Assembly: GCA_963675595.2 (NCBI GenBank)
Contig: CAXXLZ010000001.1
Location: 320,001 to 384,000 of the forward strand
From: Thermodesulfobacteriota bacterium
GTDB lineage: Bacteria; Desulfobacterota; Desulfarculia; JACQYL01
Reading direction: 5' to 3'
DNA length: 64,000 nt
How positions within the stretch are numbered: the first letter of the stretch is position 1; the number at the start of each line of letters is the position of its first letter. Positions 1 to 64,000 of this stretch are shown piece by piece. The position numbers and the translations under genes were made by a program. The notes under the pieces are model-generated. The model was not told the DNA's origin. It worked only from the letters and a program-made list of their open reading frames with translations, and did no database searches.

Positions 1-1104
1 CAGGCGGCCTGGTGGCGAGACCTGTTCCTGGACGGTCTCGGCGAATTCATCTACATCAATGGAATCGATTACCGTGGCGAACCCCTGGTGGACTTCACCT
101 TTCCGATGGAGAGGGCCGGGACCTTCGCCAAAGGTCCATTCACGGAATTCCCCGGGAATCTCATTCCCGTGGGGGGAGGCAAGGACTCCGCCGTCACCCT
201 GGAAGTCCTCCGACCGCTGCGGTCCCGTTCGTGGGCCTTTCTGCTGAACCCCACGCGGGCCATGACCGACTCGGTACGCATCGCCGAAATTCCCCCGGAA
301 CGCACCCTGATCATACGCAGAGAAATCGAACCCGGACTTCTGGAACTCAACCGGCGAGGATACCTCAACGGACACACACCTTTTTCCGCCTACCTGGGGT
401 TCCTGGGGGTGCTCTGCGCCCGCCTCACGGGATGCGGCCACATCGTGCTGTCCAATGAAACCAGTTCCAACTACGGCAACACGGAATACCTGGGACGCAC
501 GGTGAACCATCAGTATTCCAAGAGCCTGGATTTCGAGGGGAAGTTCGACGAGTATGTCCGCGCTCACCTGGAACCGGGGATTCGGTATTTCAGCCTGCTC
601 AGGCCCCTGGAGGAACTGCGCATCGCGCGGCTCTTCGCCTCCCTTCCCGAATACCCGGACGTGTTCCGAAGCTGCAACGCGGGCATGAAGGAAGACCGTT
701 GGTGCGGAGAATGCGCCAAGTGTCTGTTCGTGTACATCATGCTGCACCCCTTTATGCCCCTTTCCCGTTTGACGCGTCTGTTCGGCGGGGACCTGCTGGA
801 TCGGGAGGACCTCCTGCCCCTGTTCAAACGTCTGCTGGGAAGGGAAGGAGTCAAGCCTTTCGATTGCGTGGGCACGCAGGAGGAAGTGGGCGCCGCCCTG
901 GCTCTGAGCCTTCAGGCCGTGCGAGACCAGGGGGGCAAGCCGCCGGTGTTGCTCGACCACTTTGGACGCCTCCTCGCGGAGGAGGGGCGAAGTCCGGATC
1001 GGGAAGCGAATCGGGCCCGGGACCTGCTTAGGCGGTTTCACACGGATCACCGGGTTCCCGAAGAATATCTACGGTTGCTCCGCCGTTTTATGGCAGACCG
1101 CTGA
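1..1104 (+). CDS. murL: UDP-MurNAc-L-Ala-L-Glu epimerase MurL (5' end outside window)
   Basis: Frame open from base 1 (LDGLGEFIYING); motifs GGGKDS, NGHTPFS, SNE, VNHQYSKS, SCN, WCGECAKC and KPFDCVG; lies upstream of a MurD-family ligase. Confidence 0.85.
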   Translation, partial: QAAWWRDLFLDGLGEFIYINGIDYRGEPLVDFTFPMERAGTFAKGPFTEFPGNLIPVGGGKDSAVTLEVLRPLRSRSWAFLLNPTRAMTDSVRIAEIPPERTLIIRREIEPGLLELNRRGYLNGHTPFSAYLGFLGVLCARLTGCGHIVLSNETSSNYGNTEYLGRTVNHQYSKSLDFEGKFDEYVRAHLEPGIRYFSLLRPLEELRIARLFASLPEYPDVFRSCNAGMKEDRWCGECAKCLFVYIMLHPFMPLSRLTRLFGGDLLDREDLLPLFKRLLGREGVKPFDCVGTQEEVGAALALSLQAVRDQGGKPPVLLDHFGRLLAEEGRSPDREANRARDLLRRFHTDHRVPEEYLRLLRRFMADR

Positions 1105-1219
1105 AAAACGCGATCTGCAGCGTTGCGCTTCGTCCCTTGTCGCTGCGACGTACTTACATGTACGGTCTCACTCCGCGGGATTTGCGCGCCTTGCATCTCA
1201 TCGTTTTTCAACAGCCTGC
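1093..1219. mobile_element. ~125-bp MITE-like element, copy A
   Basis: Imperfect terminal inverted repeats GCAGACCGCTGAAAAACG ... CGTTTTTCAACAGCCTGC; interior homologous to 5996-6118. Confidence 0.75.
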
Positions 1220-1542
1220 CCGAGGATCACGAAGCGGTAAGCCGCATTGCCGATGAAGCGCATTCAAGCTGAGACGCCTTCGTCCAAGGTTCCACTCGCT
1301 ACGGTGCCGGCAGCCTGTACACGGAGAACACCGGGTTCCGGTTGCGACGCGCAAGCGAGCAACCCTTTTGAGAAGTTTGGGAAGCAACTGTGTTCTTTGT
1401 CAACTGAGTTGTTTGTCACTGATTCCTATGAAGCTGTAACACGGCGCTTGCTAGGCGCGGCACGCGTGGGGCTGCCGCGCGCAAGCACCGCGCCACAGCA
1501 GACCACGGCAGCATCGGTTAACCGATGTGATACATAAACCGG

Positions 1543-2706
<1,164 letters not shown>

Positions 2707-2835
2707 CTAAATATACAAGGGGTCCGGGGAAACCCTTTTCAAAGGGTTTCCCCGACTGTCCCGCCGGGGCTCATTCTCTTGAAAGCCGGACATCAACAGA
2801 GATCACCCTCGTTTTCGACGGAGTCTGGAACACTT

Positions 2836-4308
2836 ATGGAGCCTTGGAAATCCATTCTTGATTTGGTGAGGGACCGAAAGGTGCTCATCGCGGGATTCGG
2901 CCGGGAAGGGCGAAGCACCTACCGGTTGCTTCGGGAGCGCCTGCCCGAGCAGGTTCTTCACGTGGGGGACCGCAACGGCTCCCATGAGGCTCTGGACGGG
3001 TTGCGAGGCGACCCCAAGGCGGTGCTTCACACGGGAGACGCCTACCTCCGGGACCTGGAGTCCTATGATTTGGTGATCAAGGCTCCGGGCATTCCGCCCT
3101 CCGAGCTGGGGCCGGCCGCCGTTGGTCACAAGATTACTTCCCAGACGGACCTGTTCCTGCGGGTCTGCCCCGGAACCGTGGTGGGCATCACGGGCACCAA
3201 GGGGAAAAGCACCTGCGCGTCCCTGACCTTTGCGCTGCTCAAGGCCCACCACACCGACGTGCATCTTCTGGGCAACATCGGACGGCCCGCTCTGGACGAC
3301 CTGGACCGCCTCACTCCCGATTCCCTGGTGGTGTACGAACTGTCCAGCCACCAACTGGCCGACGTGCACAACAGCCCGCAAATCTCCGTGCTCCTCAACA
3401 TCTATTCGGAACATCTGGACTATTACGAGAACATGGAAGCCTATGTGCGGGCGAAAACCAACATCGCCCGGTTCGCCGGTCCTCGGGATGTGCTGATCTA
3501 TAACGATTCCTTTGAGGAACTGCGCCACGCAGCCCAAGAGTCGGCGGCCCGGGGAATCTTTTATTCCTTGGAGTGCTTGGATTGTAGCTTGGCGGATTCG
3601 TTGGGCTCGGCAAGGGGAGACTCTTCCGGAGAAAACCTCGCTGAACCCCTCCCGAGAATATTATGCAGAGAGGATACCCTCTACCTGAGGGAAGGGGAGG
3701 GCGTGGAATCGGTGATTTCCGTGGAGGATATTCCCCTGGCGGGACGATTCAATCTGAACAACGTGATGCCCGCGATCATTGCGGCCCGGCTCCTGCGCGT
3801 GCCCGTGCCGGTGATCCGGGAGGCTCTGAAGCGCTTCACACCCCTGGAACACCGCCTGGAATTCGTGGGCAAATTCAAGGACATCGAATTCTTCGACGAC
3901 TCCATTTCCACCATTCCCGAATGCGCCATGGCGGCTTTGGAGCATTTCTCCGGCCGGGTAGGGAGCCTGATTCTGGGAGGGCACGATCGAAAGAACGACT
4001 ACCGCGCTCTGGCAAAAGCCTTGCTGAAACATCGCCCCGACGCGTTGATCCTGTTCCCCGGCACCGGAGACGCCATGCTCCGGGCTTTTGAAGCCGCACG
4101 AGGGACCTTGAATGCGGGCATCGAGACCTTTCGAGCACGCAACATGGAAGAAGCCGTGACCCTGGCCTATGCGCACACTCCGCGGGGCAAGGTCTGCCTC
4201 CTGTCTCCCGCGTCCCCGAGTTTCGGGCTGTTCAAGGACTTCGCCGACCGGGGAGACCAGTTCAAGATGTGGGTGCGGCGTTTGGGGGAGGCTTTCGACT
4301 CCAAGTAG
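2836..4308 (+). CDS. murD2: MurD-family ligase, probably MurD2 (L-Glu adding)
   Basis: GFGREG, GITGTKGKST, ELSSHQL, EHLDYY, HRLE, DDSIST and LLSPASPSF motifs; D2 assignment rests on adjacency to murL. Confidence 0.8.
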   Translation: MEPWKSILDLVRDRKVLIAGFGREGRSTYRLLRERLPEQVLHVGDRNGSHEALDGLRGDPKAVLHTGDAYLRDLESYDLVIKAPGIPPSELGPAAVGHKITSQTDLFLRVCPGTVVGITGTKGKSTCASLTFALLKAHHTDVHLLGNIGRPALDDLDRLTPDSLVVYELSSHQLADVHNSPQISVLLNIYSEHLDYYENMEAYVRAKTNIARFAGPRDVLIYNDSFEELRHAAQESAARGIFYSLECLDCSLADSLGSARGDSSGENLAEPLPRILCREDTLYLREGEGVESVISVEDIPLAGRFNLNNVMPAIIAARLLRVPVPVIREALKRFTPLEHRLEFVGKFKDIEFFDDSISTIPECAMAALEHFSGRVGSLILGGHDRKNDYRALAKALLKHRPDALILFPGTGDAMLRAFEAARGTLNAGIETFRARNMEEAVTLAYAHTPRGKVCLLSPASPSFGLFKDFADRGDQFKMWVRRLGEAFDSK

Positions 4309-4715
4309 GGAATGGTTCACGCGGACCAAATCTCGAGATATCCGTCTCACGTTCCTCTCGGTTCAGCTTCACGATTCTTGTAGAAAACCGCTCTCAATAC
4401 CGGCATGTGCCTTACCGAGTGCCTCAATGGAATAACCGAGCCGCTTTCTTGCCACCACGGGCCAAAAACCGCTATATCCGGGAAATTGTTCGAGGTGGTT
4501 TCGAGAACCGTATGAGAAGCCCGATGTTGGTTCCTGCTTATCATTTCGCGGAGAAAAAGAGATCGGAAGTTCATGATATGCTTGGAGGTTGTTTCCGGGA
4601 CCCCGGACGAAAAAGGATTCCACCTCGGAAACGATCTCAAAAGGAGCCCCTGCGTCTCCGGCAAATCCATACGAAATTTGGGGCGCTGTGGGGGCGAACC
4701 TTATTCACTTTCTCA

Positions 4716-5650
4716 TTACCGGACTCCCGATCCCTTCATACCGCAATCAGCCTCCGTGTCAGAGGCCCCCGGTTCATGAAGGGCCACGGTGATCCGGTCC
4801 CTGCCGTCCCGCTTGCTCCGGTAAAGAGCCTTGTCCGCCAAGGCGACGAGAGTTTCCGCTTCGTAGGCCTGATGGGGAATCACGGTAGCCAAGCCGAAAC
4901 TCAAGGTTACGATTTCGCGGATCGTGGAAGCCGCGTGGGGAACGGCTTTGGCTTCCATGCGCTCCTTGATCTCCCGCGCGATGTTGAGCGCTCCCGACGA
5001 GTCGGTGTTGGGCAGGATGACGGCGAACTCCTCGCCTCCGTATCGAGCCGCCACGTCGGAGACACGACCCACGGAGCGGCCGATGGCGTCGGCCGCCTGC
5101 CGGATGCAGTCGTCCCCGGCGAGGTGACCGTAGAACTCGTTGTATTTCTTAAAAAATCGCTGTCTCCCATGATGAGGGACAAGGGACGGCCGTCGCGCGT
5201 GAGGCGTCGCCACTCGGTTTGGATCGTTTCATCGAAATATCGTCTGTTTCTGAGGCCGGTCAGGCCGTCCCGGCTGGAAGGGGCTTCCAGTTTGCGGTTC
5301 GCATCCTGAAGTTCGGCCGTTTTTTCGGAAATCTTGCTCTCCAACTGGACGGCGAAGGATCGCTGAGCTTCCAATGCCTGCTGCTGCGCCGCAAAGTTTT
5401 GTTTACGCAGCAGGTTGATCCTGTCTCCCAGGGCAAAGGAAAGCAGCACCACCTGAAAGATCAGGCCGATGCGAAGTCCGTGGAGCGTCAGGAAATGCCC
5501 GGGCGGAATCTCGGAGAGGTTGAGCCCGACCACGATGGACAAGGAAAGAAAGATGCTCCACGCCGGCAGGAAGAATCTGGCGGAGTGGTAGCCACGTCTC
5601 CAGACGAAGATTACGGTGAATACCAGAAAAGGGGGGATCACCATGGAACA
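4716..5650 (-). pseudogene. 5'-truncated, frameshifted membrane (7TM-DISM-like) diguanylate cyclase
   Basis: TM helices plus DGLTGLRNRR in one frame; FKKYNEFYGH...RYGGEEF in another; shift near 5150-5165. Confidence 0.75.
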
Positions 5651-5995
5651 AAATCGATGGATTCCGCGTCTATCCATGAGCACGGGGCATCGGAGCGTTG
5701 TTTCGTCACGGAGAAGATGTGCGGTCGCCGTGCTAAGACACGAAGTTCCGCAACGGTACCGCCTTCGTCCCCGACTATACCCTAAACAGAGACCGAGATG
5801 GTTGATAATCGGACTTCCGGCGTCCTCCCGCACCATGAGCCCCACTTCGGCAGGGTCGCGCTGAATCGGACTCCGGAAGGCAAACGCCTCCCATGGGCAC
5901 CGGCTCTCGCGACAAAGCGGGTGCCGGCTCTTCATACGGGCTCTGGATTGCGGTCGGCATCGGAAGGGCGAGGAAGCGAGGGTGTAGACATTTAC

Positions 5996-6118
5996 CAGGC
6001 CGATGAAAAACGCGATCTGCGGCGTTGCGCTTCATCCCGCGTCACTGCGACGTACTCTATGTACGTCTCATTCCTCAGGAATTGCGCGCCTTGCATCTCA
6101 TCGTTTTTCAGCGGCCTG
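5996..6118. mobile_element. ~125-bp MITE-like element, copy B
   Basis: CAGGCCGATGAAAAACG ... CGTTTTTCAGCGGCCTG; interior matches copy A. Confidence 0.75.
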
Positions 6119-6154
6119 CTGCAACCTGCTTTTCTCAACGGGCTGTTGATACCT

Positions 6155-6181
6155 GGGAGGACTTTCGGGGAAGTCCTCCCG
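6155..6181. repeat. REP-like hairpin GGGAGGACTTTCGGGGAAGTCCTCCC
   Basis: Similar hairpins at 31492-31517 and about 29922-29945. Confidence 0.6.
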
Positions 6182-6220
6182 GGCGAATGAACAAAGGATG
6201 GGAAGAGGGTGGGCGGTCGA

Positions 6221-6991
6221 CTATCGGGAAGCGTTGTTCATGAAATCCCGAACCAATTTCTCGTAGGAACCGTCGTTCTTCATCTCCGCGAGGGCCTGAT
6301 TGAAGGCGGCGAGGACCGTCTCTTTCTTCAACGATTTTGCGAACGCCAAGTAGGCCTTGTTCACCGCGGCGAGTTGGCCCAGTTGCTCGACCCGGTCGCT
6401 CCAGTTTTCCTTGCGGACGACCCGAGAGGCGGCCACATGGTCCGCAATGACACAGTCCACTTTCCCCGAGAGCAGGTTCCGAAAGTTTTCCGCGTCGGAA
6501 TGGACCGCCTCAACGGTGAATTGATATCTTGCTCGGGCGGCATCAAACGCTTCGCCGTAGCTCCATCCATGGAGCAGGCCGATGGTTTTTCCCTGCAAAT
6601 CGGACAATCCGGAGAATTGGAACGCCTTCCCTTTCTTGACGTACACGGCCAGGTGCTCCTCGAACAGGGGTTCCGAGTAGTCGTAGATTTTGGTACGCGC
6701 GTCGTTCCGGTAAATGCCTCCCACGGCCGCGGCGCCCTCCTCACCCGCCTTTAACGCCTCTTCCCAGGGAAGCGCGCGAATCTCCACTTGAGCTCCCATG
6801 CGGGCGAAAACCGCTTTGATCAGTTCGGGGTATAGTCCCTTGGCCTGTTCCGTCGTGCCGAACATATACGGTGGGTAGGCCTCATCCACGACTACGATGG
6901 TCTTGTCCGGGGACCCCAGGGCGGTCATAGCCGATCCGGAGACCGCGGAAAAAACGAGCATGAAGAGTAAGGTTATTATTCTCATTTTCAT
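6221..6991 (-). CDS. Periplasmic substrate-binding protein, family 3
   Basis: Signal peptide; YPPY, LPW, SDLQGKTIG, GWSYG and DGSYEKL motifs. Confidence 0.85.
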   Translation of the reverse strand: MKMRIITLLFMLVFSAVSGSAMTALGSPDKTIVVVDEAYPPYMFGTTEQAKGLYPELIKAVFARMGAQVEIRALPWEEALKAGEEGAAAVGGIYRNDARTKIYDYSEPLFEEHLAVYVKKGKAFQFSGLSDLQGKTIGLLHGWSYGEAFDAARARYQFTVEAVHSDAENFRNLLSGKVDCVIADHVAASRVVRKENWSDRVEQLGQLAAVNKAYLAFAKSLKKETVLAAFNQALAEMKNDGSYEKLVRDFMNNASR

Positions 6992-8801
6992 TCCCTTTCT
7001 CCACTTCGCGGGAGACGGGATTGGGGGGACGCTCCGGATCGTGGTGAGCGTCCCGAATCCCCCCTACCGGGCGCACAGTGTCACGGTCGTTTCGGGGAGC
7101 CGATCAGGGGAGTCTTGACCGGTTCCGCAAGGCCGATGAACACCACGATCTCGTGGCCGCCGGGGTTCGTCTGAACCGGCACGGTCAGCCAGTTGTTGGC
7201 CAGCCAGACATTCCCCGAAGGATCGATCTGAACTCCGGTATTACGCACCAGACCGTCATGACTGTAGCCGGTGTCCGGTGAGATGGGATCTCCGGTAGTG
7301 AGTCCCTCCGGGCATGTGGACGGTCGCGCCCCGCAAATATTGGATAGCCGCCGGCCATGGAAATTGGCCACCCACACATTGTCGTTGCCGTCCACCGCAA
7401 TCCCCCATGGAGCGACAAGGCCGCCGCCTTTGTACGGAGAATCGGCGGTGGGCTCCCCATTGGGTTGAATCATGGTGACGGACGCGTTTTCCCCGGTGAT
7501 TTCATCCGGGAAATGAATGGTCGTGTCTCCGCAGGGTGTATCCACCACTCCGGAATTGGCTACCCACACGTTACCCAAGCTGTCGGAGGCGATGCCCATG
7601 GGATAGTTGACGCCGGCTTCTCCATTCAATACGCTGCTAATGACGTTCCCGTCGGGGTCCAGCTGGAACACGCTGTCGTTGTGATTGCTGGTGACCCAGA
7701 TATTGCCGTTCACGTCCACGGCGACGTCAAAGGGCGCCGAGGCGCCGAAATCGTTGAAGACCATGCGCTGATTCACGTCACCGCCGGGGAACATGGTCAC
7801 ACTGTCACTGCCGCAATTCGCAACCCAGATATTGCCCGCTTCGTCCGAAACAATACCTTGAGGCTGTGCGTGGTCATCCAGAAAATAACCGCCCGGATCG
7901 GCTCCGTCCCTGTTGGGGGAGATGGGGTCTCCTGCGGAACTGAATTTGGCGGTGTTGTTCCAAAGCAGACTCGGATCCTCGGTGCAACCGGTTCCCTGGA
8001 ATCCGAAACTCGTGACCCACACATCGCCGTTCAGATCAAGGGCGATGCCGAAACCGGCCCCATAAAGGCCTCCCCCTTCGTAGGGCGCGCCGGGATAATC
8101 TTCGCCGGTGGGAGTGAGTTTCAGTACGTGGGTATCCCCGCAAACGTTTTCAGCGAAGGGATCGAGGTTGAAGGTATAGTTGTTGCTGATCCAGGCGTTC
8201 CCATCGGCATCGAAGGCGATGTTGCCCGGGCCGTCCAATTCTTCCCCGTTGCCGTCGTATCGAATGGCCAGGGTCCAGGCGTCGGGCGCCGACGAAAGTG
8301 CCGGTTCGTAAACCGCGAGCGTCTGCGAAACCTGGAACAGGGCTTCGGCGTTTTGTCCGGGAAAATGGGCGATGTTCGCCGCGGCCTGCAAAACGTTGTC
8401 CGGAGCGGCGCCGCCGGGAGGCGTCGCTTGTTCGAAGAGCGCCGTGCATGACGTGGAGTCGCGCACGCAGCCGGCCAGCATGTTGGCCAACGAATTGAAC
8501 TCGTTCATGGTCGAGGTGAACTCGCCGTTGGGGAAGGTTCCGAGCACCGAACCCACATCCCCGGAGTAAATATCGACCAGATTCTGCAGTATGGCCGCGG
8601 CGTTTTGCAGGCCCGGATAGGTTCCGCCGAGCTCGTAGCCTTCCAGGAACTGAGCCATTGCATAGGCTGTGGCCACGGTTGTTCTTTCGTTGACTACCGT
8701 GCCGGACGATGCGGGCGAGACGCCGATCACCGAAGCCATTCTCATGGAGGCTTCCGGGCCGTCCGCGATGAGATAAAGCACTCGGCTTTCCCCTTTAGGG
8801 G

Positions 8802-10186
8802 CATAAGCGCTAACTTAAGCATTGTTTGCTATGCTTCTTTCCGTCTGAGGAATCAGCCGCTGAAGTGCTCGTTTCCTTGGCGGTTCTCGCAAATAAAAAG
8901 ATATGTTATCCCAGCCGGCAATGCATTCGGCCAAGCCGAGTTTAGGGTTCACGGCTTGTTTCAGCAGGTGTAACATAAACATGGTCTCTCTCCAGAAGCA
9001 TCGATTTCTACGGTGGTTCTTTTTGGAGTGGGTATCCCCAGGGAAAAAAAGATTCGCCTGCGGCGATCATGGCCTCCACTAAGAAAGCCACCAGTAGTTT
9101 CCCATGGATCCAGGCCTTGGCTCCTTCGATGTCGGTCTTTCTAAGATGGCCTAAACCGAGAATGGACTTTAGACGCTTGAAAGCGAGTTCAATTTGCCAT
9201 CGACCTCGGTACATCTCGAGGACCTGAGAGGGCGAGATTTCACGGCCCAATGTTGTGAAAACAAATATGTAGGCCGCCGCTTCGAGGGTGTCCGGAGTAA
9301 CTTGGCGACCTTTTTTCCTCGCCTCTTTTTCTATCGCTTTACGAGCTTTTTCAGTGGCGTCTTTGCTCTTCTTGATGGCACAGATTCTACCTGCAACCAA
9401 GCGTTGTTCAAATGGAACGAATGCATCCCAGTCGCCAAGCTTATTTACACGTAACGTCCTTAGATGAGGGAGTAATTGGAATCGTTCCCCTTGCTTGTCC
9501 ACCATGGCGACACGGTGTTTCATTCGAACCAGGACGTCGCCGCCGTTGTCTATGACATGGTGAATTCCTCTTGGTGTGCAATAGGCTCTATCCGCTACAA
9601 GAAGTTCACCGCCATGGACTTTGAAATTGGTGAAGGATTCTCCGATCTTGGGGTCTGTTACATAGACTTCGTCGCAGCGCAGCGAAGGCAATTGTATGGA
9701 ATAATGGACCCTCCAAGTCGTTCCGGTACTTCCAGGTTCTTGAATGGTGGAGGCATCGATCAACCTGATGCGTGAATTCTCTCCAAAAACAACGGCGGGC
9801 AGCTTTCGAAACCATTTCTCCATGACCCCTAAGGCCATCCACCGAAACCACTCTCCGCATTTATTCAGTCGTTTTAGGAGAGCTACGTCGGAAATCGACG
9901 TAATGTTGCCGAACCTGGCTTTGGCCGCCGTCAGCCGAAGTGAGCAACCTTCCGCCAGATGGATCAGAAGCGTTCGCAACAGACCTTCGGCGTCCACGAA
10001 CTTACGGTATCTGACAACGGCACCAAGTTCCCTTGCTTTGGATTGCCAGCCATCGGGAAGAAAACCCTGGAGAACTTCCCAGTCTTCCATTTCCTCGGAA
10101 AAAACGAGACGCTCCATTGCCACCTCCTTTGGCGGCAACGGTACCATAAACCTCACCAAAACAAAAGGCTTAAGTTAGCGCTTATG
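8802..10186 (-). mobile_element. IS4-family element, 1385 bp
   Basis: TIRs CATAAGCGCTAACTTAAGC / GCTTAAGTTAGCGCTTATG; 11-bp TSD CCCTTTAGGGG at 8791-8801 and 10187-10197. Confidence 0.93.
9008..10117 (-). CDS. IS4-family DDE transposase
   Basis: IDAS, ADRAY and YRGRWQIELAFKRLK (YREK) motifs; RBS AAGGAGG precedes ATG at 10117. Confidence 0.92.
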   Translation of the reverse strand: MERLVFSEEMEDWEVLQGFLPDGWQSKARELGAVVRYRKFVDAEGLLRTLLIHLAEGCSLRLTAAKARFGNITSISDVALLKRLNKCGEWFRWMALGVMEKWFRKLPAVVFGENSRIRLIDASTIQEPGSTGTTWRVHYSIQLPSLRCDEVYVTDPKIGESFTNFKVHGGELLVADRAYCTPRGIHHVIDNGGDVLVRMKHRVAMVDKQGERFQLLPHLRTLRVNKLGDWDAFVPFEQRLVAGRICAIKKSKDATEKARKAIEKEARKKGRQVTPDTLEAAAYIFVFTTLGREISPSQVLEMYRGRWQIELAFKRLKSILGLGHLRKTDIEGAKAWIHGKLLVAFLVEAMIAAGESFFPWGYPLQKEPP

Positions 10187-10844
10187 CCCTTTAGGGGTGT
10201 ACGATATCTTGAAATAGCCGTTCGCGTCGGTTTGCCCTGTGCCGAGCATAACCGCACCGGAACGCCGCTCCTCCCCCGCCGCGTAAAGCGTGACCAGGGC
10301 GTCCGCGATGGGCGTGTCGCCGCTCAGCACTCGACCGTTCCGAGTTGCAGTGACTTCGTCGTCGGAACTGGAACATGCGGCCATGATCAGCAGGATTGAA
10401 CAGACGGCCGTTAAACGAAGGAGCTTTCGAATCGCCATAAACACTCTCCAATGCTGGTAAGGGGTGGCTGTTGGAGTACCTTAACGGAATTAAGGCTAAC
10501 CATTGGATGGGCGGGATGGAAGCGGTTGAGTAAAGAATCGAGTTGTTTTATGACTCCCATCGGCGGATTTGTGGGTGTTTATACGGCGGATTTGAGACGG
10601 AAAACGTACAGGAACCCTCTGATGTTTCCGAGGAAATGAGGTCGGCGGCAGCGGGAATCGGGAGCAAGTGTAATGGGTCTTATTACGTATTTCTATTATA
10701 TTTCGAAGAAGGACTTGAACTCAAGCGGGTGAATCGCCTCATGCCGTGTGCCGGGTCCACTGCGGCAAGCACAACTCCGGCCCGGGTCGAGAAGTCTTCG
10801 TCGACCCAGGCGGTTCCGGTGCATTTCCCAAGGGCCTTCGGTGT

Positions 10845-13247
10845 TCAGGAGCCCAGGGCTTCCCGCACTTTTCGGCTCAGGTCCGCCTTCAAAAAGGGCT
10901 TCTGCAGAAAGAAAATACCTTCCTCCAGCACACCCTCATGGGCGATCACCTCGGCCGTGTAGCCGGACATGAAAAGAACTTTGATCTCCGGACGGAGGTG
11001 TCGGAGTCTGTCGGCAAAGTCACGACCATTCATTTCGGGCAACACCACGTCGGTGATCAGCAGATGAATCACCTCCGATGTGCCGGCGGCCAGATCCAAC
11101 GCTTCGCCGGGAGTTCTCGCGGTAAGCACCGTGTAGCCCAGATTCTCCAGCATCGCATTGCCGAGTTCCAGCATGGAAGGATCGTCTTCAACCAGCAGCA
11201 CCGTTTCGCTATGGCTGGAGGGAGTCTCGGCCGAGGTCTCCGAGGTTTTTTCGACTTCGGACCCTGTATGTCGGAGCAAATAGAGGCTGATGGTGGTCCC
11301 TTGGCCCTTTTCACTCTGAATCCCGATGAGTCCGTCGTTCTGTTTCACAATACCGTAAACGGTCGCGAGGCCGAGCCCGGTGCCGCGCCCGACCGGTTTG
11401 GTGGTGAAGAACGGGTCGAAAACCTTCTCCAGGTATTGCGGATCAATGCCGGGACCGTCGTCGCTCACGACGAGGGACACATAATCGCCGGGTACAAAGC
11501 CGTTACGGTCGGCGCAATGGGTTTCGTCGAAAGTGACGTTCTTGGTTTCGATGGTGACTTTGCCCACTCCGCCGATGGCATCGCGGGCGTTAACGCACAG
11601 GTTGACCAAAATCTGATCCACCTGTACCGGATCCAATTTGACCCACCATAATTCTCTTCCGGGAAGCCAAACGAGATCGATGTCTTCACCGATCAGCTTT
11701 CGCAGCAGTTTGAGCATGCTTTCCACGGTTTTGTTCAGATCGATTACCTTGGGGGCGATGGTTTGTTGACGCGCAAAGGCCAATAATTGCCGGGTAATTT
11801 CGCTGGAACGCTTGCCCGCATCGAGGATCTCCTTGAGATTGGATCGTAAAGGGTCTTCCGGGCTCACGTTGGACAGGGCCAGTTCGGCATAGCCCATGAT
11901 TACATTGAGCATGTTGTTGAAATCGTGGGCCACGCCTCCCGCCAGCCGACCCACGGATTCCATCTTCCGCGCCTGGAGCAGTTGCTCCTCCAATTGGAGG
12001 TGTTCCGTGATGTCGTGCTTAATGGCCACATAGTTGACCACTCGGCCCGCTTTGTCGAACACCGGAGAAATGGTCCCGTCTTCGACATAGTGTTTTCCGT
12101 CCCGGCGCTTGTTGACCATGCGCCCTTTCCAGGTCTTCCCGGAAGTAATGGTTTCCCACAGGTTTCGGTAAAAGGCCCGATCCTGCTCACCGCTTTTCAG
12201 CATACGGGGGGTCCGACCAACGGCCTCTTCGCGAGTGTAGCCGGTGACGGTCTCGAATGCGGGGTTGGCATACTGGATCACCCCGTGGGTGTCGGTGATG
12301 AAGACGATCTCATCGGCCTCCTCGATGGCCGCCATCAGGCGCTCCTTCTCGGCTTCGCCTCGCTTCCGTTCGTCGATGTCCACGTGGCACCCCATGAAGC
12401 GCTTGGATTTCTCCTCGGGGCCCCGGATTATTTTACCGAACGCTGCGATCCACAGGTAGTTGCCGTTTTTGTGGCGCAGTCGATATTCGACCTGATAGTC
12501 CTGGACACGCCCCTGCAGGCACGCCTGGATTTCGGCCAGAATGCGGGGGCGGTCCTCCGGATGCAGCCTGTTTTCCCACTCCTCGAAGCGGTCGGGCAAT
12601 TCGTGGTCATCGTAGCCGATTTGGCGTTTGTACTCCGGAGAAAACCATATCTCGTCGGTGTCGATGTTCCAGTCCCACAAACCGATATTGGCGGAGGCCA
12701 AAGCCAGACGAAGCCGGGTGTTGCTGATTCTCAAGTCCTCCTCGGCCGCCTGTCTCGCCTGGATTTCCCGCTCCGCCTGGAGCATTTTCTGTTCGAGCTT
12801 CCTTACCAGTCGTTCGTTGTAGAGTTTGAGGACTTCTTCCTCTTTTTCCTGCGGCGGCGATGCGTGCCCGTCACGATGTCCCACATCCGCGATCACTTTT
12901 CCCACAATCTGCATGAACTCGGCGGGGTCGCAAGGTTTCAGAATGAAGCTGTCCGCACCGATCTTCATGGCGAATTCCTCATCCTGAGGCCCGGTGTAAG
13001 TGGCGGTATAAAAGATGAACGGGATATGGCAAAACGCCTCATCCGTCTTCACTTTTCGGCACAATTGAAAGCCGTCCATGACCGGCATGAGGATATCGCT
13101 GATAATCAGTTCGACCCCACCGGCCTTGATCTTTTCGAAGGCCTCAAGACCGTTGACGACCGATTGCACTTCGTGTCCGCTCCCCTTGAGCAGAGACTCG
13201 AGTAAATACCGATTCTCTTCGTTGTCGTCGACGTTAAGAATGTTCAT
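10845..13247 (-). CDS. Hybrid histidine kinase (REC-PAS-PAS-HisKA-HATPase-REC)
   Basis: N- and C-terminal receiver domains; [19 protein letters not shown] and GTGLGL boxes. Confidence 0.92.
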
Positions 13248-13270
13248 TATTGACTCTCCTGATCTTGACG

Positions 13271-13394
13271 ACTTGTTGAAATACGGGATCAGCGGCGATG
13301 AACTTCATCCGTCTTCGCTGTAACGTGTGTAAGTGCTCGGCTCGGTCCTCAGTATCGCGCGCGCCTTGCGTTCCATCCTGTTTCAACAGCCTGC
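13271..13394. mobile_element. MITE-like element, diverged copy C
   Basis: TGTTGAAATACG ... GCGCGCCTTGC ... TTTCAACAGCCTGC; same length as copies A and B. Confidence 0.6.
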
Positions 13395-13427
13395 TTCCGA
13401 CTCTTTGAGCGAAATGTTCAGCGCTTC

Positions 13428-13790
13428 CTACAAGAACTGGGCGATTTCGCGCACAAAGGTTTCAGGATTGATCGGTTTTTCGATGTAGCCGGTCGCGCCG
13501 GCGGCCAATATTCGTTCTCGATCCCCGGCCATTGCATAAGAAGTAACCGCGATAATCGGCACGCCCTGAAGTTCGTCGTGCTTTTTCAACTCCTCGGCTA
13601 CGGCATATCCGTCCATTTCCGGCAATTGGATATCAAGCAATATGGCATCAGGCCTTTGTTGCAATGCCTTATCAATACCTTCACGGCCGTTTTCCGCTCC
13701 GATTATGGTAAAGCCGTTCTTTTCCAGCAAGAATCGCATCATATAAAAATTCTGCTCGTTGTCTTCGATGATCAGCAAGGTTTCGTTCAC
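13428..13790 (-). CDS. Single-domain response regulator (DivK-like)
   Basis: IIEDN, LLDIQLPEMDG, AVTSYAM and KP motifs. Confidence 0.9.
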   Translation of the reverse strand: MNETLLIIEDNEQNFYMMRFLLEKNGFTIIGAENGREGIDKALQQRPDAILLDIQLPEMDGYAVAEELKKHDELQGVPIIAVTSYAMAGDRERILAAGATGYIEKPINPETFVREIAQFL

Positions 13791-13804
13791 GACGAACCCC
13801 CTCT

Positions 13805-13890
13805 CAGCCCGTTGAAAAAAATCCGACTATTGCAGGCCGTTCAAAAACGATGCGGCGCAACGCAGCAGATCGCGTTTTTCAACGACCGGC
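13805..13890. repeat. Internally deleted MITE copy D
   Basis: GCAGGCCGTTCAAAAACGATG ... GCAGATCGCGTTTTTCAACGACCGGC. Confidence 0.6.
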
Positions 13891-16800
13891 CATCCGTTTG
13901 GGAAAGCGTATGGAGAAGACGCTGCCCATGCCGTAGCGGCTTTGGACATGGATAGTGCCGCCCATCATATCCATAAGCTTCTTGCAGATGGACAGCCCCA
14001 AACCGCTCCCCTCTTGTTTGCGGGCAAGCCCGGTATCGATTTGGCGGAAGGGTTGGAACAGGCCCTCGACGTCTTCCGGTTTGATGCCGATGCCCGTGTC
14101 CGCAACCGAAAAGACGTAGTGATCGTTTTCACTCCGGCAGGCAACCTTAACGTACCCCTCTTCCGTGAATTTGACGGCGTTATTGATCAGGTTGAGAAAC
14201 ACCTGCTCCAATCGACGTTGATCCAGGGTTACGGTTGAGATATCATCGGCAATATCCAGCTTCAAGGCGATCGCTTTCTTCTCGGCCTGTGGAGAGGCGA
14301 TTTTCACCATTTTTTCGATGGATGGCTTCAAATCGAAAGAATTCAGAGAAAGAGAGAGTTGGCCGGCTTCGATTTTCGAGATATCCAGGATATCATTGAT
14401 CAGGTTCAGCAGGTGCCGGGAGCTGTTTTGCACCATGGTCAGCTGCTTACGTTGTTCCTGGTTGAGGGACCCGGCCAGGCCCTGCAGCAGGATGCCGGTG
14501 AATCCGATGATCGAGTTCAGCGGGGTCCGCAATTCATGCGACATGGTGGCGAGGAAGGCGGACTTGATGCGGTCGGCGGCCTCGGCCTGTTCCTTGGCCA
14601 CGACCAGTTCGGCGGTGCGTTCCTCCACGCGTTTCTCCAGGATTTCCGCGTGCCGCTGCAGGTCGATATTCAACTGCCGGACCTGCTCCTCGGCGTGTCT
14701 GCGATCCGTTATGTCCGAACCGATACTCAGTATCTCCTTGACCTGTCCGTGCTCATCGAGCACTACCCTGTTGCTCCACTCAATCCAGGCGCGCTCTCCG
14801 TTTTGCCGGATATTCTCGTTGATATTGTGCTCGAACCTTGTGGCGTCGGTGCCGATCTCCTCTATCATCCGCTGCAGGTCCCGGCCGGTACTTTCCGTTT
14901 CCGGGACAATGGTCCCCACCAGCGAACGACCTACGATCTCTTCTTCCGTGTAGCCGAAAAACTTCAGGCCGAACTCATTTAGGAAGGTCACACGGCCATC
15001 CCGGGACCATCGCAGTATGATGCTGTTGGCCAGCATCACCAGTTCGCGGTATTTTTGTTCACTCGCGCGCAGCGTCTGCTCCATTTCCTTTTGTGCGGAG
15101 ACGTCCCGGATGGTCTCAATGGCTCCACACGGCCGGCCGTCCTGGTCGTATAAGGGGGATGCGACCGCCCAGAAATGAGCGCCCCGACCACCTCCGAGAA
15201 GCGGCAGGAAAGACTCGCCGTATATTCTATCTTCCCTGCGCTCGACGTATTTATAGAAGCTCTCCAATTCAGGCATGGATTGGTCCAGAAGATCAATGAG
15301 CATGGGACGGCGTTCCCCGAAGAACGGTTCGGCATAGGCATAGTCCCCTTGTCCGAGCAAGGAGTCCTTCTTTACACCGGTGATGGCTTCGCAGGCCCGG
15401 TTCCACGCGATGAGTCTTCTGTCCTGATCGATCACGAACGTGGCATCCGGAAGAAATTCCACAATATCTTCGAATCGTTGTTGCGCCTTCTTCCTTTGTT
15501 CTTCCGCGTCCTTATGGGCGGCGCGTGTTCGATGGTTGGCGATGCCGAAAGACAGATCATCGGCGATTTCCTTGAGGCGCGCCGTTTCTTTTTCGTCAAA
15601 GGCGGCTGATTCGGCCGCGTAGATTCCGAGCACGCCCAGCGTGGTGGTCCCGGATAAGAGCGGCACCATTAGGCACGATGCGTAACCTCGGTTGCGCGCG
15701 TCCGCGCGCCATGACTTGAAGCTCGCATCGGCAAAGATATGCCTCGCTGCATGCAACCGTTGAGTTCGGAAAGCTTCTTCCGCGAGGACGCGACTGGGGT
15801 CGCTCGCGCCCCAAATGATGTTGGTTTCCCATGAGTCCTCTTGGCTGGATTGCGCTTGGACCCCGGGACGGAGGGTTTGGGCTCCTTCGGACTCGTTGAG
15901 GCCGATGCAGGCCATGCAATAGCCGCCGGTGTTCACCATGATCCGGCAGACGGCTTCCAGCAGCTGGGCTTCGTTCGTGGAACGCACCAGCGCCTGATTG
16001 CATTCGCCCAAGGTGAGCAAAGCGCCGTTCAATCTCCGCAATTCCCGAGTGCGGGCATTCACTTGTCGCCTGAGAACGAAGCTCCCCCCGAGACTGAGAC
16101 TCAGGAAGAGCACCAGAACCAGGCCGATCGTCCGAAGCCGCTCGGGAAGCTTGAAGTGCGTGTCTTCGGAAACCCACCGTTTTAATGATTGATAATAGAT
16201 GGATTGCGTGTCCTGCTTGAGCTCTGTCAGGTGGAAGTCGATGGCGTTAAGCAGCTCTTGGTTCTTGCCCTTTGGGGCTGCGTAGAAAAGATTGCTGGGG
16301 TGAAAAACAATCGAAGTGTCTTCAACACCGGAGTTTCTTGCATGCGTTAAGCCGTGGAAACGGTTACTAATGGCTGCATCCACCTCGTTATCTCTAACCA
16401 TGTCAAAGATGGTTTTATAATCCGGCAAGGCGATGACGGTAGTGTTCAAGCCGAAGCCCTGTCCAAGTTGAGTAAATGCCTTCTGTTGAACGGAACGATC
16501 AAGTACCGCAATTCGTTTTCCACTAAGGTCCAATATCGATCGAATATTGGATCCTTTCCGGGCATATATCTGAAACCAGGAGGACAACATAGGAACTTGG
16601 TGGAAAGAGAATATCCGTTCCCTATCCGAGGTGTGGACCACATCAGGCATAAGGTCGATTTCTCCTCTTTGTAAACGATCCAGTCCTTCGCCCCAGGTCC
16701 CGGGAACATATCGAAGCTTCCAATGCTCTTTCTCTGCAATGTATTCAATTATGTCGACAAATATGCCGGACGGCTTGCCGGATTCGGAAACAAATACTTT

Positions 16801-16950
16801 TGGTGAATTCTCATAGATACCCACCCTGATGGTCCGATTGTCCGCTCTTGAAGGAACGACACACAGAAGTGCGGAGGACACAAAAAAGACGGCTAATACT
16901 ACTAGTGAGGATTCAAGTGAAATACGCTTGATCCGATTGCTCATCATCAC
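13879..16950 (-). CDS. Sensor histidine kinase (SBP_bac_3-TM-GAF-PAS-PAS-HisKA-HATPase)
   Basis: MSHELRTPL, NAVKFT, DTGIG and GSGLGL boxes; periplasmic SBP-like domain. Confidence 0.92.
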   Translation of the reverse strand: MMMSNRIKRISLESSLVVLAVFFVSSALLCVVPSRADNRTIRVGIYENSPKVFVSESGKPSGIFVDIIEYIAEKEHWKLRYVPGTWGEGLDRLQRGEIDLMPDVVHTSDRERIFSFHQVPMLSSWFQIYARKGSNIRSILDLSGKRIAVLDRSVQQKAFTQLGQGFGLNTTVIALPDYKTIFDMVRDNEVDAAISNRFHGLTHARNSGVEDTSIVFHPSNLFYAAPKGKNQELLNAIDFHLTELKQDTQSIYYQSLKRWVSEDTHFKLPERLRTIGLVLVLFLSLSLGGSFVLRRQVNARTRELRRLNGALLTLGECNQALVRSTNEAQLLEAVCRIMVNTGGYCMACIGLNESEGAQTLRPGVQAQSSQEDSWETNIIWGASDPSRVLAEEAFRTQRLHAARHIFADASFKSWRADARNRGYASCLMVPLLSGTTTLGVLGIYAAESAAFDEKETARLKEIADDLSFGIANHRTRAAHKDAEEQRKKAQQRFEDIVEFLPDATFVIDQDRRLIAWNRACEAITGVKKDSLLGQGDYAYAEPFFGERRPMLIDLLDQSMPELESFYKYVERREDRIYGESFLPLLGGGRGAHFWAVASPLYDQDGRPCGAIETIRDVSAQKEMEQTLRASEQKYRELVMLANSIILRWSRDGRVTFLNEFGLKFFGYTEEEIVGRSLVGTIVPETESTGRDLQRMIEEIGTDATRFEHNINENIRQNGERAWIEWSNRVVLDEHGQVKEILSIGSDITDRRHAEEQVRQLNIDLQRHAEILEKRVEERTAELVVAKEQAEAADRIKSAFLATMSHELRTPLNSIIGFTGILLQGLAGSLNQEQRKQLTMVQNSSRHLLNLINDILDISKIEAGQLSLSLNSFDLKPSIEKMVKIASPQAEKKAIALKLDIADDISTVTLDQRRLEQVFLNLINNAVKFTEEGYVKVACRSENDHYVFSVADTGIGIKPEDVEGLFQPFRQIDTGLARKQEGSGLGLSICKKLMDMMGGTIHVQSRYGMGSVFSIRFPKRMAGR

Positions 16951-17377
16951 CCATCTCCTTTTGGATGATACTTTCGGATTAGGATGGCCTCATGATAAAG
17001 GACTTCTCGCTTCTTTCCGATCCGGCCCTGCCATTTGCTCTTCGGCAAGATTATAGCCGAAAGCATTCGAATCCACCATAGCTCGTGCGCATCGTTACGG
17101 TGCTTCCGACACGCGCAATCTCCCAATGATGGTAGAACTATCAGATAATTGGGTATATTACGTCGAAAAACAGATGAAGGCGGAAGAAATGTGAACCCAG
17201 CGAGCATGTTTACTTCCAGTACCGTAGAAATGGTCGCCGCGTCGTTTATGCGGCGGATGGTTCCGTTCCCGGATTCAGGTAACCGGACGGTATTCGTTTC
17301 CAAGTCGGCATTTCATCTTCCGATTACGGAAATATTTCATCAGTGTGGGAATGATGGACATTTCCTTAATGAATGTT

Positions 17378-19253
17378 GATGAGTTCGTAAAAACCTCTCC
17401 GTAAAGGTATCTAGTTGAAAATATGAATAAAAATGGCATTTATGGGTTGACCTTTCTTTTGGGTCCTGTATGATAAGTATCTGACTTGATTAATAATATG
17501 GTCCTTAGGGGGGTTGTTTTGTTTCGGCCTAAGAGAACGCAAAAGACCATTTTCGACCACGATATTTGCCTTCCCGCAGACAGGATCGAGGCGTTGGAGA
17601 AGACGTGGGCCGGTCCGTTCCGGCGCCTGGTGCTTCCCATGATCGATGAGGAGTCTTTCCGGCCTTTCTACTGTGAGGACAACGGCAGGCCCAACAGACC
17701 CGTGGCCATCCTTGTCGGAGCGTGTGTTTTGAAGGAAATGAACAGCCTGACCGATGCGGAAGTCTTGGGCGCTCTGGACTTCGATCTGCGTTGGCAATAT
17801 GCCTTCAACATCAACGCCTTTGAATCTCACGTCTGCCAGAAGACCCTGCACAATTTCCGGACCTTGATTACCGACAACAAGCAAGCGCGGAGCCTCTTTA
17901 CCGGAATCACGGACGCCATCATCGAGACGGCGGCCCTTAGCACGGACAAACAGCGGTTGGACTCCACACAGATCACTTCCAACATGGCTCATCTGAGCCG
18001 TCTGGGGCTCTTTACGCGCACCATCGAGGCGTTCTTGAAACGGCTCCATAAGAAACATCCCAAGTTGTATGAGAAACTGCCCCGACTTTACGACAAGGCC
18101 TACTTGAAGCGCGCAGGCTATTTTGCCGATGCAAAATCATCGCGGGCCAAGCGTCGTCTGGACAAGTCCGCCCGCCATCTCGCCGACCTGGTGGACCGCT
18201 TCCGAGGTCATCCGGAAATCAGCCGAATGAAAGAATACCGGCTGATGGCCCGACTACTGTCGGAGCAATGCCGTTTCACCGAGGGAGATCCCGACAAAAC
18301 AGAACTCGAGAAGCCCAAGGAAATCCCTGCGGACTCCCTGCAGAATCCTTCGGATCCCGACGCCACCTATGGGCGCAAGGGCAAAGGATATAAGGCTTCC
18401 CTCACGGAGACCTGCGTGAAGGAAAATCCCTTCCAGGTGATCACCGATGTGGACGTGGCCCCTTCCTATGACAGCGACCAGAAAGACGTGATGCCCGTTA
18501 TCGAACGCCTGGAGGAAACGGGCCGCAAACCCGAAGAGTTGTTCGCCGACGCAGGCTACGGCAGCGGCGAGAACATCCTTCAAGCTCACGAGCACGGAGT
18601 CGAGCTTACCGCTCCGGTGACTTGCGGAAAAGCGCCGGATCTCAATAAGATGCAGTTGAGTGACTTTGAAACGAACGAGGACTGCACCCAGGTCGTTTAC
18701 TGTATCCGGGGGCACGCGCCACTTGAATGCAAGATCGTTGACCGCGGCAAAGCGGTGGAAGCCGTGTTTTCCCGCGAGCACTGTCTCCTATGCGAATTTC
18801 TCCCCATCTGTCCGGTAAAACGGATCAAGGGCGGAAATTATCGACTGAAGTACAAGCGCAAGGACATGGCGACCTCCAAGCGCAGACTACAGCAGGAAAG
18901 CCATGATTTCAAAGAACGCTACAAAATCCGGTCCGGCATCGAGGCCACCATCTCCGAAGCGGATCGGGTCACGGGATTGAAACGATCGTGGACCCGAGGC
19001 AAAAAACGGGTCACCTTATCTGTTTTCATGAAGGCCCTGGCCATCAACATCAAGAGGTTCGTCCAGAGCCGCCTTGATAAGGCCAAGAAGGCCCTTTCCA
19101 ACTCGATAGAGGGAGGCAGCAACGATAATTTCCGTCGTCTTTGTAGCCTATGTCACGATGACAGTAACCTTGGCAGTGTTGCAATGGCCGCTTGAACTTC
19201 CAATGCTCCAAAAAACAGCCCTGTTCGTAAAGGGGGGTTCTTACGACGGCATC
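17378..19253 (+). mobile_element. IS1182-like insertion sequence
   Basis: Imperfect TIRs GATGAGTTCGTAAAAACC / GGTTCTTACGACGGCATC; flanks AATGTT / AATATT. Confidence 0.75.
17486..19195 (+). CDS. IS1182-like DDE transposase
   Basis: NGRP, RLDST, SDPDATY, ADAGY, Cys cluster and YKIRSGIEAT motifs; exact start uncertain. Confidence 0.85.
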   Translation: MINNMVLRGVVLFRPKRTQKTIFDHDICLPADRIEALEKTWAGPFRRLVLPMIDEESFRPFYCEDNGRPNRPVAILVGACVLKEMNSLTDAEVLGALDFDLRWQYAFNINAFESHVCQKTLHNFRTLITDNKQARSLFTGITDAIIETAALSTDKQRLDSTQITSNMAHLSRLGLFTRTIEAFLKRLHKKHPKLYEKLPRLYDKAYLKRAGYFADAKSSRAKRRLDKSARHLADLVDRFRGHPEISRMKEYRLMARLLSEQCRFTEGDPDKTELEKPKEIPADSLQNPSDPDATYGRKGKGYKASLTETCVKENPFQVITDVDVAPSYDSDQKDVMPVIERLEETGRKPEELFADAGYGSGENILQAHEHGVELTAPVTCGKAPDLNKMQLSDFETNEDCTQVVYCIRGHAPLECKIVDRGKAVEAVFSREHCLLCEFLPICPVKRIKGGNYRLKYKRKDMATSKRRLQQESHDFKERYKIRSGIEATISEADRVTGLKRSWTRGKKRVTLSVFMKALAINIKRFVQSRLDKAKKALSNSIEGGSNDNFRRLCSLCHDDSNLGSVAMAA

Positions 19254-19332
19254 AATATTGCCAAGACTTCGGAGAATCAACGGCAACAGGTAGTATCTGG
19301 AATTCTTCGTGCTTTGTTGGTATTTGTTCACA

Positions 19333-19445
19333 CCGTTTCCGGGGGGACATCGTTCACCCGGACCCCCAGTTGCGCTTTTGCGAATCGCGTACGCGATTCG
19401 CAAAACGAGCAGCATGTGCCGTACAATTTATTAAAATACCTAAAG
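19333..19445. repeat. Modular REP-like repeat with a perfect 30-bp palindrome (19376-19405)
   Basis: TTTTGCGAATCGCGTACGCGATTCGCAAAA; homologues at about 24965-25040, 25720-25795 and, inverted, 38640-38715. Confidence 0.8.
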
Positions 19446-19997
19446 TTTCCTATGTGGCCTCAAATCAAGCCGAAATTGAATAACCTTTTCCTATTCGCGC
19501 CCGAAGCGCCAAGTACGCATGCGATGCTAAAACGAAGATGCCGCCATTTGCAGGACGCTGCGAATACAGCCAAACTTTAGCCGCGGCCACCCTCGCTGTT
19601 ACCGAATCGGCTTGAGGCACGGGACCCACCTCAAGTAGGGTCCCGAGCCGGTTGAGTCCGGTTAAACGTGTTTCGGGGGCTTCACGCCTGGGTTGCTTGG
19701 AGACGAAATTCAAAACACCGCTTTTCCAGGGTCAATCGCCACAAAATAAGGGCGAGTTTTCGTGCCAATGCGCAGATGGCCTTTTGGGGAAGACCCGTTC
19801 GACCCAGGAGTTTACGATAATGCAATTCGGCCGCCGGATCTTTGGACTTCCACGTCCAGGCCGCCTCCACCAACAGGCTCCGAAGCCGCGTCTGCCCCAC
19901 CGGATGAAGCGCTCCTCGGAATTTCCGCTCTCCGCTTTGTCGCACCAATGGGGCGAGTCCCAAGTAGCTGGTGACCTCCTCCGCCCGGAGAAACCGA
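19446..19997 (-). pseudogene. 3' remnant of an IS1111-group element (C-terminal recombinase plus complete right end)
   Basis: EEVTSYLGLAPLVRQSGE...RLQATQA homologous to 23026-24114; right end TTGAGGCCACATAGGAAA conserved. Confidence 0.88.
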
Positions 19998-20307
19998 TCA
20001 AATACGAGTCGATGAAGGAATTGCTGGACGGATTGCGAACCTACTTCGAATATTGCAGCAACCACCGGCCCCATCAGACTCCGAAGGGAAAAACTCCGGC
20101 GGGAAGTCTACCGGGAGACGGCCACGGTCCGGGATGCGGCTTGATGAAAGGGAAAACGACCATCCACAAGGTTGGCCTCGCCTCGCCTGAGCGGCGCAAG
20201 GCTCCGCTCGGCTCGGCCAACTTCCGCAACGCGGATACTGGGCTTCGACCCAAAACAATACACCTTTATTCTCCGGAAAAATTGGTACTAACCTTGGGGT
20301 CCACTTC
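19998..20307 (+). pseudogene. IS3-family transposase C-terminal remnant with probable right end
   Basis: YESMKELLDGLRTYFEYCSNHRPHQTPKGKTP resembles an integrase-core C-terminus; end TGGTACTAACCTTGGGGTCCACTTC. Confidence 0.6.
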
Positions 20308-20483
20308 CGGTGACCTGGAGAGTAGAACGAATATCGTAGAGTTGCCGGACATTCTCGAGAAGGTGATTAACAGCAATTTCCAAACACACGGGGAAAAACA
20401 GGTCGCTATCGGAGAGACCGCAACATACGAATTGAATTCTACGCAGATGCAGAGCGAAGCCAAACTTCACACGGAGAACAGGG

Positions 20484-21647
20484 ATGTCCGACGGAATATT
20501 TCTCATTGATAAGGACGGTCGTCTCCAGCAGATGGGCCGGGAAGATTACGTGACCGAGGACCTGCTTCAGGAACTCATTGCCAAATACCCTAACCTCATT
20601 CCTGGAGATCAAATCAATAGTGACAGCCCGAGGCGGTGGCTTCTGATTACACGGGAGGCGGGAGTCCCTTCGGAATCGGACGGAGGAAGTCGATGGTCTG
20701 TGGATCATCTCTTTTTGGACCAGGAGGGCATTCCCACGTTGGTGGAGGTCAAGCGAAGCAGCGACACTCGCATCCGCAGGGAAGTGGTGGGGCAAATGCT
20801 CGATTATGCCGCCAATGCGGTAGTGTTTTGGCCTGTGGAACAAATCTTCGCCCGTTTCGAGCAGCAGTGCGAGAAAGAAGGAATCAATCCTGATGAAGCC
20901 GTTTCGAATCTGGTGGGTAATGAAGGGTCCGTCGGGGATTTCTGGAAAATGGTAAAGACGAACTTACTGGCTGGTAGGGTGCGTCTTCTGTTCGTGGCCG
21001 ATGTGATCCCAAAGGAACTAAGACGGATTGTCGAATTTTTGAATACGCAGATGGATCCCGCGGAGATGCTGGCCGTTGAAATCCGCCAGTTCGTGGGAGA
21101 AAACGTAAGAGCTCTAGTTCCAAGGCTGTTTGGACAAACCACGGAAGCTCAAAGCAAGAAGGCTGGAGGTGTGCGCGAGACCAAAATGTGGGATGAACCC
21201 TCCTTTTTTGAGGCGATCAAGGAACGACGTGGCGTCGATGAAATGCACCCCGTCCACAGGATCCTCTCCTGGGCTGTAGACAGAAATCTGGAGATTCAGT
21301 GGAAGCAGGGCAGTGTTGACGGCAGTTTGAAGGTCCGATACAACCCACTAGGGATCAAGGAAGCGGTTTCTCCCCTATTCAACGTCTATACCTATGGGGC
21401 TGTTGAGATTCAATTTCAGTACTTGCGCAAGCGCCCGCCTTATGAAAGCAAAGAAAAACGGCAGGAGATGAGGGAACGTCTGAACGCCATAGAAGGCGTG
21501 CACATAGCCGAGAGCAAACTAGACGCTCGCCCAAACCTGCCGCTTTCTGCCCTGACGAACCAAGAGAGCTTGAAGAAGTTCCTGGATACTTTCGATTGGG
21601 TGGTTTTGGAGGTGAAAACCTCATCTGAAACGAAAGAGACCCATTAA
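20484..21647 (+). CDS. PD-(D/E)XK (NucS-like) nuclease-domain protein
   Basis: E-x-LQELI, VDHLFLD, LVEVKRS and GQMLDYA motifs. Confidence 0.7.
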   Translation: MSDGIFLIDKDGRLQQMGREDYVTEDLLQELIAKYPNLIPGDQINSDSPRRWLLITREAGVPSESDGGSRWSVDHLFLDQEGIPTLVEVKRSSDTRIRREVVGQMLDYAANAVVFWPVEQIFARFEQQCEKEGINPDEAVSNLVGNEGSVGDFWKMVKTNLLAGRVRLLFVADVIPKELRRIVEFLNTQMDPAEMLAVEIRQFVGENVRALVPRLFGQTTEAQSKKAGGVRETKMWDEPSFFEAIKERRGVDEMHPVHRILSWAVDRNLEIQWKQGSVDGSLKVRYNPLGIKEAVSPLFNVYTYGAVEIQFQYLRKRPPYESKEKRQEMRERLNAIEGVHIAESKLDARPNLPLSALTNQESLKKFLDTFDWVVLEVKTSSETKETH

Positions 21648-21750
21648 GGCCGTTTTTCCTCCTGCTGTAATTTGGGCAAGCCCAGAGCTTGGAAACGAAA
21701 ACAAATGCCCAACCATTTACTTGGCCCGATGATCACGCACCTCCCCCTCC

Positions 21751-22887
21751 TCAGCCCACCATGGCTTTCAATGCATTCGCCAAGGTATCCAGTTCGGCAG
21801 CGGTGTTGTAGCGCCCCAGGCTGATGCGTACCGAACCCGCGGTGCCGTTGCCCAGGTCGTGGTGCACCAAGGGAGCGCAGTGCAGGCCCGTGCGCACGGC
21901 AATGTCATAGTCGCCGTCCAGCACCATGCCCGCGTCGCCCGGGGTCCAACCTTCCACATTGCAGGAGATCAGGGGCACGCGGTCCGGTCCGTGCCCGGGA
22001 CAGTGCAGCCGCACCCCGTCCAGATCGGTGAGGGCGTCCAACAATCGACGGTGCAACTCCGATTCCCGGTGCAGGGCCCGCTCAGCCTCCAGGCTTTGCA
22101 GATGGTCCAGGCATCGGCTCAGGATCAGAATGCCCAGCAGGTTGATGGTGCCGGCCTCCAAACGCTCGGGATAGTCCGGGCTTTGAACCAGGCGAGCCGA
22201 GTCCACGCCCGTGCCGCCGAAGCGGCTGGGCCGCACATCGAGTTCGGGGTCGACGACCAGGCCCCCGATGCCGGACGGGCCCAGCAGGGCCTTGTGCCCG
22301 GTGAAGGCCAGGCCGCTCACTCCCCAATCGCGCATGTGGATGGGAATCGTACCGGCGCTCTGGGATACGTCCAGAATCAACGGAATCCCGCGCATACGGC
22401 AGATACGGCCGATTTCGGCAGTCGGCTGCACGGTGCCCAGCACGTTGGACGCGTGATTCAGCACCACCAGGGCAGTGTTGGGCTTGAAGCACCGAGCCAC
22501 GGCCTCGGGCTCCACCACGCCCCGCCCGTTGAATGGAACCAGATCAAAGTCGCACACTCCGTTTTCACGTAGATGGTGCAGGGGACGAAGCACCGAGTTG
22601 TGCTCCAGCCGAGTGCTCACCACGTGCGTGCCCGGTGCGACGAGTCCCTGGAGCAGCGTGTTCAAGGCGTCGGTGGCATTGGCTCCAAAGCAGGTGACAA
22701 ATCCTTCCCCTCCGAAAAACGCGGCAATACGCTTACGCACCGCGTCCACCGCTTCCTGGGCGCGTACCGCGGAGTCATAGCCTCCGCGTCCCGGGGATGC
22801 GCCCATCTCCAGGTAGTCCCGCATGCCCTGTTGGAAGCAGTGGGAAGGCTTGGGAAAACTGGTGGCTGCGTTGTCCAGATAGATCAC
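21751..22887 (-). CDS. Class V PLP aminotransferase / SufS-type cysteine desulfurase
   Basis: IYLDNAATS, EHNSV, FTGHK and RTGLHCAP motifs; GTG start after GGAG. Confidence 0.9.
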   Translation of the reverse strand: MIYLDNAATSFPKPSHCFQQGMRDYLEMGASPGRGGYDSAVRAQEAVDAVRKRIAAFFGGEGFVTCFGANATDALNTLLQGLVAPGTHVVSTRLEHNSVLRPLHHLRENGVCDFDLVPFNGRGVVEPEAVARCFKPNTALVVLNHASNVLGTVQPTAEIGRICRMRGIPLILDVSQSAGTIPIHMRDWGVSGLAFTGHKALLGPSGIGGLVVDPELDVRPSRFGGTGVDSARLVQSPDYPERLEAGTINLLGILILSRCLDHLQSLEAERALHRESELHRRLLDALTDLDGVRLHCPGHGPDRVPLISCNVEGWTPGDAGMVLDGDYDIAVRTGLHCAPLVHHDLGNGTAGSVRISLGRYNTAAELDTLANALKAMVG

Positions 22888-23025
22888 GTTGGTCGACTCC
22901 GGGACCCGATAGGGTGTAAGCGTGAGGGAGAGAGGTTTGTATTCATTTGCCGGGGGAAATACCATGTTGGCCTCAGGTGCTCGATCGTTATGATGGAGCA
23001 TCACCCAAACAGAAAGGAGACCAAC

Positions 23026-24114
23026 ATGGTAGCAACGAAAGTAACAGAATTGGCCAAGTTTTTGGAGCTGGATATCGACCGTGATTTCCACGTCGGGATC
23101 GACGTACACAAAAAGAGCTACCACGTGGCCGTGCTTCGCAGCGACGGCGAGGTGAAGACTTTTGTGTCCTCGGCCTCTCCGGAGGCCATCGTGGCCATGT
23201 TGCTCCCCCACTTGAGGCGCATCCGAGCCGTAGCCTACGAAGCGGGGCCCACCGGCTTCGGCCTTGCGCGCACTTTGGCCAAAGCCGGGTTCAGCGTGAT
23301 CGTGGTGGCGCCGAGTCGGGTCCCTAGGCCGGTGACTGCGGGGGCCAAGACCGACCGCCTGGATTGCATGCGGTTGGCGGACCATGCCGCCCGAGGGATA
23401 TTGAAGTCCATCGCCGTTCCCACGGAGGAAGAGGAGGCCGAACGCAGCGTAATTCGCCGTCGGCACGATCTGGCCGACGGCACTCGACGCGTTAAGCAGA
23501 GAATTCAATCCCTTCTGCTGTTTCACGGTGTGGAGGCGCCTCCCGGGCTCAATCATTGGGGCCGAAGCGCTGTGGCGCAACTTCGAAAGCTTCGTCTGCC
23601 GAAGGAGGCCAAAGCGACGCTGCTCAGCTTGCTCCGTGAGTTGAATTTCCTCACAAAGGAAAAAGCCTTCATGGAGGAAAGGACTTCCAGTGTGTGCGAG
23701 AAACCTGAACACTTTGAGGAAATGCGATGCCTTCGAAGCGTCCCCGGGGTGGGTCCCATCACAGCGGCTACCTTCCTCCTGGAATTGTTTCGCCCGAGTC
23801 GGTTCCATCGGGTGGAGGAAGTGACCAGCTATCTGGGACTCGCACCGTTGGTAAGACAAAGCGGAGAGCGGAAATCTCGAGTGGCGCTTCCTCCCGTGGG
23901 TCAGACGCGACTGCGGAGTCTGTTGGTGGAGGCGGCCTGGACGTGGAAGTCCAGGGATCCGGCCATTGATTCGCATTATCGAAAACTCCTGTCGCGAACG
24001 GGCCTTCCACAAAAGGCCATTTGTGCGTTGGCACGGAAACTGGCCGTTGTTCTATGGCGATTGACCATGGAAAAACGGACCTATGAATTTCGTCTCCAAG
24101 CGGACCAAGCATGA
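23026..24114 (+). CDS. IS110-family DEDD recombinase
   Basis: VGIDVHK, YEAGPTG, KTDRLD, SVPGVG and QSG motifs; RBS AAGGAG. Confidence 0.95.
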   Translation: MVATKVTELAKFLELDIDRDFHVGIDVHKKSYHVAVLRSDGEVKTFVSSASPEAIVAMLLPHLRRIRAVAYEAGPTGFGLARTLAKAGFSVIVVAPSRVPRPVTAGAKTDRLDCMRLADHAARGILKSIAVPTEEEEAERSVIRRRHDLADGTRRVKQRIQSLLLFHGVEAPPGLNHWGRSAVAQLRKLRLPKEAKATLLSLLRELNFLTKEKAFMEERTSSVCEKPEHFEEMRCLRSVPGVGPITAATFLLELFRPSRFHRVEEVTSYLGLAPLVRQSGERKSRVALPPVGQTRLRSLLVEAAWTWKSRDPAIDSHYRKLLSRTGLPQKAICALARKLAVVLWRLTMEKRTYEFRLQADQA

Positions 24115-24119
24115 GCCGG

Positions 24120-24325
24120 TTAGGACTTGTTTAGGAGAACCCAACCGGCTCGGGACCCATACTTGAGGTGGGTCCCGAGCCTCAAGCCGGGAGAAAAAAG
24201 CGGAGACGGCCGCGATAAAGTTTGGCTGCATCGGTAGCGCTGGGGAAATGGCGGCATCTTCGCTTCTACATCGCATGTGTACTTGGCGCTTCGGGCGCGA
24301 ATAGGAAACGGTTATCCAATTCCGG
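24120..24325 (+). ncRNA. Candidate bridge/seek RNA in the IS1111 right end
   Basis: Hairpin at 24149-24179; internal loop at 24185-24227 with segments matching the insertion site; conserved in remnant 19470-19680. Confidence 0.6.
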
Positions 24326-24361
24326 CTTGACTTGAGGCCACATAGGAAACTTTCGAGAAAG

Positions 24362-25846
24362 TTTCCCCCGGTCCCCTTTCAAAACGTTTTAAGAGTGCCT
24401 CACCGCCTACGGCGGAGAGGGTGAGGGGGAAAATCAGGTTTGCTCGGTAATCTCCGGCGTTCCTCACATCTCCTAAGTGGACCAAAAATCTCGTAGGCAT
24501 TCGCGGGAGGAACTCGTCTATTGTAGGGGCAGGCCACAGTGCCTGCCCGAAAGACAGCCGAAGGCCCACCTTCTTCACTGCGCTACTAACCACTCCCTAC
24601 TCAAACGCCTCAAGCCGGCTTCACCGCCTTGGGCGGACTGAAGCTTCCCATGCAAGAACGCATTCAATCATAGGGGAGAGTACGGGTCCACGCCACGGAC
24701 CTCCCGGGAACGCCGAGCCCCAGCTCGGCAGACTTCTTTCCCTCCATCCGCCGTACCGTGAGGGTCACTCGCGGTTGTTCGTCCCGATGCACAGCGGACC
24801 GGGATGGTCTTGGCCGCGCGATTGACTCCGCCCCTGTGCCGAGCTGGGGCTCGGCGCTCCCAGGGCAACCAACCACGCTGTGAACGTGCCCCAACGTTCG
24901 TCTTACGCGTTCACGGGGTATTCGCGAAGAGCTCGGCAAACTTGCCGACGGGTTGCTCGTTTCGGTCTTGCGAATCGCGTACGCAATTCACAAAACAAGC
25001 AGCATGTGCCGTTCAACCGATTAAAACACCTGAAGTTTTTCGGAAGGAGCCCGAGGGAACCCTTTTTTCAAAAAGGGTTCCCTCGGATCCCCCTCTGAAG
25101 GCTCACAACTGAAATTTCCCCCGGTCCCCTTTCAAAGCGTTTTAAGAGTGCCTCACCGCCTACGGCGGAGAGGGTGAGGGGGAAAATCAGGTTTGCTCGG
25201 TAATCTCCGGCGCTCCTCACATCTCCTAAGTGGACCAAAAATCTCGTAGGCATTCGCGGGAGGAACTCGTCTATTGTAGGGGCAGGCCACAGTGCCTGCC
25301 CGAAAGACGGCCGAAGGCCCACCTTCTTCTCTGCGCTACTAACCACTCCCTACTCAAACGCCTCAAGCCGGCTTCACCGCCTTGGGCGGACTGAAGCTTT
25401 CCATGCAAGAACGTATTCAATCACAGGGCAAAGTCCGAGTCTCCGCCACGGACCCCCTGGGAACGCCGAGCCCCAGCTCGGCAGACTTCTTTCCATCCAT
25501 CCGCCGTACCGTGAAGGTCATCCGCGGTTGTTCGTCCCGATGCACAGCGGACCGGGATGGTCTTGGCCGCGCGATTGTCTCCGGCCCCTGTGCCGAGCTG
25601 GGGCTCGGCGCTCCCAGGGCAACCAACCACGCTGTGAACGTGCCCCAACGTTCTTCTTACGCGTTCACCGGGTATTCACCAAGAGCTCGGCAAACTTGCC
25701 GACGGGTTGCTCGTTTCACTTCTGCGGATCGCGTACGCAATTCACAAAACGAGCAGCATGTGCCGTCCAACCTATTAAAACACCTGAAGTTTTTCGGAAG
25801 GAGCCCGAGGGAACCCTCTTTTCAAAAAGGGTTCCCTCGGATCCCC
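24362..25846. repeat. ~753-bp non-coding tandem duplication built from several REP-like modules
   Basis: Units start at 24362 and 25115 (TTTCCCCCGGTCCCCTTTCAAA); partial diverged third unit to about 25935. Confidence 0.9.
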
Positions 25847-26052
25847 AAAGCGTTTTAGAGTGCCTCACCGCCTGCGGCGGGGAGGCTGCGGAAGAGTTCA
25901 GGTTTCCTCACTCATTCCCAACGTTCCTTACATCTGCTGAATCGGCTAAGATGCCCCCAAGTTCGGCTTCGTCCCGCCAGGGACGGAGCCCGCGTCAGGG
26001 GGTCCGGGGGAACGACGTTCCCCCGGAAACGGTATGAAAGAATAGTCGGCGT

Positions 26053-26415
26053 TCAGTTGCAGGTCTTGGGATTGGGAAGGCCGGACAGTCTACGTGCTCC
26101 GTCCTTCAATCCCCCGGGGAACAGCTTCTGCAGCTCCAGCAGGCTCAGGCCGGTGCCCTGTCTGAGGTCCCGATTCAGGGGCGCCCTGCCGTGGAATTCA
26201 TAATATTCCCGGAAGAACCGGATTACTTTCCAATGGACGTCTTGAAGATTGTCGAGTCCGCTTTCCGCGGCCAGTTCCCGGGCGGCGTCTTCGCTCCATT
26301 CGTCGTAGTCCCAGAAGAAGCCTTCGTCGTCAAAGGCGGTTCGGCGTCCCGCCACCACGCGGAAAAAAGGGCCGGGGCCGGACGCCTGTTCTTCCGTGCC
26401 GTCCATCGGGTCCAC
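26053..26415 (-). CDS. tusE: TusE/DsrC-family sulfur relay protein
   Basis: DDEGF...W, HWKVI.F.R.YY, LFPGG and GLPNPKTCN; only the penultimate Cys is present. Confidence 0.85.
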   Translation of the reverse strand: MDPMDGTEEQASGPGPFFRVVAGRRTAFDDEGFFWDYDEWSEDAARELAAESGLDNLQDVHWKVIRFFREYYEFHGRAPLNRDLRQGTGLSLLELQKLFPGGLKDGARRLSGLPNPKTCN

Positions 26416-26418
26416 GGT

Positions 26419-29085
26419 TCAGGCCTTCCCGGATGCCAGGGCGGCCAACACCTTGTCCGGTGTGGCGGGAAGATCGCAAATAAACACGCCCACCGCGTCC
26501 TTGACGGCGTTGATCACCGCGGGAGCGGTGGGCACCAAGCACATCTCGCCCACTCCGGTGCAACCCAGGGGCCCTTTGGGACGGGGCGTTTCCCGGATGA
26601 TCACCTCCTGAGGGAAGGAATCCCGGATGGTGGGAAACTTGAAGGTGCGCCAGTCCTTGGTTTCGCCGGCGATGTACTGTTCACGCAGGGCCAGGCCCAC
26701 GCCCATGTCCGCGCCGCCTTCGAGTTGGCCGGTGAGGTTGTTGGGATTGATTACCGGGCCGGCGTCCACCGCGGTGGTCATCTTGAGCACCTTGACCTCG
26801 CCGGTCTCGGTGTCCACCTCCAATTCCACCATCTGCACCGCGTGAACCTGGGATTCAAAGGAGGGACCCTGGCCGGTCTTTGGGTCCAGGGGACCGGAGT
26901 CTTCATTCTTTTTTCGGCCCAGATAGCGCACGGGTTTTTCCGCGGCTTTCAACTCGCCGGCGGTTTGGGCTCCGGTTTCGGCCATGGCCGCTTTGAGTTG
27001 ATGGAGCGCGTCCACCACGGCATTGCCGATCATATAGGTGATGCGGCTGCCGGCCGCCGGTCCGGAGGCGGCGGTGTCGTCGGTCCGCCGGGTGTGCAGG
27101 CGCACCTTGTCCAAGGGCAGGCCCATGACTTCGGCCGTGAGCTGGGTGAGCATGGAGTCGTTGCCCTCACCGGGGTCGGCCGCGGCCGCGAAAATACTCA
27201 CCCCGCCGTCTTCATCCAATTCCACCGCGGCCACGGAAGCGTCGCCGGGACCGCCGATGCCGAAGGAGCCGGTTGCGATGCCCACGCCTCGCTTGTAACG
27301 GCCGTCCGATGCGGCGGCCTCGCGTTTGGCTCTTTCATAGTGGGGCCGCAGCGCCTCCATCAATCCGGGTACCGGCCACTCGGTCACGGTGCGTCCGGTG
27401 GATTTGCTCTCACCCACTTGGAGCAGGTTGTTGAAGCGGAACTCGAAGGGGTCCATGCCCAGCTTGTCGGCGAGCATTTCCATGGCGCATTCCAGGGCGA
27501 AGTTGACCTGAGGCGGTCCTGCGCCCCGAGCGGCGGAGCCCCAAGGGCTGTTGGTGTACACCAGTTTGCCGTCGGCCTTGACATGGGGGATTTGATAGGA
27601 CCCTGAAAGCATGAGCAGGGCCCGGTACACCACCACGTGGCCCATGGAGTAGTACGCGCCCTTGTCCACCAGAAAATCGTTGCAGTAGGCCGTGAGTTTG
27701 CCTTGGCGGTCGGCCGCCAGCTTTACGTCCATGTGAAAGGCGTGACGCTTGGACGTCATGAGCATGGACTCGTGCAGACTGGGGATGTAGCGCACGGCTT
27801 TTTTGAAATGAATGGCAGCGGCCGCGCATAATCCCTCGGACATCACGTCCAGTTTGATGCCGAACTGCCCGCCGCAGTAGGCTTCCTCATAGGTCATGTT
27901 TTCCCAGCCCAAGGCGGCCTGCAGCATGCCCAGGTGATGATGAATGTTGATGCTGCGGCCCACCACCACCAAATGGGGCTCGTCCTCTTCGTCCTCCTCC
28001 TCGTGCCAATAGGCCACGGTGGCTTCGGGTTCCAAGGGAGCCTGGTGGTTGGTCTGGGTGGTGAACCGGGCTTGGATGACGGCCGCGGACTCCGCAAGGG
28101 CGGCGTCGGCGTCTCCCTTGACCTGGGGCTGACGGTAGCAGAGGTTTTCACGATCCGCATGCACCCGGACCGCATCGTCACCCAGGGCCTGCTCCGGAGA
28201 TTCCAGCGCGGGCAGGGCTTCCAGCTCGATCCTGATCGTCCGTGCGGCAGCTTCGGCTTGGTCTTTGGTTGCGGCGGCCGCCAGTGCGATGGGGTCGCCG
28301 ATGTAGCGCACCTTGTCCGAACACAGCACGGGACGGTCGGCTTCCAGGTACTTGAGCCGGTTGGTCCCCCGAATGTCGGCCGCGGTCATGACCCCGGCTA
28401 CGCCGGGCATGGCCAGGGCGGCGGAGGCGTCGATGGACTTGATCAGGGCATGGGGAACTTCGCTGCGCACAACGGCGATTTCCAGGGCGTCGGGGATTTT
28501 GTAGTCCGCCGTGAACCGGGCGGTGCCGCAGGCCTTGGCCATGGAGGAAGGCCGGGGATGGGACACTCCCATATTGCCGTCGGACGCCTTGGGCGTTACC
28601 TCTTCCAGGGTGGTCTCGCCGCGCAACAGACGACTCGCCAGTTTCACGGCGTCGATGATTTTCACATATCCGGTACAGCGGCACAGGTTGCGCTGAAGGG
28701 CCTTCTTGATGAGGTCCTCGCCCGGGTCGGGAGCATTGTCCAGAAGGACCTTGACGGCCGTGATGAGGCCCGGAGTGCAGAAGCCGCATTGGATCGCGCC
28801 GGTGAGCACGAATGCGTGCTGGATCAGGTGCGGGTTGTCCGGAGTGCCCAGGCCTTCCACGGTGATGACCTTGGACCCGTCGAGGTTCATGAGTTTGATC
28901 AGGCAGGACCGCACCGCCTTGCCGTCCACGATGACGGTGCAGGCTCCACATTGTCCTTTGCGGTCGCAGGATTGCTTGGCCCCGATCAAATCCAGACCAT
29001 CCCGCAAGTAGTCGAGCAAGACATCGTCTTTGCCGGCCAACACCTCGTGCCGGATTCCATTCACCTCTAAGGAAATTTTTTTCAC
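26419..29085 (-). CDS. Molybdopterin-dependent aldehyde oxidoreductase (Mop/xanthine oxidase family)
   Basis: 2x[2Fe-2S] motifs (C..GQCGACTV, QCGFC, CRCTGY); Moco domains GGQFG, ARGAG and GVGE. Confidence 0.92.
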   Translation of the reverse strand: MKKISLEVNGIRHEVLAGKDDVLLDYLRDGLDLIGAKQSCDRKGQCGACTVIVDGKAVRSCLIKLMNLDGSKVITVEGLGTPDNPHLIQHAFVLTGAIQCGFCTPGLITAVKVLLDNAPDPGEDLIKKALQRNLCRCTGYVKIIDAVKLASRLLRGETTLEEVTPKASDGNMGVSHPRPSSMAKACGTARFTADYKIPDALEIAVVRSEVPHALIKSIDASAALAMPGVAGVMTAADIRGTNRLKYLEADRPVLCSDKVRYIGDPIALAAAATKDQAEAAARTIRIELEALPALESPEQALGDDAVRVHADRENLCYRQPQVKGDADAALAESAAVIQARFTTQTNHQAPLEPEATVAYWHEEEDEEDEPHLVVVGRSINIHHHLGMLQAALGWENMTYEEAYCGGQFGIKLDVMSEGLCAAAAIHFKKAVRYIPSLHESMLMTSKRHAFHMDVKLAADRQGKLTAYCNDFLVDKGAYYSMGHVVVYRALLMLSGSYQIPHVKADGKLVYTNSPWGSAARGAGPPQVNFALECAMEMLADKLGMDPFEFRFNNLLQVGESKSTGRTVTEWPVPGLMEALRPHYERAKREAAASDGRYKRGVGIATGSFGIGGPGDASVAAVELDEDGGVSIFAAAADPGEGNDSMLTQLTAEVMGLPLDKVRLHTRRTDDTAASGPAAGSRITYMIGNAVVDALHQLKAAMAETGAQTAGELKAAEKPVRYLGRKKNEDSGPLDPKTGQGPSFESQVHAVQMVELEVDTETGEVKVLKMTTAVDAGPVINPNNLTGQLEGGADMGVGLALREQYIAGETKDWRTFKFPTIRDSFPQEVIIRETPRPKGPLGCTGVGEMCLVPTAPAVINAVKDAVGVFICDLPATPDKVLAALASGKA

Positions 29086-29185
29086 GACACGCTCCCGCGC
29101 TCATCGCCGAGCCCCGTTGAGTCAAGCATTCCCGGGACTCTTTGCGGATTAAGAGGTTGATACGTACGCGTTCGCCGGGTACTTG

Positions 29186-29240
29186 GAGAACCTTTTGAAA
29201 AAGGGTTCCCTCGGGCTCCTTTTCAAGAACTTCAGGTGGC
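29186..29240. repeat. REP-like hairpin module (GAACCTTTT...AAAAGGGTTC + CTCCTTTTTCAAGAACTTCAGGTG)
   Basis: Same module at 25030-25092, 25785-25846 and 38590-38655. Confidence 0.7.
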
Positions 29241-29865
29241 TTACCAGGTTGGACGGCTTCCCTCTGCGGCGCACCCCATGAATAGGTACGAAAATGGTTG
29301 CGTTCAATTCCTCATAAGCAGCCGATACCAGCCTATCAGACAAAACGGTATCCGTGCAAGAGTTCGGATTTCAGCCGGACTTCATTGGCCGTAAACCAAT
29401 GGATGGCGCTTTTCCCGGCGGATTGCACACACGCGCCCCTTGCTCAGTGTTTGCAGGCATTCACGGGAGGGACTCGTCTCCTTGTTCCCGGTTCATCGGA
29501 CGAGGGGCGACACCCGGATTCTCCTTGTGCAGCGGCCCTGATTTAGAGAGATTCACGCAGCGGATTCAAGCAATAGAGGGGGATGCCCATATCCGCCGGC
29601 GGGGTTTGTCGCGTACGGGTGCGATACGATCCGCAAACGTTCGAGGAGCCTCTTTTTGTGATGCAATCAACGCTTCGATTTTGTTACATTGCAGGTCGAT
29701 AAGTTCCATCCCCTCCCTTTTTGTATTGTTCCTTTTCAAAACAGATTGAGTCATTTTGTTTTCGTTCACAGGGGGCTCGGGACGAAGCCGAACTTGCGGG
29801 CATCTTTGCCGATTCAGGAGATGAAGGGAACGCTGGAAATCAGCGAGGAAGCCTATTTCCTTCCG

Positions 29866-29897
29866 AGCCTCTCCGCCGTAGGCGGTGAGGCACTCTC
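29866..29897. repeat. REP class GCCTCTCCGCCGTAGGCGGTGAGGC
   Basis: Copies at about 24397, 24618, 25150, 25371, 25862, 34104, 36856 and 38513. Confidence 0.75.
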
Positions 29898-30137
29898 AAA
29901 GCGCTTACAAGGGGGTGCGGTGGAGGACTCTCCCCAAAGTCCTCCCCCGTGTAGGTGTTGGTCCTATCGGTAAAGGGGTTGTCGCTCCTTTGGTAATGGT
30001 GAGTATCAATGACATGGAATGCTTGATTGTATCGTAATTATTAATGGTTTCAGGGTTCATATTCAATTTGAGCGTGTTAAGTCAATGGCGTTGTTGCAGG
30101 TCAATGAAACAAACCAAACAGATTTGGAGGAAAGCTC

Positions 30138-31433
30138 ATGAGAAAAGCTGGTTTCTTGGTGGTGTTGGCGGGTGTCCTCTTGGCGGTTTCATTCATTGGT
30201 TGCTCTGATTCCGATAATGATTCTCCAATATCTGAATCTACCGTCTATCTGGCGGGCATGGCGTATGATGTTGAGCATGGAGGTGGAGAAATTCCCATCC
30301 CGGTCTGGTGGAATGGTGAAGATTCACCTACAAAGCTGCCCATGCTCCCTTTCAATGACGAAGACTGCCCTCCTGCAGGTAGTGTCCAGGCAATGACCAT
30401 CGTAAACGGCAATGTGGTGATGGTCGGCATCTCCTCCCTCTGCCTGGAAGGGAATCAGAACATGAAGCCCGCTCTCTGGCAGGGCGGCACCGTAACGCAG
30501 CTGGCTCTTCTTCCGGACACCGTACTGGGTGTGGCTCTGGATGTGGCGTATTCGCAGGAAGTGCTCTATGTTGCGGGTGCATCAGGTAAATTCGGGCCCT
30601 TGCCGGTGCTGTGGGTGGACGGATATCCCATTGACCTGGAGTTGCCGGATGATTACGAGAACGGCGAGGCCTACAAGATCGTGATAGAAGGGGACTTTAT
30701 CTATGTATCCGCGTTGCTCAGCAAGAGTCAAGACGGGGAACTCTCATGGGCCGTGGGATATTGGAAGCTTGACAGCTCATTGGAATGGGATGAATGGACC
30801 TATATTACCTTGCCCGAAGGCTCCGGAGGCGTTAATGGTCCCGTGGCTTTGGCGGCCGGCGGGGAGGATGTCTGGGGCGTCGCCAACGCATATGGGTTGG
30901 ATGGGGTCTCCTCGACCAAACCGGCCCTTTCAACCAATGGTGGAACGCCGACCCCGCTCATCGATTTCGAATTCGACCAAGAGCCCTATGGGTTGGTCAT
31001 GGGCCTGGTTTATTCGGGAACATCCACGCTTGCGGTGGGATATGTGAGCCTGGAGGATCAATACGGTTATCCCGGTCCCGTGTCTTGGACCGGTACGGCC
31101 GTTGAGAAACTTTCGACAGCCGACGAAACTCTTGGAATCGGCAGCGCCAATTGCGTGATGCAGGCTGGAACCGACGTATATATCGGCGGTCAAACCTACC
31201 AAAAGGACTCGGAAGACGAGACGGCACTCATCGCCGTACCCGCGTACTGGAAGAATGGGACACGCCACGATCGCGAAGGTCTGCCGCAAAGCGGCGTCGT
31301 CTCGTCGGAACCCGGTACTCTGGGCAGCTGGCCGGCATGGCCGAATAGTGCGGTAACTCACAACCTGCCGACAGGCCAATACGGGGTAAATGCATCGCAG
31401 TCGGCCGTAGTATACGCGATTGCCGTGAAATAG
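30138..31433 (+). CDS. Acidic lipoprotein, probable beta-propeller
   Basis: Lipobox FIGC; repeated VY.AG...P.LW/YW.NG units. Confidence 0.7.
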   Translation: MRKAGFLVVLAGVLLAVSFIGCSDSDNDSPISESTVYLAGMAYDVEHGGGEIPIPVWWNGEDSPTKLPMLPFNDEDCPPAGSVQAMTIVNGNVVMVGISSLCLEGNQNMKPALWQGGTVTQLALLPDTVLGVALDVAYSQEVLYVAGASGKFGPLPVLWVDGYPIDLELPDDYENGEAYKIVIEGDFIYVSALLSKSQDGELSWAVGYWKLDSSLEWDEWTYITLPEGSGGVNGPVALAAGGEDVWGVANAYGLDGVSSTKPALSTNGGTPTPLIDFEFDQEPYGLVMGLVYSGTSTLAVGYVSLEDQYGYPGPVSWTGTAVEKLSTADETLGIGSANCVMQAGTDVYIGGQTYQKDSEDETALIAVPAYWKNGTRHDREGLPQSGVVSSEPGTLGSWPAWPNSAVTHNLPTGQYGVNASQSAVVYAIAVK

Positions 31434-31555
31434 GGACGGGGCCCGGTAAGGCCTGATCCCCCCGTAGATTTCATACCGTTGGCATTCACGAGGGAGGACT
31501 TTCGGGAAAGTCCTCCCTCGTGTTCTCTCCGACCCAGCACAACAAGACCCCCGGG

Positions 31556-32356
31556 ATGGTATTTATGTGGTTTGCCGAACATCGCCGAAAAAAGCTCACC
31601 GAGGCTCCGTTTCCCGAGTCATGGGAGGAAGTCGTTCGCCGCAACGTGGCTCACTATGCCATGCTGGACGACGACGAGCGGGCTCACCTGCGCGCCTTGA
31701 TCCAGGTATTCATCGCGGAAAAACACTGGGAGGGCGCCGGCGGGCTGGAACTCACCGACGAAATCCGCGTGACCGTGTCCGCCCAGGCCTGTCTGCTGCT
31801 GTTGGGCCTGCCCCACAACTTCTACCGGGACGTGGAATCCATCATCGTGTATCCTTCCACCGTGGTGCCGCCGCAACGCAGCCCGGGCGTTTTCGAAAAC
31901 GTCACCATGCCGTTGCAGGCTACGCAGCCCATTCTCGGACAGGCGTTCCAACGCGGGCCGGTGATCATTATCTGGGACGCGGCCCTGCGCGGAAGCCGGC
32001 ATCCGGAGTCCGGCCATAATGTGATCTACCATGAATTCGCCCATAAATTGGACATGCTGGACGGCGCGGCGGACGGAACGCCTCCCATCAAGGATCGGGA
32101 GGAGTTTCGTGAATGGGTCGAGGTCTGTTCCCGCGAATACCTGCGCCTCAAGCGTGACACCGGAAAGGGCGGGAAGTCCTTTCTGGACGCCTACGGAGCC
32201 ACCAACGAAGCGGAGTTTTTCGCCGTGGCCACCGAGCAATTCTTCAACCAGCCCCAACTCATGGTGAAACACGCACCGGACCTCTACCACGTTTTGCGGG
32301 ATTATTACCGCCAGGACCCCTACGAACGCATGTCCCGGAACAAGCACGCCAAATAG
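31556..32356 (+). CDS. M90-family (MtfA-like) zinc metallopeptidase
   Basis: HNVIYHEFAHKLD, DGTPP and YGATNEAEFFAV motifs. Confidence 0.9.
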   Translation: MVFMWFAEHRRKKLTEAPFPESWEEVVRRNVAHYAMLDDDERAHLRALIQVFIAEKHWEGAGGLELTDEIRVTVSAQACLLLLGLPHNFYRDVESIIVYPSTVVPPQRSPGVFENVTMPLQATQPILGQAFQRGPVIIIWDAALRGSRHPESGHNVIYHEFAHKLDMLDGAADGTPPIKDREEFREWVEVCSREYLRLKRDTGKGGKSFLDAYGATNEAEFFAVATEQFFNQPQLMVKHAPDLYHVLRDYYRQDPYERMSRNKHAK

Positions 32357-32410
32357 AGCATCCGGGGAAACCCTTTGGAAAGGGTTTCCCCGGACCCCTT
32401 GTATATTTAG

Positions 32411-33574
<1,164 letters not shown>

Positions 33575-33713
33575 CCGGTTTATGTATCACATCGGTTAAC
33601 CGATGCTGCCGTGGTCTGCTGTGGCGCGGTGCTTGCGCGCGGCAGCCCCACGCGTGCCGCGCCTAGCAAGCGCCGTGTTACAGCTTCATAGGAATCAGTG
33701 ACAAACAACTCAG

Positions 33714-33719
33714 TTGACA
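33714..33719 (+). promoter_or_regulatory. -35 box TTGACA that pairs with TATATT (32402-32407) on IS circularisation
   Basis: 17-bp spacing across the rejoined CT core. Confidence 0.75.
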
Positions 33720-34167
33720 AAGAACACAGTTGCTTCCCAAACTGTTTGAGCGGGTTGCTCGCTTGCGCTTCGCAACCGGGATCAGGGGCTCTCCATGCAT
33801 AAGTTTCCGGGTGCGCAATCATCGGATTATTGATCAAACCGATGCACCTTACGGATGTCCGGAGCCCGCATCAAGGGAGTCCGGGGTGATGTCGTTCCCC
33901 CGCGGAATCGATAGAGAAGTCCCCCCCCGTGAAGGATTGCCAATATCTTTGAGTGTGGCCGCACCGCCTGCGGCGAAGCGGCGGGGCGAAAGTCGGTCGA
34001 GACAAGGAATTCCCGGACCTTGGACCTTCACGCGGGACGGACACCGTAGTGCCTGCCCCTATTAACGTCGGGATTCTATCGTTCCCGAATTCATTTTGCC
34101 GAGAGCCTCTCCGCCGAAGGCGGTGAGGCGTTTTCGGAAAGCTTTGGGAAGGTTTCCCCGGATGTGT

Positions 34168-34812
34168 CTAAAACCCTTCCGCTTTTAGAACGCCCAGCAG
34201 CGTGAGGCCGTCTTTGAGGAACAGAACGGCGAACACGAGCAGGGCCAAGCCGAGGGCCTTCATGGTCAGGGCATAGGCTTTGCTTCTCAAGAAATGACCG
34301 AACCGTCCCACCATCCATGCCACGCCTATTTTGGATCCGATAATGAGAACGTAGAATCCGGCGAGAAAAGACGCGGGTCCCGGTATTCCCTGTTGCGCGC
34401 CTTTGATGATGGTCGGCGCTCCCACGGAAATCCAGAACAGGTAGGGATGAGGATTGAGGAAATTGGTGATGATCCCTTTCTTTAGGGAGGAGGGTCGTTC
34501 TTCCTCTTCATCCGGGTCGGGGCTCGTGATGCGCAAACATTCATAACCCAGGTAGGAGAGATAGGCGGCGCCGGCCAGGGAAACGGCTCCGAGGATTGCG
34601 TCGTAGGCGGTAAGCTTGGCCAGGAGCAAAACGGAAAGAAGGATGATGGGAAGGTCCGTGAGCGCGGGGGCGACGGCTACCTTGATTCCTTCACGCACGC
34701 TTCTTCGCAAGGTTTCCGCGATCACGAGGGTCAGCAGGGGGCCCGGAGCAATGCCGGCGCAAAGGCCGAACACGGTTCCGGAAATGAGATAGGAAGAGGT
34801 CGATTCCAGCAT
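34168..34812 (-). CDS. LysE-family exporter
   Basis: APGP, GAAYLSYLG and KGIITNFLNP motifs. Confidence 0.9.
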   Translation of the reverse strand: MLESTSSYLISGTVFGLCAGIAPGPLLTLVIAETLRRSVREGIKVAVAPALTDLPIILLSVLLLAKLTAYDAILGAVSLAGAAYLSYLGYECLRITSPDPDEEEERPSSLKKGIITNFLNPHPYLFWISVGAPTIIKGAQQGIPGPASFLAGFYVLIIGSKIGVAWMVGRFGHFLRSKAYALTMKALGLALLVFAVLFLKDGLTLLGVLKAEGF

Positions 34813-35106
34813 GGGGTCACTTGTTATTTTTGATGTTCGGGCAAGGTTTCACCGGGCACAATTCTTTCAGAAGGTCTCCTCGCATGTCCCATGAAAGGGT
34901 GCGAAAAATTCCGTTGGTTTGGTTTTGCAGGAATACTCGTTCATCCCGCCAAAGGCAAACGGATAAGCTGCGGATCGCGTTTTTTCCAAGGCCTGCTGCG
35001 TCGGCGATTATTTAAGAATCTTAACGTCGGAATGGCGGGGAACGGCTTGATCTTTGCCACGTTTCGCAGCATGCTTTTTGCGATTTCTGTTTTGTGAGAG
35101 GCACTA

Positions 35107-36816
35107 TGCATCACCCCCACCGATGGATAATTTTTGGGATCATCTGTTTTCTGCAGGCGGTTGCCGTGCCGATGTTCGCAACCCTCGCAGTGCAGGCCCA
35201 AGAACATTCGTTTTCGTTGACGGAGGAAGAGAGACTATGGTTGGCTGAAAACGGCACCATCCGGCTCGGCGTGGGAGTGGCGTTCCCGCCCTTCATGTGG
35301 GTGGAAAGGGATAAAAAAGGGACGGCCCGTTTTCAAAGGTATGGTATCGGACTATGTGGAATTGCTCCGGAAGAAACTCGGAGTGGACCTGAAAATCGTG
35401 TTCGATATTCCTTTTGATGAAGCTTTGGCCCGGGGGCGTGAAGGTCGGATCGACCTGTTTCCCTGCCTGTCCAAGACCCCCGAGCGTTCGGAGTTTCTCC
35501 TGTTCACCAAACCTTATTTTTCTTATCCTTTGGTGATTGTAGCCCGCGAAGACGCTCCTCTGGTTGGAGGATTGGAGGACCTGAGGGGAAAACGCTTCGC
35601 CGTGGTCAAGCATCTGTTCGCGTACGGCAAATTGCTGAAGGACTATCCCGACCTCAACCTCGATTTCGTGTTCACCAACAAAGTGGAGGAAAATCTCGAG
35701 GCCGTGTCTCTGGGACGGGCTGATGCGTGCGTCATCAATTTGGCCGTTGCCGGCTATTACATCCGGCGGAAAGGACTGACCAACCTGAGCGTTGCCGCCC
35801 CGGTGCACTGGGAGGAATCTCAATATTGCATGGGGGTGCGTAAGGACCGGCCCATCCTGCTGGGGATGATCTCCAGAATATTGGCGTCCGTTTCCCAGGA
35901 GCAGAAAGATGAAATCAGCCGGCGTTGGATTCGCGTTCCTCAATATCTTGGAGTGGACGCGAGGCTGATTCGGCGGTGGGCTCTGGGAATCGGCACGGGA
36001 GTCGTCTTTCTGTTCGTGGTGTTCTTCGTCTGGAATCGTAGGCTCACCAAGGAGGTCACCGCCAGGAAAGAGGCTGAAACGGCGAGCGAAACCCGGGCGA
36101 GGCACCAAGCCGCCGTCGCCCATCTGGGTCAGGTAGCCCTGGATGAGACGGACCTCTCCAAACTGATGAGGGAAGCGGTGGATTTGACGGCCCAAACCAT
36201 GCAAGTCGACACCGTGGGAATCCTGAAACTGCTTCCAACCGGGAAAGAGCTGCAGCTTGTGGCGGGCGTCGGGTGGAGCGATGATCTCATGGGTAAAGCG
36301 TTGGTCAGCGCCGACCGGGGATCACAAGCGGGATATACGTTGATTGCCGGAAAACCGGTGATTGTTGAAGACCTGAACTCGGAAACCCGGTTCAACCGAC
36401 CCAAGCTTCTCTCCGATCGTGGGATGGTCAGCGGCGTCAGCGTCGCCGTCGGCGAACGGAATCGGCCATTCGGGGTCATGGGTGCTCATACCGCGTACCG
36501 TCGCGATTTTTCGGAACATGACGTCAATTTCCTGCAGAGTGTCGCTCACGTGCTGGCTGCGGCGATTGAACGGAACCGAACGGAAAAGGAACGCGATAAC
36601 CTGATCGAGGAACTTCGCACCGCCCTGGACGAAGTCAAGACCCTGAGGGGCCTGATCCCCATTTGCGTACACTGCAAGAGCATTCGGGACGATGCGGGTT
36701 ACTGGAATAAAATCGAGGAATACCTGCTGGACCATTCGGACGCTCAATTCACCCACGGCATCTGCCCTGAATGCGCCAGAAAGCTGTACCCGGAATTCTA
36801 TCCCCACAACGTTTGA
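35107..36816 (+). pseudogene. SBP_bac_3-TM-GAF sensor with a Cys-rich C-terminal domain; +1 frameshift
   Basis: LTEEERLWL...PPF in one frame continues as FKGMVSDY in the next; A6 run at 35313-35318. Confidence 0.75.
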
Positions 36817-36969
36817 GCGCGCAGCAAGGGATTCAACTAAAGCTTCTCAAATATGCCTCATCGCTTTGGGCGGAGAGGCGGGAAGCAAGTCCTTGCTTGG
36901 GCGGCGAAGTCCCTCCCCCAATCAAAGCCGACTCGCCGCAAGCTCGTTAATGCCGGCGGGAATCAAACT

Positions 36970-38457
36970 TCAGGGTTGCGATGCATCGAACTTCCGTAAG
37001 GTTTCTTCTCCCGGTTTGGCGGTCATCCAACTGACCAGTACGACGGCTGAGAAGGCCGAAACGAAGCCCGGCAGCAGTTCGTAGAAATACTCCCCTTCAA
37101 TCTTGATATAGTTCTTCACCACAAAGATCGTGGCCGCGCCCACGACCATTCCGGCAAAGGCCCCCCATTTGGTGGTGTTTCTCGACGTCAACGATAGAAT
37201 GATCAAAGGCCCGAATGCGGCGCCGAATCCGCCCCAGGCGTATCCCACCATGGCCAGGATCGTGCTTCCGCTGCCGGATGCGATGAAGAAGGCGATCACC
37301 GCAAATCCCACCACACCGAATCTACTGATCCAGGCCTTCCGTGCGGCGTCGAATTTGCCGAAGAAAGGCAGGTCTTCCGTGAGCACGGAAGTCAGCACCA
37401 AGAGCTGTGAATCCGCCGTAGACATGACCGCGGCCAATACCGCGGCCAGCACGAAGCCCGAAAACACCGGATGAAACAAGGCGCTCACCAGGGCCAAGAA
37501 GACCTTTTCCTTGTTGCCGTCCGGGCCGGTTACACCGGGCAGGGGCGCGATTTCCGAGTAGCCGATTCCGGCGATCCCGATGGAAACGGACAGGATCAGG
37601 CAGAGCGTCATCCAAATCATGCCGACTCGCCTGGCCTTGGGCACTTCTTCCACGCGACTGATTCCGAAAAAACGGGCCAGTATGTGAGGTTGACCGAAAT
37701 ACCCGAATCCCCAAGCCATCAGCGAGGCTCCCGTGAGCAGGCTAGTTCGGATATCGAAGGCTTTGGGGTTTGCATCCGTAATGTGAATTCCCGATCCGGA
37801 TAAGGCGGCGAACGTCAGAATGGCGCAAAAGGCCAATGCGCTCAGCATGAGCAGCCCCTGTATCAAATCCGTCCAGCAAACGGCCAAATATCCGCCCAGG
37901 AAGGTGTAGGACACAACGACCACCGATGTAACGATCAAGGCCGTTTGTTCGGACGCTCCGAAGGTGTGCGCGAAAAGCAGGGTCCCGCCTTTGATGCCGG
38001 AAGCGACGTACAGCGTGAAAAAGATTAGGATCACCACGGAGGATACGATTTTGAGCAGGCCCGAATCGTCGTCGAAACGGTTGGATAAGTAGGTGGGCAG
38101 AGTGGCGGCGTGGAGCTTTTCGCTGTAGGCTCTGAGCCTCGGGGCTACGACATACCAATTGGCATAGGCGCCCAGGATCAGTCCAAGGGATATCCAGAAC
38201 CCTTCCACCAGGCCGCCGGCGAAAACGGCCCCGGGCAAACCCAAGAGCAGCCAACTGCTCATGTCCGACGCCCCGGCGCTCACTGCGGAGGTAATGGGAC
38301 CCAGAGAGCGGCTTCCAATGATGAAGTCCTCATTGCTCCGGGTCCTCCTCATGGAATACCAGCCGATACTGATCATGACCAACAAGTAGAGACTGAATTG
38401 TATTGAAATACCCGTCATGCGGCCCGACAGCCCCTTGAAGAAGTTCGATGTCATCAT
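36970..38457 (-). CDS. putP: Sodium/proline symporter
   Basis: SAGASDMSSWLLLGLPG, GYFGQPHILARF and MSTADSQLL motifs. Confidence 0.9.
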   Translation of the reverse strand: MMTSNFFKGLSGRMTGISIQFSLYLLVMISIGWYSMRRTRSNEDFIIGSRSLGPITSAVSAGASDMSSWLLLGLPGAVFAGGLVEGFWISLGLILGAYANWYVVAPRLRAYSEKLHAATLPTYLSNRFDDDSGLLKIVSSVVILIFFTLYVASGIKGGTLLFAHTFGASEQTALIVTSVVVVSYTFLGGYLAVCWTDLIQGLLMLSALAFCAILTFAALSGSGIHITDANPKAFDIRTSLLTGASLMAWGFGYFGQPHILARFFGISRVEEVPKARRVGMIWMTLCLILSVSIGIAGIGYSEIAPLPGVTGPDGNKEKVFLALVSALFHPVFSGFVLAAVLAAVMSTADSQLLVLTSVLTEDLPFFGKFDAARKAWISRFGVVGFAVIAFFIASGSGSTILAMVGYAWGGFGAAFGPLIILSLTSRNTTKWGAFAGMVVGAATIFVVKNYIKIEGEYFYELLPGFVSAFSAVVLVSWMTAKPGEETLRKFDASQP

Positions 38458-38585
38458 TCACGGGGGGACACTGGAGCCCCTCCGTGTCATCCTCCTCAAA
38501 ACGCTTCGATAGGCTTCACCGCCTTGGACGGAGAGGCATTTTCAGGACGCTTTGAAAAGGTGTGCGGAAATTGTGAGCATTCAGA

Positions 38586-38780
38586 GGGGTATCCGAGGGA
38601 ACCCTTCTTGAAAAAAGGGTTCCCTCGGGCTCCTTCTTAAAAAAATTAGGTGTTTCAATATGTTGTATGGAAGATGCTGCTCGTTTTGCAGGTCGCATGC
38701 GCGATTCGCAAAACCGCAACAGGGTCCGGGGGGCCATGAGTCCCCCGGCAGGGAGTGCACGGGGACGGCGTTCCCCTGCG
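38586..38780. repeat. Full modular REP-like repeat (hairpin + spacer + palindrome + GGGTCCGGGGG hairpin)
   Basis: Inverted homologue of 24960-25100 and 19333-19445. Confidence 0.75.
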
Positions 38781-39231
38781 GCACACCCTATGAACAGGTG
38801 CCGGAAATCTTGTCGAACGTCACCCCACGTAAGCTAAAGGAAGAGGCCTGCATCCGGTCGGAGCCTTCTTCTTAGGTATTTTGAAAATACTTATCCTATC
38901 AAGAACTTGCAACGCATTTTTCCGGACACGCCCCCTTTGCGAACTTCTTGAGCGGATTGCCGGCTTCCGCGTCACAACCGTCGATCCCGTGAGTATGCGG
39001 CATTTTCAAAGAGTAAGGGAAAGCTATCTTGAAGAATTCTTCTCGTAAATGAACCCAATGTGTACCCGCTCGACCGTAACCCATTGTTGTCTTGTGCATC
39101 GACCTCGCATGGTGTAAGAACGAGGCATTGTCGCCTTTGCCGTCCCGATTCTTCATGATTCTTCCGACCTCACCCGTGAATGCCGTGATATCGGTTTGAA
39201 CGATGACTCCGAATTCCATGGATAACCTGCA

Positions 39232-40740
39232 ATGAGGACTATGATGACTATTAACTGGGAAAAGCTTTTCAAGCCTCGCTCCATTGCCGTTGTCGGAGCT
39301 TCCACCAAAAAGGGACTGAATATCAACATGTTTTTCACTTCTCTGGTTGGGGCCAAGTTTCCGGGGCGGCTCTACCCGGTGAACAGCAAAGCACGAGAGG
39401 TCGAGGGGTACCCGGCGTACCCGTCGGTGAAGGATATCCCCGATCCGGTGGACTACGTTATTATCGCGGTGCCGCGAGACCATGTGATGCAGGTGATTCG
39501 GGACTGCATCGCCAAGGAAGTCCCTGTGGCGCATATTTTCACCGCGGGTTTCGGAGAGACCACCACGCCGGAAGGGGAAAAGCTGAACCGGGAACTCAGG
39601 GAGTTGATCGCGGGGCGCATCCGCCTCATCGGTCCCAACTGCGTGGGGGTGTATTGTCCGGGATCACACATCGCATATATCCCGAGCCAGCCCATTATCG
39701 CCGGGGATATCGGCTTCGTATCACAGTCCGGTGGCCACAACTCCCTGTTCGTGCAGGCGGCCACGTCCCAGGGGCTGTACTTTTCCAAGGCCGTGAGCGT
39801 GGGCAATTCCATGGATCTGGGCGTCAACGATTTCCTTGAGTACCTGGGGGAAGACCCGGACACCGGCATCATCGGAGTTTATGTGGAAGGCATGCGAGAG
39901 GGCCAGGGACGGCGTTTCCTCGATCTGGTGCGGACCATCTCCCCGAAAAAGCCGGTAATGCTCATGAAGGCGGGCAGGGGAGAAGCCGGCGCACGTGCCG
40001 CCGCCGGACACACCGGGTCCATTGCGGGAACCTATTCCCTCTGGGAATATGTGGCCGTCCAGGCCAATGCGGTGCTTGTGGACGACTACACGGAGATGGC
40101 GGATTTTGTTTGGGCTTACAGAAACATCCCCCGCCTTGCGGGCCTCAGGACGGGTGCCGTGGCCGGGGGCGGAGGCAATTCCGTATGGAGCGGGGACATG
40201 CTTTCGTCGTTGGGCCTCACGCTGCCGCCGTTAAGTCCGGAAACGCAACGAAAGATTCTGTCCATTACCGACGCGGTGGGCACCATTGCCCGAAACCCCG
40301 TGGACCCCAATTTTTCCATGTTCGACCCGGAAGCTCAGTACGGCGTGTTCACCACCTTGGACGCCCAACCGGATATCGATTTCCTGGTCAACGTGACCGT
40401 ATTCGATCTGTTCTACCACGCCACCGTGGCTTCCGGCATGCTGACCGCCGAACAGGCCGCGGAGGAGGTCGTATTGCGCCTCGCCACCGTCCGCCAAAGG
40501 GTGAACAAACCTTTTGTGACTGTGATCATTCAAGTGTCCGAGAACGCGGAGATGACGGCCATCATAAACCGGATCAAACGGAAAGCTCGGAGCAGCGGAG
40601 TGCCCTGCTACTCCGATTTCAGACGAATGGCCGGGACCATGGTGCGGCTGTATAAGTATCTCCAGCGGCGGGACGCTGTGGATGAGAACACGGGATTGCC
40701 GCGGGACTCGGCCGGGAATGCCGCCCACGGAGCATGCTGA
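39232..40740 (+). CDS. Acyl-CoA synthetase (NDP-forming) alpha-type CoA-binding protein
   Basis: PRSIAVVGAS, GPNCVG, SQSGG, GHTGS (phospho-His) and NPVD motifs; no ATP-grasp domain. Confidence 0.88.
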   Translation: MRTMMTINWEKLFKPRSIAVVGASTKKGLNINMFFTSLVGAKFPGRLYPVNSKAREVEGYPAYPSVKDIPDPVDYVIIAVPRDHVMQVIRDCIAKEVPVAHIFTAGFGETTTPEGEKLNRELRELIAGRIRLIGPNCVGVYCPGSHIAYIPSQPIIAGDIGFVSQSGGHNSLFVQAATSQGLYFSKAVSVGNSMDLGVNDFLEYLGEDPDTGIIGVYVEGMREGQGRRFLDLVRTISPKKPVMLMKAGRGEAGARAAAGHTGSIAGTYSLWEYVAVQANAVLVDDYTEMADFVWAYRNIPRLAGLRTGAVAGGGGNSVWSGDMLSSLGLTLPPLSPETQRKILSITDAVGTIARNPVDPNFSMFDPEAQYGVFTTLDAQPDIDFLVNVTVFDLFYHATVASGMLTAEQAAEEVVLRLATVRQRVNKPFVTVIIQVSENAEMTAIINRIKRKARSSGVPCYSDFRRMAGTMVRLYKYLQRRDAVDENTGLPRDSAGNAAHGAC

Positions 40741-40775
40741 GTCAGGGCAACCAGCGGGGGAATTTTTGCACAATA

Positions 40776-40804
40776 CTCGTTCCCAAGTTGCACTTGGGAG
40801 CGAG
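40776..40804. repeat. RAYT-type REP CTCGTTCCCAAGTTGCACTTGGGA
   Basis: Copies at 41652-41678 and 42281-42309 flank the RAYT gene. Confidence 0.8.
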
Positions 40805-40962
40805 AGCGACCTTTCTGGAAGGTTGGAGCTGAGTTATAATGCTGCGTGTTGAAGCCGCCGGAGTGCTTCTTCCCAACCCGGGAAGCGCGTGGTTTCAGGC
40901 AGGGAAACGCGATTTCGGGATGGTACTTTCAATTGATTAATCTGTTTTGGACGGAGGGTTGT

Positions 40963-41199
40963 ATGGAATTACTGAAAAGGATTACCTTCGACCCTGAAAT
41001 AATGGGAGGAAAACCTTGTATCCGCGGCATGCGCGTAACCGTTGGGATGATCGTTGGTCTTGTAGCTTCAGATCATAGCAGGAAAGACATCCTGGAAATG
41101 TACCCTTACTTGGAAAGCGAAGACATCGATGAGGCGCTTCGGTATGCCGCTTGGCGAGTTGAAGAGATTGAAGTTCCCGTCAAGACGGAAGTGGCATGA
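40963..41199 (+). CDS. DUF433 antitoxin-like protein
   Basis: RITFDPEIMGGKPCIRGMRV and YPYL..EDI..AL.YAA motifs. Confidence 0.92.
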   Translation: MELLKRITFDPEIMGGKPCIRGMRVTVGMIVGLVASDHSRKDILEMYPYLESEDIDEALRYAAWRVEEIEVPVKTEVA

Positions 41200-41570
41200 A
41201 GATCGTGGTAGATATGAATTTGTCTCCCCAGTGGGCTGAAGTCCTTAAGGAGGAAGGTCACCGGTGTTTTCATTGGTCGGAGATCGGTCTTCCAGATGCA
41301 CCCGATCGTGAAATCCTATTTTGGGCTCGATCCAACGGATTCGTGGTGTTTACACACGATCTTGATTTCGGCGCAATCCCGGCCGCCACCAAGGCCGATT
41401 CTCCAAGCGTATTGCAGTTGCGAGCCCAAGACATTTCACCGAAGCGCATCGGCGCATTGGTAGTATCAGCACTTCGACAATTTGGAGATATTCTGGACCA
41501 AGGGGCATTGATAAGTCTCGATGCAAGGGGAGCCAGGGCTCGCATCCTGCCTCTTTCACACGGGAAATAG
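41196..41570 (+). CDS. DUF5615 PIN-like toxin
   Basis: DMNLSP, APDREI and THDLDFG motifs; ATGA overlap with the DUF433 gene. Confidence 0.9.
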   Translation: MKIVVDMNLSPQWAEVLKEEGHRCFHWSEIGLPDAPDREILFWARSNGFVVFTHDLDFGAIPAATKADSPSVLQLRAQDISPKRIGALVVSALRQFGDILDQGALISLDARGARARILPLSHGK

Positions 41571-41712
41571 AACATCGTGCATTCAACTACCGATTGCGGG
41601 CGTCGTGGCCGGGGCGGCGGCAATGTCGTGTGGAGCGGTGATATGCTTATACTCGTTCCCATTTTGCATTTGGGAACGTAGCTTGTTCATATCTGCGCTT
41701 TGAAACATCATC

Positions 41713-42246
41713 ATGCGAACCCGCTACAAAATTATAGATATAGGAGCGCCTCATTTTATAACGTCCACTGTGGTGGGATGGCTAACTGTATTCACCCGAC
41801 GGAAGTACCTGGACATCGTAACCGACTTTCTCAGTTTCTGCCGACAACAAAAAGGTTTGCTTCTTCATGCGTATGTCATACTCGACAATCATCTCCATAT
41901 GATAGTCTCATCCGACAGCCTATCGGAAGTGATTCGAGATTTTAAGAGACACACCGCGAGAGAAATCATTGCAGCCGCTCGGTTGGACAACAAACTGTGG
42001 CTCCTGGAACGGTTTGAATCTTTGAAACGCGCTCATAAAGACTCCAGCAGGGACCAAGTTTGGCAAGAGGGAGGTTCACCCTTAAACGATTACAACGGAG
42101 GATATGCTGCGGCAGGAACTGGATTATATTCACTATAATCCTGTGAAGCTTGGATTTGTGGAACGTACCGAATATTGGCGCTATCCAGCGCAGGAGATTA
42201 CCTGGGAAAGACGAGGATTTTGGCGATTGGTTTGATTGAATGGTGA
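41713..42246 (+). pseudogene. REP-associated tyrosine transposase (RAYT), disrupted
   Basis: HFITST, NHLH (HUH), RDFK and VWQ motifs; YIHYNPV and WRY in shifted frames with an internal TAA. Confidence 0.85.
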
Positions 42247-42615
42247 AGCAGGACGAGGATACGCTCATCCGGCCGCTACACGCGTTCCCAAGTTGCACTT
42301 GGGAACGAGAGCGAAAGCACGGAAGAACTTCCGTTTGCAGCGAAGTGGGTCCGAACTCGTTATCGACCCGTGGAGCGCTTTTGGCTTTAGGTCTACAGCC
42401 GGTCGAGATATAATCAGGCCGAGTAAAAAGGAGTGCCAAACAGGTTGGGGGGTCGGATTCGGCGTGTTTTGAGAGGCGCCCTACTACCACACACTCGATC
42501 CTTCAAGCGACAGCGAGGACATCGAATGCCGGGAAAAGGCAAGCGGATACTTTCACCGAGGGAGTCGTCACACAGCACCGGATGACCTATAAAATCCCCT
42601 GCAAGAGAGGAATAC

Positions 42616-45069
42616 GTGATGGAGATCAGGTCGAGATCGTGCTTCGTATGTCTGATGCTTGCCGTTTCCGCCTGCTTCATGGCGACAACCGCTCTCGCTC
42701 AATATCAAGGTATTTGGAAAGACACCGCTGATCCCCCGTCGCATAATTTCTACATACAGCATTATTCCACGGGTTCCACCATCGTCATCCATACGTCGGA
42801 TGCGATCACCTTTCATGCCTTTCTCGCAAACATTTCCGGGAATCGATTCGAAGCGGACTCCCTTGATGCGGATCGGAACATGCATCTGGTCATTACGTTC
42901 ACGACCGGAAGTCTGGGAACCGCGACACTGACCGACAACAGCACTGGAGCATCCGCCTACGCAAACGTGGAGAAGAAATTCGCGGCCGTCAGAACCATGC
43001 ATTCGGGGGTCTGGAAAGACGCGGCTTCCGTTTTCAACATGTACGTCCAGGACTACGAAGCGGGTTCCACCGTCATTGTCTATACCTTCGATGCGGTCCA
43101 CTTCGAGGCCTTCTTGGGCAAGGTCGATCAGTTCTTGTTTGCGGCGCAAAACATGGCCGATCAAAGCCTGGAAATGGACATGATGTTCTCTGCCTTCGAT
43201 GAGGGAACGGTGACCGTGGAACCCGAGGCAACGACCGGATACCGGCCTTGGGCGGCTCCGTTCACATATGATTTGACCAAGGTGTTTCAGCCTGCGGAGT
43301 TGGATATCGACATTCTGTGCACGCCCGCCTCCGGGCCTTCTCCTCTGGAAGTTGAGTTCGCAGGGGCGTCGACCATCACATTCATCAGCTGGAGCTGGGA
43401 CTTCGGTGACGGTGGGACGAGCATGCAACAGTATCCCCAGCACACCTACAGCTCGCCGGGGACGTACACGGCAGTGCTCACCATGAGCAACCCTCTGCTT
43501 TCCATGACCTGCATCGCATCTGAACCCGTGATCGTGCAGCAGCCCGGAGCAAACCCGGTGATCGGCGGCACGGTGACTCTTTCCACCGGCGGGGGAGGTC
43601 TCGCGGGGGTGACCCTGACCGCCGGCAACGGAGGGGGCTCCACAACCACGGACAGCGGCGGAGCCTATTCCATTACGGTGACCGGCGGGTGGAGCGGAAC
43701 CCTGACCCCGTCCCTATCCGGATACACCTTCAACCCCGCGTCACAATCCTTTGCCAGTGTCACGTCGAACAAGACCCAGAATTTCGTCGCCACTCCGGAT
43801 ACCGGTCAAACCATCACCATTTCCGGTACCATCACGGCTTCAGGCGCGGGTCTTTCCGGTGTCGCGGTTGTCCTCAGCACGGGCCAGTCGACCACTACCA
43901 GCGCTTCAGGCGCCTACTCCTTTACCCTTGCCGAAGGGTGGAGCGGTGTCGTAACGCCGTCCCTCACGGGTTATACCTTCACTCCCGGGTCACAAGCTTT
44001 CACCAATGTCACATCAAACCGAACTCAGAACTTTACGGCCTCCGCGCAAGCCGTGACCATTTCCGGGACGGTCTCACTGTCCGGAGGCGGCGGAATCGGT
44101 ATGGTGCAAATCGAATTTCAGAATCTCGGACTCATATTCACCGATTCCTGGGGCAATTACAGCTATGACGTCCCCTACAACTGGGCGGGAACCGTCACGC
44201 CGTACAAGGAGAATTACAGTTTTACTCCTTCCCAGGCGTACCCCAACGGCGTTACCGTCGATTTGACGGGCGTTGACTTCGTGGGTTCACTTATTCAGCA
44301 ATATATGCCCGTATCCGGTAATGTGACCGACAGCGGGTCGGGACTGGGGATTCAGTGGGTGCAAATCAGTCTCCAAGGATGGGGAACCACTTCCACGGAT
44401 GCCCAAGGCACATGGAGCACCCAAGTGCCCTATGGCTGGGGAGGTTCCATATCCGCGAGCCTGACCGGTTATACCTTTTGGCCTGTGGAGCTCATTCTCA
44501 GCAGCGTAACTTCTCCGGCCACAGGGATAAATTTCACGGGAACGGCCGTTCAGACGGATGTCACCCTCTCCGGCACGATTACCGACGGCAGCCAAGGCGT
44601 CAGTGGAGTCACCCTCTCCTACACGGGCGACAGCGCCACCGGCACCACCACTACAGACGCTACGGGTCACTATTCCTTTACGGTGCCGTCGGGCTGGTCC
44701 GGATATGCCTCGCCCTCCAAAACCGGCTGGACGTTTGCACCTCCGTCAATCGGCTACTCGAACCAGACCACGGATTCCGTGCAGTCGTACACAGGTTTTC
44801 CACCGGAGCCCACCATCTCGGGAACCGTTACCGCCGATCCTATTTACGGGAGTGGGCCTCTGTCGGGTGTGGAAGTGATTTTCACCACCAGTGGGGGGGG
44901 CGTCTGGGCGGTGTACACGGACAGTTCCGGCTACTATTCCTCAACCGTCCCCTACAATTGGAGCGGCGGCTGGGTTGCAAGTTTGACAAACTGGACGTTC
45001 AGCCCAACGTTTTATAACGCCGCTTGGGTGATTGAAGACCTCGACAATGCGGATTTTGTGGGAAAATAG
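42616..45069 (+). CDS. Secreted PKD-domain protein with ~6 carboxypeptidase-regulatory-like repeats
   Basis: Signal peptide; WSWDFGDG...HTY; repeated ISGTV...GV...T...G.YS..V..GWSG...GYTF.P. Confidence 0.85.
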   Translation: MMEIRSRSCFVCLMLAVSACFMATTALAQYQGIWKDTADPPSHNFYIQHYSTGSTIVIHTSDAITFHAFLANISGNRFEADSLDADRNMHLVITFTTGSLGTATLTDNSTGASAYANVEKKFAAVRTMHSGVWKDAASVFNMYVQDYEAGSTVIVYTFDAVHFEAFLGKVDQFLFAAQNMADQSLEMDMMFSAFDEGTVTVEPEATTGYRPWAAPFTYDLTKVFQPAELDIDILCTPASGPSPLEVEFAGASTITFISWSWDFGDGGTSMQQYPQHTYSSPGTYTAVLTMSNPLLSMTCIASEPVIVQQPGANPVIGGTVTLSTGGGGLAGVTLTAGNGGGSTTTDSGGAYSITVTGGWSGTLTPSLSGYTFNPASQSFASVTSNKTQNFVATPDTGQTITISGTITASGAGLSGVAVVLSTGQSTTTSASGAYSFTLAEGWSGVVTPSLTGYTFTPGSQAFTNVTSNRTQNFTASAQAVTISGTVSLSGGGGIGMVQIEFQNLGLIFTDSWGNYSYDVPYNWAGTVTPYKENYSFTPSQAYPNGVTVDLTGVDFVGSLIQQYMPVSGNVTDSGSGLGIQWVQISLQGWGTTSTDAQGTWSTQVPYGWGGSISASLTGYTFWPVELILSSVTSPATGINFTGTAVQTDVTLSGTITDGSQGVSGVTLSYTGDSATGTTTTDATGHYSFTVPSGWSGYASPSKTGWTFAPPSIGYSNQTTDSVQSYTGFPPEPTISGTVTADPIYGSGPLSGVEVIFTTSGGGVWAVYTDSSGYYSSTVPYNWSGGWVASLTNWTFSPTFYNAAWVIEDLDNADFVGK

Positions 45070-45078
45070 GATCTAGAT

Positions 45079-45125
45079 AGCCGGCTCCCCTGGAATTACG
45101 GGGGCAAGTCGGCTTTTCCGCTTTT
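45079..45125 (+). terminator. Possible intrinsic terminator
   Basis: Imperfect GC stem followed by T runs after the PKD gene. Confidence 0.4.
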
Positions 45126-45380
45126 GCCCCTTACCCAGCCCCATGATCGGCTTTTCGACGCATTTTTCGATGTCGGGATTTGTTGCGATTTCGGATTCCA
45201 TTCTCTCAATCATGCAGCTTGCCCGGCTGTATATGAACATCCGGGACCGCCTTGCGACTTGACAAGACCTGTTTTCTCCGGGGCGCCAAGTTCAGGCAGC
45301 CGAACACGTTGGTCGGCCCGTTGCGTACGATTCCGCGTGACGACATGGGTTGAATTTCGTCCACGCGCAAGTTCCGGAAC

Positions 45381-45605
45381 TTGGAAGTACCGTCTATGCC
45401 CAATGCTTTTCATGCGAAACGCGAAAAACTAATAAAAGACGGCGTGGTCAAGGATTTCATCTTTATGAAAGATTATCTCTTTTCGAGTCCATCAACAGCT
45501 GCAGCAGTTGTTATGGGCCGCGGCGCTAATGGCTTGATCGAGTGGAAGCGCAATGATGGCAGCACGTTAAAGGATAACCAGCCAAAATCAGAAGATATCT
45601 GCTAA
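45381..45605 (+). pseudogene. DUF4357 domain fragment
   Basis: F.KDYLFSSPSTAAAVVMGR.ANG..EWK motif; N-terminal partner domain absent. Confidence 0.7.
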
Positions 45606-45796
45606 CCTGCCTCCACTATAATCTCTATTTGACACCACCAACGGCGACAGCGGCATGCGCTCCCGGCTTGGACTTTGGAAGGCTTGTATTGGTTGCGGGA
45701 AACGCACTCGGCCTTGCCCCGCGTCCCCCGGGATGGGCAGGCGGGACTGATCGTTGAGTGGGGGCGGGGAACTTGAACGGGAGTGGGGGAGGGAAG

Positions 45797-46579
45797 ATGA
45801 ACCGGATTTCGGAAACCGCAACCATTGAAGACGGGGTCGTCATGGGGGACGGCAACGTCATCCATGATTATGTCCTGATCAAGAAAGGAACCGTGCTGGG
45901 GGACGGCAACGAGATCGGCCGGTTTTCCCAAGTGGGCCCCTTTGTCACCATGGGCGACCGCAACAAGCTGGACTTCCAGGTGGTGCTCGGCGGAGCCCCC
46001 CAGGACTTGGCCTACAAAGGGGAAAAGAGCGGTTTGACCATCGGCGACGACAATACGTTTCGGGAGTTCTGTACCGCACATCGGGGGGACGGCAAAGGGT
46101 CGGATACCCGAATCGGGGACCGGAACTTCTTCATGGGATACACCCATGTGGCCCACAACTGCCGGGTGGGGAACCATTGTGTATTGACCAACTATGTGGG
46201 GCTGTCCGGGTATGTGGTCATGGAGGATTATGCTATTTTGGGAGGCCACGCCGGTTGCCGGCAGTTCTGCCGGGTGGGGGCCCATTCCATGGTGGGGGGC
46301 ATGACCAAGGTCAATCTTGATGTGCCTCCTTACGCCCTGGCGGACGGGGCTATCGCGGGGGTGAGGGGGGTGAACGTCGTGGGATTGAAAAGACGGGGAT
46401 TTTCAAGGGAAGAGGTTCAGCGCATCAAGGAATGCTTTGAGATGCTCTTTCAGCCGGGCAGGATATTGAAACAAGCTCTCGATCGAATGGCGGACACCTT
46501 TCCCAACGATCCCCATGCAAGGCGAATCATTGATTTTTGCTCAGCTTCCAAACGGGGGATCACGCCGTTTAACAAGTGA
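45797..46579 (+). CDS. lpxA: LpxA-family hexapeptide acyltransferase (divergent)
   Basis: PQDL, REFCTAHRG, HVAHNC, DVPPY and GLKRRGF motifs. Confidence 0.8.
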   Translation: MNRISETATIEDGVVMGDGNVIHDYVLIKKGTVLGDGNEIGRFSQVGPFVTMGDRNKLDFQVVLGGAPQDLAYKGEKSGLTIGDDNTFREFCTAHRGDGKGSDTRIGDRNFFMGYTHVAHNCRVGNHCVLTNYVGLSGYVVMEDYAILGGHAGCRQFCRVGAHSMVGGMTKVNLDVPPYALADGAIAGVRGVNVVGLKRRGFSREEVQRIKECFEMLFQPGRILKQALDRMADTFPNDPHARRIIDFCSASKRGITPFNK

Positions 46580-46602
46580 CCAGGAAACGCGCCCGGGAGT
46601 TT

Positions 46603-47448
46603 TTAGGGGGTATCTCCCGAAGGATTCAGCAATAGAGGCATCCGGCCGGATTCACCTTCAAATACAATGATCTTGCTGTTGTCGGACTTGCCCAGCTCGC
46701 CCAGGGTTCTGATTTTCATCCATCTGAGCAGGTCGTCGTTCAGGCTTTCGTTCACCACCTTCTGATAAGCGTTGATGCTGTTGGCTTCGATCTCCCGGCG
46801 CTTGGCCTCGTCCTGCTCTTTCTTCAGGATGAACTCGTAAGCCAGGGCGTCCTGCTGGAGTTTGAGTTTGTTTTCGATGGCCTTGTTGATGGGGCCGGGC
46901 AGTTCCACCTTTTCCACCACCACTTCCTCGACGAGGAAAGGGAGCCCGGTCAATTCCCGCTGGGTTTCCCTGAGTATCTGCTCCTGGAATCTGTCCATGG
47001 CCGTAGTGTACAGGTCTTCAGGGAGGTATTTTCCCACAACCTCGCGAGCGGAGGCGTAGATCGCCGGAACCAGGATTTTTTCGATGTAATCGGTGCCGAT
47101 ATGGGTGGTGAGCTCCTTCAGTTCATCCGGGTTCGGATGAAAAATGGAGGAGATGCGCAACTCCACAAAGAGTCCGTTTTTGGTGAGGGCATCCACATCC
47201 AAGGTCTTTTTCTGTTTGGTGACGTCGTAGATGTACATCCTGTTCCACGGGGCCACCGTGTACAGGCCCGGATCGTACCTTTCATTGGAGAGGGGGTCGG
47301 CGGACAGGGCCTGGAAGAGGATGCCGGCCTGACCCGGATAGATGTAGATGAAAATGGACTGAGAGAAGTAGACCAAAAAAAAGAGGAGCACAAACAAGAG
47401 GGAAACGAATTTTATCTTATGGTCTCCGATGATCTTGAACACCTTCAT
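46603..47448 (-). CDS. SPFH/prohibitin-family protein
   Basis: N-terminal TM; PWN...YD, R.VVGKY.PE.LY and AIE.KL motifs; coiled coil. Confidence 0.88.
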   Translation of the reverse strand: MKVFKIIGDHKIKFVSLLFVLLFFLVYFSQSIFIYIYPGQAGILFQALSADPLSNERYDPGLYTVAPWNRMYIYDVTKQKKTLDVDALTKNGLFVELRISSIFHPNPDELKELTTHIGTDYIEKILVPAIYASAREVVGKYLPEDLYTTAMDRFQEQILRETQRELTGLPFLVEEVVVEKVELPGPINKAIENKLKLQQDALAYEFILKKEQDEAKRREIEANSINAYQKVVNESLNDDLLRWMKIRTLGELGKSDNSKIIVFEGESGRMPLLLNPSGDTP

Positions 47449-47493
47449 TGATACACCCCATCCTTTGGATCCTTTGGAATTGAAGTCGGCGGA

Positions 47494-49134
47494 TCAGGTT
47501 GAAACGATTTTGCCGTTTTCCAGCTTGATCACTCGGTCCGCCACATGGAAATATTTTTCATCGTGGGAAACCGCAATAATGGTTCTGCCCCGGGCCTTTA
47601 GTTCCTGCAGGTATTCTTCGTAGAAGAATTTTCGGAACTGGGGATCAAGGTCCGCGGTCACTTCATCCATCACCAGAATCGGCGCAGCTTCCACGTGGGT
47701 GGACAGGAGGGCCAGTCGTTTTCTCTGGCCGGCGGAAAGGTTCAGGTTGGTGAAACACTCTCCGTTCCAACCCGCAAGTCCGCCCATGCCCAATTTCACC
47801 AATATGGAATCGACCACTCCGGGGTCCACGGTCTTCATGCCGTAAAACCGGTCGAACAGGTAATAATCCGGGAAGATGATTCCGAACAATTCCCGGTAGT
47901 CCTCATAACAGGAATCGTCGATCAGCCGGTCCTTCAGGAAGATACGGCCGGCATCGGGAGGATAGAGACCGGTGAGGAGCTTAAGCAGGGTGGTCTTGCC
48001 CGAGCCGTTTCCTCCGATGATGAAGATGAGCCGGCCCGGTTCAATGTCCAGGGACAGGGGGCCCAGGGTGAAGGTGTAATCGTTCCTTTCACCGGGATAA
48101 TGAAAGGACACGTCTTCCAGGCGAATGGATAAATCCGACGGTGCCGAGGAGGCGAACCGGCCTGCATAGGGCCGGGATGTTTCCGCCGCTGCGGTTAGTT
48201 CCGTTTCCAATCGGTTGATTTTTTCAATCGCTCTTTCGGACTTGAGAATGAGGGGGATGTTCAACACGATACGGGTCATGGAACCGTAGGAGAACAGAAC
48301 CACGGCGGCGATACGGATAATGTCCGCGGATTGGACCGACCCCAGGCGGGGCAGCAGAAAGATCATGGCGGCCACCAGGGCGTAATAAAAAGACTGGATA
48401 AAAGCGATGTTTACCGACATCTGATTCTCGGCCTTGACTCGAGATTGCTTGGCGGCTTCCGATGTGGGCATTACGTAATTCTCCAGCAGATCCTTTCCTT
48501 TTTCGTGGTTCACCTTGATTTCCTTGAACCCTTCCAGGAAATACTTGAAAATATCCTTGAACCGGTCCTCCAGGACCGTGGTTTCCTTGAGCAGCTTCTG
48601 GGCCCGTTTCAGGTTGGAGGTATAGACGAAAATACCGAAAATATAGAACACGACAATGGTCATAATGGCGGATTTGGAGATCAGGGCGATATACACGGCA
48701 CAAAAGACGATCATCACCACAGCCGCCCCAACGCTTGCCAGGGACTTGGAAGTTTCCAGGATGATGTCCGTGTTGGTGTAGAGGGTGGCGTAGATTTGCT
48801 GCTTACCGGTCTGTTCGAACGAAAGGGTCCGGGTATTCCGTAACTTGTCCGCGATCCCCACAAAGGTGGAAAAGATGATGCTTTCCGTCAGGGCAATGGT
48901 TTTCGAGTTGGCGTAGTAGCCGGCAACGCTGTAGGCGGCCAACACCAGCAGAAACATCAGCAACATCCTGAGCCGGGGCCCGCCGTCCATGATGTCGCCG
49001 GCCGCCTGGTTGATGATGAGGACGATACAGCCCTGGAGTACACCGGTGATGAATGCGGCAAAGATGATGCCGAACCATGCCTGCTTGTTTTCCTTGATGA
49101 ACAGCCTGTACAACCCGAATCTTGTTAGGGGCAT
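47494..49134 (-). CDS. Cyclic-peptide export ABC transporter (PvdE/SyrD/YojI type)
   Basis: GFKEIK, GGNGSGKTT, LSAGQRKRLAL and DLDPQFRKFFY motifs. Confidence 0.9.
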   Translation of the reverse strand: MPLTRFGLYRLFIKENKQAWFGIIFAAFITGVLQGCIVLIINQAAGDIMDGGPRLRMLLMFLLVLAAYSVAGYYANSKTIALTESIIFSTFVGIADKLRNTRTLSFEQTGKQQIYATLYTNTDIILETSKSLASVGAAVVMIVFCAVYIALISKSAIMTIVVFYIFGIFVYTSNLKRAQKLLKETTVLEDRFKDIFKYFLEGFKEIKVNHEKGKDLLENYVMPTSEAAKQSRVKAENQMSVNIAFIQSFYYALVAAMIFLLPRLGSVQSADIIRIAAVVLFSYGSMTRIVLNIPLILKSERAIEKINRLETELTAAAETSRPYAGRFASSAPSDLSIRLEDVSFHYPGERNDYTFTLGPLSLDIEPGRLIFIIGGNGSGKTTLLKLLTGLYPPDAGRIFLKDRLIDDSCYEDYRELFGIIFPDYYLFDRFYGMKTVDPGVVDSILVKLGMGGLAGWNGECFTNLNLSAGQRKRLALLSTHVEAAPILVMDEVTADLDPQFRKFFYEEYLQELKARGRTIIAVSHDEKYFHVADRVIKLENGKIVST

Positions 49135-49228
49135 GCCGGAACATCCTTAAGACATGAAACCAGGGTGCGGTCGGACAAAAGGACCGTTTTTCAACGGTCC
49201 GCAACGATCCGATCTCTTCAACGTGCCG

Positions 49229-49897
49229 CTAGATCTGCAGGCGGGAGAACATCGGCTCCTCAATGTCGACCGGGTTCTCGAGAACCGCCCGGATACCGAT
49301 CATCACTCCCGCAGCCGATGTCTCCACCGACATGCTGGGAGCACCAAGGTTTTCCTCCAGCGCCGCCGTGCTCGGCAGATGAGGGAGGTGGATCCACCCC
49401 GCGCGAACGTGCAGACCCGCCGTCGCGATATGATGGAGTATCCCGTACATCAGGTGATTGCAGCAGAAGGTGCCCGGCGCGTCCGAAATATCGGAGGGGA
49501 TACCCGCCTCCCGCATTGCCTTCACCATGGCTCGAATCGGTAGTGTGGTGTAATAGGCCGCGGGACCGCCGGGAACGGTGGGTTGATCTTGAAGCGCGCA
49601 TCCGTCATTGTCCACCAGTCCATATCTGGTTGAATCGTTCAGGTTTTGAGCAATCCTCTCCACCGTTATGACGGCGCGCCCCCCGAACTCCCCCATCATG
49701 ACAACAACGCTCGGATGAACGTCGTCCATAGCTGCGCGCACGAAATCAACAGCTTTGAAGAAGGTGTTGGGGACAACCTTTCCCACGATCTTCGAGCCGT
49801 TCACCAGGGAGCCGTCGAGCTCCCGCACTACCTGTTCCGCCGGATTTATGGGCGTATTTCCGAAAGCTTCGAATCCCGTCAATAGAACCGTGGCCAA
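49229..49897 (-). CDS. pcp: Pyroglutamyl-peptidase I
   Basis: LLTGFEAFG, NP, ERIA.N, GTFCCN and IHLP motifs. Confidence 0.92.
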   Translation of the reverse strand: MATVLLTGFEAFGNTPINPAEQVVRELDGSLVNGSKIVGKVVPNTFFKAVDFVRAAMDDVHPSVVVMMGEFGGRAVITVERIAQNLNDSTRYGLVDNDGCALQDQPTVPGGPAAYYTTLPIRAMVKAMREAGIPSDISDAPGTFCCNHLMYGILHHIATAGLHVRAGWIHLPHLPSTAALEENLGAPSMSVETSAAGVMIGIRAVLENPVDIEEPMFSRLQI

Positions 49898-50052
49898 CGT
49901 GCCCTCCTTTCAAAGGTTGTAACAACATCGAGACTCTGTCGATGTTCCGGCCACGGCTTCGGCATAGAGAGCGGGACTCCGGGGCCTCGCTCCGTTTGGT
50001 AGGACTCCAAAAAGCCGGATTTCCGCCGGTCCTTCAGCAGTTCCTTCAGCCT

Positions 50053-50835
50053 CTATTTGCACAACGCCCTGTCCCATTCGGCCTGGGATAAAATCAGGAG
50101 CGTCTGTACCGTACCGTTTTCCACCAGGGTCTTGATTCGTTCGCTCATGGCGGCGTGGTACTTGTCATAGCACGGGGACTTTTTGGAGAAGGCCGTGAAC
50201 ATCTTGAAGGCGTTGAGCTGAGTTGGGAGAATTTCGACGGCATCGTCGAGGTCGAGCCTGGCGATTTCGGCCATTCCGGGATACAGGCCGATGATGAGAT
50301 AATCCCCTTCACCCCGGAGGAGCATGCGGAAACACGCCTCGACTCCGTCGCCCCGGATTACGTTGAGGTGCTTCGCCATGTAAGCGTCGAACTCCGTGCC
50401 GTAACTTTCGCCTTGATTGGTCACGCCTTTCCGGTCCTTCAGGTCCGCCCATTGGGCGAAGGGAAAGGATTTGCCTTTTGGGACCGCCAGAACCACGGGG
50501 TCCTGTATGTAGGACGGTTCGACATAGTGCATGTATTCCGCGCGGGTGTCGTCGTAGTAAATGCCGAAAATCATGTCGACCTCTCCTTTGCGCACGGCTT
50601 CCTGGGCGGCCGCCCAGGATCCCGAGGATTTGACCGTCACTTCCAAGCCCAAATCACGACCGATCATTTCCATCATCTTGGCGGACGCGCCTTTGATGTG
50701 ATCGCCGTCCTTCCACGACACCGGAGGATACGAAGGATGTCCCGTGACGACGAGTTCGGCACAATCCCCGGCCCACACCCAAGAGGTGCACAGGGTCAAA
50801 CAGATGGACAGAATCGCACAGGTCGTCTTTCTCAT
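50053..50835 (-). CDS. Periplasmic substrate-binding protein, family 3
   Basis: Signal peptide; HPSYPP, GESYG and AFSKKSPC motifs. Confidence 0.85.
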   Translation of the reverse strand: MRKTTCAILSICLTLCTSWVWAGDCAELVVTGHPSYPPVSWKDGDHIKGASAKMMEMIGRDLGLEVTVKSSGSWAAAQEAVRKGEVDMIFGIYYDDTRAEYMHYVEPSYIQDPVVLAVPKGKSFPFAQWADLKDRKGVTNQGESYGTEFDAYMAKHLNVIRGDGVEACFRMLLRGEGDYLIIGLYPGMAEIARLDLDDAVEILPTQLNAFKMFTAFSKKSPCYDKYHAAMSERIKTLVENGTVQTLLILSQAEWDRALCK

Positions 50836-51104
50836 GGCTTCCTCCCGAATTTTGTGGAACGACTCGGTCGGTGAATCACACCGTTGCCGGGTCGAGGCCC
50901 GGTTCTTGGTTTTCATTCATGAAAAAGACTTTTGGGGAACGGTCCCACCCATGCCTTTCTTCAAAGCCGGTTAAACGTTCCTCGTCTCCGTCACGCCCGC
51001 ACGGGGCCGGGGCAAAACCGAAGAATGACGCCGTAAATGGGTGTTCCACACCATGAATTTCCGACCCTGTCGTTTTATTGTGCGGAAAACGGAATGTTTT
51101 GTAA

Positions 51105-51142
51105 AGCACGGTGCGAGTCTCACAGCACGGTGCGAGTCTCAC
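51105..51142. repeat. Perfect 19-bp tandem repeat AGCACGGTGCGAGTCTCAC x2
   Basis: Read directly from the sequence. Confidence 0.9.
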
Positions 51143-51720
51143 TCGGGCCCGGACGGATATCTTCGCGAATCGGATCGTGAGCATTTGCGACATGGGAGCG
51201 GAACATCGAATTGAGTTTACCGCCGAAATCCTGACACTCCGGCGCCTTGCACGAGCCGATTCGACGCTCGTGGCAACTGTGGGATTCTGATGCGTTCCGT
51301 CGGATCGGGAACCACCGCCGGGTCGCGGTATCGGACCTCTGCTAGGCGGACGATCATGGAATAATACGTGGTATCGGTGGGTTACATGGTAGGTCTTGCG
51401 GGGGTAAAGAGATCGTTCCGGGGGGCCTCGGGAGCGACTTCGGGGGAGGTGCCGGGTTGTGAGGTGGGCCCGATGGAACGAGGCGTCGAGGGGGTTCTTG
51501 GGATCGGGAGGGAAATGGAACGCTATTTGCACTGCATCGAGTCCAACGTTCCGGAGGAACGGCAGGCGGCTCCGGGAACCTTGAATCGCAGGCCATCGGG
51601 GGCGATTCCCTTCAGGGGGTGGTGAAAGAATCTTCCTCCTGAAATTGCCGCGAGGAAAATAATTCGCAGCCCTTCAAGGGGGTCGAGGAATCCGCTCCGG
51701 CGGAATTGAGGGAAGCACAC

Positions 51721-52107
51721 ATGACGGTAGATCAGTTGGATGAGGAAAGAGAGAAGAGGCTCAAGCTGGAGGGCGCGTTGGAAATGGCGGGAGCCACCGC
51801 CGAGGAGCTCAACCGGCCGCTTACCATCATTCAGTTTCTGCTGGATTCATTGCTCAAAGAGAGCGACGTTCACGATCCCAAGCAGCCGTACCTGAAGCTG
51901 ATTTCGGAACAACTTTACCAGATCGCCGAGTTGGCCCGTCGAATCAACAACGTCTGGACCTATGAGACCAAGGAGGCGGGGAACGGGAGGAGCGTCATAG
52001 ATTTGAACAAGTCGGTTTCTCCCTGCGTCGAACGGGATCGCATTAGCTACAGCGGTGAGTATTGGAAACTGTCGGCAGAGCTGAAGACCAAGTTGGGGAG
52101 GACATGA
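51721..52107 (+). CDS. Small HisKA-like protein lacking the His
   Basis: ALEMAGATAEELNRPL...YETK...IDL.KS. Confidence 0.65.
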   Translation: MTVDQLDEEREKRLKLEGALEMAGATAEELNRPLTIIQFLLDSLLKESDVHDPKQPYLKLISEQLYQIAELARRINNVWTYETKEAGNGRSVIDLNKSVSPCVERDRISYSGEYWKLSAELKTKLGRT

Positions 52108-52508
52108 CTTCATAACGATGGTGCTGTTCAATAGGGACATTCCTTTGTTCCATAGGCGTGGGAGCGTCCTTACGTACCCTTCATCATGTTCCTATCTTCG
52201 GAGGGGTTTGCCCGACCGCGTCACCACGTCCGCTTCTCGATTATCCCGACACCTTACATTCTCTTTTCCTCCTCGGCGGCCCCCACTTTCGGTCTCGGGA
52301 TCAGAGAGATCGCCCGGTTCGGAACGGCGACCCGTTCCATGTCCCCGGAGACTTGGTTATACGCAACGAGAAGAGTCCACGAGAGACGTTCTTGAGGGAT
52401 CGGAGCGACCAATACGTTCCCGCTGAATTCGGTTGAATTCGGAAAGGCTGCGTGATAGTTCTTAGTTGGATAAGCGGGCTCCGCTAACGGCAATCCCTGA
52501 GGTTCCAT

Positions 52509-52883
52509 ATGACGGACGAAAGCAGCGCAAACCGCAGAACGAGGATTCGCACCAACTTTCTGGGAGTGGTCCGAATCTCTTCGGATGAGTGGGGAACGGA
52601 GACGGCGGAATGCGAGAACCTGAGCTTGAGGGGTGTGTTCGCTAAGTATTACGGGCGGTTGAGACCCGGAGATCTTTGCCGGGTGGAGATCGTGCTCTCC
52701 GATGCCGAAAGTTCCGGTGGAATCGTGGCCCGAGGTCGTGTGGCACGAAGGACGGAAGAAGGCTTGGGCGTAGAGTTCCTGGAAATGGAGCCCGAAAGCT
52801 TCATTCATCTCGAACGACTGCTCGAATGGAATAGCGACGATGCCGACAAGATAGCCGAGGAGCTGACTAATCCCGCGTTTTGA
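52509..52883 (+). CDS. PilZ-domain protein
   Basis: RRTRIR and NLSLRG c-di-GMP-binding motifs. Confidence 0.85.
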   Translation: MTDESSANRRTRIRTNFLGVVRISSDEWGTETAECENLSLRGVFAKYYGRLRPGDLCRVEIVLSDAESSGGIVARGRVARRTEEGLGVEFLEMEPESFIHLERLLEWNSDDADKIAEELTNPAF

Positions 52884-52952
52884 GAGGGCGTCACGCCGCA
52901 ATGAGCGTAGGGGCGGGTCGGTTCCGGCTTGAATAGGGATCGGAGAGGCTGC

Positions 52953-53432
52953 ATGAAGAGCATCGTAGGCATCGCGGACATGGCTGTGTCCAATGACCCG
53001 TCCGACGTTCTGGTTACGTTTTCGTTGGGTTCTTGTATTGGTGTTGCGATTTATGACCCGGTGGCCAAAGTGGGGGGGCTCCTCCACTATATGCTGCCGG
53101 AGAAGAAGTTGGATCCGGAAAAGGCGAGCAGGAAACCCTGCATGTTCGCCGATTCGGGAGTTCCGTTTCTGTTTCGCCAGGCTTACGAACTCGGCGCACA
53201 GAAGAACCGCATCATCGTCAAGGTCGCGGGCGGCGCACAGATTTTGGACGACAGCGGATACTTCAATATCGGCAAGCGCAATTATGCGATGCTCAGGAAG
53301 CTGCTCTGGCGAAACAATGTGATGATCACGAGCGAGCACGTGGGAGGCAACGTCAACCGGACCATGTACCTGCATGTCCAAGACGGCAGGGTCTGGCTCA
53401 AGGTATCCGGAAAAGAAGAGGTGGAACTATGA
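52953..53432 (+). CDS. cheD: Chemoreceptor glutamine deamidase CheD
   Basis: LGSCIGV, LHYMLP, KVAGGA and IGKRN motifs. Confidence 0.9.
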   Translation: MKSIVGIADMAVSNDPSDVLVTFSLGSCIGVAIYDPVAKVGGLLHYMLPEKKLDPEKASRKPCMFADSGVPFLFRQAYELGAQKNRIIVKVAGGAQILDDSGYFNIGKRNYAMLRKLLWRNNVMITSEHVGGNVNRTMYLHVQDGRVWLKVSGKEEVEL

Positions 53433-54280
53433 AGGATACGCAAACCATCCTGAAGTCCATCGACGCCCTTCCTCCTTTTCCTCAGATCGCTCGGAAGGCT
53501 CTGGCCGTGCTCAGCGATCCGGACTATTCGGCTCCTGAAGTGGTTCGACTTATTGAACTCGATCCGTCCATTACCGCCGAAGTCTTGAGACTGTGCAATT
53601 CCTCTTATTTCGGTTTGGTCCGCAAGGTGGGGTCCGTACGTCAGGCGGTGGCCGTGTTGGGTCAGAAAAGCCTGATCCAGCTGATCATGACTTCAAGTAG
53701 TCTACGCTTTTTCAAACGCGACAGTGATGGTTATGAAGTAAAGGGAGTGGAGCTGTGGCGCCATTCCGTGGCTTGCGCCATCATGTGCCATATCCTGCTC
53801 TCCAGGGTGGGACTGACACTGGAACATGACGTTTTCACCACCGGTTTGTTACACGACATCGGTAAGATGGTGTTGAGTCGATTCGTGAAGGAGGAGTTGG
53901 GTAAAATCCGACACCTTGTTGAAGAAGATAATTACAGCTTTTTGGAGGCCGAAAAAGAAGTCCTCGGTATGGACCACGCGGAGTTGGGCGCCGCCGTGGT
54001 TGAACGATGGAATTTTCCGGAAGAAATATGCCGTGCCATCCGTTTTCATCATACTCCCCAAAAGGCTCTTCCTGATGATCTGCTGACCCATGTCGTCTAC
54101 CTGGCGAACATCACCTGCCTGCTGGCGGGGGAAGGGGGCAGCGGTGTCGACGGGTTGCGGTACCGGGGGCATTCCGAAGCCATTCTTAGGCTGAACCTGA
54201 AAGCCAAAGATATTCAGAGCAATTTGATTCTTCTTGAAGAAGAGATGAGAAAGACCGAAGAGCTCATCCGACTGGGCTGA
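53429..54280 (+). CDS. HDOD-domain protein
   Basis: LPPFP, DPSIT..VL.LCNS, WRHS, LLHDIGK and HAELG motifs. Confidence 0.92.
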   Translation: MKDTQTILKSIDALPPFPQIARKALAVLSDPDYSAPEVVRLIELDPSITAEVLRLCNSSYFGLVRKVGSVRQAVAVLGQKSLIQLIMTSSSLRFFKRDSDGYEVKGVELWRHSVACAIMCHILLSRVGLTLEHDVFTTGLLHDIGKMVLSRFVKEELGKIRHLVEEDNYSFLEAEKEVLGMDHAELGAAVVERWNFPEEICRAIRFHHTPQKALPDDLLTHVVYLANITCLLAGEGGSGVDGLRYRGHSEAILRLNLKAKDIQSNLILLEEEMRKTEELIRLG

Positions 54281-54292
54281 GGGAGAAGACGG

Positions 54293-54715
54293 ATGCCGAT
54301 CAACGTGCTGCTCGTAGATGATTCGAAAGCCATGCGTTCCGCCATAAAAAAGATGATCCACATTTCCGGGATTGATGTCGGAGAGTTCTTTGAAGCATCC
54401 AACGGCAAGGAAGCATTGGCTCTGTTGGTGGACGAGTGGATCGATGTGATTCTGACCGACATACACATGCCTGAGATGGATGGACTGGCATTGCTGGATT
54501 CGGTGGGACGGGACGAAGTCTTAAAAAGAATTCCGGTGATCGTCATTACGACGGAAGGGCGGGAAGAGAGAATCCAGGAGGCGTTCGGTAAAGGTGCAAA
54601 AGGATACATTAAGAAGCCCTTTACGCCTGAGCAGTTCAAACAGACCGTCACGGAGGTCATAGGGGAAGAGTATGCCGTCGACGCTCAAGCAGATCTTGAA
54701 GGAAGTGACTTTTGA
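54293..54715 (+). CDS. CheY-like response regulator
   Basis: VDDS, TDIHMPEMDG, TTE and KPFT motifs. Confidence 0.9.
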   Translation: MPINVLLVDDSKAMRSAIKKMIHISGIDVGEFFEASNGKEALALLVDEWIDVILTDIHMPEMDGLALLDSVGRDEVLKRIPVIVITTEGREERIQEAFGKGAKGYIKKPFTPEQFKQTVTEVIGEEYAVDAQADLEGSDF

Positions 54716-55133
54716 AATCCTTGAGACCATGTTTTTTGCCTTGCCCGAGCCTTTGCCCGATGACGGAGGGTTGCTCCCCGGGCTGGTGTTCGATCTACGG
54801 GCCTCGGTAGCGTTGGGCGGACGCCAAAACCTGGCCTTGAACCTGTTCCTCCCCAAGCCCCTCGCCGCCGATCTGACGGCGAGTTTCCTCGGCCTGGAAC
54901 CCGACGAGATCGATGACGGCGCCGTGTCCGACATGGCCAAAGAGATGATCAACATGGTCGCCGGGAATCTCCTGAATCGCATAGGCGAACAGGCCGGTTT
55001 CGAAATGGGCATCCCTCAGGCCGTTTTCGGAAAACGGACTCTTACGCAGGAAACCCTGGCGGAAAACAAAAACGTGTTTATTTGCGTGGACGACCAGTTT
55101 CTGATGCTTTCCTTTTCAAGAGAAGATGGGTAA
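54672..55133 (+). CDS. cheX: CheX-family phosphatase
   Basis: LETMFF and KEMINMVAGN (ExxN) motifs. Confidence 0.8.
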   Translation: MPSTLKQILKEVTFEILETMFFALPEPLPDDGGLLPGLVFDLRASVALGGRQNLALNLFLPKPLAADLTASFLGLEPDEIDDGAVSDMAKEMINMVAGNLLNRIGEQAGFEMGIPQAVFGKRTLTQETLAENKNVFICVDDQFLMLSFSREDG

Positions 55134-55636
55134 TGGCCGGGGAAGTCGAGCTCTTCGAATACTTCCTGAAACCGGGGTATATCTTCGTATATCGGGAACC
55201 CACGGCGATTTATACGGTGCTGGGTTCCTGTGTGTCCATCTGCCTTTACGACAAAGAGCTTCAATTCGGCGGAATGAATCACTTCCTTTTCCCCAAGACT
55301 CAAGACGCTCGAGAGAGAACTCCCAAATATGGAAATGTGGCGGTGAGCTACCTGATTACACTGATGCTGGAGCAGGGAGGCAATATTGACAATCTGGTGG
55401 CTCAGATTTTCGGAGGCGCCCACCGTGGGGGAACCAATGAGCGGAACGTGGGGATGGAGAACATCGAAGTGGCTCAATCCATTCTAGAGAAGGCCGGAAT
55501 TCCCGTTATGTCCCAAGACGTGGGAGGGGCAATGGGGAGGAAGGTTATATACAGCTCCATGACCAACGAGGCCGTGGTTTACAAAGTGGAATCCATCCGC
55601 CGGGGAGACTGGTTTCCGTACACGGATCAGCGATAG
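55133..55636 (+). CDS. cheD: Second CheD
   Basis: LKPGY, TVLGSCVS, GGMNHFL and DVGG..GRK motifs. Confidence 0.9.
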   Translation: MAGEVELFEYFLKPGYIFVYREPTAIYTVLGSCVSICLYDKELQFGGMNHFLFPKTQDARERTPKYGNVAVSYLITLMLEQGGNIDNLVAQIFGGAHRGGTNERNVGMENIEVAQSILEKAGIPVMSQDVGGAMGRKVIYSSMTNEAVVYKVESIRRGDWFPYTDQR

Positions 55637-55915
55637 AGGAAAACCCCCGGCCTTGTTCGGTTTCCGGTTTCAAAGCCGAAGACGGAGTTCAATCGAAGAG
55701 CATCCCGAGGCGGAATTAACCTCAAGATCAGAGTATCGGAGGGGCGCTTCCACCAAAGATTTTGAGTGTCCGGCATTTGGACTTTCGGCGCATGAACCGA
55801 CGGACCGGGCTCTGCTTCGGTCTCGGGGTTCGAGATAGCGGTGATTCGCGCTCCGGAACCGGTCCGGCTCCGCCAAGAGAGTATCACCAATACGTGCGGG
55901 CGAGTCCCGCCGTTT

Positions 55916-56161
55916 TCATGCGTTGCCCTGAGAGGATCGATCTTCCTTGAGCCGATAGGTGATGATGCCGTGGCTCACGTCGTACGGGGAGATGGAAACC
56001 TTGACCCGGTCACCCACCATGATTTTGATCTTGTGCTTTTTCATGCGTCCGGCCATCTTTGCCTGAATCGTATGTCCCTCCTGACATTTGATCTCGAAGT
56101 TGCCGAACCCCAGGGAACGGGTGATGTGTCCCTCCGTCTGGATTAGATCGTCTCTGGCCAA
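55916..56161 (-). CDS. infA: Translation initiation factor IF-1
   Basis: TTG start after AAAGGAG; AGRMKKHKIKIMVGDRVKV.ISPYD..GIITYR. Confidence 0.92.
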   Translation of the reverse strand: MARDDLIQTEGHITRSLGFGNFEIKCQEGHTIQAKMAGRMKKHKIKIMVGDRVKVSISPYDVSHGIITYRLKEDRSSQGNA

Positions 56162-56705
56162 AGTGTCTCCTTTGCATAATGGTTTTCGATTCCCCGACCC
56201 GAACGTCGTGCACATCTCCACGCAGGAACAAGGCGCCGGAAGAGGCGTTTTCCCTTCGTACAAATTCCCGGCGCGAAGCAACCGCCGGGAGACTGCTTCC
56301 AAGAAGGAAACCCGGGCAAAGCGGTGTGAGATCGAACCTTTTCTATAAACATCTTGTACTCCAAAGTCAACCGTGCAACAGGACCCTCGGGTGGGGCATG
56401 CCCGGATAATCGATTTATGGAATGAAGTACGAATTCATCGGGAACCAAACCTATCGCCTCTCCCGAAAGTCTAAGCAAGACGAACTTCGGTAGCCGTCGA
56501 TAACCCTCGGTTGCCAAGGGCCGTGGGGGACGGAGGCGATTCGTGCAATTCGGATGCGTAGTCTTCCGGAGACAGGCTGACCGTGGACGATAAGTAACGT
56601 ATCGCGTTGAGCTTTCATTGTATTTTTCATAATATCCTTTTCGGGGGTCGTGGCTCCCGCCTGGGTCGGACGACTATTCCGCTGTCTTTGGATGGGACGT
56701 CCGTT

Positions 56706-58589
56706 ATGGACGTGAATTCAAGCGAAGGACGGTATCGGGAAGATATTTTGCGGATTGAACGGGAAACAAAGAAGAGTCGAGTTTGGGTGGAGAAGAGGCT
56801 GCGCTCAAAAAGAAGGCGAAGTCGGCTTACCGCGCTGGCCCTTATTCTATTCCTGGCGGCGGTCTATTTGGGCACGGCCTATTGGAGAGATTTCTTTCCA
56901 TTCGCCGATTACCGGGAAACTTCTCTCATCGCGGTAGAATTCGAGGTCAACGGAGCCCCCGTCAAAGTGGCAGCGGGTGAATTGTTGCGTGTGAAGACAT
57001 CGGACTCGTTGAAGCTTGTGAACATCGACACCACTGCGGTCTTTGACTGGAGTCTGGATTTCGAGTCCGATGTGTTTTCCAGGGACATTCTGCTCAACGG
57101 AGGAAGAGTGGATGAAGCCATGGGAGATACCTCCTGGATGTTGGACGGAACGCGCCCCATCAGGGTCACCTACAAAGGAAACCGGATAGGCCGGGTGGAT
57201 CTGGCGGTGGTGGCGGATGAAACGTACTGGTGGCTGCGAGCTGAAAGAGTTTCGGAGCCCAAAGACAAGATCATCATGATCGAAAAGGTGTTGGAGCTGG
57301 ATCCGTCGTCGGAATCGGCGCACGAATCTCTGGCCGAGCTTTACGAGAAGACCGGTGAATGGTTGAAGGCTGCGGAGCATTACGAGTGGCTGGCCCAAAG
57401 AGATCCAAAACCGTTGTTTATCTCCAAGCTGATCGATTTATTCCGGAAGAACGGATCATCCAAACAGCAAGCGGCTGGGTATGAGAGAATCGCGGCGCTG
57501 GATCCTTCGGTGGAGAACCTGATTCTTGCGGCAAGGACTCTGGAAGAGAATGCGCAGATGAGCCGTGCCGTGCCCTATTATGAAAAGGCGCTGAGTTTGT
57601 TGCCGGATCCTGAGCGTGCGGCGGTGCGCAAGAAGCTCGGATACTATTTCGTGCAGACCGGCGACCTCGCAAGCGCGGTGACCCAATATGAAGCCGCGGC
57701 CCAACTGGACTCCACGGACCCGAATGTGTTCTACAACTTGGGAACGCTTTATCAGCGAACGAAACAACCCCGAAAGGCCATCGGAGCCCTGGAAAAAGCG
57801 GATGCGCTAAGACCGGGGGATCGCGACACCGTGGCGTTGCTGGTCGAGCAATACGCCGCAGTTGGAGAATATTCCAAGCTGGTCCCATATGTCACTGACC
57901 TGCTGAAGTCGGAACCTGAAAACACGTCGTACCGATTGATGTTGGTGCGGGCCTATCGGGAACTGGACGACAAGGATGCATTGATCGATCAGTACGAAGC
58001 ACTTTGTCGCCTGTCCCCGGACAACTCGGAAGTATTCTTTGATCTCGGCGTGCTTTATTTCGACCGAAGGGACTACAATAAAAGTGAAAGAAACCTGAAA
58101 CGCGCCGCTGAATTAAATCCCGGTCATCCTGAAGTCCACCGGTATCTTTATGTAATTTATAAGAGGACGGGAAAGAGGAATCAGGCCATAAAGGAAGCGG
58201 AGAGGCATCTCGAGATCGACGCAACGGAGCGGAGCCTTTATGATTATCTTTTCCGTGAGTTGAAAGACCGAGACCCGGAGGCCCTGAAAGTGGTGCTCCA
58301 GGAGGGAGTGAAGGCCCTTCCCGATGACGGAAAGCTCAGAGAGTACTTGGGCTTCGTTTATCTGAAGGAACAGAACGTACCATACGCCATCGCGCAGTTC
58401 GAGCAAGCCAGACAACTGAGTCCGAACGATATCTCTTTACTGTACCAGCTGGCCAAACTTTATGAAACGTCGGGTCAACCGGAAACGGCCTTGAAGTATT
58501 ATGAGAGGGTGATTAAGATAGATAATGAATATCGTGATGCGGAGGCGTCTTTTTTGAGATTGCGCTATTCACGCATGAAGGGTAAGTGA
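56706..58589 (+). CDS. Membrane-anchored TPR protein
   Basis: Single TM followed by many TPR units. Confidence 0.85.
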   Translation: MDVNSSEGRYREDILRIERETKKSRVWVEKRLRSKRRRSRLTALALILFLAAVYLGTAYWRDFFPFADYRETSLIAVEFEVNGAPVKVAAGELLRVKTSDSLKLVNIDTTAVFDWSLDFESDVFSRDILLNGGRVDEAMGDTSWMLDGTRPIRVTYKGNRIGRVDLAVVADETYWWLRAERVSEPKDKIIMIEKVLELDPSSESAHESLAELYEKTGEWLKAAEHYEWLAQRDPKPLFISKLIDLFRKNGSSKQQAAGYERIAALDPSVENLILAARTLEENAQMSRAVPYYEKALSLLPDPERAAVRKKLGYYFVQTGDLASAVTQYEAAAQLDSTDPNVFYNLGTLYQRTKQPRKAIGALEKADALRPGDRDTVALLVEQYAAVGEYSKLVPYVTDLLKSEPENTSYRLMLVRAYRELDDKDALIDQYEALCRLSPDNSEVFFDLGVLYFDRRDYNKSERNLKRAAELNPGHPEVHRYLYVIYKRTGKRNQAIKEAERHLEIDATERSLYDYLFRELKDRDPEALKVVLQEGVKALPDDGKLREYLGFVYLKEQNVPYAIAQFEQARQLSPNDISLLYQLAKLYETSGQPETALKYYERVIKIDNEYRDAEASFLRLRYSRMKGK

Positions 58590-58746
58590 GATATATCTGA
58601 AGGATGGTCGGGACTTATAGGTGATTTGTTGATTTGCGAAGGTGATCTGATGCGTATTCGTGCGGGGTGGCGCCGTCATGGGTAGAAGTCCGTTAAGGTA
58701 AAAATCATTTGACAACCTCGTGAATTATTGTTATCAGCGTCGCTGA

Positions 58747-58822
58747 GCGGGTATAGCTCAGTTGGTAGAGTACAAGCTTCCCAAGCTTGGTGTCGCGGGT
58801 TCGAATCCCGTTGCCCGCTCCA
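58747..58822 (+). tRNA. tRNA-Gly (CCC)
   Basis: Cloverleaf with anticodon arm CAAGC-TTCCCAA-GCTTG, TTCGAAT T-loop and encoded CCA. Confidence 0.97.
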
Positions 58823-58914
58823 GTCCCCTGATGCAGAGTCGGGTTTCTGCAAAAGGCGCTGTTTGCCTCGACGAGTTGAAGTGGAAGTAACTAGGTGGTT
58901 GCTCTGCTACACCG

Positions 58915-58945
58915 AAGTGGGTCGAAACCCGCTTTTTTTATTTTC
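58915..58945 (+). promoter_or_regulatory. rimP-leader-like hairpin
   Basis: AAGTGGGTCGAAACCCGCTTTTTT immediately upstream of rimP. Confidence 0.6.
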
Positions 58946-58956
58946 GGGTCCCGTGC

Positions 58957-59427
58957 ATGGAAAGTACGACGGAACAGAAGGTGCGTGACCAAGTCCTCGA
59001 GCTGGTGGAGCCGAGTATTTTGGATGAGGGATGCGCCCTTGTGGACGTCACGTACCGGCGGGAGCCCATCGGGTGGGTCCTGCGGGTCCACGTCGACCGG
59101 GAGGGCGGCGTAACGGTGGACGAATGCGCCCGCATCAGCAGAAGAATCGGTGATCTTATCGAAGCCGAAAACCTGATCCCTCAGAAATATACGCTGGAAG
59201 TCTCTTCTCCCGGTCTGGACCGCGTGCTCAAGACGGAGAGGGAGTTTCGGTGGGCGATGGGTAAGCAAGTTCGCGTCTGGAAGAAACGAACGGAAAAGGG
59301 AGAAGGGGACCTGATCGGCGAATTGGTGCATTATGACGGCGCCGCGCTTACCCTGGATCGCAAGGGAACTGCGATGACGATTCCTTTAGAGCAAGTGTCC
59401 AAAGTGAGAATCTTCGTCGAATTTTAG
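58957..59427 (+). CDS. rimP: Ribosome maturation factor RimP
   Basis: YTLEVSSPGLDR motif; synteny with nusA. Confidence 0.95.
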   Translation: MESTTEQKVRDQVLELVEPSILDEGCALVDVTYRREPIGWVLRVHVDREGGVTVDECARISRRIGDLIEAENLIPQKYTLEVSSPGLDRVLKTEREFRWAMGKQVRVWKKRTEKGEGDLIGELVHYDGAALTLDRKGTAMTIPLEQVSKVRIFVEF

Positions 59428-59443
59428 TTGGGAAAGGGGTTCT

Positions 59444-60766
59444 TTGGCCATGACCACGGAGCTGAAAAGGACCATTGATCAAATCAGCCGTGACAAAGGC
59501 ATCGATCGAAACATTTTGATCAATACCTTGGAAGAAGCCATCAGATCGGCGGCTCGTAAAAGGTTCGGCAGTCGTTATGACCTTGAAGTGGCCTTCAACG
59601 AAGATCTAGGAGAAGTGGAAGTGTTTCAGTTCCGGGAAGTGGTGGAGGATGTAGTCTCCCCGGAGCTGGAGATGTCCCTGGAAGAAGGTCGCAAACTCGA
59701 CCCGGACTGTGAGGTCGGTGACAGTCTGGGTACAAAGATTGATATGACGGATTTCGGCCGTATTGCCGCCCAGTCGGCCAAGCAGGTCATTATCCAGAGA
59801 ATGAAGGATGCCGAACGGGAAATCGTATACGAGGATTTCAAGGACCGAAAGCGCGAAGTCATTAATGGGATCGTCCAACGGCTCGATCGCTCCGGCGTCG
59901 TGGTCAATTTGGGTCGGGCGGAAGCCTTGCTTCCCTATCACGAACAAATCCCCAGAGAGGTATATCGCCAGGGCGACCGAGTGCGTGCTTATGTGTTGGA
60001 GGTGGACCGGAGCGGTCGAGGTCCCCAGATCATTCTTTCCAGAAGTCATCCCGATTTTCTCAGGGCCTTATTTGAAATCGAAGTGCCCGAGGTGGCGGAG
60101 GGCATTGTTAAGATTATCAGTGTCGCCAGAGAACCCGGCAGCCGATCCAAAATCGCAGTCAGCACGGGGGACGGCGACGTGGATCCCGTGGGAGCCTGTG
60201 TGGGGATGAGAGGGTCCCGCGTTCAGGCCGTGGTTCAGGAGCTGCGCGGTGAAAAGATTGATATTGTTCTGTGGAATCCGGACCCCGCCCGATTCATATG
60301 CAACGCTCTGGCTCCTGCCGAGATTACGCGTGTGGTCATCGACGAATCCAATCGCCTTATGGAGGTGATTGTTCCCGACGATCAATTGTCTCTTGCCATC
60401 GGCAAGCGCGGCCAAAATGTCAGACTCGCCTCCAAACTGAGTGGGTGGAAGATCGACGTCACAAGCGAAAGCCGCTATTCAAAAGTTCTTCGTGAAGGTT
60501 TCGAATCGCTGCTGCGTCTGGAGGGAATTGGAGACGCAGCCGCCGAGGTCCTTCTGGAACACGGCTACTCTTCTGCTGAAGACGTGACCAAGAGTTCCGT
60601 TGAGGAGCTGATGCAGCTTCCCGGTTTCGACCTCGAAAAGGCCACCGAGGTTCTTGAATCCGCTCAAGGCCTCTCTCTGGAAGAGAAACTCTCCCCCTTG
60701 GAAAGCAAGGAGCCCGACACCGGCGACGAGCCGGCGGCCGTCTCAGAGGAAACCGATGAGGCGTGA
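59444..60766 (+). CDS. nusA: Transcription factor NusA
   Basis: FGRIAAQSAKQ, DPVGACVG.RG and LAIGKRGQNV motifs. Confidence 0.97.
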   Translation: MAMTTELKRTIDQISRDKGIDRNILINTLEEAIRSAARKRFGSRYDLEVAFNEDLGEVEVFQFREVVEDVVSPELEMSLEEGRKLDPDCEVGDSLGTKIDMTDFGRIAAQSAKQVIIQRMKDAEREIVYEDFKDRKREVINGIVQRLDRSGVVVNLGRAEALLPYHEQIPREVYRQGDRVRAYVLEVDRSGRGPQIILSRSHPDFLRALFEIEVPEVAEGIVKIISVAREPGSRSKIAVSTGDGDVDPVGACVGMRGSRVQAVVQELRGEKIDIVLWNPDPARFICNALAPAEITRVVIDESNRLMEVIVPDDQLSLAIGKRGQNVRLASKLSGWKIDVTSESRYSKVLREGFESLLRLEGIGDAAAEVLLEHGYSSAEDVTKSSVEELMQLPGFDLEKATEVLESAQGLSLEEKLSPLESKEPDTGDEPAAVSEETDEA

Positions 60767-61068
60767 CTCGAGGTCGGATGTCTCCTGAGAAACATAGGGT
60801 GATCCGGACATGCGTCGGATGTGGGGAAAAGAAGGAAAAGCGGACTTTGGTTCGGTTTGTCCGGGACAAGAATGGGGACGTCATTGCTGATAAGAAATTT
60901 AAGCTGCCCGGTAGGGGGGTCTACGTTTGTCCAAGACGGCCCTGTCTTGACCAGGCTTTGAAAAAACAGCGGTTTCAGAAGAGCCTGAAGGCGAACGTTA
61001 ATGTTTCGGATTTCCTGGGGGAATTCGACTTAGGGGGTTTGGTAGATGCCGAAGATCAGAGTGTATGA
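60763..61068 (+). CDS. ylxR: YlxR/RnpM family protein
   Basis: RTCVGC and GRGVYVC motifs; synteny. Confidence 0.9.
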   Translation: MTRGRMSPEKHRVIRTCVGCGEKKEKRTLVRFVRDKNGDVIADKKFKLPGRGVYVCPRRPCLDQALKKQRFQKSLKANVNVSDFLGEFDLGGLVDAEDQSV

Positions 61069-64000
61069 GCTCGCAAAAGAACTAGGCATGGACAATAAGG
61101 AGTTTCTAGACAAGCTCACCGCTGCGGGCATAGATGTTTCCAGTCACATGAGTGCCATTTCGGACGACCTCGTCGATAAGCTTCGAGATCAATTCGGTGC
61201 GGCCAAGTCGGAAGTCGTGGAAGAGAAACGTGTGGCGGCCAAAGTGATCCGGCGTCGAAAGAAAGCGGTCGAGCCTTCCGAGACCCTCGAACCCTCCGAA
61301 ACTCTTGAATCTGCCGAGACTCCGGAACCGGAGATGGAAATTCCGGAACCCTCCGAGACAATTCGTGTCGGTGCTGAAGAAGAGCCCGTTTCGCGTGAGG
61401 AGGAGCCTGCCGAGCCGGTGCAGGAGGTTGGCGCCGAAAAAGAAGAATCCATCTCCGCTGCGTTGGAAGAGCAACCTGCGGAAGTCTCTTTGGAGGAAGA
61501 ACCGGTAAAGGCATCTCTGGAAGCCGCGGATGCTGTTGGGGAAACGCCGGTTGAGGCGCTGACGGAATCGGAAGTGTCCATCGAAGAAGCTGAGGAAGAG
61601 CTCGGGGTGACCTCGGAGCCCGCTCAAGAAGTCGCGGAACCTCAAGAACCCGCCGCCGAGTCGGAAGCGCTTTCGAAAGCCGAAACGGTCCCTTCTTCTT
61701 CGGACGCCGAGGAGACTCCGGCCCCGACGGACAAGGCCGCACTGGAGGGTGATCATGCCCGCCGAGAAGAGATGCTTTCGGCTACCGTTGAGGAAGAGCC
61801 GAAAGCCGACTCGGAAAAGAAAACCCCCGGTGTCGAAGAACCGGCGGTGAAGCCGGAGCAGTCCGTCGAGCCTCCCGCAAAAGCGGAAAAAGAGGAAGCT
61901 CCCAAGAGCAAACCGAAAAAGGTCAAGAAGAAGAAGAAGGACACACCCGCCAGGATCATTAAGATGCCCGAGCCCGAAGAACAAGCGGCGGCTGAGGAGG
62001 AAGCGCTCAGCCAGGAGGAAGCTCCACGGGCGGTTGCGGAAAAGACCGCGGGTCCCAAACTGCGGGTGGTGGAAACCCCGGGTGCCGAGCCGGAAGAGTC
62101 CGCGGAAGGCCGAGGCGGTAAGAAGAAGAAAGGCAAAAAGTGGGTGAAGGCCGACGGACCTGAAGAGGGACCGGCCAAGAAGCTCTTCAAACGGAAAGAA
62201 GTGATGGAGCGCGACGAGCTCTATAGCGGAATGGCTCCGGGTGGGCGCGGAAAAAGACAGAAGGCTGCGGTCAAGAAAAACAAGAAGACGGAAATCACCA
62301 CACCGAGGGCAATCAAACGGCGGATTCGAATGCAGGATGGAATTTTAGTAGGCGAACTGGCGAAGAAGATGGGGGTCAAGGCCACGGAAGTGATTCGCAA
62401 GCTTCTTGCCATGGGAGTCATGGCCAATATGAACCAGGCGGTCGATTTCGATACGGCGGCCCTTTTGGCCTCGGAATTCGGTTATGAGGTCGAACGCCAG
62501 GAATCGATCGAGGATCGCCTCGAAGTGAAGGACGCTACTGCCGAAGAAAACCTGTTGCCGCGTTCCCCGGTGGTCACCGTAATGGGACACGTTGACCATG
62601 GAAAAACCTCGCTGTTGGACTACATCCGCAAAACCAGCGTGACGGAAGGCGAGGCCGGCGGAATTACGCAACATATCGGGGCCTACAAGGTAACCGTACA
62701 AAGCGGAGACATCGTGTTCCTGGATACGCCGGGACATGAAGCCTTCACGAGTATGCGGGCGAGAGGCGCCAAGGTTACCGATGTGGTTGTGCTGGTCGTG
62801 GCCGCGGACGACGGGGTTAAACAGCAAACCAAAGAAGCCATCGATCATGCTCGCGCGGGGAACGTTCCCATTGTCGTGGCAGTGAACAAGATGGACAAGG
62901 TCAATGCGGACCTTGAACGTGTCAAACGCGAAATGGCCGAGCACGGAATCATGCCGGAAGAGTGGGGCGGCGAAAACATCTTCGTGCCCGTTTCGGCGAA
63001 GACGGGTGAAGGCGTCCATGAGCTGCTCGAGTCGGTGGCCCTTCAGGCGGAAGTTTTGGAACTCAAAGCGGACCCGGATCGCAGGGCGCGTGGGGCCATT
63101 ATCGAATCCAGGCTCGACAAGGGCCGTGGTCCGGTCGCAACGGTTCTGGTTCAAACCGGGACTCTCAAAGTTGGTGACACTTTTGTCTGTGGAGTGGAAG
63201 CGGGTCGGGTTCGCGCCATGTTCGACGATCAAGGGAGAAGCATCGATTCAGCCGGGCCTTCCACGCCCGTCGAAGTCCAGGGAATCGGTGGAGTTCCCAA
63301 TGCGGGCGATGAATTCATCGTGGTGGAAGACGAGAAGACCGCTCGAAACATCAGCGCCTTTCGCCAGGAAGAAAGCAGGCAGGCCCAATTGCCTCAGACC
63401 GGCGCTATGACTTTGGAGAAGCTCTATCAGCAGATTCAGCAAGGGGAAGCCAAAGAACTCAACGTGGTGCTCAAGGCGGACGTGCACGGTTCGGTGGAGG
63501 CCATTTCCGAAGCGCTTCGAGGGCTCAATACGGATGCGGTTTCCGTTCAGATCATCCTGGCGGGCACGGGGGCGGTCACCGAAAGCGATGTCATGTTGGC
63601 GGGGGCCTCCAATGCGATCATTCTGGGCTTCAATGTAAGGCCGACACCTCACGCACGAGAACAGGCGGACCAGGAACAGGTCGAAATCCGATTCTACAAC
63701 ATCATTTACGAGTTGCTGGACGACATCAAGGCCGCCATGCTGGGGCTTCTCGAATCTACCTATGAAGAGCGGGTATCGGGACAGGCTCAGGTTCGTCAGG
63801 TCTTCCATATCACCAAAATGGGGGCGGTCGCCGGCTGCATCGTGTCCAGCGGCAAGATATTGCGCGCTTCGAAGGTGAGGGTTCTGCGCGACAACGTGGT
63901 GGTCTACACCGGGGATATCGGTTCCTTGAGGAGGTACAAGGACGACGTCAAAGAGGTGTCCGAGGGACTTGAGTGTGGAATCAACGTGGCTCACTTCAAC
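61046..64000 (+). CDS. infB: Translation initiation factor IF-2 (3' end outside window)
   Basis: [14 protein letters not shown] start; [16 protein letters not shown] and NKMD motifs. Confidence 0.97.

Follow-up and report, generated by a model that had tools for sequence, protein, structure and literature searches.

The best described systems close to the locus analysed here are the IS1111 elements with seekRNAs, among them ISEc11, ISKpn4 and ISPa11 (Siddiquee et al. 2024, PMC11187229), in which, according to the published description, the RNA lies downstream of the transposase gene and the match to the target's top strand stands 5' of the match to the bottom strand. The subterminal inverted repeats of IS1111 elements have been given as 7-17 bp long (PMC11208160). 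Natural redirection by exchanged target-matching bases has already been published for the pair ISEc11 and ISXne4 (PMC11187229), and large-scale concordance between guides and targets has been published for IS110 (PMC11208160). Solo small-RNA modules are known from the IS110-family element ISPpu9 of Pseudomonas putida KT2440, whose ssr9 copies lack the transposase gene (PMC12288879), and the listed literature on orphan or non-autonomous bridge RNAs holds nothing closer than ISPpu9/ssr9.

In this study, we analysed a stretch of 64,000 nucleotides (the window) from a Thermodesulfobacteriota bacterium, which contains a truncated IS1111 relative and an intact sister element. The former is very probably a dead 5'-truncated IS1111 remnant of an IS species other than the intact IS, which is present in eight copies, and it would retain a structurally complete seekRNA/bridge-RNA gene with a target address of its own. 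As in the seekRNA elements described in PMC11187229, the intact sister encodes a DEDD transposase with PF01548 and PF02371, and a long downstream non-coding region, subterminal inverted repeats, the same order of guides and overlapping matches at the insertion point are found. Unlike those elements, of which they are distant sequence relatives only (best genome match 55% at the amino acid level), the two copies belong to a lineage of their own with a 5' extension of about 96 nt that carries a hairpin, and the remnant, whose RNA is predicted, is truncated and immobile by itself. The two copies resemble ISEc11 and ISXne4 in being a related IS pair with a conserved RNA stem and differing target-matching bases that fit the respective flanks. 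However, ISEc11 and ISXne4 are full-length elements with both flanks known (PMC11187229), whereas the variant described here lacks its left flank, the right half-site AAACTTT is common to both copies and the difference lies mainly in the left guide. The bridge RNA of IS621 likewise has a target loop and a donor loop, each with bottom- and top-strand pairing strands overlapping at the core (Durrant et al. 2024, PMC11208160), but it is located in the left end with the bottom-strand guide 5' and its core is CT, whereas here the RNA is in the right end, the guide order is reversed and the core appears to lie within AAA; by its position and guide order, the RNA is not of the IS621 type. The ssr9 modules share with the remnant the absence of a transposase gene, but they circularise and propagate, and Ssr9 is reported to be unneeded for transposition (PMC12288879), whereas the remnant is a single truncation relic without a left end. 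In principle, little is added to what has been published for the IS1111 family, in which RNA-guided target choice and retargeting by guide changes are both on record.

The truncated element and its intact sister

The remnant, its surroundings and the reference element comprise the following features:

19438-19445, minus strand: right flank CTTTAGGT, by repeat matches the right half of a modular repeat
19446-19997, minus strand: 5'-truncated IS1111-type element, consisting of a C-terminal transposase remnant and a complete right end
19446-19450, minus strand: right terminus GGAAA, which includes the putative shared core AAA and is invariant in 12 elements
19455-19462, minus strand: right subterminal inverted repeat TGAGGCCA, read from the sequence
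19685-19999, minus strand: transposase remnant of 105 codons, equivalent to residues 258-362 of the intact protein, without the DEDD domain and without a start
20000-20146, plus strand: relic of an integrase-core type transposase, 5'-truncated, head to head with the IS1111 remnant and 82% identical to G000:C2:1572927-1573226
22960-24349, plus strand: intact sister IS of 1390 bp, used as reference, with transposase gene (23026-24114; PF01548 and PF02371), right guide (24215-24223) and left guide (24240-24249)

Read from 19997 to 19446 on the minus strand, the remnant aligns to the 3' part (about 555 nt) of the intact IS at 81-82% nucleotide identity, and 88 of the 105 residues of its protein (84%) are identical to those of the sister; homology and truncation, both observed directly, agree with the original prediction of a truncated IS1111 relative. 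The reading frame ends in a TGA stop codon (19684 to 19682) and matches PF02371 only, over profile positions 27-86 of 87. In place of a complete DEDD transposase, the remnant retains 105 C-terminal codons with a partial PF02371, and judged from these features it is a member of IS1111 by descent and not a functional member. Its non-coding right end measures 236 nt from the stop codon to the end of the IS, compared with 235 nt in the intact copy, which is the long non-coding region downstream of the transposase gene expected of IS1111. Of the subterminal repeats, only the right one (19462 to 19455) is kept.

The intact transposase is 362 aa long and scores 57.9 bits for PF01548 (DEDD) and 78.8 bits for PF02371, both over the curated cut-offs. 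Eight near-identical copies of this IS, 99.2-100% identical, were found in the genome. The 8-bp subterminal inverted repeats of the copy in the window, TGGCCTCA at 22968-22975 and TGAGGCCA at 24333-24340, are of the IS1111 kind. All eight copies read GGGG(G)AAA - TACCATGTTGGCCTCA ... TGAGGCCACATAGGAAA - CTTT (here and below, a spaced hyphen marks the point of insertion or joining). They thus sit at GGGG(G)AAA - CTTT, mostly within a hairpin stem, and in five of the eight the joined flanks rebuild a hairpin of the type GGGGGAAACTTTC(G/T)...AAAGTTTCCCCC. GGAAA occurs twice, as the last bases of the left flank and again at the right end of the IS, an arrangement in which a shared core and a duplication are indistinguishable without an empty site for every copy; the core appears to fall within AAA. 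Taken together, the subterminal repeats, the downstream non-coding region and a putative shared core within AAA give this IS the hallmarks of IS1111. In the circularised intact IS (24327-24349 joined to 22960-22965), TTGACT of the right end and TACCAT of the left end, 17 nt apart, would form a predicted junction promoter. Junction promoters are of a known type for the IS1111 family. CTTGAC is nearly invariant across the 12 related elements; the remnant reads TTGATT.

Because the copies differ by about 19% overall, the remnant and the intact IS are best regarded as two related IS species. Genome-wide, 19446-19997 is the sole copy of its kind, and a full-length copy of the variant was not found in its own genome. 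A DNA search of 60 relatives likewise found no full-length variant, the best matches outside the own genome being 67-74% identical with one 36-nt match at 87%. Neither was one found in 95 genomes of the class, 401 genomes of the phylum, viral contigs and the 13 metagenome loci, where the patterns used for the 13 loci and the 95 genomes required a spacer of at least 25 nt and so missed ends of the own type, whose right end has 24.

The neighbourhood is a patchwork of IS relics. The remnant abuts the integrase-core relic at 19998-20000, and the open frame at G000:C2:1572927-1573226 has a weak rve_3 match (23.8 bits, under the Pfam cut-off of 26.5). On the other side lies a multicopy DDE-type IS (window positions 17486-19260, also given as 17486-19195) with a 569-aa transposase matching DUF772, DDE_Tnp_1 and DDE_Tnp_1_6. 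The genome has many further matches, 97-100% identical, to the 60-65 nt at the right end of this IS.

Guide positions and RNA layout in twelve related elements

The set of relatives included a full copy in genome G047, a copy in genome G015 and 13 metagenome loci with a common right-end scaffold. We left out L035 (same insertion as L034) and L019 and L045 (same as L038) as duplicates, and L032, L033 and L036, in which the loop is cut by the contig end. Twelve elements were kept, 10 of them with a left flank (the left end of L039 was traced separately); these counts of 10 and 12 overstate independence, as L041 and L043, and L042 and L022, are close kin. A protein-based locus search of the genome contigs found distant relatives only, with 36-55% amino acid identity, and these were excluded from the guide analysis. 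The 12 elements, which have identical donor ends but 12 guide pairs between them, define a small environmental clade of the IS1111 type whose guide positions, helices and registers are readable directly.

Each relative has its own short segments at the same two loop positions, and each of the 12 elements has its own guide pair. The left guide, six variable bases on the 3' strand of the loop, agrees with the six left-flank bases before AAA at 50 of 60 positions in 10 elements, while permuted pairings give a mean of 19.5 and a maximum of 44 (0 of 20000 reach 50). The right guide, read as the reverse complement of the 5' strand, agrees with the first six right-flank bases at 65 of 72 positions in 12 elements, against a mean of 38.4 and a maximum of 56 in permuted pairings (0 of 20000 reach 65); four registers were permitted in this test and the controls were given equal freedom. 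A free-offset test of the right guide had a high background (6.58 for cognate pairs vs 5.15 of 9) and was superseded by the one confined to the loop strand. The left guides of L041 and L043, GACAAA and GATAAA, are told apart by one base, and the identical base change is found in the left flank. Guide positions are thereby observed directly, from covariation in the relatives. Two short target matches, top-strand 5' of bottom-strand, overlap at the insertion point, as in seekRNAs, and both guides cover the AAA core.

On the minus strand of the remnant, the parts of the RNA gene are:

19616-19649: 5' hairpin, rich in G+C, of the lineage-specific extension, shared by the two own copies (intact: 24147-24181)
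19598-19608: variable linker GATTCGGTAAC 5' of the target loop
19583-19587: 5' strand GCCGC of the outer stem of the target loop, pairing with 19544 to 19540 (helix 1)
19572-19580: right (top-strand) target guide CTAAAGTTT
19557-19570: inner hairpin of the target loop (helix 2)
19546-19555: left (bottom-strand) target guide TCCTGCAAA followed by T, at the loop position that covaries with the left flank in the relatives
19540-19544: 3' strand GCGGC of the outer stem, from covariation and RNAalifold
19487-19516: putative donor-binding loop with GTACTT, the hairpin GGCGCTTCGGGCGC (helix 3) and AATAGGAAA

Alignment and RNAalifold give a common layout, in which the outer stem GCCGC/GCGGC encloses a 5' loop strand, a hairpin of 4-5 bp and a 3' loop strand ending in AAAT, and a second loop follows further downstream round a hairpin of the type GGCGC...GCGCC. 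The helices are observed as covariation. Helix 1 has compensatory changes at 2 of 6 pairs with 93% of cells paired, helix 2 has changes on both sides at 3 of 4 pairs, and helix 3 has five double changes at one pair. Over the named structure, 94.3% of cells are paired vs 24-53% with the partners slid, and both-side changes occupy 22 cells vs 6.8 +/- 2.3 in shuffles (0 of 500 as high). A single-sequence fold of the intact RNA gave the same target loop; the single-sequence fold energies of the loop region were not better than those of shuffles, and two of the four ranges folded cut the outer stem and are uninformative. Rfam covariance models gave no match between 19000 and 25000 at E up to 1.

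In all 12 elements, ATAGGAAA of the second loop (within AATAGGAAA, 19495 to 19487) is identical to the final 8 bases of the IS. The joined ends contain AAATACC, to which GTACTT, or the GGTACTT of most relatives, is complementary bar one core base, and the mismatch falls on the middle core base in every element. A pairing of the donor loop with the joined ends is thus putative, and covariation lends it no support as the donor ends are invariant in the set.

The extension of about 96 nt 5' of the target loop is a feature of the own lineage. In 6 of 10 relatives it is absent, as the loop stem follows the stop codon after 2-22 nt there, and the other four have 53-143 nt in this place that did not align to it. 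Within the extension (24147-24199; 19649-19598 on the minus strand), a G+C-rich hairpin of 13-14 bp presents the loop CTTGAGG, which is complementary to CCTCAAG just downstream and identical to the CTTGAGG of the right end that overlaps the right subterminal repeat. A possible long-range helix CAAGCCGR/YCGGCTTG is represented by CAAGCCGG/CCGGCTTG in the intact IS and by CAAGCCGA/TCGGCTTG in the remnant, with one compensatory change between two sequences only.

The original prediction had drawn the RNA differently, as an IS621-like target loop closed by AGCC/GGCT, with the left guide GATTCGGTAAC (intact GGGAGAAAAAA) 5' and CTAAAGTTT 3', and with a left flank of about TTCGGTAA. What speaks for this layout is that the segment has strongly diverged between the two copies and that CCGGGAGAAA of the intact copy (24187-24196) resembles the left flank CCGGGGGAAA of three of the eight copies at 9 of 10 positions, a likeness that we treat as coincidence plus a structural CCGG and that our preferred model leaves unexplained. 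However, 6 of 10 relatives, with at most 22 nt between stop codon and loop stem, have no such segment and yet inserted site-specifically with a guide match elsewhere. GGCT, which together with AGCC and GCG/CGC had been named as the conserved scaffold, is the 5' strand of the inner hairpin and covaries in 12 elements with a downstream partner instead (helix 2), and AGCC may belong to the long-range helix. TTCGGTAA also fits the left half of the modular repeat at 5 of 8 positions, worse than TCCTGCAAA with 7 of 9. We therefore consider this layout highly improbable. The replacement of GGGAGAAAAAA (24189-24199) by GATTCGGTAAC (19608 to 19598) is a real difference, but it lies outside the conserved loop and is not a guide. 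Because covariation of guides and flanks in the relatives places the left guide at 19555 to 19546, the predicted left flank TTCGGTAA is replaced by TCCTGCAAA. The case shows that a guide loop may be misplaced when only two copies are used to infer it.

Predicted target addresses of the remnant and the intact IS

The right guide CTAAAGTTT (19580 to 19572) is the exact reverse complement, 9 of 9, of the junction AAACTTTAG (19448 to 19440), which consists of three core bases of the IS end (AAA) and six flank bases. This directly observed match had been recognised from the outset, though as a match to the flank, 3 of the 9 bases being the IS's own AAA. It could be argued that the match arose by chance or reflects only the terminal bases of the IS, with no bearing on targeting: three of the nine bases are terminal bases of the IS, and 7 of the 9 are common to the intact guide and its sites. 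We regard this as hardly credible, for all six flank bases match in the register that also gives each of the 11 other elements 4-6 of 6 against its own flank, whereas non-cognate pairs average 3.0 of 6. The target information of the right guide resides in the six flank bases CTTTAG only, and one guide base differs from the intact one (C vs A). Because seven bases (AAACTTT) are common to the intact guide ATAAAGTTT and its usual site, the two elements share nearly one address on the right side.

The left guides differ at 5 of 6 variable positions, TCCTGCAAA(T) at 19555 to 19546 in the remnant vs CTGGGGAAA(T) at 24240-24249 in the intact copy, in a scaffold that is otherwise well conserved. With the left flank of the remnant lost, this guide is placed by the relatives and not by its own flank. 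The predicted target of the remnant is TCCTGCAAA - CTTTAG, a 15-mer that the modular repeat, TCCTAAAAA - CTTTAG, fits at 13 of 15 positions. Genome-wide, nothing fits this 15-mer at 0 or 1 mismatch; five sites do so at 2 mismatches, and three of the five belong to modular repeat copies (TCCTAAAAACTTTAG and the like). The repeat consensus agrees with the left guide at 7 of 9 bases only; if the left flank of the ancestral insertion resembled the repeat consensus, the guides would have matched 7 of 9 left-hand and 9 of 9 right-hand bases, and the eight intact copies, with 7-9 of 9 on the left, include 7 of 9 in their range. Candidate target sequences for comparison are CTGGGGAAACTTT and, as the site of the orphan RNA, TCCTGCAAACTTTAG.

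The remnant ends in ...CACATAGGAAA - CTTTAGGTATTTTAAT, the right half of a modular repeat other than the hairpin site of the intact copies. This repeat has nine uninterrupted copies in the genome (...GGGCTCCTTCC(T/G)AAAAACTT(C/T)AGG...), the flank of the remnant gives many blastn matches, and AAACTTYAGGT occurs six times in the window vs 1.37 expected. A search for the left half near the remnant turned up only the intact repeats, two in number, at roughly 25.0 and 25.8 kb. The claim that the remnant occupies a different site from the intact copies therefore holds, the right half of the modular repeat vs GGGG(G)AAA - CTTT.

With the guide positions set by covariation in relatives, we consider the retargeting real, because the modular repeat agrees with the predicted target TCCTGCAAA - CTTTAG at 13 of 15 positions. 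In the preferred reading of a dead remnant with a complete RNA gene, the element would have lost its left end and the catalytic two thirds of its transposase, while the right end would have kept a structurally complete seekRNA/bridge-RNA gene with two internal loops. The target loop would be closed by GCCGC/GCGGC with a 5-bp hairpin between its strands, and the 3' strand TCCTGCAAA, equal to the top strand of the left flank plus core, would pair with the bottom strand. In the donor loop, GTACTT and AATAGGAAA would match ...ATAGGAAA - TACC..., the joined ends of the IS. The address of the ancestral element was probably about TCCTGCAAA - CTTTAG, which fits the repeat TCCTAAAAA - CTTTAG where the remnant sits, and the intact sister would be aimed at CTGGGGAAA - CTTT. 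We infer pairing of the RNA with these sites when the element originally inserted, a lost left flank that resembled the repeat consensus, and a remnant that is inert today.

The idea that guide divergence retargeted the element thus stands insofar as the guides differ and the right guide fits its own flank at another site, but the left guide had been misassigned. To call the pair a snapshot of natural reprogramming overstates the case, as two IS species with about 19% overall difference are compared and each of 12 elements has its own guide pair. The change of address is real but unremarkable, the right guide of the original prediction is correct and the left one misplaced, and activity in trans is unsupported.

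The orphan RNA beside an intact transposase

An orphan RNA beside a closely related intact transposase in one cell is a natural test of whether a relic can act in trans. No RNA data set is listed as covering 19432-19997; the two data sets on the list are contig collections from a single study, probably that of the source sample. The RNA might be alive, that is, transcribed and loaded in trans onto the resident intact transposase, steering circles of the intact IS into the modular repeat. Its three helices and two loops are all intact, the strands of the donor loop equal those of the intact copy bar one base just 5' of GTACTT, and an RNA derived from the non-coding region has been reported to support ISEc11 transposition in trans (PMC11187229). 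However, none of the eight intact copies sits at a site of the orphan type, and all nine full copies of the modular repeat are uninterrupted (empty). A promoter-like site lies in the left end of the intact copy, whereas the remnant has neither this end nor this site; the only promoter-like match upstream on its strand is about 440 nt away, in a count at the level of chance (1 found, 0.7 expected), and the -35-like hexamer of its right end is weakened (TTGATT vs TTGACT). A living orphan RNA is accordingly very improbable. Should it, against this expectation, be expressed and used by the transposase of the eight-copy IS, a broken element would add the modular repeat as a second address for a living IS, a natural case of trans-reprogramming by a relic.

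Several further loci were seen beside the main set. A related IS in G015 (L022; G015:C23:1-2465, about 500-957) is reduced on its contig to the C-terminal part of the transposase and a complete guide RNA. It directly follows the end of an IS3-like transposase gene, and its homology starts no more than a few codons away from the breakpoint in the window; the contig begins inside the IS3-like gene, and the copy may be interrupted instead of truncated. On a metagenome contig, a relative with its own guide pair (L044:42-1642) lies at ...CCCCCTTTCAAA - GACTTTTAACG, and its left flank holds a ...GAAAAGTTTCCCCCC... module resembling the hairpin repeat of the own genome. From this it seems that related IS insert at differing places within modular repeats of a similar kind.

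Outside the window, a left end of the intact IS survives alone as a relic (G000:C2:3813470-3813542) that comprises about 66 nt plus ATG at 97% identity, followed by unrelated sequence; neither of the two left guides, intact or orphan, fits the left flank ...GCAGCACGAAA of this relic. At about 4378300-4382700 of the same contig, repeats ending in ...CCCCGCGTGTGCGGGGGAAAC follow each other at a spacing of about 61 nt, as in a CRISPR array; no IS copy was seen there, and the end of the repeat resembles the target half-site GGGGGAAAC of the intact IS.

Follow-up and report, generated by a model that had tools for sequence, protein, structure and literature searches.

The window, a stretch of 64,000 nt of DNA from a Thermodesulfobacteriota bacterium, carries a 1390-bp insertion sequence (22960-24349, + strand) that very probably is an IS1111-type element whose DEDD transposase works with a bridge (seek) RNA in recognizing target and donor as proposed below. 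Comparison of related lineages indicates that two guide segments at fixed structural positions in the right end covary with the sequences on either side of the insertion site. Coordinates given without a contig name are positions in the whole window.

Element, copies and insertion site

The non-coding ends of the element measure 66 bp on the left and 235 bp on the right. GGAAA is present twice, at 22955-22959 and 24345-24349, leaving the boundary ambiguous by these 5 nt. The preliminary description, made from the sequence of the window, had reported an IS1111-type element splitting a perfect hairpin, and this was confirmed: the flanks joined in silico gave a 32-nt hairpin (-23.8 kcal/mol, RNA parameters) in which a perfect 14-bp stem closes a loop of 4 nt. 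One 178-nt contig of the public run X1 (depth 7.6) connects 22954 to 24345 and omits 1390 bases, thereby showing the empty site. Five letters at the contig junction can be assigned to either side, corresponding to a 5-nt overlap and no duplication.

Eight full copies were found in the genome, seven at 100% identity and one at 99%. All eight insertion sites share a single motif on the left, [C/T/A][G/T]GGGGAAA or GGGAAAA; on the right, CTTTC was seen at five of the eight, CCTTT at two and AACTC at one. The element appears to have been recently active, as suggested by the seven identical copies and the polymorphic empty site.

Sub-terminal inverted repeats of 11 nt, 91% (10/11) complementary, begin 8-9 nt from each end. 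TTGACT and TACCAT would be separated by a 17-nt spacer (24333-24349) at a circle junction, and the earlier statements about both features hold at the level of sequence. A promoter role for the two hexamers is inferred from the sections of two published reports on related elements (PMC11187229, PMC12288879). A promoter and terminator scan placed a single promoter-like site in the left end, at 22967-22994, and detected neither a promoter nor a terminator belonging to the guide RNA itself.

Transposase and family placement

The 362-aa transposase matched PF01548 (57.9 bits; N-terminal DEDD RuvC-like domain) and PF02371 (78.8 bits; C-terminal IS116/IS110/IS902 domain), as well as NF033542, 'IS110 family RNA-guided transposase' (228.5 bits, cut-off 140). 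In an alignment to the ISCro4 chain, GIDV, EA and KTD..D were aligned and conserved. The SG of the G--P----SG motif is present, and the translation reads YLGLAPLVRQSG. Similarity to the IS621 protein was weak (E 3.9e-10) and involved the C-terminal part only.

As is typical of the IS110 family, insertion is site-specific and involves neither terminal inverted repeats nor a classical target duplication. The element also shows two IS1111-group traits, sub-terminal inverted repeats within 7-17 bp and a longer non-coding region downstream of the gene (235 vs 66 bp upstream), and its transposase is slightly longer than the 330-350 aa quoted for the IS1111 family. By these sequence traits, we classify the element as an autonomous IS110-family member of the IS1111 type, a known kind of RNA-guided insertion sequence.

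Predicted guide RNA scaffold in the right end

In an alignment of 10 related right ends, the region folds as a bridge/seekRNA-like scaffold of 17 pairs in four helices. Among its cells 94.7% were paired, nine pairs showed compensatory changes and none of 500 shuffles did as well; slid controls reached only 21-48% of cells paired. The closing stem CCGC/GCGG of the long stem that bears the target loop was paired in 100% of cells, with two compensatory pairs, and an outer closing stem was read by eye in 6 of 10 single folds. Because the cells of the four helices hold eight G-U pairs versus one C-A pair, the + strand is favoured for the RNA. The earlier placement of a guide RNA downstream of the recombinase gene is supported. 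An Rfam scan of 22500-25500 (E up to 1) returned no family matching the right end. Its only hits were four weak microRNA-model matches, all on the neighbouring palindrome 25038-25100.

Among the right ends read, the hairpin that directly follows the stop codon is present only in the element and its truncated sister copy. The pseudoknot previously suggested for it is possible on paper, as CTTGAGG in the loop (24162-24168) could base-pair with CCTCAAG (24180-24186), but the hairpin is restricted to these two elements among the right ends read. CCTCAAGCC also serves as the 5' strand of the predicted outer stem.

Features of the element, its predicted RNA and its surroundings (window positions)
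Feature	Position	Strand	Basis
Left half of target (left arm of split hairpin; left target and AAA core)	22950-22959	+	CCGGGGGAAA
TACCAT, -10 half of putative circle-junction promoter and first left-end bases	22960-22965	+	sequence
Left sub-terminal inverted repeat	22968-22978	+	TGGCCTCAGGT
Transposase gene, 362 aa; DEDD RuvC-like domain and C-terminal domain with GL-P----SG motif	23026-24114	+	domain matches, translation
13-bp hairpin directly after stop codon; outside conserved RNA scaffold	24147-24181	+	arms 24147-24159 vs 24169-24181
Predicted outer stem, 5' strand, AAGCCGGGA; partner 24320-24328	24184-24192	+	minimum-free-energy folds
Strings of the preliminary description: AGCC; GGGAGAAAAAA; GCGG	24185-24188; 24189-24199; 24200-24203	+	sequence confirmed
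Strings of the preliminary description, continued: CCGC; GATAAAGTTT; GGCT	24210-24213; 24214-24223; 24224-24227	+	sequence confirmed
Predicted target-loop-bearing long stem, 5' strand (AAGCGGAGA .. GCCGC)	24198-24213	+	fold
Predicted target loop, 5' strand, GATAAAGTTTG; right-target guide	24214-24224	+	AAAGTTT complementary to top strand AAA-CTTT
Cap hairpin of target loop, GCTGCATCGGTAGC	24225-24238	+	5 pairs, 4 with compensatory change
Predicted target loop, 3' strand, GCTGGGGAAATG; left-target guide	24239-24250	+	CTGGGGAAA = top strand of left flank
Target-loop-bearing stem, 3' strand	24251-24265	+	fold, alignment
Small hairpin, then GTACTTG; tentative guide for the element's left end	24267-24285	+	inference only
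Cap hairpin of donor region, GCGCTTCGGGCGC	24286-24298	+	4 pairs, 100% paired, 3 compensatory
Candidate donor guide for right end, GAATAGGAAACGG; ATAGGAAA inside = last 8 nt of element	24299-24311	+	identity to terminus
Predicted outer stem, 3' strand, TTCCGGCTT	24320-24328	+	minimum-free-energy folds
TTGACT, -35 half of putative circle-junction promoter	24327-24332	+	sequence
Right sub-terminal inverted repeat	24330-24340	+	ACTTGAGGCCA
Right half of target (loop and right arm of split hairpin)	24350-24371	+	right flank CTTTCGAGAAAGTTTCCCCCGG
5'-truncated sister element, 81% identical, intact right end, different guides	19446-19997	-	genome comparison

Guide-to-flank covariation among relatives

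A protein search of the element's own class (95 genomes) found relatives in just five genomes besides G000, at 43-56% identity. A pattern search of its own phylum (401 genomes) gave matches, besides G000, in G007 (L040) and on contig C23 of G015 (L030), the latter read as a further lineage. The ends of single-copy relatives were placed by conserved termini, not by empty sites. L013-L015, L021, L023 and L024 were used only as extra insertion sites of L012, and L051, the same element as L049 cut at the right end, was not counted separately. L062, from a Tritonibacter plasmid (46.8% protein identity), was left out of the matrices because its right terminus was not found. The target loop of L016 was not located with the pattern used.

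On average, both guides matched their own flanks better than those of other lineages. Contiguous identity of the left guide to its left flank, core included, was 7.0 (mean of 8 sites), 8, 7, 5.3 (mean of 7 sites), 8, 8, 8, 8 and 5 nt in nine lineages, against an off-diagonal mean of 3.9. The longest exact complement of the right guide in its right flank was 6.0, 9, 11, 6, 7.0, 4, 5, 4, 9 and 9 nt in ten lineages, against an off-diagonal mean of 3.7. The observed sums were attained by 2 of 200,000 permutations (left) and by 0 of 200,000 (right), counts that overstate independence because the lineages are related. When near-duplicate targets were removed, the counts became 32 (left) and 7 (right) per 200,000, approximately what the identity permutation alone would give.

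The match was not uniform. Some off-diagonal values were as high as 8, owing to A-rich targets or to the same AAAGTTT guide being common to several lineages, and the right-flank matches of L038, L039 and L040 (4-5 nt) did not surpass off-diagonal values. At the eight sites of this element, the left guide matched contiguously over 7, 3, 9, 7, 7, 8, 7 and 8 nt; guide match was poor at two of the eight, with 3 nt on the left at one and 4 nt on the right at two. In a distant clade whose proteins are 38-45% identical and whose termini differ, four of five loci could be resolved by eye, and the left-flank rule held in these four (10, 6, 8 and 7 nt).

AAAGTTT (24217-24223) lies 5' of CTGGGGAAA (24240-24248). 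This is the order given for IS1111 elements in the cited part of PMC11187229, in which the complement of the top strand is 5' of the complement of the bottom strand.

Alternative readings of the right end

The preliminary description had drawn a loop AGCC[GGGAGAAAAAA]GCGG..CCGC[GATAAAGTTT]GGCT, with GGGAGAAA reading the left flank and AAAGTTT the right. Matching guides at the same two positions in relatives show its right half, AAAGTTT, to be correct. The left half has in its favour that CCGGGAGAAA matches the left flank of the element at 9 of 10 positions and that the segment order would be like that of IS621, but 85 of 2000 dinucleotide shuffles also produced a 9/10 match to CCGGGGGAAA within the 235-nt right end, so that such a match is weak on its own. 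In relatives, no more than 3-5 nt are common to the equivalent segment and the left flank. AGCC/GGCT and GCGG/CCGC, the stems that had been proposed, were paired in only 58% of cells across 10 relatives, in a region of uncertain alignment, and 218 of 500 shuffles were as good. Copy 8 and the variant in runs X4/X5 differ at three positions of the segment (G inserted after 24188, A24195C, A24198C), yet insertion is still at GGGGAAA, and the order is opposite to that in the cited part of PMC11187229. The complete loop is thus very improbable. Covariation across homologues, the check that had been suggested, upheld the right loop against its target and moved the left guide elsewhere: judged from these comparisons, the left-flank guide is CTGGGGAAA at 24240-24248 and not GGGAGAAAAAA, which we interpret as the terminal part of the outer stem plus an A-rich linker.

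The strongly palindromic target would also suit a transposase that recognizes the hairpin through protein contacts or DNA shape alone, the right-end matches being coincidental or relics of captured targets. We give this little credence: two fixed-position segments change with the flanks (nine lineages left, ten right), the RNA structure shows compensatory changes, and some lineages target non-palindromes, such as an A-run between two reading frames of an IS3-family element. Also very improbable is a structured RNA from the opposite strand acting as an antisense regulator. The guide logic is symmetric, so the complement matches both target strands too, but the preponderance of G-U over C-A cells in the four helices, the reliance of the sister copy's long stem on G-U pairs (by eye) and the co-directionality of RNA and gene in the IS1111 elements described in the cited parts of PMC11187229 and PMC12288879 all argue against it.

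Possible donor-end recognition

The preliminary description had pointed to a repeat of the donor arm at 24301. The repeat is real: ATAGGAAA at 24301-24308 is identical to 24342-24349. All 10 aligned relatives carry it unchanged, and the distant clade with other termini has correspondingly altered strings, suggesting a donor-guide role for this segment at the right terminus. No clean complement of TACCATG turned up when one was sought. The candidate guide for the left terminus has 6/7 complementarity to AA(A)TACC by eye, with a core mismatch or a 1-nt bulge, and falls within a predicted hairpin in relatives; the assignment of the segment at 24267-24285, a small hairpin and then GTACTTG, to the left end is tentative.

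Sister copy and solo fragment

The truncated sister copy keeps AAAGTTT, lengthened to CTAAAGTTT, and is located at CTTTAG with a 9-nt match; its left flank was irrecoverable. The predicted sister target, CTGCAAACTTT, has three element-free occurrences in the genome. A solo left-end fragment of 69 nt (C2:3813470-3813538) follows ..CACGAAA and matches neither guide.

Proposed mechanism

We propose that the DEDD transposase acts with a bridge (seek) RNA that would be produced from the same strand downstream of the gene, have its ends at about 24184-24328 and be bound by the protein. The target loop would read both strands: its 5' strand, AAAGUUU, by pairing with the top strand over the core AAA and the CTTT of the right flank, and its 3' strand, CUGGGGAAA, by pairing with the bottom strand over the left flank and core. 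In the dispersed palindromic repeat, GGGGAAA-CTTT makes up the arm, so that a hairpin is split by the element. A second RNA region, comprising AUAGGAAA, identical to the right terminus, and a weaker left-terminus complement, would jointly hold a circular donor. Excision would form this circle and, by placing TTGACT and TACCAT 17 nt apart, create a promoter.

A wider proposal, which we regard as possible and rather doubtful, is that one conserved scaffold has had its guide strands swapped repeatedly, that relatives tile one hairpin repeat module and that the left end gates translation. L050 and a Desulfovibrionaceae lineage are inserted at TTTCAAA(A), directly after a similar hairpin, and the present element lies in the hairpin arm. 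In a left-end helix, the initial 15 nt of the element (22960-22974) would pair with the start codon and the ribosome-binding site (23017-23031), and the transposase might therefore be made only from transcripts initiated inside the element, for example at the circle-junction promoter. A similar hairpin-bearing repeat module was also observed in distant taxa.

Significance and comparison with known systems

RNA-guided IS110/IS1111 recombinases are under development for programmable DNA insertion. The guide positions of this element are mapped to the base, and the natural retargeting series, with one scaffold and various guides and targets, could help to show at which loop positions reprogramming is tolerated. 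The lesson for annotation is that one good match of a flank to a non-coding end can be misleading; relatives moved the guide about 50 nt from the first choice. Knowledge of the IS1111 family is unchanged by these results.

seekRNA was tested in the IS1111-family elements ISEc11, ISPa11, ISKpn4 and ISPst6 (Siddiquee et al. 2024, PMC11187229). As described in the cited part of that report, these share with the present element a long downstream non-coding region, sub-terminal inverted repeats, the GL-P----SG motif, and two short RNA segments that match both target strands and overlap at the insertion point. They also share the top-strand complement 5' of the bottom-strand complement, a circle-junction promoter and natural retargeting of close relatives. 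The present transposase differs in length (362 aa vs the 330-350 aa quoted), the target differs, and the guide RNA and circle-junction promoter here are predicted.

The IS621 bridge RNA (Durrant et al. 2024, PMC11208160; structures 8wt6 and related), as presented in the sections cited, likewise consists of two parts, one holding a target loop and the other serving the donor; its guide pairs read both strands around a shared core, and the recombinase is of the DEDD type. However, in IS621 the RNA is located in the left end, the guide order is reversed, the core is 2 nt long and both loops are simple internal loops, whereas the donor-matching bases of the present element lie in a predicted multi-branch region, as PMC11208160 notes for many IS1111 elements. 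As with ISPpu9 and ISPpu10, which target REP sequences (PMC12288879), several copies of the element occupy the same site within a dispersed palindromic repeat. According to the cited portion of that report, those elements belong to the IS110 group, carry the RNA upstream of the gene and use a repeat family other than the one found here.

Results

The insertion sequence is a new member of the IS1111 group and has apparently been active recently. Re-reading of the sequence placed all strings of the preliminary description where it had reported them. GGAAA occurs in two places, just outside the left end (22955-22959) and at the right end (24345-24349). Joining the flanks by script restored a 32-nt hairpin with a perfect 14-bp stem and a 4-nt loop, confirming that the element splits a perfect hairpin. 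The transposase matched PF01548 and PF02371, and scored 228.5 bits (cut-off 140) against the NCBIfam profile NF033542 'IS110 family RNA-guided transposase'; its closest solved chains were the ISCro4 and IS621 transposases, with weak similarity. The GL-P----SG motif that PMC11187229 describes for IS1111-type proteins appears in the translation as YLGLAPLVRQSG. The interpretation first proposed, an IS1111-type element with a guide RNA, holds in kind. Non-coding sequence spans 66 bp at the left end and 235 bp at the right.

Features of the insertion sequence (window coordinates)
Feature	Position	Strand	Description
Insertion sequence	22960-24349	+	1390 bp
Transposase ORF	23026-24114	+	Sole long plus-strand frame, 362 aa
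Sub-terminal inverted repeat	22968-22978 and 24330-24340		11 nt
Target loop, 5' strand	24214-24224		GATAAAGTTTG
Target loop, 3' strand	24239-24250		GCTGGGGAAATG
-35 half	24327-24332		TTGACT, then 17 nt
-10 half	22960-22965		TACCAT

The host genome (6.79 Mb, three contigs) holds eight full copies, seven identical and one (copy 8) at 99% identity. Left flanks end in GGGGAAA (seven sites) or GGGAAAA (one site), and right flanks start with CTTTC (five), CCTTT (two) or AACTC (one). Both orientations were found relative to a longer hairpin-bearing repeat, the pattern that a palindromic target should give. Base composition predicts about 2.6 occurrences of GGGGAAACTTT in the genome; there are 19, and 11 intact palindromes of the target kind are present. 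The stretch on the element's right (24350-24640) matches the host genome 53 times, which places the target in a dispersed repeat family. The stretch recurs at 25112-25393 with 98% identity, within a block of dispersed repeats (24350-25400); a second long palindrome at 25038-25100 was the source of spurious microRNA-model hits. Modules of a similar build, a hairpin plus CCCCTTTCAAA, lie beside relatives in a Desulfovibrionaceae genome and a metagenome contig. Elsewhere in the host genome (G000 C2:3813470-3813538), a 69-nt solo left-end fragment with 97% identity ends at the start codon; its site fits neither guide.

Public sequencing run X1 yielded a contig of 178 nt (depth 7.6) in which 22954 is followed directly by 24345; 1390 bases are skipped, and five letters are compatible with both sides. 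In the unique left flank, this contig departs from the window by three substitutions and a one-base insertion. A co-occurring variant thus has the site empty and the hairpin intact. A class-V aminotransferase gene (PF00266, 247 bits; 21754-22887, minus strand) has its GTG start 73 nt from the element's left end, which places the insertion in the upstream region of this gene; the X1 variant carries that region without the insertion.

The right end folds far below shuffled controls (z = -4.13). Ten right ends were aligned with MAFFT, the relatives being a sister copy in the window, metagenome elements L049 and L050 (about 72-75% nucleotide identity), L012 and others (seven copies in one Desulfovibrionaceae genome, 50% protein identity), four elements from the host's class (L037-L040) and L011 (55% protein identity). 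The consensus comprised four helices and 17 pairs, with 94.7% of cells paired and compensatory change at nine pairs: none of 500 shuffles was as good, and pairing fell to 21-48% in slid-partner controls. G-U cells outnumbered C-A cells 8 to 1, a sequence bias that favours an RNA on the transposase strand. The bridge/seekRNA-like scaffold is annotatable to the base. In its invariant layout, the closing-stem halves CCGC and GCGG enclose, in 5' to 3' order, a 5' strand of 11-12 nt, a cap hairpin of 14 nt and a 3' strand of 12 nt whose last bases are AAA plus two more. Single-sequence folds added a variable long stem below the target loop and, in 6 of 10 by eye, an outer stem enclosing everything up to the -35 box. 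A 13-bp hairpin (24147-24181) recurs in the sister copy but in none of the remaining right ends read. Its loop can pair with CCTCAAG, bases that the predicted fold uses to begin the outer stem; in these models the two pairings compete, and both lie outside the conserved core.

Within the 5' strand, AAAGTTT is the reverse complement of AAA/CTTT (slash, insertion point), and CTGGGGAAA in the 3' strand is identical to the left flank. At the element's eight sites, left matches counted outward from the AAA core were 7, 3, 9, 7, 7, 8, 7 and 8 nt, and right matches 7, 4, 7, 7, 7, 5, 7 and 4 nt. In relatives the flanks differ and the loop strands differ correspondingly. The sister copy (19446-19997, minus strand, 5'-truncated, 81% identity) retains an intact right end: its left guide differs (GTCCTGCAAATG), and its extended right guide (GGCTAAAGTTTG) matches its own right flank, CTTTAG, over 9 nt, the left flank being lost.

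Insertion sites and loop strands of related elements (matches in nt)
Lineage	Site	5' strand	3' strand	Right match	Left match
L049	CCCAAAAA/ATTAGAAC	GGTTCTAATTTT	GGCCCAAAAATG	11	8
L012	[TC]CAAAA/ACTTT	GATAAAGTTTTT	GTCTCCAAAATG	mean 7.0 (range 4-9)	mean 5.3, 7 sites
L050	TTTCAAA/GACTT			6	7
L011	GTAAA/AAGTCCA			9	5
L030	then GCTCTAG	GGCTAGAGCTTG		9 (right side alone compared)	

The covariation analysis proposed in the preliminary description showed that loop strands covary with flanks. The diagonal dominated own-versus-other matrices, and the observed sum was reached by 2 of 200,000 permutations on the left (nine lineages) and by none of 200,000 on the right (10 lineages), the lineages not being independent. 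The right half first proposed, AAAGTTT, thus holds. Against the guide reading, right-side matches of L038, L039 and L040 spanned only 4-5 nt, and off-diagonal values reached 8 where A-rich targets or the same guide were shared. In four of five loci of a distant clade that has other termini (L016-L020), the equivalently placed strand is a repeat of the left flank, with lengths of 10, 6, 8 and 7 nt (by eye; L016 is the fifth).

The left half had originally been placed at 24189-24199, within stems AGCC/GGCT and GCGG/CCGC. There CCGGGAGAAA matches this copy's left flank at 9/10 positions; 85 of 2000 shuffles did as well. The stems were paired in 58% of cells, with 218 of 500 shuffles as good, in a part where the alignment is uncertain. 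Equivalent segments in relatives had only 3-5 nt in common with their own left flanks. Copy 8 has an extra G following 24188 as well as the substitutions A24195C and A24198C, is unchanged from 24200 to the end, and keeps the target (TGGGGAAA/CCTTTG); runs X4 and X5 also hold this variant, between GGGGAAA and CTTTCGA. We therefore rejected 24189-24199 as left guide, together with the stems drawn around it, and took the segment for the closing part of the outer stem followed by an A-rich linker.

Across all 10 aligned relatives, whose common terminus is CACATAGGAAA, GAATAGGAAA (24299-24308) does not vary. Elements of the distant clade end in CATAACAG or CATAGCAG and have, at the equivalent place, AATAACAG, TATAGCAGA or a variant with one mismatch (by eye). 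This joint change in sequence supports a right-end donor guide at 24299-24308, in agreement with the donor-arm repeat described at 24301. The left-end candidate, GTACTT, complements AA(A)TACC at no more than 6 of 7 positions. CATG-T-GTA can pair with TACCATG in this element, with one bulged base; in relatives the candidate bases fall in a predicted hairpin. A left-end donor guide is proposed tentatively. Donor-binding bases lie in a multi-loop in many IS1111 elements, according to PMC11208160.

The circle junction would bring the -35 and -10 halves together as a predicted promoter; circle-junction promoters have been described for the family (PMC11187229 and PMC12288879). The element's first 15 nt (22960-22974) are 93% complementary to 23017-23031, the transposase ribosome-binding site and start codon. 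This pairing recurs in 9/10 lineages examined, and a relative on a Tritonibacter plasmid shows a compensatory T>C / A>G change within it. Such pairing would block translation of transcripts entering from outside, and transcripts starting just inside the element would escape it.

Discussion

Three related elements (L037, L038 and L040) lie at an A-run, CTTAAAAAA(A)/GC.ATAG. For L040 (genome G007, 1102-3569) the frames bordering this run are those of HTH_Tnp_1 and an rve integrase, so the run lies inside an IS3-type element; this recalls ISEc21 and its IS3-family target genes. As regards guide order, PMC11187229 places the top-strand complement 5' of the bottom-strand complement in all tested IS1111 members, and gives the reverse for the IS110 type. 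The guide pair assigned here follows the IS1111 order, whereas the pair originally proposed follows that of IS110.
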